Shown: in pieces, positions 1 to 64,000 of the stretch | Position numbering within the stretch: position 1 is the stretch's first letter | How the letters are laid out: every line of letters begins with the position of its first letter | DNA from: Phyllobates terribilis | Taxonomy: Eukaryota | NCBI RefSeq assembly: GCF_046119375.1 | Contig: NW_027362762.1 | Span: 603,694,001 to 603,758,000 of the forward strand | Length of the DNA stretch: 64,000 bases | Direction: 5' to 3' | Translations under genes and position numbers: made by a program | Notes under the pieces: generated by a model | What the model was told of the DNA's origin: nothing | What the model saw: the letters and a program-made list of their open reading frames with translations, nothing else | The model's database searches: none

Positions 1-774
1 ATTTTTCATCAGAGATTTTTCAACACTTTAAAATGAAGAAAGTGCGCTTTAAAATTAGACAAAGAGTTCAAAGTTTCAGTTACAATTAGTTGCAAGAGGC
101 GACAAGTTAATCAAATGTCTGAACCACATTTTAAAACATGTAATTAAATCAAATTAAGAGCCAGAATTAAAAAAAATTACATAGAATTGTCAGTCCCAGA
201 AAATATCACGTGTTTTATTTGTATGAAGGTTTTGCTGGATTCAGTAATATCTACAGTACACCAGTCAGTATTTTACAATGGCAGGAAATATCACGGTTGC
301 AACATGTCAATAGTTTCAATCGAAAAAGTCTGTAAATTGGTACGGGTTTGAACACTAGGAATCAGTGTAACATTTTCCACCAAAATTGTTTCTGGAGCAT
401 GTGTATGGCATGTGCAAGTGCTTCTCGGTTGATTACATTGTGTTCCTGAACTATATAGGCTGGAATGTCCTTAGACTGCCCTCTATGTAGGCAGAATCCC
501 ATCTGCCATACATTTCCATGTTCCATGGTACTCCTCACAGCAAGTTCATTTTTATACTTGTCGACCCCCATTAAGAGATTATTAGAATTTCCAGAATCCA
601 TTTCCAAACACCATGTCATGCTATAGCCCGTAGGCAAAATATATGCTGTGACCTATTGTTAAAGCGACTGTGCAGTCATGACATCATAAATCATATGTAA
701 ATCAGTACCTGCTATTTATTTATTATTTTGCTTTTTAGCTCTGCTTCATTAAAAGGGCTTTAAACTTTAATTAA

Positions 775-1134
775 AGTGGTTATCAAATGCAATTATGTAC
801 CTCCCTGAGTGTAGCACTGGCTTGGTGTTTTACCTGCAGCAGTGATGACACATCCATTGGTTGCAGTATTGATGTGCAATATCTACGTGACATCTCGACT
901 ACAGTCAATCACTGAGCTCCGTGGCTTAGCTAAGTTAGATGACATGAGCTCAATGATTGGCTGTAATAGTGACCTGCGCTATCGTCATGATGACACCACT
1001 ACAGCCAAAACACAAAGACTTGAGTAAGGGCGGGAAGCCAGTGCTGGACCTGGGAGGGTAAGTGCCTGCTCTGTTTGTTATAGTAGGTATTTAAGAGAAT
1101 TTGGTGTAAACTTTCCTTAAAGTGGAAAACCCCT
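775..1134. mobile_element. TTAA-flanked MITE (T2/Kolobok-like)
   Basis: TTAA on both sides (771-774, 1135-1138); imperfect inverted ends AGTGGTTATC / GAAAACCCCT; no coding capacity. Confidence 0.5.
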
Positions 1135-3062
1135 TTAAGGCAGAGCTGTGATCAGTGACTAAAGTTTATCTACAGTGTCTACAGGGAATCTGAGGTAGTC
1201 TGATACACCCCTCCTCCTCCTTATTGGCAGAGGCTTCAGATTTGCTATGTTTAATCATAAGTTGACCACATATATTGATTATGAAGTCAATGCATGGAAA
1301 GCCGGTTTGTATTACAGGAAGGGCAAAATGATTATGAAGTACAGGCTACAAATCCACCTGTGAGAAAAAGATAATTAAGTAATTGCTACATATAAACTGC
1401 AGTAATGAGATCTGGTGGGGGGTCTGCAGGCCACTTTAGTGTAAATCAGCCTGCGTGCCTCCAAACTAGGGTCCAATTCAAACAAATCTTGTATGATTGC
1501 AAATGTAGCACATGAAGAGCGTCCAGACTGTACTGCACATGGTGAGCTTACATATCCTTCTCATCTGTGAAGTGTCATAGGAAATTATTTATAAACCCTG
1601 GCAGCTGTCAAAGCCATGTGGTTTGTGTCCTAATAGCAGCAGGTGACAGCTTTCTCCCATTGTAATAGATAGTGCTTAGCTTTACTTTTATTGATATATA
1701 CGGTTTACTGCCCCATGGTCTAACTGATTTTATTTCTTTACTACATGGTGCTTATTCAGTGGCAGTATATGATTTTACACTTAGGCAAGATTAATTTGCT
1801 ACAATTTAGCAAAGCTGCAATTTATTACAATTGGAGTGTTTACAGAGAACACATTGTCATACGCTACAAATACATTTCTCTCATGAACATTGAATAACCT
1901 AAATTTGTGAATTAATTTAAATGAAAACAGCAGAAATTAAAGGGTTTGTCTCATGATCATTCTTTAGGTGCCTCTCATCATCCGACTTGATGTGGGTGGA
2001 GCTCTACTGCTTGATTGACACTTCAGATTTGCGGTACTGTTGTGCAGCTGGCCAATACTGTGCGTTCTCCGATGCTGCAATCAGATAGAGCTTTGCCTTT
2101 GCAGCGTCGAAGGAGTGCAGTGAAGTGCTAACAGTGTGCTCCAGCAGTGAAGACAGCTTTAGAGTAAGTAAATTATAAAGTTGCTTGTTTTACAAGTACT
2201 TCGCAATTTTTCCCATTTTAAAAGGAATGCATCAACAAAAAATTACTTACTGTTTAAATTCAGTTTTCTGTACTTAATACATTGTTTTGACTTTTTTTGA
2301 TTTTTTTTTTCATATCATGAACTGTATTAAATTTTTTTTTAGAAATCTTGTAATTTCCACACTGGCCTCTGGGTCTATTCTAGACTCCTACTTCCACAAG
2401 AAGAATTGATTTTTTAATGTAGGTCATAATCTAATGATAAATTCCCTTTAAAATGTGAATAATATGTTAATTTGATTAATTCATCACATTCCCAATGAAA
2501 TAAAGTATGCTGCATTGTGCTATTCCTCTGTTATGCCTCATTCAGACATCAATTATTTTTCCTGGTACACAAAAAAATATTTTTTCTTTTCATGGTCCCA
2601 TAGACTATCATAGAAAAGTCTGATCCGTGACGTGGATCAAAAACAGACATGACGTTGTGATTTTTTGTGGACATACGGTTTGTAAAAACACAGACGTGAA
2701 CAGCTCCATATATTATAATGGGTAATTGCTATATCCATGAAAAACACAGATAAAACATGTAACAGAAAAGTGGATATCTGAGTGAGGAGTTAATTTCCTG
2801 GAAATGTATAAACTAATAACTGGACATTACTATTCTTCTTGTCAATGGCTCTTGTCCTTTCAAACTATGACACTGACCAGTTTGCTAACATTGTGATGGT
2901 ACATAAAGTCTCTTGCCTATTGTAGGTCTATGAACATTTTTGATTGGTGCTTCATGTAGCTCCATATGATAGATGTAATGCTTCTACTGAAAAGTACAGC
3001 ATCCCATGGTCCAGTGCATTTTTCTGTGGTTTAAACATGAATCTAAGAAAAGAATCCATTGG

Positions 3063-3271
3063 TGTATCCCAGTATGGAATCGGAGGCACATCTAGTTACA
3101 GTAGGGCCCCAAAGACTTCTATAGTTGCTTTAGTATATCCCTGTATGAATGCGGAGGCACATCCAGTTACAGTAGGGCCCCAAAGACTTCTATAGTTGCT
3201 TTAGTATATCCCTGTATGAATTCGGAGGCACATCTAGTTACAGTAGGACCCGAAAGACTTCTATAGTTGCT
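3063..3271. repeat. 71-bp tandem repeat, ~2.9 copies
   Basis: CGGAGGCACATCYAGTTACAGTAGG recurs at 3081, 3152 and 3223. Confidence 0.9.
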
Positions 3272-3788
3272 AATCTAATTGATTAAAAAAGCCGGTAAAG
3301 CCACCGATTAGTTTTAGTCCTCAAGCAGATCAATAACACAATCAGTGTGACTTGTCTTGGTTACCCCACGGGACTCATTGATCAAAACTGTCTGCTTAAA
3401 AAACTCATCTTGTTTATCGTAGAAACCAGAAACCACATTAGTGGTAATGTGTTACATTGCTGTGCAACAAAAGAAAGCTGCCCTGTGGCTGGGTGATAAG
3501 GGCAATAAGGCCAGTTCTTTTAGACAGTTTTGTTAAATTAGGACCAAACACATTTACAATCAGATATCAAAGTCATAATCGTTACAGTTAATGAAGATTT
3601 ACTGGTAAAACCGCATGTGAATACAGTCATGCATTATGGACCTGTACTCTATAACATAAAAACATAATATAGTTTGCTTAAACTTCTGCTAGTGAAGACT
3701 GACTTCAGTCAAATCGATCTCCCATTTACACATCCCGAACTTAGAGTGACACTGACTATGATATTGACTATTCCCTTTTGGTAAGAGA

Positions 3789-5459
3789 ATCCAAATAGCG
3801 GAGGGTGGTATACACCCAAACCATCTCAAACCCACTAATTTTACAGAAAAAGCAGCAAGGGTATCTTAAAACATTAACTTTTAATCTATTAATTTAGAAA
3901 ATACACAACACTTGATAAAGGTAATAAGACCTGTGAGGTTAGTAGAGCAATGCATCAGTATCCAAAAGACACAAGGGGATATTGTACTGTTGCATACAAA
4001 CAGGACCGTTATAAGACTCCACACAGAAAAAGATAAATGATAAATATTGTGGAGTTATAGACCCATCCAAGAATAATCAACTAATGTGGACAAGAAAATG
4101 GAACAAGACCAAAAAATCAATGCCCTCAAATATTAATATGCATCACAACTGTAGAAACAAGCAGCATGTGTATGTAGTGGGGTAGATGATAGCTGTTAAT
4201 ATAGCACTATGGCATAGAACCCTGTTTCATCATGTAACTATGTCCCCTGAGGAATCTTGAGGAAGAAGAAATGTGTCAGGATGCATGAGAGGCATTTACA
4301 GGGCAAGTGCAGGGCCTGATCATTGCAGTGGTAGCTGTGGACTGCCCTTGTCAGAGTGGGAGCAAAGGAGTATCAGGGCAGTCCAGCACCCCGTTTAGGG
4401 TTGAATAGGGGCAGAACCAGATGCCATTTTCAATATGCTGCCGGGACTCTCCTTCCTGATATCTGCTCCCTTCCATCAGGAAACTCCTCGACAACATACC
4501 ACTTGCAACTCAACAATGGGTGAGGACGTTCCATTCTATATATGTTTTATTATGTCTAATTCACCATTGGGATGATTATGGTAATATTGTGACAAGTACT
4601 TACAGTCCAGTACACAGAATATATGTCCTATAATTGATATGCATATAGTTGATGTATATTGTGCATTGTTTATCTAACAACACAATGCACGCTTATTTCT
4701 ACAGTTGTGATGCATATTTTGAGGGCATTGACTTTTTTGGTCTTGTTCCATTTTCTTGTCCACATTAGTTGATTATTTTTGGATGCGTCTAACTCCATTG
4801 GAACTCCATTGTGACGCTAGTCACTAACTCATGGAGCGACCATGAGGCAGATAGTCAAACGTTCCGAGGTCAATACCAAGAGAGCCCGTAGATACCAAGA
4901 GATAAGACAGATGCGTAAGTCAGGTCACAGTCCAGGGTCAGGCAGAAGATCAGAACACAGAACAACAGAATGAGGCAAACACTCACCAGGAAGCAAAAAC
5001 TACGTCTGGCAGGGAACAGGGGCAGTCAGCTCAGTTACATAGCTTGGGCAGAACATGGAACACCTGGAGACTGCCCTGCAAATCTCAGTCAAAGATTGGA
5101 CAGCCGAGCTGTCAATCAAAGCACCGAGAGCCCGACTTGCCACACAGAGGATTGGACAGCTAAGCAGTCCATGAAAACAGAGCAAGAACCAGTTCAATAG
5201 GACAGCATAGCAATCCCACACAGAATGCAGGAATCGTGACATCCACAATATTTATCATTTATCTTTTTCTGTGTGGATTCTTATACCAGTCCCGATTGTA
5301 TGCAACAGTACAATATCCCCTTCTGGCATGATACACGTCTTTTGGATACTGTTGCATTGCTCTACTGACCTCACAGGTCTTATTGCTTTTATCAAGTGTT
5401 GTGTATTTTCTAAATTAATAGATTAAAAGATATGTTTTAAGATACCCTTGCTGCTTTTT
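3789..5459 (+). mobile_element. Penelope-like/retrozyme-like insertion with inverted arms and a decayed hammerhead motif
   Basis: 14-bp direct repeat CTTTTGGTAAGAGA at 3775-3788 and 5460-5473 (TSD); ~3845-4060 is the reverse complement of ~5243-5459; CTGAGGA...GAAATGTGTC at ~4247-4277. Confidence 0.6.
4810..5241. mobile_element. Solo LTR nested in the 3789-5459 element
   Basis: Termini TGTGACG...CGTGACA; flanks TCCAT/TCCAC (near-TSD). Confidence 0.6.
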
Positions 5460-6511
5460 CTTTTGGTAAGAGAGACCATTATATATTGTACACGTTCTCA
5501 TTTTCCAAAATACATTATGAAGCAGAATTCACCTTACAGGGAGGTTGTCATCCCCTAAACTCAATATAAACTACTTATACCATCCTATAGGAAACTTAGC
5601 CCCTACAAAACTCATACCTGCAGTATATATTTTCCTACTTTAGCTGAGCATAAAAATGTTTTATTTAATCTGCAAATAAGGGCTCCTCAGTGCACCCTTG
5701 CATGGTCAAGGGCTCAGTACACCATTCTGCCCCATAATCAGCATGTCGCGCATTTCCTCTTAGTGTGATTGACACCGACTCTGGGCAAGCGAGCACTGCC
5801 TGGTTTGAATCCCCAACTTTGCATTTGTGCACTGACCCTGCTGGAGCCAAACTGGCGCAGAAACAGTGTCAGTGTCAGGCCATACTTCTTCTGAGCAGGC
5901 AAGTGCTGTCAATCAAGCTAAGAGGAGGTGCACAGCATGATGATTGAGCTATCAGAACAGTGCACTGACGCCACCACAAGAGTGCAATGAGAAGCCCTCA
6001 TTTACATATTGAATAAAACTTTTTCTGTTTAACTAAATAAGGGAAATCTATACTGCTGGTATAAGTTTTATAGGGACTTAAACCTCTATAAGACTATATA
6101 AATAGTTTAAAATCATATTGGGGTGCCTACCTTTAATGTACCAGATCATATATACTTTCTATCTCTGTTCATTGCGATGATCATATCAAACAATAAATTA
6201 TGAAGCATTGCACAAATCTCGGGTAAGACAGTATCCATTATCATCCAAACAATGGACAAAATTTATATTTAACCAAAATGGAAGTGCCACTTAAAGGAAG
6301 AAAGAGTTAGTGTCATACGCCATCTGGAGTAGTTATGGCTCAGCGTTATGAAATTGATGGAAACTAACAAGCCACCCTGCAGCTTCTACTCTTGATGTTC
6401 ATTAATCCTTGGGTGTAGCCAGCTAGTAGGTAGTATATACTTGACTAAGGTCTGGAAAGTGGGAACGCAAATAATAAAAGTAATGGCAATAGTTTTCCTA
6501 AAAATGACTAA

Positions 6512-6907
6512 AGGGTTGTTCTAAAAAACAAAAACAAATTATCCCTATGCACAGGATGGGGTATAACTTACTGATCGCTGGATCAGCAATCCCGAGATTG
6601 TCATCCTGGACCCCCAAAAATGGGGCTCCATAGTTCTATTTTGAAGGGAACAGAGGTGCGCATGCTTGACCTCCACTCCACTCATTGTCGGTGGAACAGT
6701 CAGAAATACCCGAGTGCTGTACTGGGCTTTCTCTGGCAGTTCCATTAACAATGAATGGAGTGGAGGCTGAGCATGCGCACTGCAACGCCATTCAGGAAAG
6801 GGCTGAAGAGCTACTTCTTGCGTTCTAGAGTCCACATCTCAGGACCCCTAGTGATCAGAAAGTTATCCTTTATTCCATAGAGAGGGGATATTTCTTTTTA
6901 TAACCCT
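6512..6907. mobile_element. T2/Kolobok-like MITE
   Basis: Inverted ends AGGGTT...AACCCT flanked by CTAA/TTAA. Confidence 0.45.
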
Positions 6908-7816
6908 TTAAAGATTTTAAAGCACCATATTAGTTATTCACATATTCAATAAACAGCTCCATCAAAATCTTAACAGTAAAGGATTTATGACCATTCCCAA
7001 TATGTTGATGTTATTGACATGGTATCATGTGCAATGTTGTTATCCAATTTCAACTGTTCCTTGAATTTATTTATTGTACATCAACATCTGTTTTACTGGA
7101 TTTGCATAAATAATCCCGTTCATAAGAAAAATGTAATTTATCACCAATACCCCAGTCAAGGAACGTGTTTGTCGAAAACAACATACTGGTGTATGGTCTT
7201 ACAGTGGAGAATAAAGACTTTTCCTTAACTACATGAAGCATATTTAATAGTTACATATTACAAAATGAATTGCCCCCTTTTCCACAAGTTACCCTGTTTC
7301 ACCGAACCATCACTCAGTGTGCTCTATCATTCCTCAAAGTGTTCCAGAAACTTGCTAGTAATGCTCAACGCAATACTGAGAGCCATTATCCCATTTTGTT
7401 TTATGGTTAAAATAGTTTTCACCAAATGCAGAACACAGATCAGAAAGAAACAATCAGGACTACCAACAGGATCTGTATATATAAATATACATATAAACAT
7501 ATATATTCAGCTGAGGATACTTCTCACATACTCATTTCTAAGCTGTAAGAAAGTCGAACACGTTTCTATAGCCAAAAAATTCCTCAAATCTCTATAATGA
7601 TATTGACATATAAGTCAAAACAGGTTCACATAGATTTCATTGGTGACCGGCTGTGTCTCTAAATTTCTCTTCCTCTGTATCACTGTCCTCGCATAATGGC
7701 TGCTATGCTGTAGTATTAAATGGCTGGCTTACTTGTCCAAATCTTCTCAGATTCCTGTATTTCAGGCCAGCTTCTTGCAAGTAAAAATGCCCTTGATACT
7801 AGAAGGTCTGATATGC

Positions 7817-7893
7817 CTACGATGTGTCCTTTAGCTCAGGGCTGTCCACAGTGTCCTCGGGTAACTCATTGGAGGGAGACTGTAAGTCCGGAC
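7817..7893 (-). CDS. PKIB: PKIB last coding exon (G-PDLQSPSNELPEDTVDSPELKDTS*)
   Basis: Pyrimidine-rich acceptor cttttctctactttgAG before 7893. Phase 1 matches the upstream exon's donor and gives a 25-aa acidic tail and TAG (7817-7819), 73 aa in total, the size and exon layout typical of PKI genes. Not in the ORF track; inferred by manual splicing. Confidence 0.75.
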
Positions 7894-7918
7894 CTCAAAG
7901 TAGAGAAAAGTGTCATTA

Positions 7919-8352
7919 TATAATAATAATAATTTTTATTTATATAGCGCCAACATATTCCACAGCACTTTACAATTAGGTAGGGACATATACAGACAAT
8001 ATAAACAATACAATGTATCATATTTCAACAGTTACAGGATGATTGAGGGCCCTGCTCGCAAGCTGACAATCTACATGGAAATGGGGGGGACACAATAGGT
8101 AGAACATGGTCATCAGCCAGTATCCGTCTAAGGGAAGTTACCGTGCGGTATTCGGTGCATGGTGGATGTGGAGACAGATGAAGAGGCAGGAGCAGATTAA
8201 GATTAACTTTTCGGAGGGAACAGGGAAGAGTTAGGTTGGTGGGTTGAGGTGGTAGGAATGTCTAAACAGATGTGTTTTTAAAGCACGTTTGAAGACATGG
8301 GGGCTAAATATCAGTCGGATCATTCCAGAAAACTGGCGTGGCACGAGAGTCA
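7919..8352 (-). mobile_element. L2 LINE 3' fragment
   Basis: Minus strand ends ...GTGCTGTGGAATATGTTGGCGCTATATAAATAAAAA(TTA)n, the typical amphibian/fish L2 3' tail. Confidence 0.75.
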
Positions 8353-9912
8353 GATATATAACTGAAATGACATTGATATCACATCCTTCTAAACATTCTT
8401 TTCAGTTTTCTGACTTGGTGATAGGTTTCCATTTCATAATGAACACCTGCCAAGTTCTGCCGGGATGAATTACGAAACGAGGGGATAGGAGTGAGCTCTG
8501 GCTGTGAAAATGTATGTCTGCCAAATGTTCACACCTTTAGACAGGTTGAAAACACTAGCAAGTGCAATAGAAGGTGGAAGCAGGGGGCATGTCAGCCTTT
8601 TGTGACTCCGTTTCAATATACTAATTTACCATTTCTGAAGAAAGAAAGTTAAAAGGTGGAATTATACCAATTATTATGAAGGGTAAGAAGGTAGAACTGT
8701 GTAAGTAATGAAAAAGAACAACTCAGTGAATAATTTAATCTTGGTTAACTAGCATGGTTTCATGAAAACAAGTTGTGCCTAACCAACATGCTTGGTTCTA
8801 TGAGGAGTTAAAGGAGCTATCTAATCATCATTTTTCGGGGGCAGTTCACTCCTGAAGATTGACAGTTCTGATCAGTGGCATGGTAGCGCCATTAGTCTGA
8901 ACTGTGAGCTCTCCCATGCTGCAAGAAGAGGCAGCTTTGCCTCTGCACCATTGGAGGAGTACAGAATGGAGAGGATTTATAATAAGAGGTAAATTTCAAA
9001 GTTGCTTATTTTTACAAACAATTTGAGATTTTCCTTTTATTTAACATTTAAATAGTTGAGAAAGCCCTTTTAAAAAATTATCTGTAACTAGGTCAACAGT
9101 AGCCCATTTTTGCTCTTATTTTATTCCCGCTGATCCCCCTAAGTATTCTGTATTTTTTAAATCTGGTTCTAGAAATATAGACCTTTTTATGGTCTTTACC
9201 AAGGGGGCATTGTTCACAAGATGCTATGGGGGTGTCTCTTTAGGCTGCTCTGCATTATTATTCTGTGAACAACGACGCATAGGTGAACACTAGAACACAG
9301 CACTAAATTAAGAACCGTATAGATTTAAAAATAAGGAAAAAATTGAATACTCAGGGGGAGCAGCAGAAATTAAATATGAGCAAAACTGGCCACTTTTGAT
9401 GTTTTGACAGGTCCTCTTGAAAGGGGATTTCCACCCTTTTCTTTTAATTCACATGTGTGTTAAGTAATACATACTCACAGATGCTTGACACTCATCCTCC
9501 CTGCTGGCCAAGTCCCTTTATTCTCTCTGCTCTACTTAAAGAGAAGCAGAGGAGGCTGGTGGACGATCCGAATAGCAGGACAGAAGAGTAGAGATCAATA
9601 GGGGAGTATGTGTCAATTAATTTTTTTGCAGACACACATGGGTCATATACAGTCAAGGCCGAAAATGTTGGCACCCTTACATTTTTTCCAGAAAATGAAG
9701 TATTTCTCCCAGAAAATTACTGCAATTACACATGTTTTGTTATGCACATGTTTATTTCCTTTGTGTGTATTGGAACAACACAAAAAAACTGAAAAAAAAA
9801 GATAATGTGTTATTGTGTGTTATAATAATTGTAATAAATTTCTTGCTTATTTTAATAATCATTATTATATAGACTTTTAGAAGGCATATATATATATATA
9901 TACTGTATATAT

Positions 9913-10269
9913 TGTAAGGTAGCGCTAATTATTATCCTGTGGGATACTCGCTCCGTTGCGTCAATTTAAAACACACCAGCCATATTTTTCGGTATTTCTC
10001 AACTCAGCAGTTTATTAACTCCATAAACTGCTGATCACTCAGTCCATCTTAGTGGCTCACCGACACACTGATAAAGTCCACGAGCCCAAGTGGCAGACTG
10101 GCCCACTTGGCTCCAAATACAGCCTTCAGCTAGGTAATACTATAGCAATATCCAGATCATAAAGTGTATTACCTTTGCTGGCTTACGGCTGCTTCAGTCC
10201 ATTTGGTTCCGCCCGATAGGGGTTTCTAGCCTTCTGGCCCTCCAAGGCTTACTGGCATCTAGTTACACT
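9913..10269 (-). repeat. 3' LTR, truncated (lacks the U3 side)
   Basis: 357-bp copy of 13648-14004; ends ...CCTTACA on the minus strand. Confidence 0.9.
10011..10016 (-). terminator. Poly(A) signal AATAAA in the 3' LTR (second copy at 13746-13751)
   Basis: AATAAA on the minus strand ~100 nt before the LTR end in both LTR copies. Confidence 0.6.
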
Positions 10270-10378
10270 GCTGCTGAGCCCCTGGAACATTAGTCAACGA
10301 CATTAGCCCATCCCTTAGGGACCTACCATCTGTCATTGTCACTGACTTCCTCAGATAATATTTCCGGGTCGTAAACTT

Positions 10379-10484
10379 GTCAGGCCTCGCCCGCTCCCAG
10401 CGGTCAGTCGAAACCCTGTCAGGTCTCCCCCGCTCCCAGCGGTCAGTCGAAACCCTGTCAGGTCTCCCCCGCTCCCAGCGGTCA
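10379..10484. repeat. 39-bp tandem repeat, ~2.7 copies, in the element's 3' UTR
   Basis: GTCAGGTCTCCCCCGCTCCCAGCGGTCAGTCGAAACCCT at 10379, 10418 and 10457. Confidence 0.9.
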
Positions 10485-10558
10485 ATACGGCAGTGCGACT
10501 CACATGTCCTTGTACCTAAGGTCCGGTTCGACTCCATATTGTCCAGTCCTCTATTGTG

Positions 10559-11797
10559 TCATTTGTATGGGCCACCCAAACCTGAGTTACTGGAGGTCTC
10601 ACTACCTCTAAACCCACGCCCACTACTCTCAGGACATCTTGAAGGGTCCCTAACTTCAGGTGTTCTGTTATCTAGGGGCCCCCTTCTCTGTCGGGTCCCA
10701 CCATTTCCAGATGGCTGCCATCCTCTACTGCTCAGATGATGCTGTCCATCTACTCGCAGCCTAGCGAGATTCAATTGTTCAACCTCTCGCACGTAGGTCA
10801 CTCGGTACTCCACCAGCATGCTCATATATGCAAGACTTTCTTCCGTTCCTATAGCGTAGAATGACACCATGCCGTCTTCATCCGGCATCCAGTCCCGACG
10901 ATCATGTGGACTGCTTACTTTTACCACACCAGACTTCTTCACCATCATCTGCATGGCTCGGCTATTTCTCCCAATGAGCTCTCTCACCAGAACACGAGGC
11001 ACCCGGATGACCTTTTCTCGCAGACTGTGAGCCTTTCTCATCAGCTCCAGTTGTCTAGCGGCTTGCTCCGTCTTCAACCGGAGAAACCGCTTCGTGCGAA
11101 TACATCGCCAATGTATGTCACTCAGGATTGCCACCCTCTTCACTGTGACTTCGGTCGTGGACAGGACCACCAGCTGTTTAGCTTCTGAGGTCGAGTACAC
11201 CTTACAGACTCCCACTGCCTTCTTAAACTGGTCATGCACGGACTCACTGGTGCATTCTTCCGTTAAATCCTCAGGTACATCTATGAGGCATTTGTACCGA
11301 GCTGTTTCGGTCTCACCAGTGGTCTCCAAACGATCATTTGTTGACACTCTCTTAACTCTCCTCAGGTCCATCTTCTCCTGGTCTAAGGGAGTGAGTGTCC
11401 CTTGTTTGCCTTTTCCCTTCTCCCAGGAGGCCTCGTTCACTGAGTGACACTCTATCAGGCGACCTTTGAGCCCGGAACCTTCTTCCTCTAGTTCCGCCAC
11501 TCTCCTCTCAGCGGCCCGTCTCTGAAGCTCTTCCTGCTTCAACTGCTCCTTCAACAGTAGAGTTCCCTCAGACCTCTCTGTCTCCAATGCGCCCACTCGG
11601 CTCTCTACAGCCAGTCTCTCAAGCTTCTCTTGCTTCCACTGGGCTTGTAGCAACTCCTTGAGCTCCTTGATCTCGGCTCCGACATCCACCGAATCCTCCG
11701 AGCCCACATCACTCGAGGAGGTATCTGCTTCATACCTCCCATCACCAGCGGTCAACTCCTGGCCCTGGTCTGTGGCTTTTCCGATGGACTCCTCCAT
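10559..11797 (-). CDS. FXR1: 412-aa ORF: coiled coil plus FXR1-derived KH0, KH2 and NES region (intronless, element-borne; not the orthologous FXR1 gene)
   Basis: aa168-236 YKCLIDVPEDL...FKKAVG...TVKRVAILSDIHWRCIRTK aligns to FXR1 FKCTVDVPEDL...FKKAVG...TVKRVNILSDMHLRSIRTK (about 40/69 identical against the recalled human sequence). aa264-352 IRVPRVLVRELIGRN...KSGVV...EDGMV...EY...EVEQL..ARL aligns to KH2 plus the NES. Confidence 0.9.
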   Translation of the reverse strand: MEESIGKATDQGQELTAGDGRYEADTSSSDVGSEDSVDVGAEIKELKELLQAQWKQEKLERLAVESRVGALETERSEGTLLLKEQLKQEELQRRAAERRVAELEEEGSGLKGRLIECHSVNEASWEKGKGKQGTLTPLDQEKMDLRRVKRVSTNDRLETTGETETARYKCLIDVPEDLTEECTSESVHDQFKKAVGVCKVYSTSEAKQLVVLSTTEVTVKRVAILSDIHWRCIRTKRFLRLKTEQAARQLELMRKAHSLREKVIRVPRVLVRELIGRNSRAMQMMVKKSGVVKVSSPHDRRDWMPDEDGMVSFYAIGTEESLAYMSMLVEYRVTYVREVEQLNLARLRVDGQHHLSSRGWQPSGNGGTRQRRGPLDNRTPEVRDPSRCPESSGRGFRGSETSSNSGLGGPYK

Positions 11798-11803
11798 CTT
11801 CTC

Positions 11804-13240
11804 TCACTCAGCTTCCATCTTGCTGACTGTTTCCTTATGGTACGTCTCCGCCTTCTGGAGAGTATCACAGGACATCTGTAGCTCCTTCACCTGAGCTTCC
11901 AGATCTAGGGTCTTTCCCCGGAGATCATCATTCTCCTCACGGATATCTTGCAGAGTGGTCTCAACCACTTGGTGCTCTTGCTCTGCATCCGCCTTATCCT
12001 CCTCTAGTTTTTCTTTAACTTTGAGGAGATCCTCATAATCTCTCTTAATCCATTGCAGTTCCTCATTGAACTTTCCATACCTCTTTTCTGCCTCATGGTC
12101 ATGAGCAGACACTTCAACTTTTATTGCCTCTTTCAGGATGGATAGCTCCTGGTCTCGCTGGTACAGAGAGTCCTCCAGCCGCTCCTTCTCCTGCATTAGA
12201 GGCTTTACTTGGTCCTGGAACTGCTGCAGCTCCTTCATGAGTTCATCATACTCCTTTTTAGATTTACACAGCTCCTGGTTGAACTGTTCACGCAGTCGTT
12301 CTAGTTCCTGATCACGTCCAGAAACTCCATCCTGCCGCGTCTCCTTCTCAAGTTTCAACTGCAAAACCTCTTCCTTGATTTTGCGGCGGTCCTCCTTAAT
12401 TGCGTGGAACATCTCCTTCCACTGGACAACTTCCTCGTTGCTTCCCTTTAGATCTCGCTGTAAGTTCTTCACAACCTGGTATACACTCTGCCGTTCAGAC
12501 TCCAGGCTCCGCTGGTCTGAGGACACGTTCTCCAGGTCCGTCACCTCCTCTTCTGCCTCTGAAGGAGGATCCACACTTGAAACAATGGCACACACCATTA
12601 CATTTTCTTTACTTTCACTTTCAGCAAAGAGTACAAGAGCAACCTTTTTGTGGCCCCTGCGCCGTCTACGACGAGAGGTGGACTCTCTCCCCTCGTCTAG
12701 CCCCTCCTGACTGACCTTTCCTTCTACTTCCATAGTGTTACCGTCAGCTATGGGGTCTGTGTCACTCCCCATGATGTTGTGGACTACCAGGTCACCTCCC
12801 CCTTTGACTTCACCCCCTTCCACTGGAGCTACCCCGTTATCAATGGTAACCTTGTCATTTTTAGGAGGTACCCACCCACAATCATCAACAATTTCCAGTT
12901 TTCTACACTCCACACTCTTGTGAAAATATACCCCCTTTTTAGACTCCACCCCCTTTTTACCAACCACACCTGTAAGGGAATTTTTACATAAAACATCAGC
13001 GACAGTCTTAGGACTCAGTTCAAAAGATCTCTTACCACCTCCCCGGGCACTCTGGGACAACACGGGCGCCCCCGGAGAGTTCATAGAATGGTCCACTGCC
13101 GCCATTCTATATGGTGCCCACAGCTCCTGCGGTTCCCGCACCATGTCCTGTAAGAGTTTCTCAAATACCTGCTCCGGTCCCAACCGGCCCTTCAAACGCT
13201 CAATAGCTCCAGACACCTCTGTTGCTTTGCTCACAGCCAT
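11804..13240 (-). CDS. 478-aa ORF from the first ATG: basic NLS-like motif plus long coiled coil; in frame with the FXR1-like ORF across one TGA
   Basis: ATG at 13240; RRRRRRGHKK; E/K/Q/L-rich heptad-like C-terminal half; junction reads GCT GAG TGA GAG AAG ATG. Confidence 0.75.
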   Translation of the reverse strand: MAVSKATEVSGAIERLKGRLGPEQVFEKLLQDMVREPQELWAPYRMAAVDHSMNSPGAPVLSQSARGGGKRSFELSPKTVADVLCKNSLTGVVGKKGVESKKGVYFHKSVECRKLEIVDDCGWVPPKNDKVTIDNGVAPVEGGEVKGGGDLVVHNIMGSDTDPIADGNTMEVEGKVSQEGLDEGRESTSRRRRRRGHKKVALVLFAESESKENVMVCAIVSSVDPPSEAEEEVTDLENVSSDQRSLESERQSVYQVVKNLQRDLKGSNEEVVQWKEMFHAIKEDRRKIKEEVLQLKLEKETRQDGVSGRDQELERLREQFNQELCKSKKEYDELMKELQQFQDQVKPLMQEKERLEDSLYQRDQELSILKEAIKVEVSAHDHEAEKRYGKFNEELQWIKRDYEDLLKVKEKLEEDKADAEQEHQVVETTLQDIREENDDLRGKTLDLEAQVKELQMSCDTLQKAETYHKETVSKMEAE

Positions 13241-13487
13241 CACGGTACACTGTTTATACTTGAACTTCACCGCTCTCCCTGAAAAAAATTTCGTGGCCCT
13301 GCCGAGCCACCGCAAAACAGGACTTGAGTGCGATGTCAACCTTTGCAACCCCGCCGAGTTGCAGCAAGATGCTTTAACTTTGTGAGCCCCGACGAGCCAC
13401 AGCAAACCAGGTTTGAGTGCGACGACGACCTTCACAACCCCGCCGAGTTGCAGCCAGATGCTTTATCCACACTCGTTGTCCTATGCC

Positions 13488-13624
13488 GTTGCCCCTAGCA
13501 ACCAGACTGCAGTTGCCCCTAGCAACCAGACTGCAATTGCCCCTAGCAACCAGACTGCAATTGCCCCTAGCAACCAGACTGCAGCTGCCCCTGGCAACCA
13601 GACTGCAGCTGCCCCTAGCAACCA
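13488..13624. repeat. 24-bp tandem repeat, ~5.7 copies, in the element's 5' leader
   Basis: RYTGCCCCTRGCAACCAGACTGCA units. Confidence 0.9.
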
Positions 13625-13647
13625 GCTGCCCGCACTCTCAAACCACA

Positions 13648-14440
13648 TGTAAGGCAGCGCTACTTATTATCCTGGGGGATACTCGCTCCGCTGCGTCAAT
13701 TTAAAACACACCAGCCATATTTTTCGGTATTTCTCAACTCAGCAGTTTATTAACTCCATAAACTGCTGATCACTCAGTCCATCTTAGTGGCTCACCGACA
13801 CACTGATAAAGTCCACGAGCCCAAGTGGCAGACCGGCCCACTTGGCTCCAAATACAGCCTTCAGCAAGGTAATACTATAGCAATGTCCATATCATAAAGT
13901 GTATTACCTTTGCTGGCTTACGGTTGCTTCAGTCCATTTGGTTCCGCCCGATAGGGGTTTCTAGCCTTCTGGCCCTCCAAGGCTTACTGGCATCTAGTTA
14001 CACTCAGATCCAGGCTTCACCCTCCAGGAGTCCTCTTAGCCTCTGGCCCTCCAAGGCTTACTGGCATCCCTCTCACACTCAGATCCAGGCTTCACCCTCC
14101 AGGAGTCCACCAGGCTTCACCAGGCCTCACCAGGCTTCACACGAGCGGTGTTCCCTCACACACAGGGAACAGCCTCATGTCTCTCACACGGTGTCCGCAC
14201 ACGGGTAACAGGAAACACGCCTGTCACACCCCTTGCACCTCTACACCTGTCTCAAATCACCAGGGTTTTTATATCCTGTAGAAACAGCCACAGGACCTGT
14301 GCTTATCTCACAGTCACGTGTCCATACCTTCTGTGAGCAAAAGGACCTGTGTGATGTCAGTCATGTGACCAGTCAGCTGAGGGGGGAGGAAATAGCATAA
14401 ACAGACATACTAGATCATTATAGCAATGCCGCTGCACCAC

Positions 14441-14441
<1 letters not shown>
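13648..14441 (-). repeat. Full 5' LTR (794 bp)
   Basis: Starts TGTGGTGCAGCG and ends CGCTGCCTTACA (imperfect inverted termini); contains TATAAAAA and AATAAA. Confidence 0.8.
14266..14273 (-). promoter_or_regulatory. TATA box of the 5' LTR
   Basis: TATAAAAA on the minus strand, upstream of the ORFs, in the U3-side part of the LTR. Confidence 0.55.
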
Positions 14442-14481
<40 letters not shown>

Positions 14482-14904
14482 CTCAGTCTTATATGAACTA
14501 ATTATTATCTCTAAGTGAACATCTGTGGGTTTGCTGTTGAATTCCTTTCTAGTTAGCTGATGTCTTCCCTCACTCATTAAAATGCAATAATTAGAAGTTA
14601 CAGTCAGATTATTTGACCCTCACATAACATCTGCATTTCGTCTTCTGTTAATTATATTTTCCTATATTAGAATCATTATGACACACCTTTATTTTTACCT
14701 ATATAACTGCCATGGAATGAAATGAGGGTAGACATTATGATTATGCTAATGATTGATGGCGTTCATTCTGTCTCCATGATGCATGATCAATAAATAACAG
14801 ATTATCTTACAAATTCCGGTGTGGACGATTTCTAATTGGTAAGGAAGAAAATTCCACTGATATTGTGTTATTTTGTGTGATATAATTTCACACAAAACCC
14901 CAAC

Positions 14905-16150
<1,246 letters not shown>

Positions 16151-16188
16151 TCAGTGTTTTACTGTTGTTCCAATACAGACAAAGGAAA

Positions 16189-16737
16189 GAGGTCTAAGGG
16201 ATAACGTTTCTCCTTGTGGAGAGTGACATACCAGCTCTGGCACGTCAAGGTAAGGAGGCTTATTTGCCGTGCAATGCTCCTCTGGAAAATGTAATATGCA
16301 AATTGCCTCTTCAGAGAAAAAGAGAACTTGAACTCTATAGCGCCATCTATTGGAAGCTGCAATCCTACAAGTCACAATCAACCCTTTAACGAGTCATGCA
16401 ATATGACATAGGATAAAAACCAAATCAGAACCTGGGGCGAATAAGCCTCCTTACCTTGACTTGCCAGAGCTGGTGTGTCACTCTCCACAAGGAGAAACGT
16501 TAACCCTTAGACCTCATTCCAGAGCCTCTCACCTAGCGAAATCAGTTCTCATACTTTGCACTGATGAGGCCAACAGCCTGAAACACCGTGTCTGTAAATT
16601 GAGATTCTGATTTGGCTTTTATCCTAAGTCATATTGCACGACTCGTTAAAGGGTTGATTGTGACTTGTAGAATTGCTACTTCCAATAGGTGGCGCTATGG
16701 AGTTCAAGTTCTCGTTTTCTCTGAAGAGGCAATTTGC
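16189..16737 (+). mobile_element. Hammerhead-containing short retro-insertion with an inverted 5' part (Penelope-like/retrozyme-like)
   Basis: TSD AGACAAAGGAAA at 16177-16188 and 16738-16749; arm A (16191-16268) inverted at 16436-16513; arm B (16298-16430) inverted at 16605-16737. Confidence 0.75.
16555..16598 (+). ncRNA. Minimal type I hammerhead ribozyme
   Basis: Stem I UUUGCA/UGUAAA; core CUGAUGA; stem II GGC-CAACA-GCC; one extra U before GAAA; short stem III ACAC/GUGU; GUC cleavage triplet at 16590-16592. Confidence 0.7.
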
Positions 16738-16794
16738 AGACAAAGGAAAAACATTTGTATAAGGTGGCCAACACTTTTGGCCATGACTAAATGA

Positions 16795-16940
16795 AAAGCA
16801 AGATTTTGATTTTAGATTTTGCAAAAATATTTCATACTGTGCCACACAAGTCTTGTAATAAAGCAGAAAAGAGACTAGAGGACTCTATATGCATTTGGAT
16901 AAAGAAGTGGTTAGGGGACAAAAGACAAATAGTCGTTGTT
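16795..16940 (+). mobile_element. CR1 LINE reverse transcriptase fragment
   Basis: LDFAKIFHTVPHK...ICIWIKKWLGDKRQIVVV resembles CR1 LDFAKAFDTVPH...WI.NWL.DRKQRV. Confidence 0.75.
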
Positions 16941-17762
16941 CACGCGAGTGTAAAAAAAATCATTCAGAGTTTCATCCAGAAAAATAGGACAATTTTTTTC
17001 TCATTTGTTATTCATGTGCAAGCCATAATAGGATGTTTTTTTTACTCAGCAGATATTAATCAATTAAAGTTTCCTACTTTCCTATGCTACAGAACTGCAA
17101 GGTATCCGTAAAAATGGATGCCATACTGTAGCTCCGTATGGTATCCCATTTTATTTTGCACATCCACAGACTTGAATGACAGAGTCTCATCCAATTTATG
17201 GAAGAAACTAGTGCATGCTGTGGTTTTTTTTTTTTTTCACATACAGATTTGGTCAATGAAAAAAAAGTCATCTGCACTGCCCCATTGAATAACATTGGTC
17301 CGAGTGCTGTCGGATTAACGAACAGCACTCGAACTAGAAATACGTTCGTGTGAACAAGCCCTAAATGGTAAATACTCAATATGGGCTAAAGTCAGCAGTG
17401 GGGAAAAAAAATATTTCAGTCTACCTTTAAATTAAGCCATAATTAGTTTAGTAAATTGCCACTATTATATGTTTTTTTTTTAAATTGGTTCAATATCATG
17501 CCATGCTTCCCTGTCTAAGGGCAGCAGAGTATGAAGACAGGCCTACTACACTATTCTCCCACATTGGCTAATAGCAAGTAATAAAGAATGCAGCGAACAA
17601 TTGATCCTGCAGGTACTGATGCTGTAAGGGTGTGACAGATAGTGTCGTATACCTGCCCCTGAAGACAACAATTGTTGTGTGAATATTGACTTAGGTTTTA
17701 GTGCGTTTTATTATATGATGTGAAATGTGTAAAATGTAATGTAAAATGCATAGAGTGTTATA

Positions 17763-19397
<1,635 letters not shown>

Positions 19398-20197
19398 TAG
19401 GTACCAATGCTGCTGTGTGGGTATTGTATTGGTAATGCCTAAGTTAACCTGGTACACTCAGCTCAGTAGTAGGGAAAGTATAGAACTATAGAACATAGTT
19501 TAGTGCTTGGTTAGTGATAGGAATATTATGGCAGATAGATGTAGTGTGAGGTTCGTGACAAGTGGAAGTTCAAGCTGCAGTGGGCTGGAGGCATGTGGAG
19601 TACATCTTGTTTTGGCAGCACGAGGTCATACTAGATTTCCTGCGGACATTCCTTTAATGTCCGGGGCCTATGGCCGCACTAGGAGATTAAGGCACTGGGA
19701 AGTGTGCCTTTAATCTCTTCCATACAGCGGAAGCCAGATGGGGAAACACATGAGGGAAATGTAATGGATCTCAGGAATACTGCGGTGCCAGATAGTAAAT
19801 CCCTGGGGCTGACAGGAGTATCAAGCCTAGGGATAGTCCGAGCTGAACGTAAGCAAGAGCTTGAAATGTACTGTGTTGATGAAAATGGAAACGGAGGGTG
19901 CTGTGCCAGATACTGTGTGTTAAAGACTGATGTTCTTGAACTGTCCAATGAAGCTGAACCACGTGTCTACTGATGTGTGTGTGGCTGATCCTGGACCTAA
20001 GGACGTGAATGCAGCAGAGGTCTCCGGCCGGCAAGTGAGTACAATGCACTGTACACAGAACACACAGCAGCTATCGCCCTGGGCACCTTACAATGCTGCC
20101 TTGCAAGTATGCAGGTATATGGCAACCAGATGCTTTATTGCAAGGCTGTCAAAGTGAAAGGGGGAGTCTCCTCATCAACACAGGGGATTCTTAGACA

Positions 20198-20941
20198 CAG
20201 TGACGTAAATGGAGTCTGATGGGCCCTGGTGCAAAATTTTGACCTGGGCCCCTATCTGCATCTTGATCAAATGTATGGGCCCTTGTAGCATTATAGATCC
20301 AATAAAGACATCCATATTCGGCCCCCATGTAATAATGTCCCCATGCTTGCTCCTTCTTTTTAGTAATTTCCCCCATCCTGGCCCCATGCTATAACATTTT
20401 CCGACATTAATGTCTCCCATCCTCATATAATGTCCTCCGTCCTGGTTTAATGTCCCCAATCCTGGTATGATGTCCCCATTCTGTTCTAATGTTCATTATT
20501 CTTTTATAATGTCGCCATTCATCCAATTTTTGTATAATGCCCCAAATCCTGTTATAATGTCCCCATTTGGGTATAATATGCCCCGTGTTGATATGATGTC
20601 CCCCATGCTGATATAATGTCCCCATTCTCGTATACAGTAATGTGCCCATTCTGGTCCCCTTCCGTTCTTATCCAGCACATTTTAAAAGGAAACAAATTAT
20701 TCTATTCACCTCCTTTAGCTCCCACGCCGACAAGCCAAAGTCTGCTTTTGGCCTCTTATTGGCCGGTGGTGTGTATTGCAGCGCAAGGACCCGGTGAGTC
20801 TCTGCATCACAATAAATTTCAGCTGAATGTGCGTCCAAGGATGCACCATCCAGATGAACTTGGCGTCAGCGGCCCTCCTGCCGCACAGGCCCAGTCCCAG
20901 TCTCTGTTGCACCCTCTGTGATAGTGATCATTACGCCCCTG
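20198..20941. mobile_element. hAT-type MITE with an internal degenerate ~21-bp ATGTCCCC repeat array
   Basis: Ends CAGTGACGTAA / TTACGCCCCTG; 8-bp flanks CTTAGACA / ATTAGACA. Confidence 0.65.
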
Positions 20942-21877
20942 ATTAGACATACATGTGCTATATTTTTTGTTAGCTGCTATTAGCTAAACAGCTAATATTG
21001 CAGTTGGCCTGTCTCTATAGTATTCTCTCTTTAAATTGCTTCAATTTCCAAAGCAGTTCTGGAGGAACTGGTCAACTTTAAAGTATGCCCCACACCTAGA
21101 GATATCTATTTTAGGAGCTGCCGTACATTTGATTTCTGAACTCTTACAAAATATTTTAGAAAAGCGTATGCACTGTTGGATACAGGAATGAAGTCAACGG
21201 TTGAAATTCATCAAAGTGTTTAAGCCAGATTCGTAGCGCATAACACTTTTCAAAGCTGTGCAAAAAATGTCAACGTTTGGCATTTCCCCACCACTTTCAG
21301 CCAGCTTGGACAGAGTGGCCGGAGCCGGGGTAGGAAGTGGGTATGGGGCCAGTATGTCTGGATTTCATAATTTACAGATACTGGCTCCTTAGTTTTTGTT
21401 TCTTGTCAGCCATGTCACAGTCTTAAACTATATAAGTATTACGTATTCCTAAATTATTTGATTTATTTATTGCATTATGTCGGGAGGTGAGGGCATATTG
21501 GATGAGAATAGTCTTATAAATTTGACCTTTCTATAATGTTGCTATTTTACCATTATATTCTTTTATCACATCATATTTGGTAGGTGTAATTTACTATGTC
21601 AGTAAAGAAAGAGAGAAAATTTTATTTTAATGTACAATTTGGTTATTTTTGTGCAGTATTGTGTTCCTGCCCAGTGACCAGATCATGTTAAATTCGTGTT
21701 TTATTAAGACTGTGTTCACACAATGCATTTGCGATGAGCTTTTTCCTGCGATTTTACAAATGTGCTGTAAAAATGCATTGATTTTACTGTGTTTTAAGTA
21801 AACACATAGTGTGAACACAGCCTCAATGCTATTGTAATATTTCTTGACAACCAAAATGATCACCTTTTTTGGCTTAC

Positions 21878-22022
21878 CTGTATTTAAAGACATTTCAGCT
21901 AGTTTTAGGGGGAGGTCAGAAGGTGCTACTCCGGCTGGTGAACCTAGTATATCAGGCAATGCATTTCTGCGTCCTGTTCTTGCTGAGGAAGCAAAATCCA
22001 GTACAGGCTCTACCTCTGTCAT
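21878..22022 (-). CDS. PKIB: PKIB main coding exon (MTEVEPVLDFASSARTGRRNALPDILGSPAGVAPSDLPLKLAEMSLNT)
   Basis: PKA pseudosubstrate GRRNAL and NES-like LPLKLAEMSL; FASSAR.GRRNALPDI and SDLPLKL are beta-type features; acceptor ttctttgtaccaAG before 22028; donor CAG|GTAAG at 21878/21877 (phase 1). Confidence 0.92.
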
Positions 22023-24226
22023 TTTTACCTTGGTACAAAGAAGAAATAAATGCAAAATAATTATATTCCAAATATATAAAGATTAATAACAAACCAACAT
22101 GGTATTCACAACTGTAATGAAAGTTTGCGTCCACCATTTTACAGTTTATATCTAATGGAAATGTACACAGCTAGTTAAGGACCACCAAAAAGATATTGTA
22201 TTATTAAGGCCACGTGCACACATTCAGTATTCGGTCAGTATTTCACATCAGTGTTTGTAAGCCAAAACCAGGAGTGGATGATAAATACAGAAGGGGTGTC
22301 GTGTTTCCATTATACTTTTCCTCCTGATTTTGGCTTACAAATACTGGTGTAAAATACGGACTAAATGCTAATAGTGTGAACGTAGCCTAAGAGCAGTTGT
22401 TGGCACTTCTGACATGTCTGTATTAGTAAATACTGGCATTCCACATAAATTAACAATTAAGATTGTTCATCATTTTGTTCCTCTGTTGTTCGCCCTGGAA
22501 AATATAACTAAATTGACAACTGGGAGTGAATATTCCACTTGCCAATATTCTGTGCCCCTACGTAGGTTGTCACTGACATGAATGATTGAAAAACTTCCGT
22601 AGTATTCAAGCTGACAAGGAAAATGCTGATATCCTGCTTTCAAGGGGGGTAAAAGAGGAGCTGTACCATGCAGACTTCTAAGAAAAGATTCAACGCCATT
22701 GTCTGTCTCTACAAATGTTTACTGACAGTTCTCTCTAACATGTATGGGATATTATAATCTGTATTAGATTTATTGTCAGTTCTGCTGGTTGTTACAAGAA
22801 GAAGCATTTGGCCGACTGCCATTTATAGTGTATAGGTAATAAAGCCTCCATCAGATAATTTCTAAGTAATGTACAATACAATTTCTGAGTAATGAAAATA
22901 TATAAAAGTTTTGAAGGGTAGATGAGGAAAATGTATCAAGATGGGTATGTATTTGCTGTATCATCTCACTTCTGTTATTCAGAATACATTACACTGCGGT
23001 AATCAAAGCATTAAATATATGTACAGTGTGTCCAGTGTATGACAGGTTGTTGCACAAATATCTGTTATTTGTCTGAAGGTGCTTGTCACTATAAAATCCT
23101 ATTCAGATTAATGGAATTTGATTTCAAATCTCTCAATGTACTCAATAACAATCTTTACATAAATTAATAGTATAAGTAAATATATTACGCTTTGTAGTAT
23201 ACTGTATATTATCAGATTATACCTATCATTTCAGATCATTTTTCCAAATAAGCTGTCATATGTGTATACGTGAGGACTAGTACCATTTCTGATTATCATA
23301 TGACTTGTATCCTGCATTTTCTAAATAGTTATCCTCTCTGCAATTTTTTTCCTTTGCAGTTTTTAATTTTCAGTTCTCTCTAAGCTAGTGGATGAAGACT
23401 AGCTGCTATGATGCCTGCCATACACGGAAACAGAGGAATTCCTACTCTTATTTCTATATGCAGCACACAGACAGAAGTCGTAGCAGCATGAAAGGCAGCA
23501 GGACTAAGCACTCTACATAGTATAATAGACTTTGTCGCCTTACTGAGCTGCCAGCCTGTTTTGCTTCGATTAAGATAGATATTCGTTGTTATTCAGAGTG
23601 ACTGATGAGATTAGGATATATTACAAAGTTTCTTATATTCACTTGTATTATTGATTTATGCAACATTTTTTAAAACAACAGTGACCATTTAAATCTATGG
23701 AGAAGGGAGGAGGAGCACTGCTCTGTGTGCTGTGTACAGGCATAGTTCCCAACTGTCCCGGATTCAGCGGGACTGTCCTGATTTCAGGGCTCAGTCCCGC
23801 CACTTCAGCACTTTGTCCCAGTTTCTATTACTCACCCCCTTCTTTGATTTCTTCATCCTGCGTAGCTCCTCATCCTCGGGGACAGGGCCGCATCTCTCTG
23901 CACTCACATAAATTAAATTATAATACTCACTGCTTCTCCTCCTGTGATTGGGTCTACCCCAGGATTCAAACTCATGTCTCCATGTTCTCACGGAGCAGCT
24001 CTGTCTAAGAGCCTCAGCCCATAATGATAATCATAGGAGAATTTGGTAATCCGGAGATGTATTGCATGCAGTGAACCCAGAAGCAGATTACACATGTGCA
24101 TTGTATACCGCAGTATATTCTTTGTACTTGTATACTGAGGTGAAGAAAAAGTCAGATTTTTTGTTCCTATAAAACGCCTAAAAATAATAAAAAGCAATTA
24201 CAAAAATGTAATTTTCTTTTTTGTGA

Positions 24227-24295
24227 GTCTCCCCAGGTCTCGAACCCTCAATCTTCAACATTACAAGCAGACTCTAAAGCTACTGAGCCAGAGGC
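24227..24295 (-). other. tRNA-derived sequence (pseudogene or SINE head)
   Basis: A-box-like TGGCTCAGTAG, CTTGTAA loop, B-box GGTTCGAGACC; poor stem pairing. Confidence 0.5.
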
Positions 24296-26600
24296 AGAAT
24301 ACATAGAGATACATCTGTACATAGCAGTGTATTTTTTATGTCTCTGTATTCTAGAGAGAGAATAAAAGAGGTTGTTTTTCTTCCTATAATATTACAAAAA
24401 AATACTGAAAAACAATTACAATAATGTCAGTTTTAATTTGCTTTTTTTTAAATAATAAACATCACAAATCAGCAAATATCATGGACATATTTCGTGTCCC
24501 AGTAATCGTAATGATCCACACAACAGAGCGATCTGATTATTTAGGGGAATCGGTAAATGGCATAAAAAAATGGCATGATTAATATTTTTCTCCTATTAAA
24601 CCCATAACAAATGTAACACTGAGACCATGTTCACACGTAGCGTAAATGCTGAGTTTTTTTCTACTGATTTTTCGTGCATGTTTTCTGCAGGTGTCCACAC
24701 CACATGACGCAATAACAATGTTCTCTAGTTAGACTTGTGAATCAATCCACTCATCTCTAGTCCCAACTGTCCCAGATAAAGTGGACAGTCCTGGATTTGA
24801 GTCTGCACCCTGCAGTCTCAGGCATCTGAATTTATCTCAGGCATCTTCTCAGGCTTCATCTCTCAGGCAATTTCTCTCTCAATTTCTCTTCCCGACCCTC
24901 TGACATCTCCTGCCCGGGTAGAAAGAATTGGTAAATGGGTGTGGATTGGGGTGTGGCCAAAATTTGCTGGGGCACATGATTTGTCCCTCTTCCTATTCTT
25001 GTGAGGTATGTACTGTATATAGGAGTTGGAGACATTATAATAGCTAGTCTCCATACCTTGTTGTGGCAGATCGACACACATGAACTGGCCAAGCGCCTCA
25101 ATTTTATGTATGGAAGTAATGTTGTTTGCATTTCATATATTCAATGTTTGCACATATTTTGATGCCCACAGTGTGCTGCTGCACCTTTTGATTTGTGTTT
25201 AAAGCAGTCACATCAGCTTGCACCTGGTCACACTAGCTTCATTCTATTAAGATGTGCTGATCACCTTTGGTTTTATTGTAACTAGTCTCCACCCACTAGC
25301 TCAGAGAAATTTTAAAATTAGAGAGAACCTTCAGAGCACTAAAGTGGTGAAAAAATGTGGGATACAAATTACATCATTGCCAAAAATGTTGTAATTTTTC
25401 ATGTAAACACAACAGCTTCTTCTGAGAAGTTACCTTATGTACAAAATGTAAATGAATGGTGTTAGTGTTTCCGCAGCACTTTGGCTGTCAGTAGGATCAA
25501 CCCGTTTATATGGGCATGTAGGTCATAGAAGGTTGAATAAAATACCTTGATAGCTGCGATCCAATGACTTATTTCAGAGAAATCCATGGTTTTCTTAATA
25601 TATAAATGAGCTGTTAAGATCTGTGAGCTGGGCATAAATATCCATGAGAATCTGCTTAAAAAGCTTATTTTAAATGAAAGGGGGCATTACCAGTGTGACA
25701 CATGTAGATCAGGAGTTCAGACTGTCAGTCATTACATGTCTCACACTGGTAACACTCCCTTTCATTTAAAATAAGCTCTGGAGGCAGATCCTCATGCAGA
25801 TCAGTGTCCAGCCCATAGAGTTTAGCAGGTCATTTACATATTCGAGAGAAATCCACATTCTTCTTAATAAGTCATTGGATTGCAGATATCAAGATATCAT
25901 TTGATTTTGCTTCCTATGACCTACGTGTCCATATAGATGGCTTACGATGATTGATCCTACTTACAGATTTCCTTTAAGGACTTTTAAACAGTATTATCAA
26001 GTCTTACTTTTTCTTTCTGCACAAGTGCAAGCAGGGGCGTACATAGAAACCATGGGGCCCCATAGCAAAAGTCCTAATTGGACCCCCTCTTCCCTCTCAG
26101 TGGAGTAGGCAGGGTCACGGCGCATAGGAGTCACAGAATGGCATGCCTCATAAATTTAAAACATGTATTACGGCACATATAGAGTAATTTTGCTCCTTTT
26201 GAAGTCCCTTACAGTTCTCTCCCACTACAATATCCCATTTATGGCCCCACAGAGTATGATGCCTCCAAAAATGCATCTAACACATTGCATGATACCTCCA
26301 CATGCATAGTATGATGACCTCAGTATTACCAAAACAGTATGATGTGCCCAAAGTAAATACATCCACACAATATGAGAGCCCCACACAATATGGGACCCCC
26401 ATATCACCTCGCACTGTATAAGGGCCCCACCAATAAAATTTCTCCACATACAGTATGAATGCTCCCACAATGGTCCCCACCACAGAGTATGATGGCCCCC
26501 TATAAGTACTGACTGATAAAAGAAAAGAAAATACTACTTTCCTAGACACGTTCCCCTCTTGCGCTTCTCTGTGCAGCAGGAGACTCAGACAGACAAGCTT

Positions 26601-26842
26601 GCAGCACAGTGGCTCAGTGCAGTGCTGGGGTCCTGGGCTGAAATCCCACCAAGGACAACAGTTTGTATGTTCTCCCCGTGTTTGCGTGGGTTTCCTCCGG
26701 GTTCTCCGGTTTCCTCCCACATTCCAAAGATATACTGACAGGGAATTTAGATTGTGAGCCCCAATGGGGACAGTGATGATAATGTATGAAAAGCGCTGTG
26801 GAATATGTTAGCGCTATATAAAAATAAAGATTATTATTATTA
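26601..26842 (+). mobile_element. V-SINE-like element
   Basis: tRNA-like head; core GTTTGTATGTTCTCCCCGTGTTTGCGTGGGTTTCCTCCGG; L2-type tail AGCGCTGTGGAATATGTTAGCGCTATATAAAAATAAAGA(TTA)n. Confidence 0.8.
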
Positions 26843-27987
26843 AAGGATCAGACCATTGTATTTATTGTCAGACTGGGGTATATAGGACCCACCAGTGACA
26901 TTGATTCTTAGGGCCCACCTTAGCCATACATGATCACAATGAAACACAAAGTTCACATCGCATTGTGCTTCCACTTTTGATCATACAGATCGTTTCAGGG
27001 CAGGAAATAGAAGAGACATTTGCAGCTATGAGAGTCCTCCATGATAGGTAGCTGTATACATTTTACACATAGAGTTCATCTTCTCCTGCTGCCCTTTACT
27101 AATCATGCAAATCAGTGCCAGGCAGAAGAGAATTGTGCAAATATGAACATACAGATAATACTCTAAATGATCAGGCAGAACACTTCATGAGCTCTCTACC
27201 CAATCATTAAGGAAATGAACAAGGGGGTTGTCAATGCTGGGTCCTCCTGATCAGGAACCATAAGACCCAGACTTTTAAGCAAGATATTCTTCTTGCTAAA
27301 AATTGTGTCTTATAGCCCTAAAAATTAATTATATAGAAAAATCTTTAATGGAGTTGTCCTAAATAAATAAAATGATGCACACAGGTAGCAATATATACTC
27401 ATCCTTCTAGCTGGCGATAGGTCCAGTGCCATGTCTCTGATGCTTCTATTCACATGGGCAGCAGATGGCTATGCATTTTTTGCAGCTGGTCAGTGGCATT
27501 CAGCTCGAGACCATGAGGCCAGTGATCTGCAGTCATTGTAAACAGAAGCATCAGGGAATGCCATGCTAGAGATGCCAGGAGCTAGAAATAGGTGTGTTTA
27601 TAGGTTTATTAATTGGGTTTGTGCAGACAAAATGCGCTCATTACCTGGAGGCCAGATTCTGTAAAAATAAATCATTCACCTGCTGTCCCTCACCCGGATC
27701 CATCACAGACCACCCTATGGTCTGTGCCAGCATCAATGATGCCACCATTCTACCAGACACACGACTGGTGCAGCTTGTGATGCATAGAGTTCAAGTCACC
27801 TGCCCGCTGCATCCTATCACAAGATGCAGTGTTCCTGTGTCTGGTAGAATGGTGGCAACCTTGATGTTGGCGCAGACCACAGATTAATCTGCGCTGGATC
27901 CAGAAGAGTGACAGCAGGTGAGTATGATTTATTTTGTTATTTGTACAAAATCTAGCTCACATTTTGCCCAGACAATCTCTTAATGTA

Positions 27988-29615
27988 CAGTACAGACCAA
28001 AAGTTTGGACACACCTTCTTATTTAAAGATTTTTCTGTATTTTCATGACTATGAAAATTGTACATTCACACTGAAGGCATCAAAACTATGAATTAACACA
28101 TGTGGAATTATATACTTAACAAAAAAGTGTGAAACAACTGAAAATATGTCTTATATTCTAGGTTCTTCAAAGTAGCCACCTTTTGCTTTGATGACTGCTT
28201 TGCACACTCTTGGCATTCTCTTGATGAGCTTCAAGAGGTAGTCACCGGAAATGGTTTTCACTTCACAGGTGTGCCCTGTCAAGGTTAATAAGTGGGATTT
28301 CTTGCCTTATAAATGGGGTTGGGACCATCAGTTTTGTTGTGCAGAAGTCTGGTGGATACACAGCTGATAGTCCTACTGAATAGACTGTTAGAATTTGTAT
28401 TATGGCAAGAAATAAGCAGCTAAGTAAAGAAAAACGAGTGGCCATCATTACTTTAAGAAATGAAGGTCAGTCAGTGCGAAAAATTGGCAAAACTTTGAAA
28501 GTGTCCCCAAGTGCAGTTGCAAAAACCATCAAGCGCTACAAAGAAACTGGCGCACATGAGGACCGCCCCAGGAAAGGAAGACCAAGAGTCACCTCTGCTT
28601 CTGAGGATAAGTTTATCTGAGTCACCAGCCTCAGAAATCGCAGGTTAACTGCAGCTCAGATTAGAGACCAGGTCACTGCCACACAGAGTTCTAGCAGCAG
28701 ACACATCTCTTCAACAACTGTTAAGAGGAGACTTTGTGCAGCAGGCCTTCATGGTAAAATAGCTGCTAGGAAACCACTGCTAAGGACAGGCAACAAGCAG
28801 AAGAGACTTGTTTGGGCTAAAGAACACAAGGAATGGACATTAGACCAGTGGAAATCTGTGCTTTGGTCTGATGAGTCCAAATTTGAGATCTTTGGTTCCA
28901 ACCACAGTGTCTTTGTGCGACGCAGAAAAAGTGAACTGATGGACTCTACATGCCTTGTTCCTACCGTGAAGCATGGAGGAGGAGGTGTGATGGTGTGGGG
29001 GTGCTTTGCTGGTGACACTGTTGGGGATTTATTCAAAATTGAAGGCATACTGAACCAGCATGGCTACTACAGCATCTTGCAGCGGCATGCTATTCCATCC
29101 GGTTTGTCTTTAGTTGGACCATCATTTATTTTTCAACAGGACAATGATCCCAAACACACCTCAAGGCTGTGTAAGGGCTAATTGACCAAGAAGGAGAGTG
29201 ATGGGGTGCTACGCCAGATGACCTGGCCTCCACAGTCACCAGACCTGAACCCAATCGAGATGGTTTGAGGTGAGCTGAACCGCAGAGTGAAGGCGAAAGG
29301 GCCAACAAGTGCTAAGCATCTCTGGGAACTCCTTCAAGATTGTTGGAAGACCATTTGCGGTGACTACCTCTTGAAGCTCATCAAGAGAATGCCAAGAGTG
29401 TGCAAAGCAGTCATCAAAGCAAAAGGTGGCTACTTTGAAGAACCTAGAATATAAAACATATTTTCAGTTGTTTCACACTTTTTTGTTAAGTATATAATTC
29501 CACATGTGTTAATTCATAGTTTTGATGCCTTCAGTGTGAATGTACAATTTTCATAGTCAAGAAAATACAGAAAAATCTTTAAATGAGAAGGTGTCCAAAC
29601 TTTTGGTCTGTACTG
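27988..29615 (+). mobile_element. Full-length Tc1-like DD38E transposon
   Basis: TA TSD; TIR CAGTACAGACCAAAAGTTTGGACAC; 1628 bp. Confidence 0.95.
28402..29454 (+). pseudogene. DD38E transposase with three in-frame stops and no frameshift
   Basis: 351 codons; stops at 28618, 29179 and ~29266; WSDE...QQDND-(38 aa)-E. Confidence 0.9.
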
Positions 29616-30483
29616 TACATGTATTACTTCTGCTGATACCTATGATCCACAGGCCGCATGTATCAGGCAGCGGCTGTATGATCCCAGCCAGGTATGTCTT
29701 TCACTGAAACAATGCAGTATTTCAGAGAAAAACATACTTTATTTGGCCTCTTTCACATTTCAGTATCTCCAGTATGTGTGGTGCCAGTTTTCACACCTCC
29801 TGGAGACACTTACGTAGACCCATTCGAATGGGCCTGCATACATGTTAGTGTGTTTCCACAGACCGTGTTTTGCACGGCGCACGGGCCGCAAAGCGTCCAA
29901 CGCTGATGACATTGGTGTGTAATCACTGTGACACGTACCGGCGCCTGGGAATCAGTAATACAGTTCCCAAGCGCTGGGTGCTGGAGGTAAGTCTAATCAT
30001 TGTCCCCCGCTTGCGTTGTTCTCAACGTGTGCGGTCGCTTCAAGCCAGGTTAGTATAATTTTTTTATTTTATTATTTTTACACCAGGACACTGCAAGGGG
30101 AGGGATACTACTCTCAACATTGTCCCTTGCTCGCGTTGATTGCAGCACAAGCAGGGGACCATGATGAGAGATTCCTTCAGCACCCAGTGCTTGGGAACAG
30201 CGCTAACTGTACTGCTGATTCCCAAGCGCTGGTACGTGTGATACTGATGCGACACACAGGCGGCACATCAAGACATGTGAAACAGGCCTTAGCAGCCAGG
30301 GAAGGAGCTGTGCTGTAGACTAGTCATACTGGCGAGTTCCCACCTGCTGCCAGTGACTGACAGGTCTCTGCCTAAGTGTGCATATAGGCAGCTACCTGTT
30401 TGTTTCTGCAGGGTACGGTGAGAAGCTGCCAGGGACCTGCCTGTATGACTAGTCTACAGCAGAGCTCCATCCCCAGCTGCTAA

Positions 30484-31488
30484 TGTGGCGCCCTGCTGCG
30501 CACTGGTGCCACAGGACCCAGAAGGGTGCATGGATGGACTTCTCCACAAGAAGCCCTCACACATTCACACACCTCCACCCTACCACCTCAGACCACCAGA
30601 GGAAGCCCGTCAGGGATATATAAAGGGAGGGTGGAGCCAGGCAGCTCAGTTAGTGGTTAGTGTGCTCAGTGAGAGAGCAGCACGCAGGCAAGTTGAGGCA
30701 TACAGCATGCACTGAAGCCTAGTGAGGGCCCTGAGTGGGCCGAAGGCGAGAGGAGAAGGAAGAAGTAGCGAGGGGGCAGAGGAGCATACCAGGCTCACCC
30801 CGATATATATACCGGACACCGGGTCCGCGCCTACAGGGACCATTTATACCCAGTAGGAACCACCGGAGCCCCTGGAGGACTACAGGTCCCAGGTTCACTA
30901 AATGCTGATTACAGTACCAGGGCTAGGAGTCACGGAGGCCCCAGCGTCCAGGGAGAGTGATCTCCAAGAAAAGGCCCTACCACCAGGTCAGCAGGTGCAG
31001 AGAGAGACAGTAACCAAGCTAGGCCTAGTTCCAGGCAGGCCAGAAGCTTAGCGAGAAAAGCCACGGATCAGGAGGCCCTAAAAGTGCACCCTTCGCCCGG
31101 AGTACCCTGGACCGTGCCTGCACCATCACCAGTAAAGGTACTGAAGCTTACCCCCGTGTGAGTGTCCGTCTTTCCTCCGGGACCGTCCTGCCGTCTCTCC
31201 CCTACACCACCATCCATTACACCCCACGCTGCCCTGGAGCTAGCTCTACCTGTGGAGAGCCACACCATCCCTGCTGCTGTAACACCAGCTCCAGAGGACT
31301 GCTCCGCAGCGGCGGCTCCCCTTAGCCGCATTCCACAGGTGGCGTCACGAACTTTACAAATCCCTTATAAATATTCCCCTTTTTACTGACCGCCCTGGGT
31401 CACGGACCGGGCCAGCCACCGTGATATCCCCCACCGGCATACACCGAGGCCCGGCTGCCGAGGACCCCACGACCCAGGGGGCGCGTCA
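30484..31488 (+). mobile_element. Solo LTR-like unit A (TGTGGC...GCGTCA family)
   Basis: TSD CTAA; internal CCACA-GG-TGGCGTCACGAAC at 31340. Confidence 0.8.
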
Positions 31489-31858
31489 CTAATAAAGTCT
31501 GTTTTTCACTGAAATACTGCAGTGTTTCAGAGCCTGACAAACCCAGCTGGTTTCATACAGCCTGTGCCTGATACATGCAGCCCACAGTTTAGGCAGCATG
31601 TATCAGGCTCACTTTAAATATATTTATTCATCTGTATGTTCACATGTGGCACTTCAGCCCCAGCACACGGGGCTTTTCTTAAACTTGTAATGGAGCTGAA
31701 ATGCCACATGTGACCATATGTGAATACATGGATGTACTAAATACATGTGAATCACATACACATGTACACAGATACATGGACATGACACACACAGAAACAT
31801 ATCAGACACACACATGCACACACATTACATCTGCACTTACCCTTTCTGCAGATGATTG

Positions 31859-33099
31859 TGACGCGTCCCCAGGGCCGTGGGGTCCTCGGCAGCCGGGCCT
31901 CTGGTTGTCGGGGGATATCACGGTGGCTGGCCCGGCCCGTGACCCAGGGCGGTCAGTAAAAAGGGGAAGATATTGGGGATTTGGGAAAGTGTTCGTGACG
32001 CCACCTGTGGAATGCGGCAAAGGGGTGCCGCCGCTGCAGAGCAGTCCTCTGGAGCTGGTGTTATGGCAGCAGGGATAGTGTGGCTCTCCACAGGTAGAGC
32101 TCGCTCCAGGGCAGTGTAGGAAGATGGTGGCTGCGCTGGGCGTTGTAGTGCGGTGAGGGAAAAGTGGTGCAGATAAAGAATGGACGGAGGCAGTGCGGTG
32201 CAGTCATCCGAGTCTTTACTCACAGTTCTTATGGCAGTTCCACTGGTGCACTGTACGGGTGCTAGCCTCCCACGTCGCGCTGCGTTCACCAGGCAGGGGT
32301 TCAGCACTTCCTCAGGCAGATTAGGAGTACCGGACAGAACCCCACTTTCTTGTGTTCCTAGCTAGACCGACTTCACACTGGGTCTTTCTCCCTCCTGCCC
32401 TGCGCTGCCCACTCTCAATCCCGCTCGGGTGCTCTGAAGTCCCTCCTGTGCGTCGGAGTTCCCGGACCTGATTGACCCTCCTGGGAATTAGAATGCGGCT
32501 TCGGCAACTGACTATATAAGCCAGAAGCCTCCGGTTTTTCCAGCCGAGACTTGAAGTACACGACTGGGCCAGGGGCTGGTCCCCTTCTTGCGGCCTATGA
32601 TCCCTCTGTCTTCTGACAGATTCGGGGCGTACGGGTGCCTTCCTGCACTCGCCGTACCCACTAGGATCCCTTCTTAGAATGGAGCCTACTTCTCTGCTCC
32701 CCTCCTGGGCCTCTATCACTAGGCCCCTACTTGTGGAGCAGAGCTCCTACTGAGACTCTGCTCCCGGACTGTTCTCCACTCACTAGCCTACTCAACTGAT
32801 CTGCCACTCTAAGATGGCTCCCCTTTATATACACCTACTGCTATAGTGTACTACTTCCTCCACCCACACCCACTACTGGTTCCCCCTACCTCTGGGTTCC
32901 CCCCACTCCAGCCATGGTCAGGGCTCAGCAGAAAAACACATTGCATCTTGCCCTTCCAGCTGGCCTGGAGCAGTGTAGTGTTGGATGCAGGTGTTTGGGG
33001 TTCCGGGCAGCACTCCCTCCTTACCTGAGAGAAGGAGACACCACACCTCTGTGTGAGGTGCAGTACCTCTGTGGCGACTGAACCCTCAGGGGTGCCACA
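31859..33099 (-). mobile_element. Solo LTR-like unit B (same family)
   Basis: TSD CAAT (ATTG on plus at 31855-31858 and 33100-33103); PBS-like TGGCGTCACGAACA at 32003-31990. Confidence 0.8.
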
Positions 33100-33751
33100 A
33101 TTGCGCATGATGCATGCTGCCCTGGACAGCAGTGGGACCTTCACTTCCAGATTCTTCTTCCTGTAGCCTGTACTTCTATGTTCTCTCTGGAGCAGGTTCC
33201 CATCCTCTTGGGGCCCAACTGCAGAGCTGTCTTGCTTTAATTGCAGGGCAGGAGGGGGAGAGCGGAGCACTAATATATTTAGAAGAGGAAGCAGAGAGAG
33301 CAGGGGCCATGTTATAAAGCAGCCGCTCTGCTCTCCTGGAGGCCTGAGCTGGTGGGCAGAGCCTCCTCTCCTGCTCTAACAGAGTAGACACTGAGGCATC
33401 CTCTGCGCCGCTGACATAGTGCAGCCAGAGCTGGATCCTTCACCCGACTCCAGCTCCCTGAATCCTCCGGTGGTTCTGATTTTGCCTGATTGTTTTCAAC
33501 TGTATCTGCATCCCAAGGATCCAGATTTATATAGTGTGACCAAGTTGTCAAGCACTTTTCCAAGTGATGCTAAAATCGCTTGGAAAAGCGCTTGCCAACC
33601 CGCATGCGAAATCGCATGTGAAAAATGCGGGACATATGCTTGTCCCTGGCAGAAAAACGCATGTAAAATCTGCATGCGTTTTTTCTGCCAGGGAGATGCA
33701 GAAACGCTCAGGAAAAAATCCGGAGCATTTCTGCATCATGGGCACATAGAC

Positions 33752-34860
33752 TTAGTCCAGAAGTTTGTGGACTTCCCTAAGATTGATCATTTGGATGTTC
33801 TGCATTCTCTTGAATAGGGCCCTTTCTATGGCTTCAGCACTGCCAAAAGTTCGTTCAAGTCTCTGACAGGCAGCAGCGAGACCTGCTCCTGATTGTCCCA
33901 CATAGCCAGTCCTAATGCTCTTGATACGATTTGTAGAGCCTGGGCCCAACTATTTGATCATGGGATCGAGCTGCTGCTCCGCAGATAGATTGAAATCAGT
34001 AATGGCATAATTGAAGGTTGCTTTCGAGGCAATGTAGTTTTCTGCACAGTTGTCAAATTTCGTGAGACTTGTGTGGATTTGCTCCCTGCTCACCATGAAC
34101 ATGGCAAACTCAGACATGTCTGATTTTTCATTCCTTGATGCCATGTCAACTTGTGGTGCCCCTTGAGCATATAAGCTGTCTGACATGAAGGGGTGAGATG
34201 TTCCCAGGTAGAATACTGATCAACTGGATCGTCTTCTTCCCATCGTGACAGGCAAACTGGATCAAGACTCAATACTTGTTCAAGTACTTTTACCTTGGCT
34301 AGTGCAATACCTTTTTCCATATGTTTGAAGAATGTTTATCCAAGCCTCTGCCTCTGCTCTCTCTCTTTGCCTGAGCCTCTGCGTCTGCTTTCTTGGCTTC
34401 TGCATCTGCTTCTGCTTTCTTGGCTTGAGCTTCTGCATCTGCTTCCTTTTTTGTGAAGGAACGTTTTTTGTGTTTTTTGTGTTTTCATTGGCTTTAAGCC
34501 ATCATTATCAACATTAACAGAAATAAACACTTGAAATAGATCACTCTGTTTGTAATGACTCTCTATAATATGAGTTTTTGTATTGAAGAACTGAAATAAA
34601 TTAACTTTTTGATGATATTCTAATTTTGTGAGATGCACCTGTATGTGAACTGGTTTCTTGCAAATGAGTGATACAGAGTTCTGCTTTAACCTTAACACCC
34701 ATCTCTTTCTCTGTCTATTGATTCTGCTTTGTTCCAACAAAGCTTCATCGATATTGGAGTCTTTTAGAAAAGTCACATACCTTGCAGACAGTATCTTGTA
34801 TCTTTCATGAGCTGTGGTCACCCATATAATAGCGTCTTGTAAACTCACTGCAACACTTTT
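33752..34860 (-). pseudogene. BEL/Pao retrotransposon gag fragment, interrupted by a Tc1 TIR piece (~34470-34650)
   Basis: LTKFDNCAENYIA.KATF...LSAEQQLD.MIK.LG...RLERTFGSAEAIERALFKR resembles BEL/Pao gag. Confidence 0.7.
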
Positions 34861-37800
34861 TTAGTGTTGAAAATTTGACATGAGGGAGGCGACTCATTCC
34901 CACAGACCTTCCAGGTTATTTTAGAGCTCATCCTTTGCGGTATGCTAGTTTTAGTCGTGCGATTTGGTCTGCTATAAGTGTGGGCTCTGCTTCCTGCTCT
35001 TCATAATGTTCAGAATCAGGTTGCACTTGCTGTATTTCAGTGATGGGAGATAGCGCAGGACATTTTTTGGCCATTTTGATTTTGGGTGCCAAAAATTATT
35101 GCACAGCTTCAATGGATCACTCCAATAAGATTACCAAATACTTTGAGTGAATTACGGCGTTTTCAGTCTGGGTGACCATTGCTATGTGGAAAATTGTTAT
35201 AGGAATCTCAGGTAAAATACGCAGAAAATCTCTTCAAAAGGTGTGATCTGAGGTGAAATTGCGCATGTACAAATTGTACTTTAATTGTGCAAGCAAAGGG
35301 TTCATTTAAACATGAAAACAGCTTAGTGAAGATTGCAGAAGGCTTCTAGGCGAGTGTAGATTACTGCTGACACACTGCGCCTCTCTCTGGCTGACTTGCC
35401 TGTTGCTAGGGAGATTCCTGTGTGAGAAGCAGCTGCGCTCTGGTGTGCAGGCATAAGGCAGACACGATGACTGGCCTCTTAGACAATTTCCGACTGTTCT
35501 GTCTCTACATAAGGTGAATGGAGGTGTAGCTAACTGATAGGATGCTGTGAGATTTTTCCCAGCCATCATTATACAACTGGCATCAGTCTGTTGAGCAGTA
35601 ACCGTACCTTGCCCTGATCACTGCTGTCTTACTATTTATTTAAATATTGCTGTCAGTCACTGACAGAAGCATTTAAATTATGTGATTGCCAGTTCAAACC
35701 TGCATCAGCTTCCATCCCACCCCTCCCATAAATAAATGGGATTGCAGGGTATCAATGACTTGTCATGGCAGCAGTGAGCCTGCTAAAGGCCCCCATGGCT
35801 TCCATCTTTGTCCTCTTGTGAAGATCAGCCCATGGACTGGCTTTATAGAACTTTTAATTTTGTCTATATATTACAATACTTTAGTATCAGACAATCCCCT
35901 ACTGCACTAAAAAGGAAAGTAAAAAATTAAACTAGCATTTTTTAAAAACTACAAAAAATCGAATAACCCTCTTTTCCCCCATTAAAAATAAAGACAATTT
36001 TTTATATATGGTGTTGCTGCTTACACCACACTGAGAAACCTGCTCTAAGCTATGGTGGGGGCATGTTTTTCTTTCCTTTGAGTGTTACTGCCTGCTTATG
36101 ATTGGCTAGCATCATATACTGAGAAGAAGCAAATGCCCCCATGAACACCATCTGAAGCTATCTGATAACACCCATGTGGACTTAAAAATTAACTCATTAG
36201 GAGCCAAACACTTTTCATTGATAATATCTCTGAAACAGAGAGACGAAATTAGAAAAAAAAAAGTTTTATTCCACTGTGCAGCCACTATTACAGCATCTGT
36301 CCAGTTCAACTTGAAAAATTTGATGCAAGGTCCCCTTATAGAAGGATAATGATATAATAGAGATAGCATGAAGTCTAGACTCTTTTATACATTTTTTTAT
36401 TTTTTTTTATGGTGGGTGTGGGGCCGGGGTGCCACCAATATTTTCCATACTATTATATTCCATACTATTATAAGATGTTACTAAAACAATAGAGGGGTAA
36501 TTCCTGAAAAATGTGACCAGTTGCATTACAAAAGAAAAAAGTAAAAGGCGATTGTGGCATTTGTAAGGTTTAGACTCGTGAAGAAGTGGATAGACGTTTT
36601 CTTTGGAATAATGTTATTCATTCGTAAGAGTAATGAGGGATGGGGTATACAAGAGAAAAAATGGCAGCATGGAAAATGTTAAGAAAGTGACAGAGCATGT
36701 GGGAAGCAGAAAGAATCTGTTGTAAGCACAGTTACTGTCACATAATGTACCAATAAAGTTGAAAAACAATTTTGGACAAGTGACAAATATTCTTATATTT
36801 TATTCCAATACAGGAATATGTATAGCTAACTTTTAGAACAAGGTCATAGGTCACATCCAAAAATGTGCACACATTTATGGGTCAGAAAGCATTTAGGCTG
36901 CATCGAATGCCATAATGAAAGATGTCAAAGATTTGTTTAGCTCCAGCAGGATTTATTACATCCTCATACTGGTCAATGCAATAACCAGGAGCACTATTAT
37001 AAGAATGTGTTCAATTACAAGTCTATATAAATCCAAAATATCTTTACATGTAATGACAAAATATAACATGTAAAGTAACATTTATATTGCTATGCTCTAT
37101 GAAGTTAAACTTAAAATTTCACTTTTGTATAACTTTAAGTTCAATACTACCATCTAGAGGTTAAAATGGTAAAGCTGACAAATAGCAAGCTAGAATTAAT
37201 TTTTAAAAATCCACGCTATATACAGTATGAACTGTGAACTGTTAACTGAGAATTAATTTCTTCAGTTTAAAGACTGCTCCCAACAAAGAGTGAAAATCAC
37301 ACTGCACAGTCTCAACAACAAAGTATCATAATTAGTGATGAGCGAACATTCTCCCTACTGCTCGGTACTCGCCCGAGCATCTCACTCCTCGAGATGCTCG
37401 GCGCTCGCCGAGTATTTCTGGGGTTGCTCGGCGGGAGCTTGGGTCCCCTCCCTGCATGTTTGGCGCTCTTTACAGAGCCAATGAGCATGCAGGGATTGTC
37501 TGCCACACACTGTAATGCCATAGCCATGTTGGTTGTGGCATTACAGTGATTGGCTGGCTGCACAGCGTCATCAGGTCTTTATAACACCTGGCGCCCCCAT
37601 GCTCGTCACAGTCTACTCCGGAAATAGGCAGAGTAGGGAGAGGTGCTGCTGAGCTAGGGAGAGATTTGCTTGTTTCTTAGTTAAAGTAGGTATACCACCA
37701 TATATTATACACATATCCTTCTCAACTAACAGTCCTTCTGAGGACTAATCCAGCTGCATAGATATCAGTGCTAGGCAGGCAGTGTATGTGGCAGACTGCA

Positions 37801-38044
37801 ATACATATAGCAAGAAAGTCCATTCCAGTTCTGTCTGCTGCTGGTGCTTTTGCAGATATTTCTAAAAATAGCCCCAGGTATCAGGGGCCAGGAATAATTT
37901 ATTTTTGGACCCGTAGAAGCGTGATAGACACGTGAAATGGCTGTCGTCCGCAAAAGGCGCCGCTTCCCTGCATTTTTAATGGAAATGGAATAAAAGAAGA
38001 TTTTATTACATCGGTATGCCACCTCGCTTTCTTCATGTATGAAT

Positions 38045-39096
38045 TGTAGCATCGGCGTCTCTGCCTTCTTCCAGGCAGAGACGCTGTCCCTCTCACCTCC
38101 TCACTCCCCACTCTCCTTCCCAGCCTGTTGTCGGCGCGCGCAGCCCTGTAGCTTCGACGTCTCTGCCTCCTGCCGGGCAGAGACGCCGTCCCTCTCACCA
38201 CGGTCCCCGCTCTCCTTCTCAGCCTGCTGTCTGCGCTCGCAGTACCCCGGGCACTGTGCTTTGGGTGCGCGCGCGCCCCCCCCCTCTTAAAGGGGCCGCG
38301 CGTGCCGTCCTAAGGAGTCCCCGGCCAATAGCCGAGGGTCCTCCCATATATAGGGCACCTCCTCCAAAATGGAGGTGCCCGAGCAAAGTTGTTGCACAGT
38401 TTCTGATCTCTGATTCAGCCCCCAGGTCCCGCTGCTAACCTGACTCCTCGTCCTGCCTGCCAGCCTGTTATCTGCCCGTTACCTGCCGAGCCTGCCAGCC
38501 TGCTCACCTGGAGAACTCACCTGTTACCTGCCTGTTACCTGCCCTGTCTGCCAGTCCGCTCACCTGGAAGCATCCATCTGTTACCTGCAGAGTCCATTAG
38601 CCCGCTCACCTGGGAGCGCTCACCTGTTACCTGTTGTGTCCGTCAGCCCGCTCACCTGGGAGCGCCCACCTGTTACCTGCCTGTTACCTGCCTTGTCGGT
38701 CTGCCCGCTCACCTGGGAGCGCCCGCCTGTTTCCTGCCAGCCTGCCTGGAGGCTCTGCCATCACTTGCTGTGACCACCTGCCTGGTAAACCTAGAGACTA
38801 CTACCTGCTCTGCTGTCACGTACCGTGACCACCTGTCAGCTACCAGAGACTTCTGCCCGCTTGCCGTGTCCATCCGTCATACCGGTCAGTCCCAGCCATC
38901 TGACCCGTGGGAGCCACCTGCTCTCTTACAAGGTCGTCCCCAGAGTAGCACCTGGTCCCTCAGCCCGGATCTTCCATGGTCATGGTGTCGTTTGCTGCCG
39001 TCCGACCAGGGTCGGTTCGGGTTGATACTTAGTTACACCCCTCTGGGTCCCTCCTTGCACCTCGGCACAGAGGTTCCACCACCCGGACCCGTAACA
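38045..39096 (+). mobile_element. Solo LTR nested in the hAT element
   Basis: TGTAG...TAACA; 5-bp TSD TGAAT; internal CTCACCTGGGAGCG-type repeats. Confidence 0.75.
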
Positions 39097-39943
39097 TGAA
39101 TTGTGACTTACTTTGTTTCTGGAGGGAGTTGCACCTGATGGTAAGATTGATTGCTCCAGCTGATGAGGTCGAGCATCTGGAGTCTCTGCACAAGGACTGA
39201 GTCGCTGCACTGCTGGTTGCTGTGCATTTGTATTTCTAAAAATAGCCCCAGGTATCAGGGGCCAGGAATAATTTTTTTTTGGATCTTAATCCTGATTATT
39301 TGCTTAAAAAGCAATCCAGAGAACACCGTTTTTCTGCTCCATTTGCTTTTTGGCACTGCAGAATACAGCCAGGTCCTTTCCATATTACAGCGCTAAAAAT
39401 CCTTCTATTTAAAACTGTGGTTTGTCCGCCACGGATCACATATAAGTGCGCTCAAAATTCTGCCATTTCTGGCCTCCATTGAAATTTTGTTGCAGTGTGT
39501 TAGTGAAGTTATTGACACCAGTGCGCTGTTAAAAATAGTTACCTACAGGCCAGCTATTTAAAACTGTGGTTTGTCCGTCACACGCATCACATATCACTGC
39601 GGTTCAAATTCAGCCATTTGTAGTGAACATGGAAAATATTGTCCTCCATTTAAAATGGGCAAGGCGTGTGGTAAGGGACGGGATGTGGACGTGATGGTGA
39701 TGAAGGTGCATGAAGAGGACGAGGCCGAGCCCATGGGCTAGCTGAAATTGTGCCACAACAAAAACCCACATCTTCTCACTCGACCTTCCTGTCCCAATTA
39801 ATAGAGGACCGCAGAACATCACTATTGAACACAGAACAGTGTGAAAAGGTTATTGGTTGGATAGCAGGTAATGCTTCAAGACACTTAGCCACCACCACCT
39901 TCCATACAGTCAAGTCTCAGTAGCCGTGAGTCTGGACTGCATA

Positions 39944-41240
39944 CAGTACAGACCAAAAGTTTGGACACACCTTCTCATTTAAAGATTTTTCTGTATTTTC
40001 ATGACTATGAAAATTGTACATTCACACTGAAGGCATCAAAACTATGAATTAAAACGTGGAATTATATACTTAACAAAAAAGTGTGAAGCAACTGAAAATA
40101 TGTCTTATATTCTAGGTTTTTCAAAGTAGCCACCTTTTGCTTTGATGACTGCTTTGCACACTCTTGGCATTCTCTTGATGAGCTTCAAGAGGTAGTCACC
40201 GGAAATGGTCACCAGTAAAGCACCCCCACACCATCACACATCCTCCTCCATGCTTCACGGTGGGAACCAGGCATGTAGAGTCCATCCGTTCACCTTTTCT
40301 GTGTCGCACAAAGACATGGTGGTTGGAACCAAAGATCTCAAATTTGGACTCATCAGACTAAAGCACAGATTTCCACTGGTCTGATGTCCATTCCTTGTGT
40401 TCTTTAGCCCAAACAAGTCTCTTCTGCTTGTTGCCTGTCCTTTGCAGTGGTTTCCTAGCAGCTATTTTACCATGAAGGCCTGCTGCACAAAGTCTTCACT
40501 TAACAGTTGTTGAAGAGATGTGTCTGCTTCTAGAACTCTGTGTGTGTGGCATTGACCTGGTCTCTAATCTGAGCTGCTGTTATTCTGCGATTTCTGAGGC
40601 TGGTGACTCAGATAAACTTATCCTCAGAAGCAGAGGTGACTCTTGGTCTTCCTTTCCTGGGGCGGTCCTCATGTGAGCCAGTTTCTTTGTAGCACTTGAT
40701 GGTTTTTGCAACTGCACTTGGGGACACTTTCAAAGTTTTCCCAATTTTTAGCACTGACTGACCTTCATTTCTTAAAGTAATGATGGGCACTCGTTTTTCG
40801 TTACTTAGCTGCTTTTTTCTTGCCTTAATACAAATTCTAACAGTCTATTCAGTAGGACTATCAGCTGTGTATCCACCAGACTTCTGCACAACACAACTGA
40901 TGGTCCCAACCCCATTTATAAGGCAAGAAATCCCACTTATTAAACCTGACAGGGCACACCTGTGAAGTGAAAACCATTTCCGGTGACTACCTCTTGAAGC
41001 TCATCAAGAGAATGCCAAGAGTGTGCAAAGCAGTCATCAAAGCAAAAGGTGGCTACTTTGAAGAACCTAGAATATAAGACATATTTTCAGTTGATTCACA
41101 CTTTTTTGTTAAGTATATAATTCCACATGTGTTAATTCATAGTTTTGATGCCTTCAGTGTGAATGTACAATTTTCATAGTTATGAAAATACAGAAAAATC
41201 TTTAAATGAGAAGGTGTCTCCAAACTTTTGGTCTGTACTG
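39944..41240 (-). mobile_element. Internally deleted copy of the DD38E Tc1 family
   Basis: Same TIRs as 27988-29615; TA TSD; transposase N-terminus on the minus strand; the second D through E of the catalytic domain is deleted at ~40210. Confidence 0.92.
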
Positions 41241-41589
41241 TATTCCTCACCCTGATCCTCTTTCCTCCCACCATGCCGAGTGCCCGGAGACAACTGATCT
41301 CACACTTGGACACTCCGAAGAGTTGTTAATTTTTCCATTTATAGATTCATGCCTCTCGCCCTCTCCACTTGAAGTGTCACAAAAGGTGGACGTTGATGAG
41401 ACACAATTGCCAGAAAGTCAGAAGGAGGACCAGGGTGCGGAACTGGAAGACACGGTGGTGGATGATATAGTAACTGACCCAACCTGGCGGGGGGGACATA
41501 CAGAGCGAGGAAAGCAACACACAGGGGGAGGGAGGCGTTCCACCACAACAAGCAGTAAGAAGCAATGTAGTGGCCGCAGACAGAAGGTG

Positions 41590-43930
41590 GGCAACCGTTC
41601 CCCATAACATCAACACGACGGAAGTTGCCAGTTCAACTTTTAGGTCTTCCCGAGTCTGGTTGTTTTTTAAAGACTCCGCCGATAACCCCAAAAAGGCCAT
41701 TTGCAACACCTGCCAGGCCAGCATCAGCATGGGTAGCAAAACTACCAGGCACATGGCAGCAATCGACTAAGTGAGCTGAACCCCAGGGTTCAGGCTTCTT
41801 CCGCTGTTGTGCGTGCAAGCCAATCCTCTGTCCATGGCGCATGCGAAGATTCTTCCTGCCCTGCACGTGTTGTTTCACATCCTCAACTAGCACCATCAGC
41901 AAGCACATCCTTGTCCCAGCGCAGCGTTCAGTTGTCCCTACCCCAGTCTTTGGAACGCAAACGCAAATACGCAGCCAACGCCCCACAGGCCACACTACTA
42001 AATTCACACACTTCGCGATTGTTTGCACTCTAAATGTTGCTTTTTAGGTTTGTGGAGACAGAAGCTTTCCGCAACCTGATGGCGGCAGCCGTCCCTCGGT
42101 ACTCGGTCCCCAGCCGCCACTATTTCTCCCGATGTGCCGTCCCTGCATTACACGAGCACATGTCACACAACAATAGCCATGCCCTTAACAATGCAGTTAC
42201 TGGGAAAGTCCACCTAACCACGGACACATAGACAAGTGCTTGTGGGCAGGGGCAGTACATCTCGCTGACGGCACACTCGGTTAACATAGTGGAAGCCGGG
42301 ACCCAGTTAGACCTTGGGACGGAACACATCCTCCCGACGCCGAGGATTGTGGGCCCTGGGTCAATCATGGTTGCCCCCCCATTCTACAGCTCCTGCACCT
42401 CCTCCCCCTCTGCAGCATCCATCTCCGAAATGACCACATCAGTCAAAGGTTGAAAGCACTGCCTTGGCCAAGCAGTATCAGGCTGTGCTGAAGCTAATAT
42501 GCGTAGGTGACAAACCTGACAATGCTGAAGAGTTGTGGACAGCTCTGAAGGAGCAGGCAGATCTGTGGCTCACAACGCTGAACCTACAGCCAGGCATGGT
42601 CGTGTGTGACAAAGGCCAGAACCTGGTGGAGGCTCTGAGGCGTGGCGAGCTCACACACGTACCATGTCTGGCCCATGTGCTTAACCTCGTGGTTCAGCAG
42701 TTTCTCAAAACCTATCCGGAGCTGCCGGATCTGCTTGTCAAAGTACGCCGCCTGTGTGCCCATTTTAGAAAGTCACCTATAGCTTCCACCGCCCTTGCCG
42801 TGTTTCAGCAGCGTTTGCAGCTTCCGTCTCACTGACTGGTGTGTGATATCCCCACGCGTTGGAACTCTACATTGCAGATGTTGGGAAGGATTTGTGAGCA
42901 GAAGAGGGTAGTTGTTGACTACAAGTATCAATAAGGCCGTCGGTATTCAGTTCAGACTCCACAAATAAGACCTCAGGAGTGGACATGGATTTCAGACATA
43001 TGTACCATCCTCCAAAACTTTGAGGACTCCACCAAGATGGTGAGCGGCGATGACGCCATAATTAGCGTCACCAGCCTGCTTCTCTGTTTTCTGAAACGAT
43101 TTCTGCTCACAAAGAGGATGCATTGCAGGCGGAGCACAATGAGATGGAGCAAGGAACTATACAGAGTGATTACACACAGCTCAGCCTCATCTCATTCCAA
43201 CGTGGATTGGGTGACAATGAGGAAGAGGAGGAGCTAGTTTCATGCGCTATAGACGGTACTACCTGCACAACTGTCATACCGTCTGTTCAGCGTAGATGGC
43301 CTGATGACAGGGAGGAAGAAGAGAGCATGGTCAGTCGTTCTCTTGGTGAGGAAACAAAAGTCTTGCCTGTTAGCAGTCTAGCACACATGGCTGAGTTTGT
43401 TACGCTGCTTTTCCCTTGACCCTTGCATTCTCCAAATTTTGGGTGACAGTCATTACTGGTTGGTGACACTTCTAGACCAGTGCTACAAGGAGAACTTTAT
43501 ATTTCTTATTCCTGAGGCAAAATGGGGCAGTACCAGAAGGCTCTTGTTGCGTAATTATTTAAAAAAATTGCATCTAAAAACGCTGGCGGCAGAGGTCACA
43601 GTTCGTTGGACAACAAAGGAGTACAGGCAAGAGAGACACAACTCCAATCCAGCAGAGGCAGGGGAACACTGTCAAAGTTCTGGGACAGTTTTCTCAGACC
43701 CTCCCATCTTACATATCCAAGCTGGACACCTGGCATGAACTGGCTCTCTATGCCTTGGAGGTCCTGGCCTGCCCTGCCACTAGCGTTTTGTCAGAGTGGG
43801 TTTTTAGTGCCGCTGGTGCAATTATAAATGATATGCCTGTCAACTGAAAATGCTGACAGGCTGATACTTATAAAAATGAACAAGGGCTGGATTGGGCCAG
43901 ACTTTTCAAGACCACCGAATGATAGCAGCA
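41590..43930 (+). pseudogene. Degraded hAT transposase (BED finger, catalytic core, dimerisation domain)
   Basis: VWLFF...AICNTC (BED); HLTTDT; VVCD; CLAHVLNLVVQ; TRWNST; ALEVLACPATSV.SE..FSAAG. Confidence 0.88.
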
Positions 43931-44114
43931 TAACATAAACTGAAATCCAGTGTTTTTTTTTTGGGAGGTGTATTCCCATGCACCTCTTCACACCTACACA
44001 TTAGTATACGCTTCCTGATTTTGTCTATTTGCTCTTGTCCTCCCCCTTCTCCTCATCCTCCATCACCATATCATTCACCACCATATCTACTATATCACCT
44101 CCTCTACGTATCTT

Positions 44115-44700
44115 GCAAGGGGCATTGGAGTTCCTCCAAATTTTTGGCAGCTTTTGCATTCACTGCATAGGCAAACACTATGGGAGACACACTTCCTAAT
44201 AATGGGAACATTTTTTCATGAGGTGCTTTACGTCTCTTCCAAGGGGCATTGGAGTGCCTCCAAATTTTTGGCAGCTTTTGCATTCACTGAATAGGCAAAC
44301 ACTATGGGAGACCCACTTCCTAATAATGGGAAAATAGTTTTTAGGAGGCTCTCTGACCTCTACTTCTCTTGCAAGGGGCATTGGAATTCCTCCAAATTTT
44401 TGGCAGCTTTTGCATTCACTGCATAGTCAAACACTATGGGAGACCCATTTCCTAATAATGGGAACATTTTTTCATGAGGCTCTCTACGTCTCTTCCAAGG
44501 AGCATTGTAGTTTCTCCAAATTTTTGCCAGCTTTTGCATTCCTTGCATAGGCAAACACTATGGGAGACCCACTTCCTAATACTGGGAACATTGTTTTTAG
44601 GAGGCTGTCTGACCTCTACATCTCTTGCAAGGGGTATTGGAATTCCTCCAAATTTTTGTCAGCCCTTGCAGTCATTGCATACACAATAACAGTATAGGAG
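44115..44700. repeat. ~125-bp degenerate tandem repeat, ~5 copies, in the hAT 3' region
   Basis: GCAAGGGGCATTGGARTTCCTCCAAATTTTTGGCAGCTTTTGCATTCACTG...GGGAGACCCACTTCCTAATAATGGG recurs. Confidence 0.8.
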
Positions 44701-45529
44701 ACCACACTCATTAATAATGGGAACAACAAAGCATAGCCGGCTGATGGCTCTCTAACAATAGTGAGGGCCGACTGCTGGCCCTTTAAGAATAGTAAGGGCC
44801 GCCTGACGGCCCTATAAAAATAGGCTTTGTGACTTTCAAAGTCCCTCCAACATAAATGAAACAGGATGTGTCTGATGAGGTTAGTCAGATAAGGTTGTAA
44901 AATGTTAAAATTACATTTCCCGGTGAATGCATTTGTCTTGGTTGAATGCCATGCAAAAGTGCAAAAACGCATCAAAAACGCTACATGTGAACATAGCCCA
45001 AGGTGTGGAGGAGCATTTTTGTTTTTTGTTATTTTGCCTTATATACATGTCAATACCCTGGAAAGGATGTTCCTTAACATATTTCCCAGGAAAATTAATT
45101 TTGGTTTCGTTTTTGTATGTTTTATTGTGAGTCCGTAAAAGTGGCGTAATAGCTCTGACAACATTGTTGACAGCAGTGACATGGGAGTCAGCCCTCTACA
45201 GACCGCCAGGGGGAGTCGCCGGAAAAATGCTCGAGTTTCCCATAGACTTAGATTGGGCTCGTTGCTCGGGTCAAGCATCCGAGCATTCCAATTTGCTTGA
45301 CCCGAGCAACGAGCACCCGAGCATTTTAGTGCTCGCCCATCACTAATCATAATGTGTCACAATACATCTTGCCTAACAGTTTCAGGGAAAAAAACACAAA
45401 CCTTTTCCAGGGAAAAGCCACAAAGTTTAGTTAGGCTATGTGCACATGGTGTCTTTTAGACGCTGGTGCAGCCACAGAGATTTTCCAGGCAAAGCCTATT
45501 TTCTTCAAGCAGCTTTGTTGGCGGTTTGA

Positions 45530-47085
45530 CCATTGCTCTTGCATCGGCCTCGCTGCCAGCGTCTTTTACTTTATACTGTGAAGACGAAGGCACTCACTGA
45601 GGCGTGTAGAGCGGCAAAAAGGTAAGATGGCCAAATGTGTATGTAAACAGTAGATCTTTCTTAAGGTCATATGAGAAATCTATATAACCACAGAGAGCGT
45701 ATAGGCTATGATGGAGGCTCTCCTGTTATTGAATAAGCTTGGCATAGTGAAAACAAAGCTCACACCTGAACTGACGCCTATGAAGCCAAAGCAAAAGGTC
45801 GTACAGATGCAGCCGTCAAGGATCAGTGAAGAAGCCTAGAGTCAAGAGTCTAGTACAAATGTAGACCAAGACCTCAGTGGCACCTGTCACTCCTGCTATT
45901 CTTCAATCCCTATAGAAGCAGAAGGAGTGGGAGACTCAGGGAGCCCAGCTGACTGAGGAAGGTTTGTGGTACCAGGGCGGTAAGCTTTGCCTCCCTACTC
46001 AAAGAGGCCCCAAGCAACCCATGGGCTAACACATTTGTCAAAATCAGCTATGCGTGTGATTTGGTGAACAAGGTATGGGTAGCGACAGGGTTCAGTATGA
46101 CGTGTGCCTGACACAACGTAGGAAAACCTGTAAAGACACAAGACACACACCTCTTCGGCTCTACTGTTTCAGAGATTGCAGATTGACTATATACAACTAC
46201 CACGAGTATATGAGTTTGTGCTTGTTTGTATTGAACTCTTTTTAGCTTGACCTGAAGCATATCTGGTGCAGAAGGCTGCAATGTTACTGCTCAAAAACTC
46301 ATGAAGGAGGTGGTATGTAGATATGGGTTCCTGAATAGAAAGAGGTGCACATTTTACAGGAGAGGTCATGAGGGAGATTTTGCAGTCTCTGGGAACTGAG
46401 CAGGCTTTCCACATTCTTTACTCTCCACAGAGTGGGAAGGCGGAAAGGCTAAATGGGATATTAAAGCAAATCTGTGAGCAGGATTTAGCCCTATAAACTA
46501 AAGGCATGGCTATAATGGCGCTGTGATGCTGATTAGTATGATTCCTTATGTGAAGGTATCCGCTTAGTGGCGACTGAATAATGACCTTATGAAGTTTTCA
46601 GAAAATTAGTTTATAGGGCTAAATCCTGCTGACAGGTTCGCTTTAAGTTAAATATCTTGAAGGAAAAGAAGGAGCACGGCAAGCCATGGACTGAATGCTT
46701 GCTTTTTTCTCTTAATAAGATACGGTCAGGTAGAAAAAGTGGTCTCTCTCCATATGAGATACTTTTTTAGTTAAGCACCTACAACAGGATTGTACTTCCC
46801 ACAGGCACTTCAGATGCAGTATGATAGCTTGACCAACGATGAAAAAGCTGTACATAATGGACTAAACAGTGTGCATAAACAGGTGTATTTTGTCCATTCT
46901 AGACCCTGAATCAGTGTCAGGAGCATATGATCTCAAGCCAGGAGACTGGGTCATCTTGAAAGGTCATGTGAGAAAGAGCTGTGAGCCAAGATTTGATGCC
47001 ATTCCTGGTTCTCCAAACAGCAACTTCGGTGAAGCTTGAGGGAAAATCCACTTAGATACACACCAGCCACTGTAAATAATCACAC
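45530..47085 (+). pseudogene. Endogenous retrovirus pol remnant (RNase H and integrase; class I/epsilon-like)
   Basis: FQRLQIDYIQLP (46167), KLMKEVVCRYG, RGAHFTGEVM...PQSGKAERLNGILK, GLSPYEILF, LKPGDWV, KLEGKST.IH.SHCK. Confidence 0.8.
46465..46642. mobile_element. TTAA MITE inserted in the ERV integrase
   Basis: TTAA duplicated (46461-46464, 46643-46646); long inverted arms CAGGATTTAGCCCTATAAACTAA / TTAGTTTATAGGGCTAAATCCTG. Confidence 0.8.
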
Positions 47086-47399
47086 CTCCAGCAGAATAAT
47101 AATCTTTTTGCCAGTTTTAATGAGGGTGGTGGTGTCATTCGCCCCTAACAAGGACATTAATTGAGGTTCTGAATGATGACTGGGATAACAAGTTCATCAG
47201 AAAACACCAGGTGCTCTTAAAAGACATAGACACAAGTACGTCACCTAGGGACTTTTGGATTTGCATTCACAGTCCTGTGAGTTCGAATACTTTAAGAGTG
47301 TAAGCGAGTGGCTCTCGGGGATCATACATACAGTTGAAATCAGAAGTTTACATAAACTATATAAAAAGACACATATGCCAAACATTTAGGATATCCTTC

Positions 47400-50300
47400 T
47401 GTGGCACCCCAGGAGTCCGGTTGCCACAGTGGCATTGCCTCCCTCACAAGGGGGTGATGCCATACCTGGAAGCAAGGAGGGGTCCCCTAATCAGGTTTAG
47501 CTATAATGCAACACTTTCCTGGCTCCAGACCAGCAAGGGGAGCTCCTCCCCTTAGCAACTGGGATCTGGAGGCGGGGTTAGTTAGAGTTAGTGAAAGGAG
47601 TTGAATACAGGACAGCGACGAGGAAAGACCTGGGGAATGGAGCTGCACGACAGTTCACCCCAGAGAGGAGTACCGGATACCGGAGTCCAAGGTTGTGGGG
47701 CACTGAAGGCCCAGCAGCAGAAACTGGAGGGCAGGAGACTGCAGGTCTCCTGGCCCCATCAGACGCCCGGAGGCTCAGCTGCACCATAGGGCCCAGCACC
47801 GCCACGTGGGAGCGACACTCCAGGAAGGCCCGAGCTGCCTGCCATACGGGTGAGCACAAAGACGTTTTACTCAGGGACGAGGGCCACAGCATAGCTATAA
47901 GCAGCAGGGCCAAAGAGATTAGCGTAAAGGGAAGGCCTCCAACTTCACCTGGCGAGGTGGATTCCCAACTTGCTTCCAGGCCGCCCGGACCTCTTCTACC
48001 AGCTAGTACCCGTGCCCCGGTCTGCCTAACCACCGCAAGTAAAGATAAGAGGAAACCACCATTAAGTTGTAGACTGATTATTAACTGCACCACTCCCTTC
48101 ACTACACTGCCCAGCAACATCTATAACGTCATCATTTCCTGCCTTGGAGCTAAGCTCTGCCTGTGGAGAGCTGAACCAACTCTGCTGCGTCATCATCAGC
48201 TCCAGAGAATCTGCACCGCAGCGGCGGCTCCATAAAGCCGCATACCACAGGTGGCGTCACGAACATTATATATAGAAACTCTATTCCCTTTTCTTTAAAA
48301 CCCCTTTTATTGACTGCCCTGGGTCACGGAGGATGGGGCTTCATCAGAGAGCCACAGGCCGATACGGATCTCTTTGTGAACCGGAGGGATGTGGAGTCCC
48401 ACCTTAAGCAAGGACATCCTGACAGGAACCTGTACCCTGGTGACCGAGTCACCTACACCAGGCACAGAGGTGAGCAGGGATGGTATGCCCTGAATGTACA
48501 CAGGGTAGTTGAGGAGGACATGCCCCTGCAATTGGAGGCTGATGACCAGGCTGGGCCAGCCTACAACAATCAGGTGTCTCCCCGGAGGGAGCACCACTTT
48601 TGAACTGTTCCGTTGAAAGAAAAAGTTTAAAGACTGTATATAGTTACCCAGAAGGGTACAGCAAAAATGCAAAGTTAAAAGTGTGTGTTTGAAAAGTTTT
48701 ATAACGTACCCGGTACAGGTACAAGTACATTTAGTCTGTGAGTAGCTAAAAACTTTCTATGTAAATAGTTTTCACTTTTTAAAGTGACCCTTATTGGTTT
48801 TATATTAAAAGACCACTGAACAAAATCCCGTTTGGCACGGCCGAAGACGTGGTCCAAAACCTGGATCACCTATGCCCTGCAGCCATGCCCAGGTCCTACG
48901 TTGAGGGTTTTCGGACGGGTCCCTCATGTTCACCAGATAGCACCTTGTTCAGTGGAATGGACACCCGGTTACAGATCGCGCTGTAACCTGCTAAAAAGGT
49001 TTTATCAGGAAAATGTTTTACATATATGAAGAAAGTTTTATAATGTTTGATAGAAATTAATAAGAAATATGTAAAGTTTAAGAAATGTGCCTCCCATAAA
49101 CGGAAGAAAAGTTGTTTGAAAATTCTTCTAAGTGATGCATCTAAAAATTTTGCATGTCTTTAAACTGCTTTGTTTTTACTCTGTTCCAGCCCGCGGATGT
49201 GCTGTGTTTTACCAGGGGGGTATGTGGCGCCCCTGCGGGTTCAGTCACCACAGAGGTACTGCATCTCACTCTCAGGTAAGGACAGAGTGCTGCCCGGGAC
49301 CCTAACACCTGCATCCAACATTACACTACTCCAGACCGGAGGAGAGGCAAGATGCGCTGCTCTTCTGCTGAGCCCTGTCCCTGGCTGGAGTGGGGGGAAC
49401 CAAGAGAGGGGGAACCATGTAGTGGGTGTGGGTGGAGGAAGCAGCTTAGGGGAGCACTTGAAAAGGATGATATAAAAAGGAGAAGCCATCTTGGGAGTTC
49501 ACTCCAGTCAGAGGAGGAGAGTGTGTGGAGCAGGAGCTTAGCAGGAGCTCTGCTCAGGAGGAGGGCCTAGTGAGAGAGGCACAGGACAGACTGAAGAGAG
49601 GAGAGGAGTGAGAATAAAGGCTCCAGTAAGACAGAAAGGATCCCAGGGGCACGGGCAGTGCGGATGCCACCCGTGTGGCCGAACCCACCAGGAGTGGAAA
49701 AATCAGGTTGCAGAGAGGGAACCGGCTCCTAAACTAGCAGAGTTCTTCAAGTCTCAACTAGATAACTGGAGGGTGCAGAATTGCAGGTGCTGCAGCCAAA
49801 AGCCACATCTAAATCTCCAAAGAGGTGGCCATAGAGAACCCAGGGGACAGAGAAGACGTCGCCCGACAAGGTCCGAGGTGCAGGGAGACGGCCAGAAGGA
49901 ACACACAGAACGGGGTCCCGCTAAGTAAGCTGGAATTGCCTGATGGTTTGCTGAACCCCTCCCTGAGTAAGCACAGGACGACGTGGGAAGTTACCCTGGC
50001 CCTGGTAACTTGGAGTCTAAAAATCGGGAGTAAAACCCTGAAGACTGCACCCCACTATCTCTGCGAATTATTATCATCCCCTGCACCACTCTACAAACCT
50101 ACTTCATCTATAACATTCCTGCAACGCCCTGGAGCTAAGCTCTACCTATTATCATCCCCTGCACCACTCTACACACCTACTTCATCTATAACATTCCTGC
50201 AACGCACTGGAGCTAAGCTCTACCTGTGGAGAGCTAAACCAACTCTGCTGCACTAACATCAGCTCCAGAGGACCTGCTCCGCAGCGGCGGCTCCCTTTTG

Positions 50301-50468
50301 CCGCATACCCACAGGTGGCGTCACAAACTTTATATAAAAACTATAAATCCCCTGTAAATAACCCCCTTTATTGACAACCCTGGGTCACGGACCGGGTCAC
50401 TGCCACTGTGACATCCCCTGCACCGACCGGCCCGGCACCGAGTACCCCACGGCCCAGGGGGCGCGTCA
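47400..50468 (+). mobile_element. Two-LTR deleted element C of the TGTGGC...GCGTCA family
   Basis: TSD CTTC; left LTR 47400-48249, PBS-like 48252; internal region; purine tract ACCAGGGGGG before the right LTR at 49223; second PBS-like site at 50316. Confidence 0.8.
48331..48603 (+). pseudogene. N-terminally truncated cold-shock-domain coding fragment inside element C
   Basis: GWGFI (RNP1-like), DLFVN (RNP2-like), LYPGDRVTY and GEQGWYALNV follow the CSD pattern GFGFI-DVFVH-L.EG..V.F-G.KG..A.NV. Confidence 0.75.
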
Positions 50469-50799
50469 CTTCCACAAGCTTCTCACAATAGTTGGTCGGA
50501 ATTTGGGGCCATTCCTCCTGACTAGTGTTGAGCGAACATGCTGGACACTGCTCGGTACTCGCCCGAGCATCACGCTACTCGGGATGTTCGGCGAGCACCG
50601 AGCATTTCCGGGTTACTCGGGCGGGAGCTCGGGTCTCCGCCCCGCATGTTTGGTGCTCTTTACAGAGCCAATGAACATGCAGGTATTGCCAGCCAGTCAC
50701 TGTAATGCCGCAGCCATGTTGTTTGTGGGCATTACAGTGATTGGCTGGCCGCACAGCGTCACCTCCCAGATGATCAGCCCGTCATGATTGGTGTGTGTG

Positions 50800-51050
50800 G
50801 GTGTCTGTGCGTGTGTCTGCGAGTGTGTGCGATGTCTGTGCGATGTGTGCGGGTGTGCGCTATGTCTGTGCGATGTGTGCGGGTGTGTGCGGTGTCTGTG
50901 CGATGTCTGCGAGTGTGTGCGGTGTCTGTGCGATGTCTGCGGGTGTGTGCGGTGTCTGTGCGATGTCTGCGAGTGTGTGCGGTGTCTGTGCGATGTCTGC
51001 GAGTGTGTGCGGTGTCTGTGCGATGTGTGCGGGATGTGTGCGGGTGTGTG
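50800..51050. repeat. 30-bp GT-rich minisatellite, ~8 copies
   Basis: GTGTCTGTGCGATGTCTGCGAGTGTGTGCG units. Confidence 0.85.
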
Positions 51051-52086
51051 CGTGCAGGCAGACATAGGCCGATGTGACACTACTACTCCCATCGGCCTAT
51101 GTCTGCTGTATCGTGAGAAATTCCCACGGTACAGCAGTGCCGTAAAGGAGGTCTCCGGAGCTGCGCTGCCTGAATGCACTCCGGTGACCTCAGTCAGTGG
51201 CTCCCGCTGCCGGGAGCGGACATGTTCCCGGCAGTGTGAGCTTACAGCAGCCATGCACAGCTGTCACCATCTCCAGATGTGACAGCTGTGCATGAGAGAT
51301 CAGCGCAGGAACGTGGACAGGTAACTATTTTTTTTTAGTAAACTAAGAATTAAATAAAATTGTGTGTTTTATTTCAAATAAATTATTTTTTTCTGGGTCT
51401 AGTGTGTTTTTTCTTTTTAACACTTTGTAGGTTAGTAATGGGGGTGTCTTATAGACGCCCATCATTACTAACCTGGGCTTCATGGCAGCTGGCGCTGACA
51501 TGAACCCCAACCCTATTACCCCTGCCACCGCACCAGGGCAGCGTGGAAGAGCGAGGCTAAGTGACAGAGTTGGCGCATCCTATGGATGCGCCATTTCTGG
51601 GGCGGCTGACGGCTGGTGTTTCTAGCCTGGGAGGGGGCCAATATTCATGGCACCCTTCCTGGGCTATTAATATCAGCCCCCAGCTGTCTGCCTAGCCTTT
51701 GCTAGCTATTAAATAGGGGGTACCCCACGTCATTTTTTGGGGGGGTCCCCCATTTTAATAGCTAGTAAAGGCTAGGTATTCAGCTGGGGGCTCATATTAG
51801 TAGTCTGGGAAGCTCCGTGGGTATTACCCACTTCCCAGGTACCCACTTCCCAGGCTTCAAACATCTGCCCCAGCCATCTGCTTAACCTCCGCTAGAGCCT
51901 AAAATTATGGGGGATCCCCACGCCAATTTTTTTTTAAATAAATCCTTTATTTTAACACTAAATGACATTTGATGAGTTAATAAAGATGCAGTCCCTAAAT
52001 TATTATTTATTTTTTAATTAATTTTTCCCAAAAATTTTGACGTGGGCTTTGCCATATTTTTGTATGCCAGCCAGGTACAGCATCCA

Positions 52087-52785
52087 GCTTCTATGAACGC
52101 GCCATTTTCCGGGGTGGCTGCGGACTGCAATTTGCACCGGGGGGGGGGGGGCAGAAAGCTTGGGCCTCCCTGCGCTGCAGATTCCAGCCCCCAGCTGCCT
52201 AGTTGTACCTGGCTGGACACACAAATAGGGAGAAGCCCCACGTATTTTTTTTTTAAATTATTTCATGAAATTCATGAAATAATAAAGAAAAAAAGGGCTT
52301 CCCTATATTGTTGTGTCCGGCCAGGTACAAATAGGCAGCTGGTGGTTGGGCGCAGCCCGTTCCTGCCTGCTGTACCTGGCTGGACACAAATATAGTGCGA
52401 AGCCCCACGTCAATTTTTTTTTAATTATTTCAGGAAATTCATGAAATAATTAAAAAAAAATTGACGTGGGGCTTCGCACTATATTTGTGTCCAGCCAGGT
52501 ACAGCAGGCAGGAACGGGCTGCCCCCAACCACCAGCTGCCTATTTGTACCTGGCCGGACACAACAATATAGGGAAGCCCCTTTTTTCTTAATTATTTCAT
52601 GAATTTCATGAAATAATTAAAAAAAAAAAATACGTGGGGCTTCGCCCTATTTTTGTGTCCAGCCAGGTACAACTAGGCAGCTGTGGGCTGGAATCCGCAG
52701 CGCAGGGAGGCCCAAGCTTTCTGGGCCCCACCCGCTGCAAATTGCAGTCCGCTTCCACCCCGGAAAATGGCGCGTTCATAGAAGC
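52087..52785. repeat. ~700-bp near-perfect palindrome centred at ~52437
   Basis: Arms GCTTCTATGAACGCGCC... and ...GGCGCGTTCATAGAAGC pair up to the centre with essentially no spacer. Confidence 0.9.
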
Positions 52786-53453
52786 GCCATCTTCTGGCGC
52801 TGTACCCAACTCATCCAGGGCCCTGGTGCGGTGGCTCACTGGGTAATAAAGGGGTTAAGGCCAGCTTGGCATTATCAGCTGGTCCTAAGCCCGAAATTCA
52901 TGGGGTCACGCCAATATTAGACATGACCACTATGAATTTCTAGTAAAGTATTTAAAAAAAACACAACACCCAGAAAAAAGTCCTTTAATTGAAATAAACA
53001 CACAATTCTTTATTGTTCTAAATTAAACTATACTTACCATCACGCCCATTCCAGCTGAAGCCAACGATCTCCTGCAATAAAAGAAAAATAATAAAGCAAC
53101 CTCATCCTTACCTTTCCATGGTTCCCACAACAGCTTCAGCTCTGCTGCATCGAGATGACTGGCTGGACCGCAGCAGAACGCTGCCATCCAGCCTGTCATC
53201 CCGCAGACACTGAGAAGCGCAGTCATGCTTGCGCTCCTCAGTGTCTCTCTGTGACGGCATAAAGATGAGCCGAGGTCATGTCCAATGAACTCAGCTCACC
53301 TCATGCACGTCACTGACAGCGTGGGAAAATTCTCCTGCACTCAGCGCTTCAGCGTGAGAATTTTCCCACGCTGTCAGTGACGTGAATGAGGTGAGGTCAT
53401 GTCCAATGAACTCAGCTCACCTCATGCACATCACTGACAGCGTGGGAAAATTA

Positions 53454-53863
53454 TTGTCGGGTACAGATGCTGAATTGCCGGCCGGCTTTTTTAAAGAGAC
53501 GGTGCATGAAAACACTATTATATTTTTAAATAAATCCTTTACACTAAATGACAAGTACAGTAATCAACACTGTCACTGTACTTCTTATATATGTGACTGA
53601 CATGTTTCTATCTATCTAATCTATGTGTGAAGCTCTATTCTGTCTGTTATAAATTGTCGGGTACCGCAGCTGAATTGCCGGCCGGCTTTTTTAAAGAGAC
53701 GGTGCATGAAAACACTATTATATTTTTAAATAAATCCTTTACACTAAATGACAAGTACAGTAACCAACACTGTCACTGTACTTCATATATATGTGACTGA
53801 CATGTTTCTATCTATCTAATCTATGTGTGAAGCTCTATTCTTTCTGTTGTAAATTGTCGGGTA
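53454..53863. repeat. 200-bp tandem duplication
   Basis: TTGTCGGGTAC at 53454, 53654 and 53854. Confidence 0.9.
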
Positions 53864-56302
53864 CCGGTGTATGCCGCTGATGAATTGCTGGCTTTTCGCG
53901 TAATACATTCTACATTATTCTTAGTTGTTTTACTTCATGTAGAATTAACCTACAAGGAAAGAAAGGGTTTATTTTCATTCCGATATTTGTGTCCCATTGA
54001 CTTGCATTGGTTTCTTGTATCGGAATCGGCGATATCCGATACTTTTTGGGTATCGGTCCGATCCAATCCGATACGATATTTCCTGATATCGGAAGGTATC
54101 GCTCAACACTATCCTTAACATATTTCACAGGAAAGCACTTTCACTTTCGTTTTTGAACGTTTTATTGTGAGCCTGTAAAAGTGTATTAATACCTCTGACC
54201 ACGTTGTTGACAGCAGTGACCTGGGGGTCAGAAATGCTTCCTGGGGCGATCCCCATGCTGTCCCCATGTCATTTGAGCACTGTCACTATCGTTTTGGGCA
54301 CTTGTTAGGCTTTTAAAAGACTGCCGGGGGAGCAGCCGCAAAAATGCTCGAGTCTCCCATAGACTAACATTGGGCTCGTTGCTCGGGTCGAGCACCCGAG
54401 TATCACGGCGAGCTCGGCCCGAGCTTCGAGCACCCGAGCATTTTAGTGCTCGCTCAACACTACTCCTGACAAAACTGGTGTAACTGATCCAGGTTTGTAG
54501 GTCGCCTTGCTCGCACATGCCTTTTCAGCTTTGCCCATAAATTTTTCATAGGATTGAGATCAGGGCTTTGTGATGGCTACTCCAAAACATTGACTTAGTT
54601 ATCCTTAAGCCACTTTGTTACCATATTGGCAGTATGCTTCGGGTCATTGTCCATTTGGAAGAGCCATTTCCGCCCAAGATTTAACTTCCTGGCTGCTGTC
54701 TTGAGATGTTGCTTCATTATAGCCACATAATCTTCTTTTATCATAATGCCATCTATTTTGTGAAGTGCACCAGTCCCTCCTCCAGCAAAACAACCCCACT
54801 ACATGATGCTGCCACCCCCGTGTTTCACAGTTGGGATGGTGTTCTTAGTCTTCCAAACTTGCAGTATCACCTATTAACATATATATACACAGCAGTCTCT
54901 ATACATTATATAGGTGATACTGCAATTTTATACACAATCATAGCACCTATATAATGTATACAGAGAGGTCAAAATACATTATACAGGTAAAACTGATTGC
55001 TGTATATAGTTACATGTTCTATATTGGGACTCACCCAGATCCCTATGATGAAGGGGGTGAAGAGCTGCAGCTTGTCCGTATCAGGCCTGCAGATGAGCGG
55101 ATCCCTGGGGCCGGTGAGCAGAGTGTGAACTCCGCCCCCCAAAAAACGTTCTGACGCTGGTACAGGCCAGGTCAGCATCAGACACAGAGCCCTGTGTGCG
55201 CCCTTTAAAACTTTTGAATAATCCCGTGTGTGCACGAGCTCTCCCCTGCACGCGCTGAGAAGAGCCGCGGCTCACACAAGGGCTGCCTTGTCAGCAGATG
55301 TAAGAGGGAGAGAGTGCACACACAGGGGCTTATTCAAAAGTTTTAAAGGGCCGACGGCCCACGCTACAGCCTGGAGCCCCTAGCCCATCGGACATATGCC
55401 CGCCTTGGCAGATTTCCTGAATTACAGCCACAGCTGTGGTTGCAACACAAAATAAAAGTGAGTGTGGACTTGGTCAAGCTATTTTATCAAGTAAGATTTA
55501 GGAAAACCTGACATAGGCTTTTATTTTTGGAGAGATTTGTAGGAAGGTAATGGGATGGATTTCTCCCTCCAGTCTGGGTCTTGGATGTGGCCTATGTCCA
55601 TGATTACACTTTCAAGTAAGGGTTGGGTGGATCAGTGTTGGTTTGCAAGCAGCAGAGCAAAAAGCTCTGTGTATGTCTGTGTGAAATTGAACACAGACTA
55701 GAGCCAGAGACTAGAGCAAAGCCATTACCACATCCTTGAGTTATACAATTGTCCCATAGGTGGATTATAATGAGAGCAATCTGGGCTACCGCCTGGGGCC
55801 CCAGGCTCTGGGGGGAGCCATGGCCAGATTGCCCTCATTATAATGTGTGCAGCGCCATTGCGGTGCACATATCCCAGCAGGCGGGGGCCCCCCGGACCAC
55901 TCCCCCAGCAGCTGCGCAGGGCCCCTGCTTCTTTGGCAGGGCCAGCAAAGCACCTGTAAACTTGCTTGTATGCTGGCCTGGCTGCGTCACAGCTAGCAGA
56001 CAGAGCCCTGCACTGCTACTTACCACCAGGGAGGAGCTGGACGTCAGGAGCCGAGTGGGGCGATGGTGAGTGGTGAGTGTGTGTGGCACAGTATGTCTGT
56101 CTGTGTGGCACAGTGTGTCTGTCTGTGTGTGTGTGTGGCACAGTGTCTCTGTGTGTGTCTGTGGCACAGTGTGTCTGTGTGTGCAAATATCATTATGTGA
56201 TATGTCTGTTTATATGTATTTTTGTATTGCTATGTGTTTATGCATGTATGTATATGTCTTTGTAAATGTCTGTATATGTTTGGGTGTGTGTGTGCGTGCG
56301 TA

Positions 56303-57238
56303 CGCCTCCTGCTGTATCTGGGGGGCACCATGCGGCCTCCTGCTGCATCTGGGGGGCGGCGTGCGGCCTTCGGCTGTGTGGAGATGGCACCGTGCGGCCT
56401 CCGGATGTGTGGGGATGGCGCCGTGCGGCCTTCGACTGTGTGGAGATGGCACCGTGCGGCCTCCGGCTGTGAGGAGATGGCGCCGAGCGGCCTCCAGTTG
56501 TGTGGAGATGACGCCGTGCGGCCTCCGGCTGTGTGGAGATGGCGCCGTGTGGCCTCCGGCTGTGTGGAGATGGCGCCGTGCGGCCTCCTGCTGTGTATAG
56601 ATGGCGCCGTGCGGCCTCCTGCTGTGTGGAGATGGCGCCGTGCGGCCTCCGGCTGTGTGGAGATGGCGCCGTGCGGCCTCCGGCTGTGTGGAGATGGCGC
56701 CGTGCGGCCTCCGGCTGTGTGGAGATGGCGCCGTGCGGCCTCCGGCTGTGTGGAGATGGCACTGTGCGGCCTCCGGCTGTGTGGAGATGGCGCTGTGTGG
56801 CCTCCGGCTGTGTGGAGATGGCGCCGTGTGGCCTCCTGCTGTGTATAGATGGCGCCGTGCGGCCTCCGGCTGTGTGGAGATGGCACTGTGCGGCCTCCGG
56901 CTGTGTGGAGATGGCGCCATGTGGCCTCCGGCTGTGTGGAGATGGCGCCGTGCGGCCTCCTGCTGTGTATAGATGGCGCCGTGCGGCCTCCTGCTGTGTG
57001 GAGATGGCGCCGTGCGGCCTCCGGCTGTGTGGAGATGGCGCCGTGCGGCCTCCGGCTGTGTGGAGATGGCACCGTGTGGCCTCCGGCTGTGTGGAGATGG
57101 CGCCGTGCGGCCTCCGGCTGTGTGGAGATGGCGCTGTGCGGCCTCCGGCAGATGGCTCCGTGCGGCCTCCGGCTGTGTGGTGATGGCACTGTGCGGCCTC
57201 CTGCTGTGTGGAGATGGCGCCGTGCGGCCTCCAGCTGT
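56303..57238. repeat. 31-bp GC/CpG-rich minisatellite, ~30 copies (resumes at 57824-57862)
   Basis: GGAGATGGCGCCGTGCGGCCTCCGGCTGTGT; period 31 (e.g. 56641 to 56672). Confidence 0.95.
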
Positions 57239-57823
57239 TGTGAGGCAGTGACCGGGATCGTATACGAGGGACGTTATATATCCCCCAGAATGTGTACAGA
57301 GACCTATTAAAATCCATTGGAGTGCATTGCAGTCACACACACAGCTGCGGCTGCAATGCAGGAATGAAGGTGAGCAATGACCTGGTCAGACTACCTGGCT
57401 AAGGCAGATTAAGTAAAACCCGGCAGGGCCTTCATTTCTTGGAGGAGGTCACAAGAGGCAGTGGGGCGGCCTCCTCCCTCCAACCGGGATTTTCCAGTGG
57501 CTCTTGCCACAGGTCCTTTAAAACTCCTGCACTAACTATTAGTGTTGTTCTATGTTGCAACCTGCTAGGAGCACAGCAGATTAGCTCAGCAGGACTGTGT
57601 GTGACTGAACCACTCCCTAGTAAGGCTCTGCACCTGTCAGGCTCTGAGTGGCCCAGCGCAGCCGTTGTCCCCGGCAACCATTGTTTATGGACTCATGTTA
57701 ACCCGGCTGCGAACCAGAGGACTTTCTGTTTACCCGTGAGTTGCTGAATAAAAGCTGTTTATGCTGGACTTGTTTTGGGTCACTGCTTCAGTTACTGCAT
57801 GGTGTGAACACCGCCGCCTTACA
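57239..57823 (+). mobile_element. Solo LTR (585 bp) inserted in the minisatellite
   Basis: TGTGAGG...CCTTACA; TSD CTGT; AATAAA at 57747. Confidence 0.85.
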
Positions 57824-57886
57824 CTGTGTATAGATGGCACCGTGCGGCCTCCGGCTGTGTATAGGAAGATTATGTGGAAGCTCATG

Positions 57887-59074
57887 TGTGGCGCCCCTGA
57901 GGGTTCGGTCACCACAGAGGTATTGCATCTCACCCAGAGGTGTGGTATCTCACTCTCAGGTAAGGAAGGAGTATGGCTCAGGACCCTAACACTACATCCA
58001 CTACACCACATTTCCGGGGGACAGGGCGAGATTGCTCCTACGGGAGAGCACAGTCCCTGATCCCTGGCTGGAGTGGGGAGGAACCACTTAGAGAGGGGGA
58101 ACTATGTAGTGGATGGGTGGAGGACGTAGATTCTGGGAGCACGGTAGTAGAAGGTATAATAGGAAGGAACCATCTTGGTTCAAGGAGTGGAGAGAGTTCA
58201 GTCCAGTCAGTCAGACTGAGGTGCTGACAGGGGGCAGAGGCTCTGTATGAGCTCTCCTCCACAGGCAGGCCCAGCCGGGAGGAAGGCTCCAGGACGAGGA
58301 GTGAAGGGACCCTAGGGGTACGGGCCGTGCAGCCGCCACCCGTACTCCCGCCGCTGCCAGTAGGCCGGGGGGTCAGGCCAAAGAAGAGGAACAGGGTCCC
58401 CCAGCCAGCGGAGACTACAGGGCTCAACTGGGAACCAGAGGCTGCAGCACTTCAAGTACAGCAGGCCGTCCACACCAGCCACTAGGAAAGTAGCCACATA
58501 GGGTCAGGGGACGGAACACACGTCACCCGCTAAGGTCCAAGGACACTGGACAGAGGTGCCGCTAGGTGTGAGGTACATGGAGAGAGGCCAGAGAGGACAC
58601 ACAGAAGGGGGTCCTGCTAAATGCTCCAGAGGTACCTGGGAGTCGACTGAGCCCCTGAATCGGTAAACACAGGACGACGCAGGAAGTTATAAACCTGCAG
58701 TAATAACTTGGAGTGAAATAACTGTGAGTAAAGACCCTGAGACTGCATTGCAAAGGCTCCGTGTTATCATTACTGATCCCGGCACTACCACCACCATCAT
58801 CCACCCATGCTGCCCTGAAGCTACACTCCATCTGTGGGGAGTCACATCACCTAGCTGCACATACCACCAGCTTCAGCGGACTGCACCGCAGCGGCGGTTA
58901 CCGATAACCGCAATCCACAGGTGGCGTAGTCGGACATTAATATTTGTGCACATAGACTACTACCCTGGTTTGACCGCCCTGGGTCACGGACTGGGTCACC
59001 GCCACGGTGACTACAACCCCCAGCATCTACAGGCCCGGATCCGGGTGCCCCCCTACGGCCCAAGGGGCACGTCA
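57887..59074 (+). mobile_element. Solo LTR-like unit D (TGTGGC...CGTCA family)
   Basis: TSD CATG; internal CCACA-GG-TGGCGTAGTCGG at 58922. Confidence 0.8.
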
Positions 59075-59403
59075 CATGCTGTATGTGGGGGCTCATATTG
59101 TATGTAAGGTCTCATACTATATATAGGGGGATGTCAGCATACTTAATTGTGCTCAATATTAAGTCATGCAATTAATGTAAAAAAATAATTATAGTTAATA
59201 TTATGCAGAATTAATTTCACATGAACTATCAAAGGGGGATCATGTGACATGTCACATAAGGTGTGTGTGTGGGGGGGCCCACGCCTTCTAAACTGCCCGG
59301 GGCCCTTGCTATTCTTAATCCACCCATGGATGGTCCAGTCGCCAATGGCAATGGACTGATATGCACAGATATGGACGTTTTGGCTGCGAACCGGATGATA
59401 AAG

Positions 59404-60135
59404 TGTAACACGAGCACTTTAGATGCAGCGACACAGAAACACAGAGCAGCCAATAAGGGGTTAATAAACAGGGGAAGTTTATAATAACAGGGTAAATCTC
59501 CACGCAGGGAGTATCAGAGGAAAAACAAGGGAAAAGCAGGTAAAAGTCTATCACTGACAGTTCACAATTTAACTGGATGTAGCAGAGTCAAACCGGTTAT
59601 AATCAACAGTTTTTTTTCACTTAGCTGACTCTCGCTCCTCACAAGGCAGATGCACGCTGATGCCGGTGTTGATTTTTCAGGCGTTCCCACCCAAACAATG
59701 CTCTGTCTTCTGGCGGCAGCGGGCGGTCTCCTGTTTTACCCACTGAGCCCCTAGTCCATAACACAGCACCTCACGTGCCCGGCTCCACCGACCCTGCGTC
59801 TCTTCTCTAGTCGGCCTGACTCCTCCGGTCAACTGCACTCGGCTCTTGCTCCCAGTCCTGGAGCCAGGAGCCTGGACCCTCTCACACTGCTCTGCTGAGC
59901 CGGATCCAGCTCCGCTTTCCCGCACAAAACGTACTCATCTCTTCCTCCCTCTAGTCACACCTGGAGTCCCTCTGTCACCTGACCTCCCAGCTCTCTCTCT
60001 CGACACACTCCCTGCTTCCCTGTCACATGACTCCTCTGCTTGCAGTCTGTCTTCCCCCTGCAACAAGAGGTACGGACCCGGCAGTTCTGGATCCCTTGCT
60101 CTGAAAGTACTTACACCCCGGTCTTCCCCCTTACA
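59404..60135 (-). repeat. Gypsy 3' LTR (732 bp)
   Basis: TGTAA at 60135 after GGAGAGCGGGAG; ends TTACA at 59404. Confidence 0.65.
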
Positions 60136-60198
60136 CTCCCGCTCTCCATTAACTCGACATTCCACGGGCGAGAGTTCCTTCATCAAACGTTCACATTC

Positions 60199-63100
60199 TT
60201 AGACTTCCTGGACGATTCGGTACCATATGAATTGATCTTGTTCGTAACATTGAGGAGGCACTCCTGCTGTTGTCCGTTTTGACCGGCGTAACTCAGTTTG
60301 ACCGATGGGGGGTGCAGGGTCACTCGGATTTCCAATCTCCGCCTGCCCGGTGGCTTCAACCGATGTTGTTCCCTCGCCGCCTGCACTGGGGACTGCAGGT
60401 AATCGAGTGCTGGGGCTCGGAGGTAGAATAAACAACTCTTCTTCGTCCACATTGTGGCTTAGGGCAACTGTGACAGGTCCCTCTCTAGAAGCAGGTGATT
60501 CTTCTCCACCCTCGTCATCTTTAGACAGACAGGGTCGCAGCATACTATGATGAACCCACTCTGGTAGGGGCTCCTTCAGCTCGCTCGGGTTGAACTTCAT
60601 ACACAGGTCCTTCAGCGCCAATCCTGCACTTCACTCGGTGCGGGGTCCATTCCCACCGCCTACTCAATTTGCCCCGGGGCCGCCTGTCCCGAACCAACAC
60701 CTGCTCCCCGGGCCTCAGAGCTGTCCCTCAAAGAGGCAATGTCTCATGATGTTTGAGCTCCTGAAACTTTTGTTGTACCAACCGTCGGAGGGTCTGCAGT
60801 CAGTGTCGATGTTCTCGGACCCAGGAAGACACCCCCGTCCGTAGGTAGTCCTCCTCGGGGTCCAGCTCTAACTCGGTGATCTCTCGCCCCTTTCGTCCGA
60901 ACAGCAAGGTATAAAGAGTGAACCCCGTCATACTATTCACTCGGTTGTTGTAGACCCACACCAGCTCGGCCACAAACTCAGGCCATCGTACCTTCCGATC
61001 TTCCTCCAACATGCGATGCATTTTGATCAGTGTCCGATTAAAGCATTCACAGGCCCTATTTCCTTGAGGGTGGTAAGGAGTAGTCCGTGACTTCTCAATC
61101 TTGTACAACCGGTGCAGCTCTTCCATCACCCGGCCTTGGAAGCAGGCGCCTTGATCATAATGAATCCACTTTGGGCAGCCGTACACCCGAATGAAGTCTC
61201 GGCAGATGGCCTGCGCAGCTGACTCGGCGGTCTGGTCTCTGGTCGGGGTCATTACCACAAACTTGGTGAAGTGGTCTGTCATTACCAGGCAATGTTCATA
61301 CCCGAGATGCGTGGGTCCAACAGTCAAATAGTCGATCATAAGCACCTCCAAGGGGGCAGAAGTCACAATAGTTTGTATGGGGACCCACTGCTCCGGGGGC
61401 TTTACCAGCTCACAGCTCCGACATCTTCGACAACTGTCTTCTATTGTTGCTCGCAGTTGGGGATGATACACCAGCCTCTGCAACCACTGAAACGTCTTCT
61501 CTGGGCTGAAGTGAGCCCCTCGTTCATGAGCCTCCTTCCCCAAACCAGGGCCAGCAACTCTAATTTGAAAGAGCTATAATTATCTGGGTTCCTCTCGGAG
61601 TCGTGAAGGGAGCGGCTGGCGTACGCAATCACGCGCTCTTTCCCCTCCTGTACTTGGGATAACACGGCTCCCAGACCATGTAGGCTCCCATCAGTGTGGA
61701 GTATGAAGGGTTGGGAGAAATTCGCATAGGCAAGTATTGGGGTCTCGGTCAGGGCCATTTTTAGGGCACAGAAGGCCTCTTCCTGGCTGCTTCCCCACCA
61801 AATCACTTGATTCTTGGAGCCCGCCGTCACTTCCTTAAGTAGCTCCAGCAATGGGTTGGCTATGCGGGTGAAGTTCTTCACGAATCTTTGGTAGTACCCG
61901 GCAAGTCCTAGGAAGGCCCGAATGTCCTTCACTGTCTTCGGGGTAGGCCACTCCTGTATGGCGGCCACCTTTTCCTGGGTGGGCCTGACTCCTTCACCGG
62001 ACACAGTATGACCGAGATATTCGATCTTTTTGCGGAACAGGTGGCACTTCTGGGGCTTCACCTTTAGGCCATGACTCTGTAGGCGACTCAGTACTTGCAC
62101 CAGTCGCTGGAGGTGCTCCTCGAAGGTGGCGGCATAGACAATTATGTCGTCAAGGTAAATCAGTGTCGCCTCAAAGTTCAAATTGCCAAGGCGCCTCTCC
62201 ATCAGACGCTGGAACGTCCCGGGGGCGTTAGTCAGGCCGAAGGGCATCCGATTGAACTCGAACAGTCCCATGGGTAATATGAACGCTGTCTTTGCACGGT
62301 CATGTTCGGCCACGGGCACCTGCCAGTACCCACTGGCCAGATCCAAAGAGGAGAAGTATCTTGCCTTCCCTAAGGCCGACAAGGACTCTTCGATTCGGGG
62401 TAGTGGGTAAGAGTCCCATACTGTACAGGCATTCAGCCATCTATAGTCCACACAGAACCGCAGTGTCCCATCTTTCTTCCGGACAAGGACAATCGGGGCC
62501 GCTCATGGACTCTGACTCTCCCGTATCACACCATTCTGTAACATATGGGCTAGCATCTCCTTAACCTCTTTATACATCTGGGGAGGTATCTGCCGGTATC
62601 TCTCCCGCACTGGGGCAGTGCTCCCCGTGGGAATCTCGTGGGTAATGGCTTCGTTGCAACCAAAATCATCCTCATGGCGAGCAAAGACTTCCTGGTACCG
62701 CTCCAGCACCTCCTCAACCTGCTGCACCTGTCGAGGTGTAAGTCCCATCAATTCAGCTCGCATTCATTCTAGGATTATTCGTCCCCCCTTCGCACTAGTC
62801 TGATGGGATTCTGGCAGCACGGTGACCGCCAGAGTCCAGGGGTCTCCTCGTACAGCGGACAGCTGTACCACATCAGGTCGCACCAACTTCTCTGGCATTC
62901 CCAGAATCTGGGATATTTCCGCCCTGGGAGGGAGTGTGAGATAATCTTCGCCCAGATTAACACACCGCACTATAACATTGCCACCCTGGACGGTGGCCAG
63001 TGTTCGAGCCACCAAGAGTCCGGGGGGTACTTTGTCCATCGATGTTGGTTCTATCTGAACTTCGACCCCCTCAAGACGTGTGCAGGCCCGTGCGGGTAAC

Positions 63101-63677
63101 GTGAGAACAGTTTGCCTGGGCGGTAAGGTGAGCGCTGCAGCTGCTGGCACTATTATTTTCCCCAGGATCTTCCCTACACTCGACATCTCCTGAGCCTGGG
63201 CAGCTCGGATTAGTAGTTGAAAGATCCTCCTTTGGAGAGTTCGCGGGTCCCAATGGTCTAGAGGAATCTCCTTCGGCTCACTAAGCAGGATTTGCACGAT
63301 CTCTTTCAGCACATTCATTCCGAGGGTCACCGGGGGTCCACTTCCTGTTCCCCCTGCGACCAGGATGACTCCTTTTTTTCCCCACACCTTTTCCACACAC
63401 TCGGATCTTCATCCACACCACCCCTGCGACCGGGATGGGTAATTGATTAGCTGCTGTGACGAATTACTGGTCCCCATTCAGGCTGCGCTATCTTAGGAAA
63501 TCGCTGTTGGAAGTAGGCTTCTGTCATCGTAGTCACCTGGGATCCTGTGTCAATCAGGCAGTGAACAGCCCGACCGCTTATTTCGGCCCAGACAGTCAGG
63601 CTGCTGGAAACTAGGTCCTTGGGACTTCCTCTTTTTCTTTCCCCTTCCTCAGGCTCCGTGCTGTGTCCCCTGAACAT
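60199..63677 (-). pseudogene. Gypsy pol (protease, RT, RNase H, integrase), disrupted
   Basis: LIDTGSQVT; YPLPRI; LDLASGYWQV; MPFGL; YLDDII; YLGH; HTDGS; IDY; YDQG; GNRACECFNRTL. Split across several ORFs. Confidence 0.92.
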
Positions 63678-63685
63678 GGAGCCAA

Positions 63686-64000
63686 CTAGTTTAATGGCTG
63701 CCGCGACAGGGGCCTCCCTCTGCTAGCACAGCCCCTGGCGTAATGTCCTGCGCCTCCACACTTCCAGAAGGTCATGTCTCTGTCTGTGTAGGGCTGCTTC
63801 ACTTCTCTACGGAACTCTCCTGCAGGGGGGGTCCTGAATTCAATTATTTCCATAACTGGGGCAATCGATCTGGGTATCTCTGGTGTCGGGGCAGGGGGTC
63901 TTCTTGAGATTGGACCATTCATCTCGCATCTCCTGTATCTCCTTTAGCATCTCTTTAGCCCATTCCGGTTCAGCTGCAGGCGGGGTGGGTACCTCATTAC
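63686..64000 (-). pseudogene. Gypsy gag C-terminus with a degenerate zinc knuckle
   Basis: FWKCGGAGHYARGC (CX2CX4HX4C with the first C lost); ends PLN*. Confidence 0.8.

What the first reader, a model, noticed from the sequence alone, without database searches (positions are those of the whole stretch)
9913..14441. LTR retroelement that has captured a Fragile-X (FXR1-like) RNA-binding module fused to a long coiled coil
Seen: LTR-bounded 4.5-kb unit with one intronless frame of ~893 codons from ATG 13240 (single internal stop). The C-terminal third is FXR1-like; there is no RT, integrase or recognisable gag CCHC motif. The LTR overlap differs at only 9/357 positions (young insertion), yet the FXR1 part is ~40% diverged in protein with no frameshifts. 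Knowledge: FXR1 is multi-exon, so an intronless copy implies mRNA capture; Fragile-X proteins act in RNA granules and translation control, and Drosophila FMR1 is implicated in transposon silencing. Inference: this is not a one-off retrocopy but a mobile family that acquired the domain long ago and keeps it under selection, as a gag substitute, a granule-targeting cargo or a counter-defence decoy. It may parallel the single-ORF, RT-less Xenopus LTR elements 1A11 and Xretpos (recalled, not compared).
Basis: partly seen in the sequence, partly recalled or inferred. Interest (0 to 1): 0.92.

Follow-up and report, generated by a model that had tools for sequence, protein, structure and literature searches.

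The report
Frog LTR element carrying host-gene mosaic
This is a dead copy of a poison-frog jumping-gene family that has no replication genes of its own; its single long reading frame is stitched from pieces of host genes (a cingulin-like coiled coil, a scrap of Lon protease, and the RNA-binding core of FXR1), and evolution has kept that frame intact.

Summary
Window 9913-14441 (minus strand) is an LTR-bounded unit. Its two LTRs share 357 bp with 9 mismatches. One reading frame of 893 codons carries a single stop, a private CGA-to-TGA change. There is no RT, integrase or CCHC motif.

The C-terminal third is FXR1 residues ~124-437 with no introns. It lacks exon 8 (KH1) and the Tudor/Agenet domains.

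- The frame is a mosaic of several genes: an orphan disordered N-terminus, a cingulin-like coil, a LONP1 remnant, then FXR1.
- This copy cannot move again. Its 3' LTR lacks the first ~437 bp and the polypurine tract.
- The genome is a dendrobatid frog, not Xenopus.

Three more copies in Phyllobates terribilis share every junction. They have separate 4-bp target duplications, a primer-binding site and a polypurine tract, so this is a family mobilised in trans.

Among copies, dN/dS is 0.37-0.5 in the coil and FXR parts, against about 1 in the N-terminus and in out-of-frame controls. The inferred common state has no stops, and all shared indels are in frame.

The closest known kind is LTR-mediated retroposition, as in maize Bs1. 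I call it a new member of that kind. A Gag- or ORF1p-like role for the protein is my inference only.

The parts
13648..14441 (-). Complete 5' LTR, 794 bp, with TG...CA ends. TATA box at 14268-14273 and AATAAA at 13746-13751.
   Evidence: It is homologous to both LTRs of the P. terribilis copies.
13627..13645 (-). Primer-binding-site-like 19-mer, lying 2 nt after the 5' LTR.
   Evidence: Conserved in position in all four copies. Its match to the 3' end of a tRNA-Ala is from my memory only and was not tested.
13484..13629 (-). Leader array of 24-bp units (6.1 copies). Each unit can form a short GUUGC/GCAAC hairpin.
   Evidence: The leader folds with a z-score of -2.6. The array is also present in L001-L003.
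13296..13465 (-). Leader repeat of 89 bp, 1.9 copies.
   Evidence: The same repeat is in L001.
10559..13240 (-). Chimeric reading frame of 893 sense codons plus the stop. The ATG has a good Kozak context (G at -3, G at +4).
12521..13240 (-). N-terminal ~240 codons with no detectable relatives and no confident fold. dN/dS among copies is about 1.
   Evidence: no homologue apart from another copy of the element; pLDDT 31.
11381..12520 (-). Long coiled coil, cingulin-like. It includes the private in-frame stop.
   Evidence: Generic coiled-coil matches. A sister-copy gene model is named 'cingulin-like' by its source. dN/dS is 0.45-0.49.
11804..11806 (-). In-frame TGA at codon 479, private to this copy. 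It is CGA in L001 and CGG in L002.
11345..11377 (-). Remnant of a mitochondrial Lon protease (LONP1) fragment. Sister copies carry ~41 more codons here.
   Evidence: The L002 version matches human LONP1 chains at E 3.4e-7, and TIGR00763 lon in P0001. The window copy has a 123-bp in-frame gap at this point.
10562..11326 (-). FXR1-derived part, equivalent to FXR1 residues ~124-437 without exon 8. It comprises KH0, KH2, the C-terminal helix and the first RG cluster.
   Evidence: An 80% nucleotide match to FXR1 exon 7 remains.
11054..11296 (-). KH0 domain.
   Evidence: Pfam PF17904, E 6.4e-24. The model superposes on 4qw2/4ova at 1.0 A rmsd.
11040..11049 (-). Point where FXR1 exon 7 joins exon 9. 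Exon 8 (KH1, 57 codons) is missing.
   Evidence: Exon map of D. tinctorius FXR1 and the alignment gap at residues 209-268. The same junction is in L001 and L002.
10799..11020 (-). KH2 domain. Its GXXG loop reads GRNS here (10961-10972).
   Evidence: PDB 2qnd match, E 1.1e-13. Fold search. GXXG states across the copies.
10270..10558 (-). 3' untranslated internal region, with a 39-bp repeat in 2.7 copies at 10378-10484. No polypurine tract.
   Evidence: It is homologous to the sister copies up to the deletion point.
9913..10269 (-). Truncated 3' LTR. It corresponds to LTR positions 438-794 and keeps AATAAA but not U3.
   Evidence: Sister copies have full 3' LTRs preceded by AGAGGGGGGGGATA.

Best explanation
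This is a defective copy of a non-autonomous LTR retroelement family of dendrobatid frogs.

Origin. An ancestral LTR element lost its gag-pol interior. During reverse transcription the enzyme switched templates onto co-packaged spliced host mRNAs, a process known as LTR-mediated retroposition. The result was one in-frame mosaic in this order:
- an orphan, probably disordered N-terminus;
- a cingulin-like coiled coil;
- a short LONP1 piece;
- FXR1 KH0-KH2-helix-RG, copied from a transcript lacking exon 8.

Spread. The whole unit has since been copied repeatedly by the reverse transcriptase and integrase of an unidentified helper. The evidence is TG...CA ends, 4-bp target duplications, a primer-binding site and a polypurine tract.

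Selection. While the family diversified, the coil and FXR modules stayed under purifying selection and the frame stayed open. The protein therefore matters, most probably to the element itself.

Proposed role (inference only). The protein may be an oligomerising RNA-binding protein, with the coiled coil and KH domains doing what Gag or LINE-1 ORF1p do. It would bind its own transcript and help it compete for the helper's particles or for RNA granules.

What is shown and what is not. The anatomy, the host origin, the multi-copy status and the selection signal are shown. The template-switch origin follows from published precedent.

This copy. It is dead: it has a stop codon, it lacks the U3 part of the 3' LTR and the polypurine tract, and its KH2 GXXG loop is degenerate.
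For: LTR element anatomy
- The LTR pair differs at 9 of 357 positions.
- Ends are TG...CA. Clean 4-bp target duplications are CTAT, GTAC and ATAT in L001-L003.
- A polypurine tract sits next to the 3' LTR.
- A conserved primer-binding-site-like motif follows the 5' LTR.
- The LTR carries TATA and AATAAA signals.
- There is no RT, integrase or CCHC motif.

Host origin
- KH0 matches at E 6e-24, and all 120 listed hits are FXR1.
- The part is intronless across exon junctions and lacks exon 8.
- It nests among hyloid frog FXR1 sequences with 96/98 support.
- The LONP1 piece matches at E 3e-7.
- A sister copy is named 'cingulin-like' by its source.

Family
- Four copies share all junctions at 82-93% nucleotide identity, while within-copy LTR identity is 95-98%.

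Selection
- dN/dS is 0.45-0.51 in coil plus FXR, against 0.72-1.23 in shifted frames. Fisher P is 0.0007 for one pair.
- The N-terminus, as an internal control, gives 0.75-1.16.
- Divergence follows pos2 < pos1 < pos3 in the two comparisons involving the window copy and pos1 < pos2 < pos3 in the third; the third position is the most divergent in all three, also with CpG sites excluded.
- The majority state of three copies has 0 stops in 810 codons. Neutral simulation expects 5.7 stops on the window branch and 8.2 on the L001 branch; each has 1 (P 0.017 and 0.0014).
- All three shared indels (141, 171 and 219 bp) are in frame. Every frameshift is private to one copy.
- Between host and element, dN is 0.35 while synonymous sites are saturated.

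Precedent
- PMC5131818 describes the mechanism, and Bs1 is summarised in PMC13317346.
Against: - Only four copies could be sampled, and the pairwise comparisons are not independent.
- All four copies are defective.
- The GXXG loop of KH2 is already GRNS in the window and L003 lineage, so canonical KH2 RNA binding is not strictly kept.
- The N-terminal 240 codons show no constraint.
- There are no expression data.
- The helper element is unknown, and the gypsy-like pol in the same window shares no LTR with this unit.
- The cingulin origin rests on a source's name and my memory.
- Junction microsimilarity could not be examined.
Confidence: 0.68

Rival explanations
1. A domesticated chimeric host gene. 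One master locus, Bs1-like, is kept by selection at the level of the frog. It occasionally sheds LTR-flanked retrocopies that then decay. The sampled copies would be such by-products.
For: The signal would look the same: dN/dS below 1 in coil plus FXR and an intact inferred common state. All sampled copies are broken. Maize Bs1 is transcribed and translated and is thought to have a host role.
Against: The copy lineages are deeply split, at 7-18% divergence, and each has younger LTR pairs. Indel states are recombined between lineages: L003 shares one deletion with the window copy and another with L002. This fits several active sources better than one fixed gene. No syntenic, LTR-free or conserved master locus was seen.
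Confidence: 0.17
2. Functionless cargo. The mosaic frame is an accident of template switching, and the apparent constraint is an artefact of few, related copies and of codon-structured base composition inherited from the host genes.
For: Only four copies were sampled. The N-terminus evolves neutrally. Non-autonomous LTR elements need no coding capacity. GXXG is lost in one sublineage.
Against: The frame-specific signal persists without CpG sites. There is a deficit of stops on two branches. All shared indels are in frame. Three separate captured pieces sit in one frame. The FXR part is about 47% diverged from the host protein with saturated synonymous sites, yet the common state is still open.
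Confidence: 0.1
3. A defective transducing endogenous retrovirus. The orphan N-terminus would be the remnant of a retroviral Gag, making a Gag-X fusion as in acutely transforming retroviruses, and the helper would be a class I-like ERV. This is a more specific version of the best explanation, not an exclusive alternative.
For: 4-bp target duplications. A long structured leader with repeats. Very fast evolution of the captured part, with a stem of 2.96 substitutions per site against 0.06 or less in host lineages. Indel states recombined between lineages.
Against: The N-terminus has no Gag, matrix or capsid match in Pfam and no relatives in a library of 1.8 billion representatives. It has no confident fold and no CCHC motif. 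Many Ty3/gypsy elements also make 4-bp duplications (from general knowledge).
Confidence: 0.2
4. A one-off processed FXR1 retrocopy that happens to lie between two unrelated solo LTRs.
For: It is intronless.
Against: The same LTR-leader-frame-LTR unit, with identical junctions, occurs at three other loci with their own target duplications.
Confidence: 0.01

Closest known systems
LTR-mediated retroposition chimeras (Tan et al. 2016, PMC5131818), including maize Bs1 (Elrouby and Bureau 2001, 2010, as summarised in PMC13317346)
   Same: - The interior of an LTR element is replaced by partial, intronless copies of cellular mRNAs.
- Several parental genes are fused into one hybrid reading frame.
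- The element has no pol.
- The unit is retroposed again as a pseudo-LTR element, with all copies sharing the same switch points (searches compared).
   Different: - The host is a vertebrate (a dendrobatid frog).
- The parental genes differ: FXR1, LONP1 and a cingulin-like gene.
- The family has split into lineages 7-18% apart.
- A frame-specific selection signal was measured here.
- The captured modules add up to an oligomerisation domain plus an RNA-binding domain.
- Junction microsimilarity could not be checked.
[quoted passage not shown]
   Same: They are multi-copy frog LTR elements with a single reading frame and no pol homology. They are thought to be unable to move on their own (PMC4585706).
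   Different: - 1A11's protein is described as Gag-like, whereas this frame is host-derived with no Gag signature.
- The frog lineage is different.
- No sequence comparison was possible with these tools, so relatedness is unknown.
Acutely transforming (transducing) retroviruses with Gag-X fusions
   Same: They are defective and helper-dependent, and carry a spliced host cDNA fused in frame downstream of a 5' viral part. This comparison is from general knowledge.
   Different: No recognisable Gag part is present. The element is germline-fixed, multi-copy and long-lived. The cargo is not a growth-control gene.
LINE-1 ORF1p and retroviral Gag (functional analogy only)
   Same: The order is the same: disordered N-terminus, long coiled coil, then nucleic-acid-binding domain(s). 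This comparison is from general knowledge.
   Different: There is no homology. The binding module is KH0 plus KH2 from FXR1, not RRM/CTD or a zinc knuckle. No activity has been tested.
Host FXR1 (FMR1/FXR family)
   Same: KH0, KH2, the following helix and the first RG cluster are homologous to FXR1 residues ~124-437. The element nests among hyloid frog FXR1 sequences.
   Different: - The tandem Tudor/Agenet domains, KH1 (exon 8) and the whole C-terminal half are missing.
- Identity in the core is 53%.
- GXXG is degenerate in this copy.

Membership tests
LTR retroelement (structural definition) | Long direct terminal repeats ending in TG...CA | tested here: met
   The 3' LTR of the window copy is truncated, but both LTRs are full in L001-L003.
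LTR retroelement (structural definition) | Short target-site duplication made by an integrase | tested here: met
   L001 has CTAT, L002 GTAC and L003 ATAT. The window copy is ambiguous because it lies inside (TA)n: ATTA against ATAT.
LTR retroelement (structural definition) | Primer-binding site after the 5' LTR and polypurine tract before the 3' LTR | tested here: met
   A conserved TGG-starting motif lies 2 nt after the LTR in all copies. The tract AGAGGGGGGGGATA abuts the 3' LTR in L001 and L002 and has been deleted from the window copy. The identity of the tRNA was not tested.
LTR retroelement (autonomous) | gag and pol (protease, RT, RNase H, integrase) | tested here: not met
   No such Pfam families and no CCHC motif. 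The frame fills 2.7 kb of the roughly 3.4-kb interior. The element is therefore non-autonomous.
LTR-mediated retroposition chimera (Bs1-like) | Interior made of partial, intronless host mRNA copies | tested here: met
   FXR1 exons 5 (part) to 7 and 9 to 12/13 are contiguous. The LONP1 fragment is in sister copies.
LTR-mediated retroposition chimera (Bs1-like) | More than one parental gene in one hybrid frame | tested here: met
   FXR1 and LONP1 are shown. The third parent, cingulin-like, rests only on a source's name.
LTR-mediated retroposition chimera (Bs1-like) | Secondary retroposition: several copies sharing the same switch points | tested here: met
LTR-mediated retroposition chimera (Bs1-like) | Microsimilarity at the switch points | not testable with these tools
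   The parent retrotransposon and the frog cingulin and LONP1 mRNAs are not available, and the junctions are too diverged.
FMR1/FXR protein family | N-terminal tandem Tudor/Agenet domains | tested here: not met
   Homology starts at about FXR1 residue 124. No PF05641 or PF18336 hit.
FMR1/FXR protein family | KH0 domain | tested here: met
   PF17904 at 84.6 bits. Rmsd is 1.0 A to 4qw2/4ova (the model was driven by an FXR1 alignment).
FMR1/FXR protein family | Tandem KH1-KH2 with GXXG loops | tested here: not met
   KH1 is absent because exon 8 is missing. KH2 is present, but its loop reads GRNS in the window copy and L003, GRNG in L002 and GRKG in L001.
Xenopus 1A11 / Xretpos elements | Sequence similarity of LTR or reading frame | not testable with these tools
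Only the pol-less single-frame architecture is shared.
Retroviral Gag / LINE-1 ORF1p | Capsid or matrix fold, zinc knuckle, or RRM/CTD | tested here: not met
   No Pfam match and no CCHC motif. The N-terminal model is unusable at pLDDT 31. Only the order coiled coil then RNA-binding domain resembles ORF1p.

The most novel reading that the evidence does not exclude
The mosaic protein is a replacement Gag assembled entirely from host exons. The cingulin-like coiled coil would oligomerise, and the FXR1 KH0-KH2-RG module would bind the element's own leader, perhaps at the array of six 24-nt hairpins. This would give a pol-less LTR element preferential access to a helper's particles or to germline RNA granules. 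It would be a vertebrate case of a parasite of a retroelement building its own packaging protein by exon shuffling and keeping it under selection.
Probability: 0.18. Interest if true: 0.85.

Novelty: new member of a known kind. Interest (0 to 1): 0.56.

Why it matters
Chimeric genes built by LTR-mediated template switching are documented, for example maize Bs1 and young retrocopies in flies, fish and chicken. Most are single or few-copy and short-lived.

Here a vertebrate family has carried a three-gene mosaic through long diversification. The part that pairs a coiled coil with KH RNA-binding domains shows frame-specific constraint. If the protein serves the element, it shows that non-autonomous retroelements can invent their own RNA-handling protein from host parts.

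It would also give a natural experiment on which parts of FXR1 suffice for RNA or granule association: KH0 plus KH2, without Tudor domains and without KH1. If instead the protein serves the frog, it is a new gene born by retroelement exon shuffling.

There is a practical point too. Annotation pipelines already call fragments of these copies 'cingulin-like' or 'uncharacterized protein', so recognising the family prevents mis-annotation in giant dendrobatid genomes.

Tried and rejected
- **N-terminus, word-based search.** Residues 1-260 gave no hit.
- **N-terminus, exhaustive search.** HMMER on residues 1-245 against 1.8 billion representatives found only another copy of the element, P0124.
- **N-terminus, structure.** The AlphaFold model had pLDDT 31, so I ran no fold search on it.
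- **Source of the window.** Looking up the window's own frame pieces found nothing on record.
- **X. tropicalis FXR1 locus.** Not on record. I used D. tinctorius FXR1 instead.
- **tRNA genes.** I scanned the window and loci for one to check the primer-binding site and found none.
- **Cingulin origin.** PDB and NCBIfam searches of the coil gave only generic coiled-coil matches.
- **Helper element.** The gypsy-like pol at 60.8-63.4 kb shares no LTR, leader or N-terminal similarity with this unit.
- **First FXR tree.** With a fish FMR1-like outgroup, long-branch attraction pulled the outgroup onto the element. I rebuilt the tree without it.
- **Start of FXR1 homology.** I first read 'DLRRVKRV' as the start of FXR1 homology. 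The sister copies show it is the start of the LONP1 piece.
- **Literature.** Searches found no prior description of an FXR1-carrying retroelement.
- **Majority state.** The majority-rule state used to count stops covered 810 codons of the frame only. It was held in memory and was neither printed nor saved.


Full report
**1. Observation**

The unit is real. A 357-bp direct repeat (9913-10269 and 13648-14004) differs at 9 positions, which is 97.48% identity. Both outer flanks are (TA)n.

On the minus strand a frame opens at ATG 13240, with G at -3 and G at +4. It closes at 10559-10561. It has 893 sense codons and a single in-frame TGA at 11804-11806. I searched its two pieces separately.

The frame contains no reverse transcriptase, integrase or protease family. 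No CCHC knuckle occurs in any of the six frames.

**2. Anatomy of the element (sense strand = window minus strand)**

The 5' LTR is 794 bp (13648-14441). It starts TGTGG and ends CCTTACA. It carries a TATA box at LTR position 169 and AATAAA at position 691.

Two bases after the LTR lies a TGG-starting 19-mer, conserved in position in every copy. It looks like a primer-binding site. I recall a close match to the 3' end of one tRNA-Ala, but no tRNA gene was available to test this.

The leader holds six 24-bp units, each with a small GUUGC/GCAAC stem, and two 89-bp units. It folds somewhat better than shuffled sequence, with a z-score of -2.6.

After the frame come about 290 bp with a 39-bp repeat, followed directly by LTR position 438. 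The first ~437 bp of the 3' LTR and the polypurine tract have therefore been deleted from this copy. In sister copies the tract AGAGGGGGGGGATA abuts a full 3' LTR.

**3. It is a family, in a poison frog**

Protein searches returned gene models from Phyllobates terribilis (GCA_046119375.1) that are fragments of the same frame. Fetching them gave three further copies on three scaffolds: L001, L002 and L003.

All three have the same layout: LTR, leader repeats, frame, LTR. All internal junctions are the same as in the window copy.

| Copy | Target duplication | Nucleotide identity of the frame to the window copy |
|---|---|---|
| L001 | CTAT | 82.3% |
| L002 | GTAC | 87.5% |
| L003 | ATAT | 92.6% |

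The duplications are, and the identities. The two LTRs within each copy are 95-98% identical. The lineages therefore separated long before each insertion.

L003 shares a 141-bp deletion with the window copy and a 171-bp deletion with L002. This suggests recombination between lineages.

Other transposon copies in the window are 94-98% identical to P. terribilis sequence. The window therefore comes from that species or a close relative, not from Xenopus.

**4. What the frame is made of**

(a) *Codons 1 to ~240.* No relative was found in a word-based search. An exhaustive HMMER scan of 1.84 billion representatives also found none apart from another copy of the element. The AlphaFold model has pLDDT 31. 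The region is probably disordered and its origin is unknown. It may be what is left of the parent element's Gag, but nothing shows that.

(b) *Codons ~241-620.* This is a long coiled coil. Library matches are generic. The source of one sister-copy model names it 'cingulin-like'. From memory, several stretches run collinear with the human cingulin rod. I could not test this.

(c) *A Lon protease scrap.* L001 and L002 carry ~43 codons that match human mitochondrial LONP1 just before its ATPase core, at E 3.4e-7. The window copy keeps only the first ~11 codons after a 123-bp in-frame deletion.

(d) *Codons ~640-893.* This part is FXR1. Pfam KH0 matches at E 6.4e-24, FMRP crystal chains match for KH0 and KH2, and all 120 listed hits are FXR1 with dendrobatids first.

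- At columns that separate twelve FXR1 sequences from one FMR1-like protein, the element sides with FXR1 at 13 and with the FMR1-like protein at 6.
- An 80% nucleotide match to FXR1 exon 7 survives.
- An alignment-driven model has pLDDT 80 and two KH folds. KH0 superposes at 1.0 A on 4qw2/4ova, and KH2 matches 2qnd. This is not independent of the sequence homology.

**5. Capture came from a spliced message lacking exon 8**

I mapped the exons of Dendrobates tinctorius FXR1, an 83-kb gene held as L004.

| Exon | Residues |
|---|---|
| 5 | 91-140 |
| 6 | 141-171 |
| 7 | 172-210 |
| 8 | 211-267 (171 nt) |
| 9 | ~267-293 |
| 10 | 294-330 |
| 11 | 331-359 |
| 12 | 360-429 |

The element aligns to residues ~124-437, with one gap at 209-268. 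That gap is exon 8, which encodes KH1, give or take three residues.

The part is therefore contiguous across at least six exon junctions. It starts inside exon 5 and has no Tudor/Agenet domains. Mid-exon breakpoints and partial mRNAs are what template switching produces (PMC5131818).

**6. When, and how fast**

In a maximum-likelihood tree the three usable copies form one clade. It nests inside anuran FXR1 among the hyloid frogs with 96/98 support, and shares one hyloid-specific residue.

The stem is 2.96 substitutions per site. Host branches are 0.06 or less. The element covers only 31% of the tree's columns, so the placement is moderately secure and no better.

Against D. tinctorius FXR1, identity is 53% over 189 codons. 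Identity by codon position is 0.67, 0.75 and 0.41. dN is 0.35 and synonymous sites are saturated.

If the element had been neutral since capture, dN would approach half of dS. It is far below that.

**7. Selection among copies**

- Nei-Gojobori dN/dS is 0.75-1.16 in the N-terminus, 0.45-0.49 in the coil and 0.37-0.48 in FXR plus tail.
- Reading the same columns in the two shifted frames gives 0.63-1.45 for the coil and FXR parts. For coil plus FXR in one pair, frame 0 differs from frame +1 at Fisher P = 0.0007.
- On a four-copy parsimony count, coil plus FXR has 76.5 replacement and 47.5 silent changes. The N-terminus has 91 and 29 (P = 0.019).
- With CpG sites removed, FXR divergence by codon position is 0.108, 0.071, 0.175 in one pair and 0.090, 0.049, 0.119 in another. 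Third positions diverging most is the usual mark of a coding sequence under constraint.
- The majority state of three copies has no stop in 810 codons. The window's stop is a private CGA-to-TGA change.
- Placing the observed substitutions at random predicts 5.7 stops on the window branch and 8.2 on the L001 branch. Each has one (P = 0.017 and 0.0014).
- Ten of 17 indels are multiples of three (P = 0.027). All three indels shared between copies are in frame, and every frameshift is private to one copy.

Together these say that the coil and FXR parts were translated and constrained in the lineages that were still being copied. Each inserted copy then decays.

Limits on this conclusion:
- There are only four copies, and the comparisons are not independent.
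- The KH2 GXXG loop had already become GRNS in the common ancestor of the window copy and L003.

**8. Mechanism**

*Shown.* A pol-less LTR unit with integrase-type insertions and primer sites. An intronless mosaic of at least two, probably three, host genes in one frame. Multiple copies with identical junctions. Frame-specific constraint.

*From precedent.* Reverse transcriptase switches from the element's RNA to co-packaged cellular mRNAs and back. This yields partial, multi-parent chimeras that behave as pseudo-LTR elements and retropose again (PMC5131818). Maize Bs1 fuses pieces of three genes into a translated frame (PMC13317346).

*Inferred.* The protein benefits the element. Its order, disordered head then long coiled coil then RNA-binding domains, recalls LINE-1 ORF1p and the job of Gag. 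My favoured role is therefore oligomeric binding of its own RNA, to reach the helper's particles or RNA granules.

Selection at the level of the host, that is a domesticated gene shedding retrocopies, is the main rival. I cannot exclude it.

**9. This copy**

It is non-functional as a gene: it has a stop at codon 479, the GRNS loop, and has lost most of the LONP1 piece. It is non-functional as an element: it has no polypurine tract and no U3 in its 3' LTR. Its LTR divergence of 2.5% marks a fairly recent insertion into a TA microsatellite.

**10. Comparison and novelty**

It belongs with LTR-mediated retroposition chimeras. I found no earlier report of a retroelement carrying FXR1.

The Xenopus elements 1A11 and Xretpos share only the pol-less, single-frame layout (PMC4585706). 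I could not compare their sequences.

I rate it a new member of a known kind, with above-average interest because of the long-lived family and the constraint on a module combining a coiled coil with KH domains.

Noticed in passing
window 18100-19178 (+): Remnant of a Tc1/mariner transposase in two overlapping frames. It has Sleeping Beauty-type HTH domains and a DDE_3 domain.
   Followed up: partly
window 60800-63400 (-): A Ty3/gypsy-like pol with RT, RNase H, the integrase zinc-binding domain and the integrase core. It may run off the end of the window. It shares no LTR or leader similarity with the FXR1-carrying unit.
   Followed up: partly
window 27986-29621 and 39941-41250: Copies of a repeat that is 94-98% identical to sequence in the P. 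terribilis locus L001 (5183-6813 and 12622-13111). This points to P. terribilis or a close relative as the source of the window.
   Followed up: partly
window 56355-57238: A GC-rich minisatellite with a 31-bp unit in 28.7 copies. It explains the cluster of long overlapping reading frames on both strands there. The weak SH3_CYT4 hit is below its cutoff and is probably spurious.
   Followed up: partly
window 16184-16738: Two interleaved inverted repeats with arms of 137 nt and 85 nt, 93-94% complementary and about 168 nt apart. They lie 1.7 kb from the element and may be a foldback or MITE-like structure.
   Followed up: no
L002 12512-16404: Another LTR element, with LTRs at 12512-13107 and 15418-16014, is nested inside the 3' LTR of the L002 copy. 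A 550-bp repeat fragment likewise interrupts the 3' LTR of L001 (12626-13173).
   Followed up: no
window 12521-13240 (-), N-terminal 240 codons: Third codon positions diverge less than first and second positions between copies, for example 0.154 against 0.246 and 0.272. The window branch has 12 replacement changes and 0 silent ones. This could mean diversifying selection, a different constrained frame, or noise from small counts and from indels in L001.
   Followed up: partly
window 9884-9912 and 14442-14477; L003 8190-8199 and 12279-12289: Two of the four copies sit inside TA dinucleotide repeats, and the clean target duplications (ATAT, GTAC, CTAT) are palindromic or nearly so. This hints at an integrase target preference.
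   Followed up: no
L001 9359-9900 against window 12300-12520: The coiled-coil region varies between copies by large in-frame blocks of 141, 171 and 219 bp. L001 carries extra cingulin-like segments that read like an internal duplication.
   Followed up: partly
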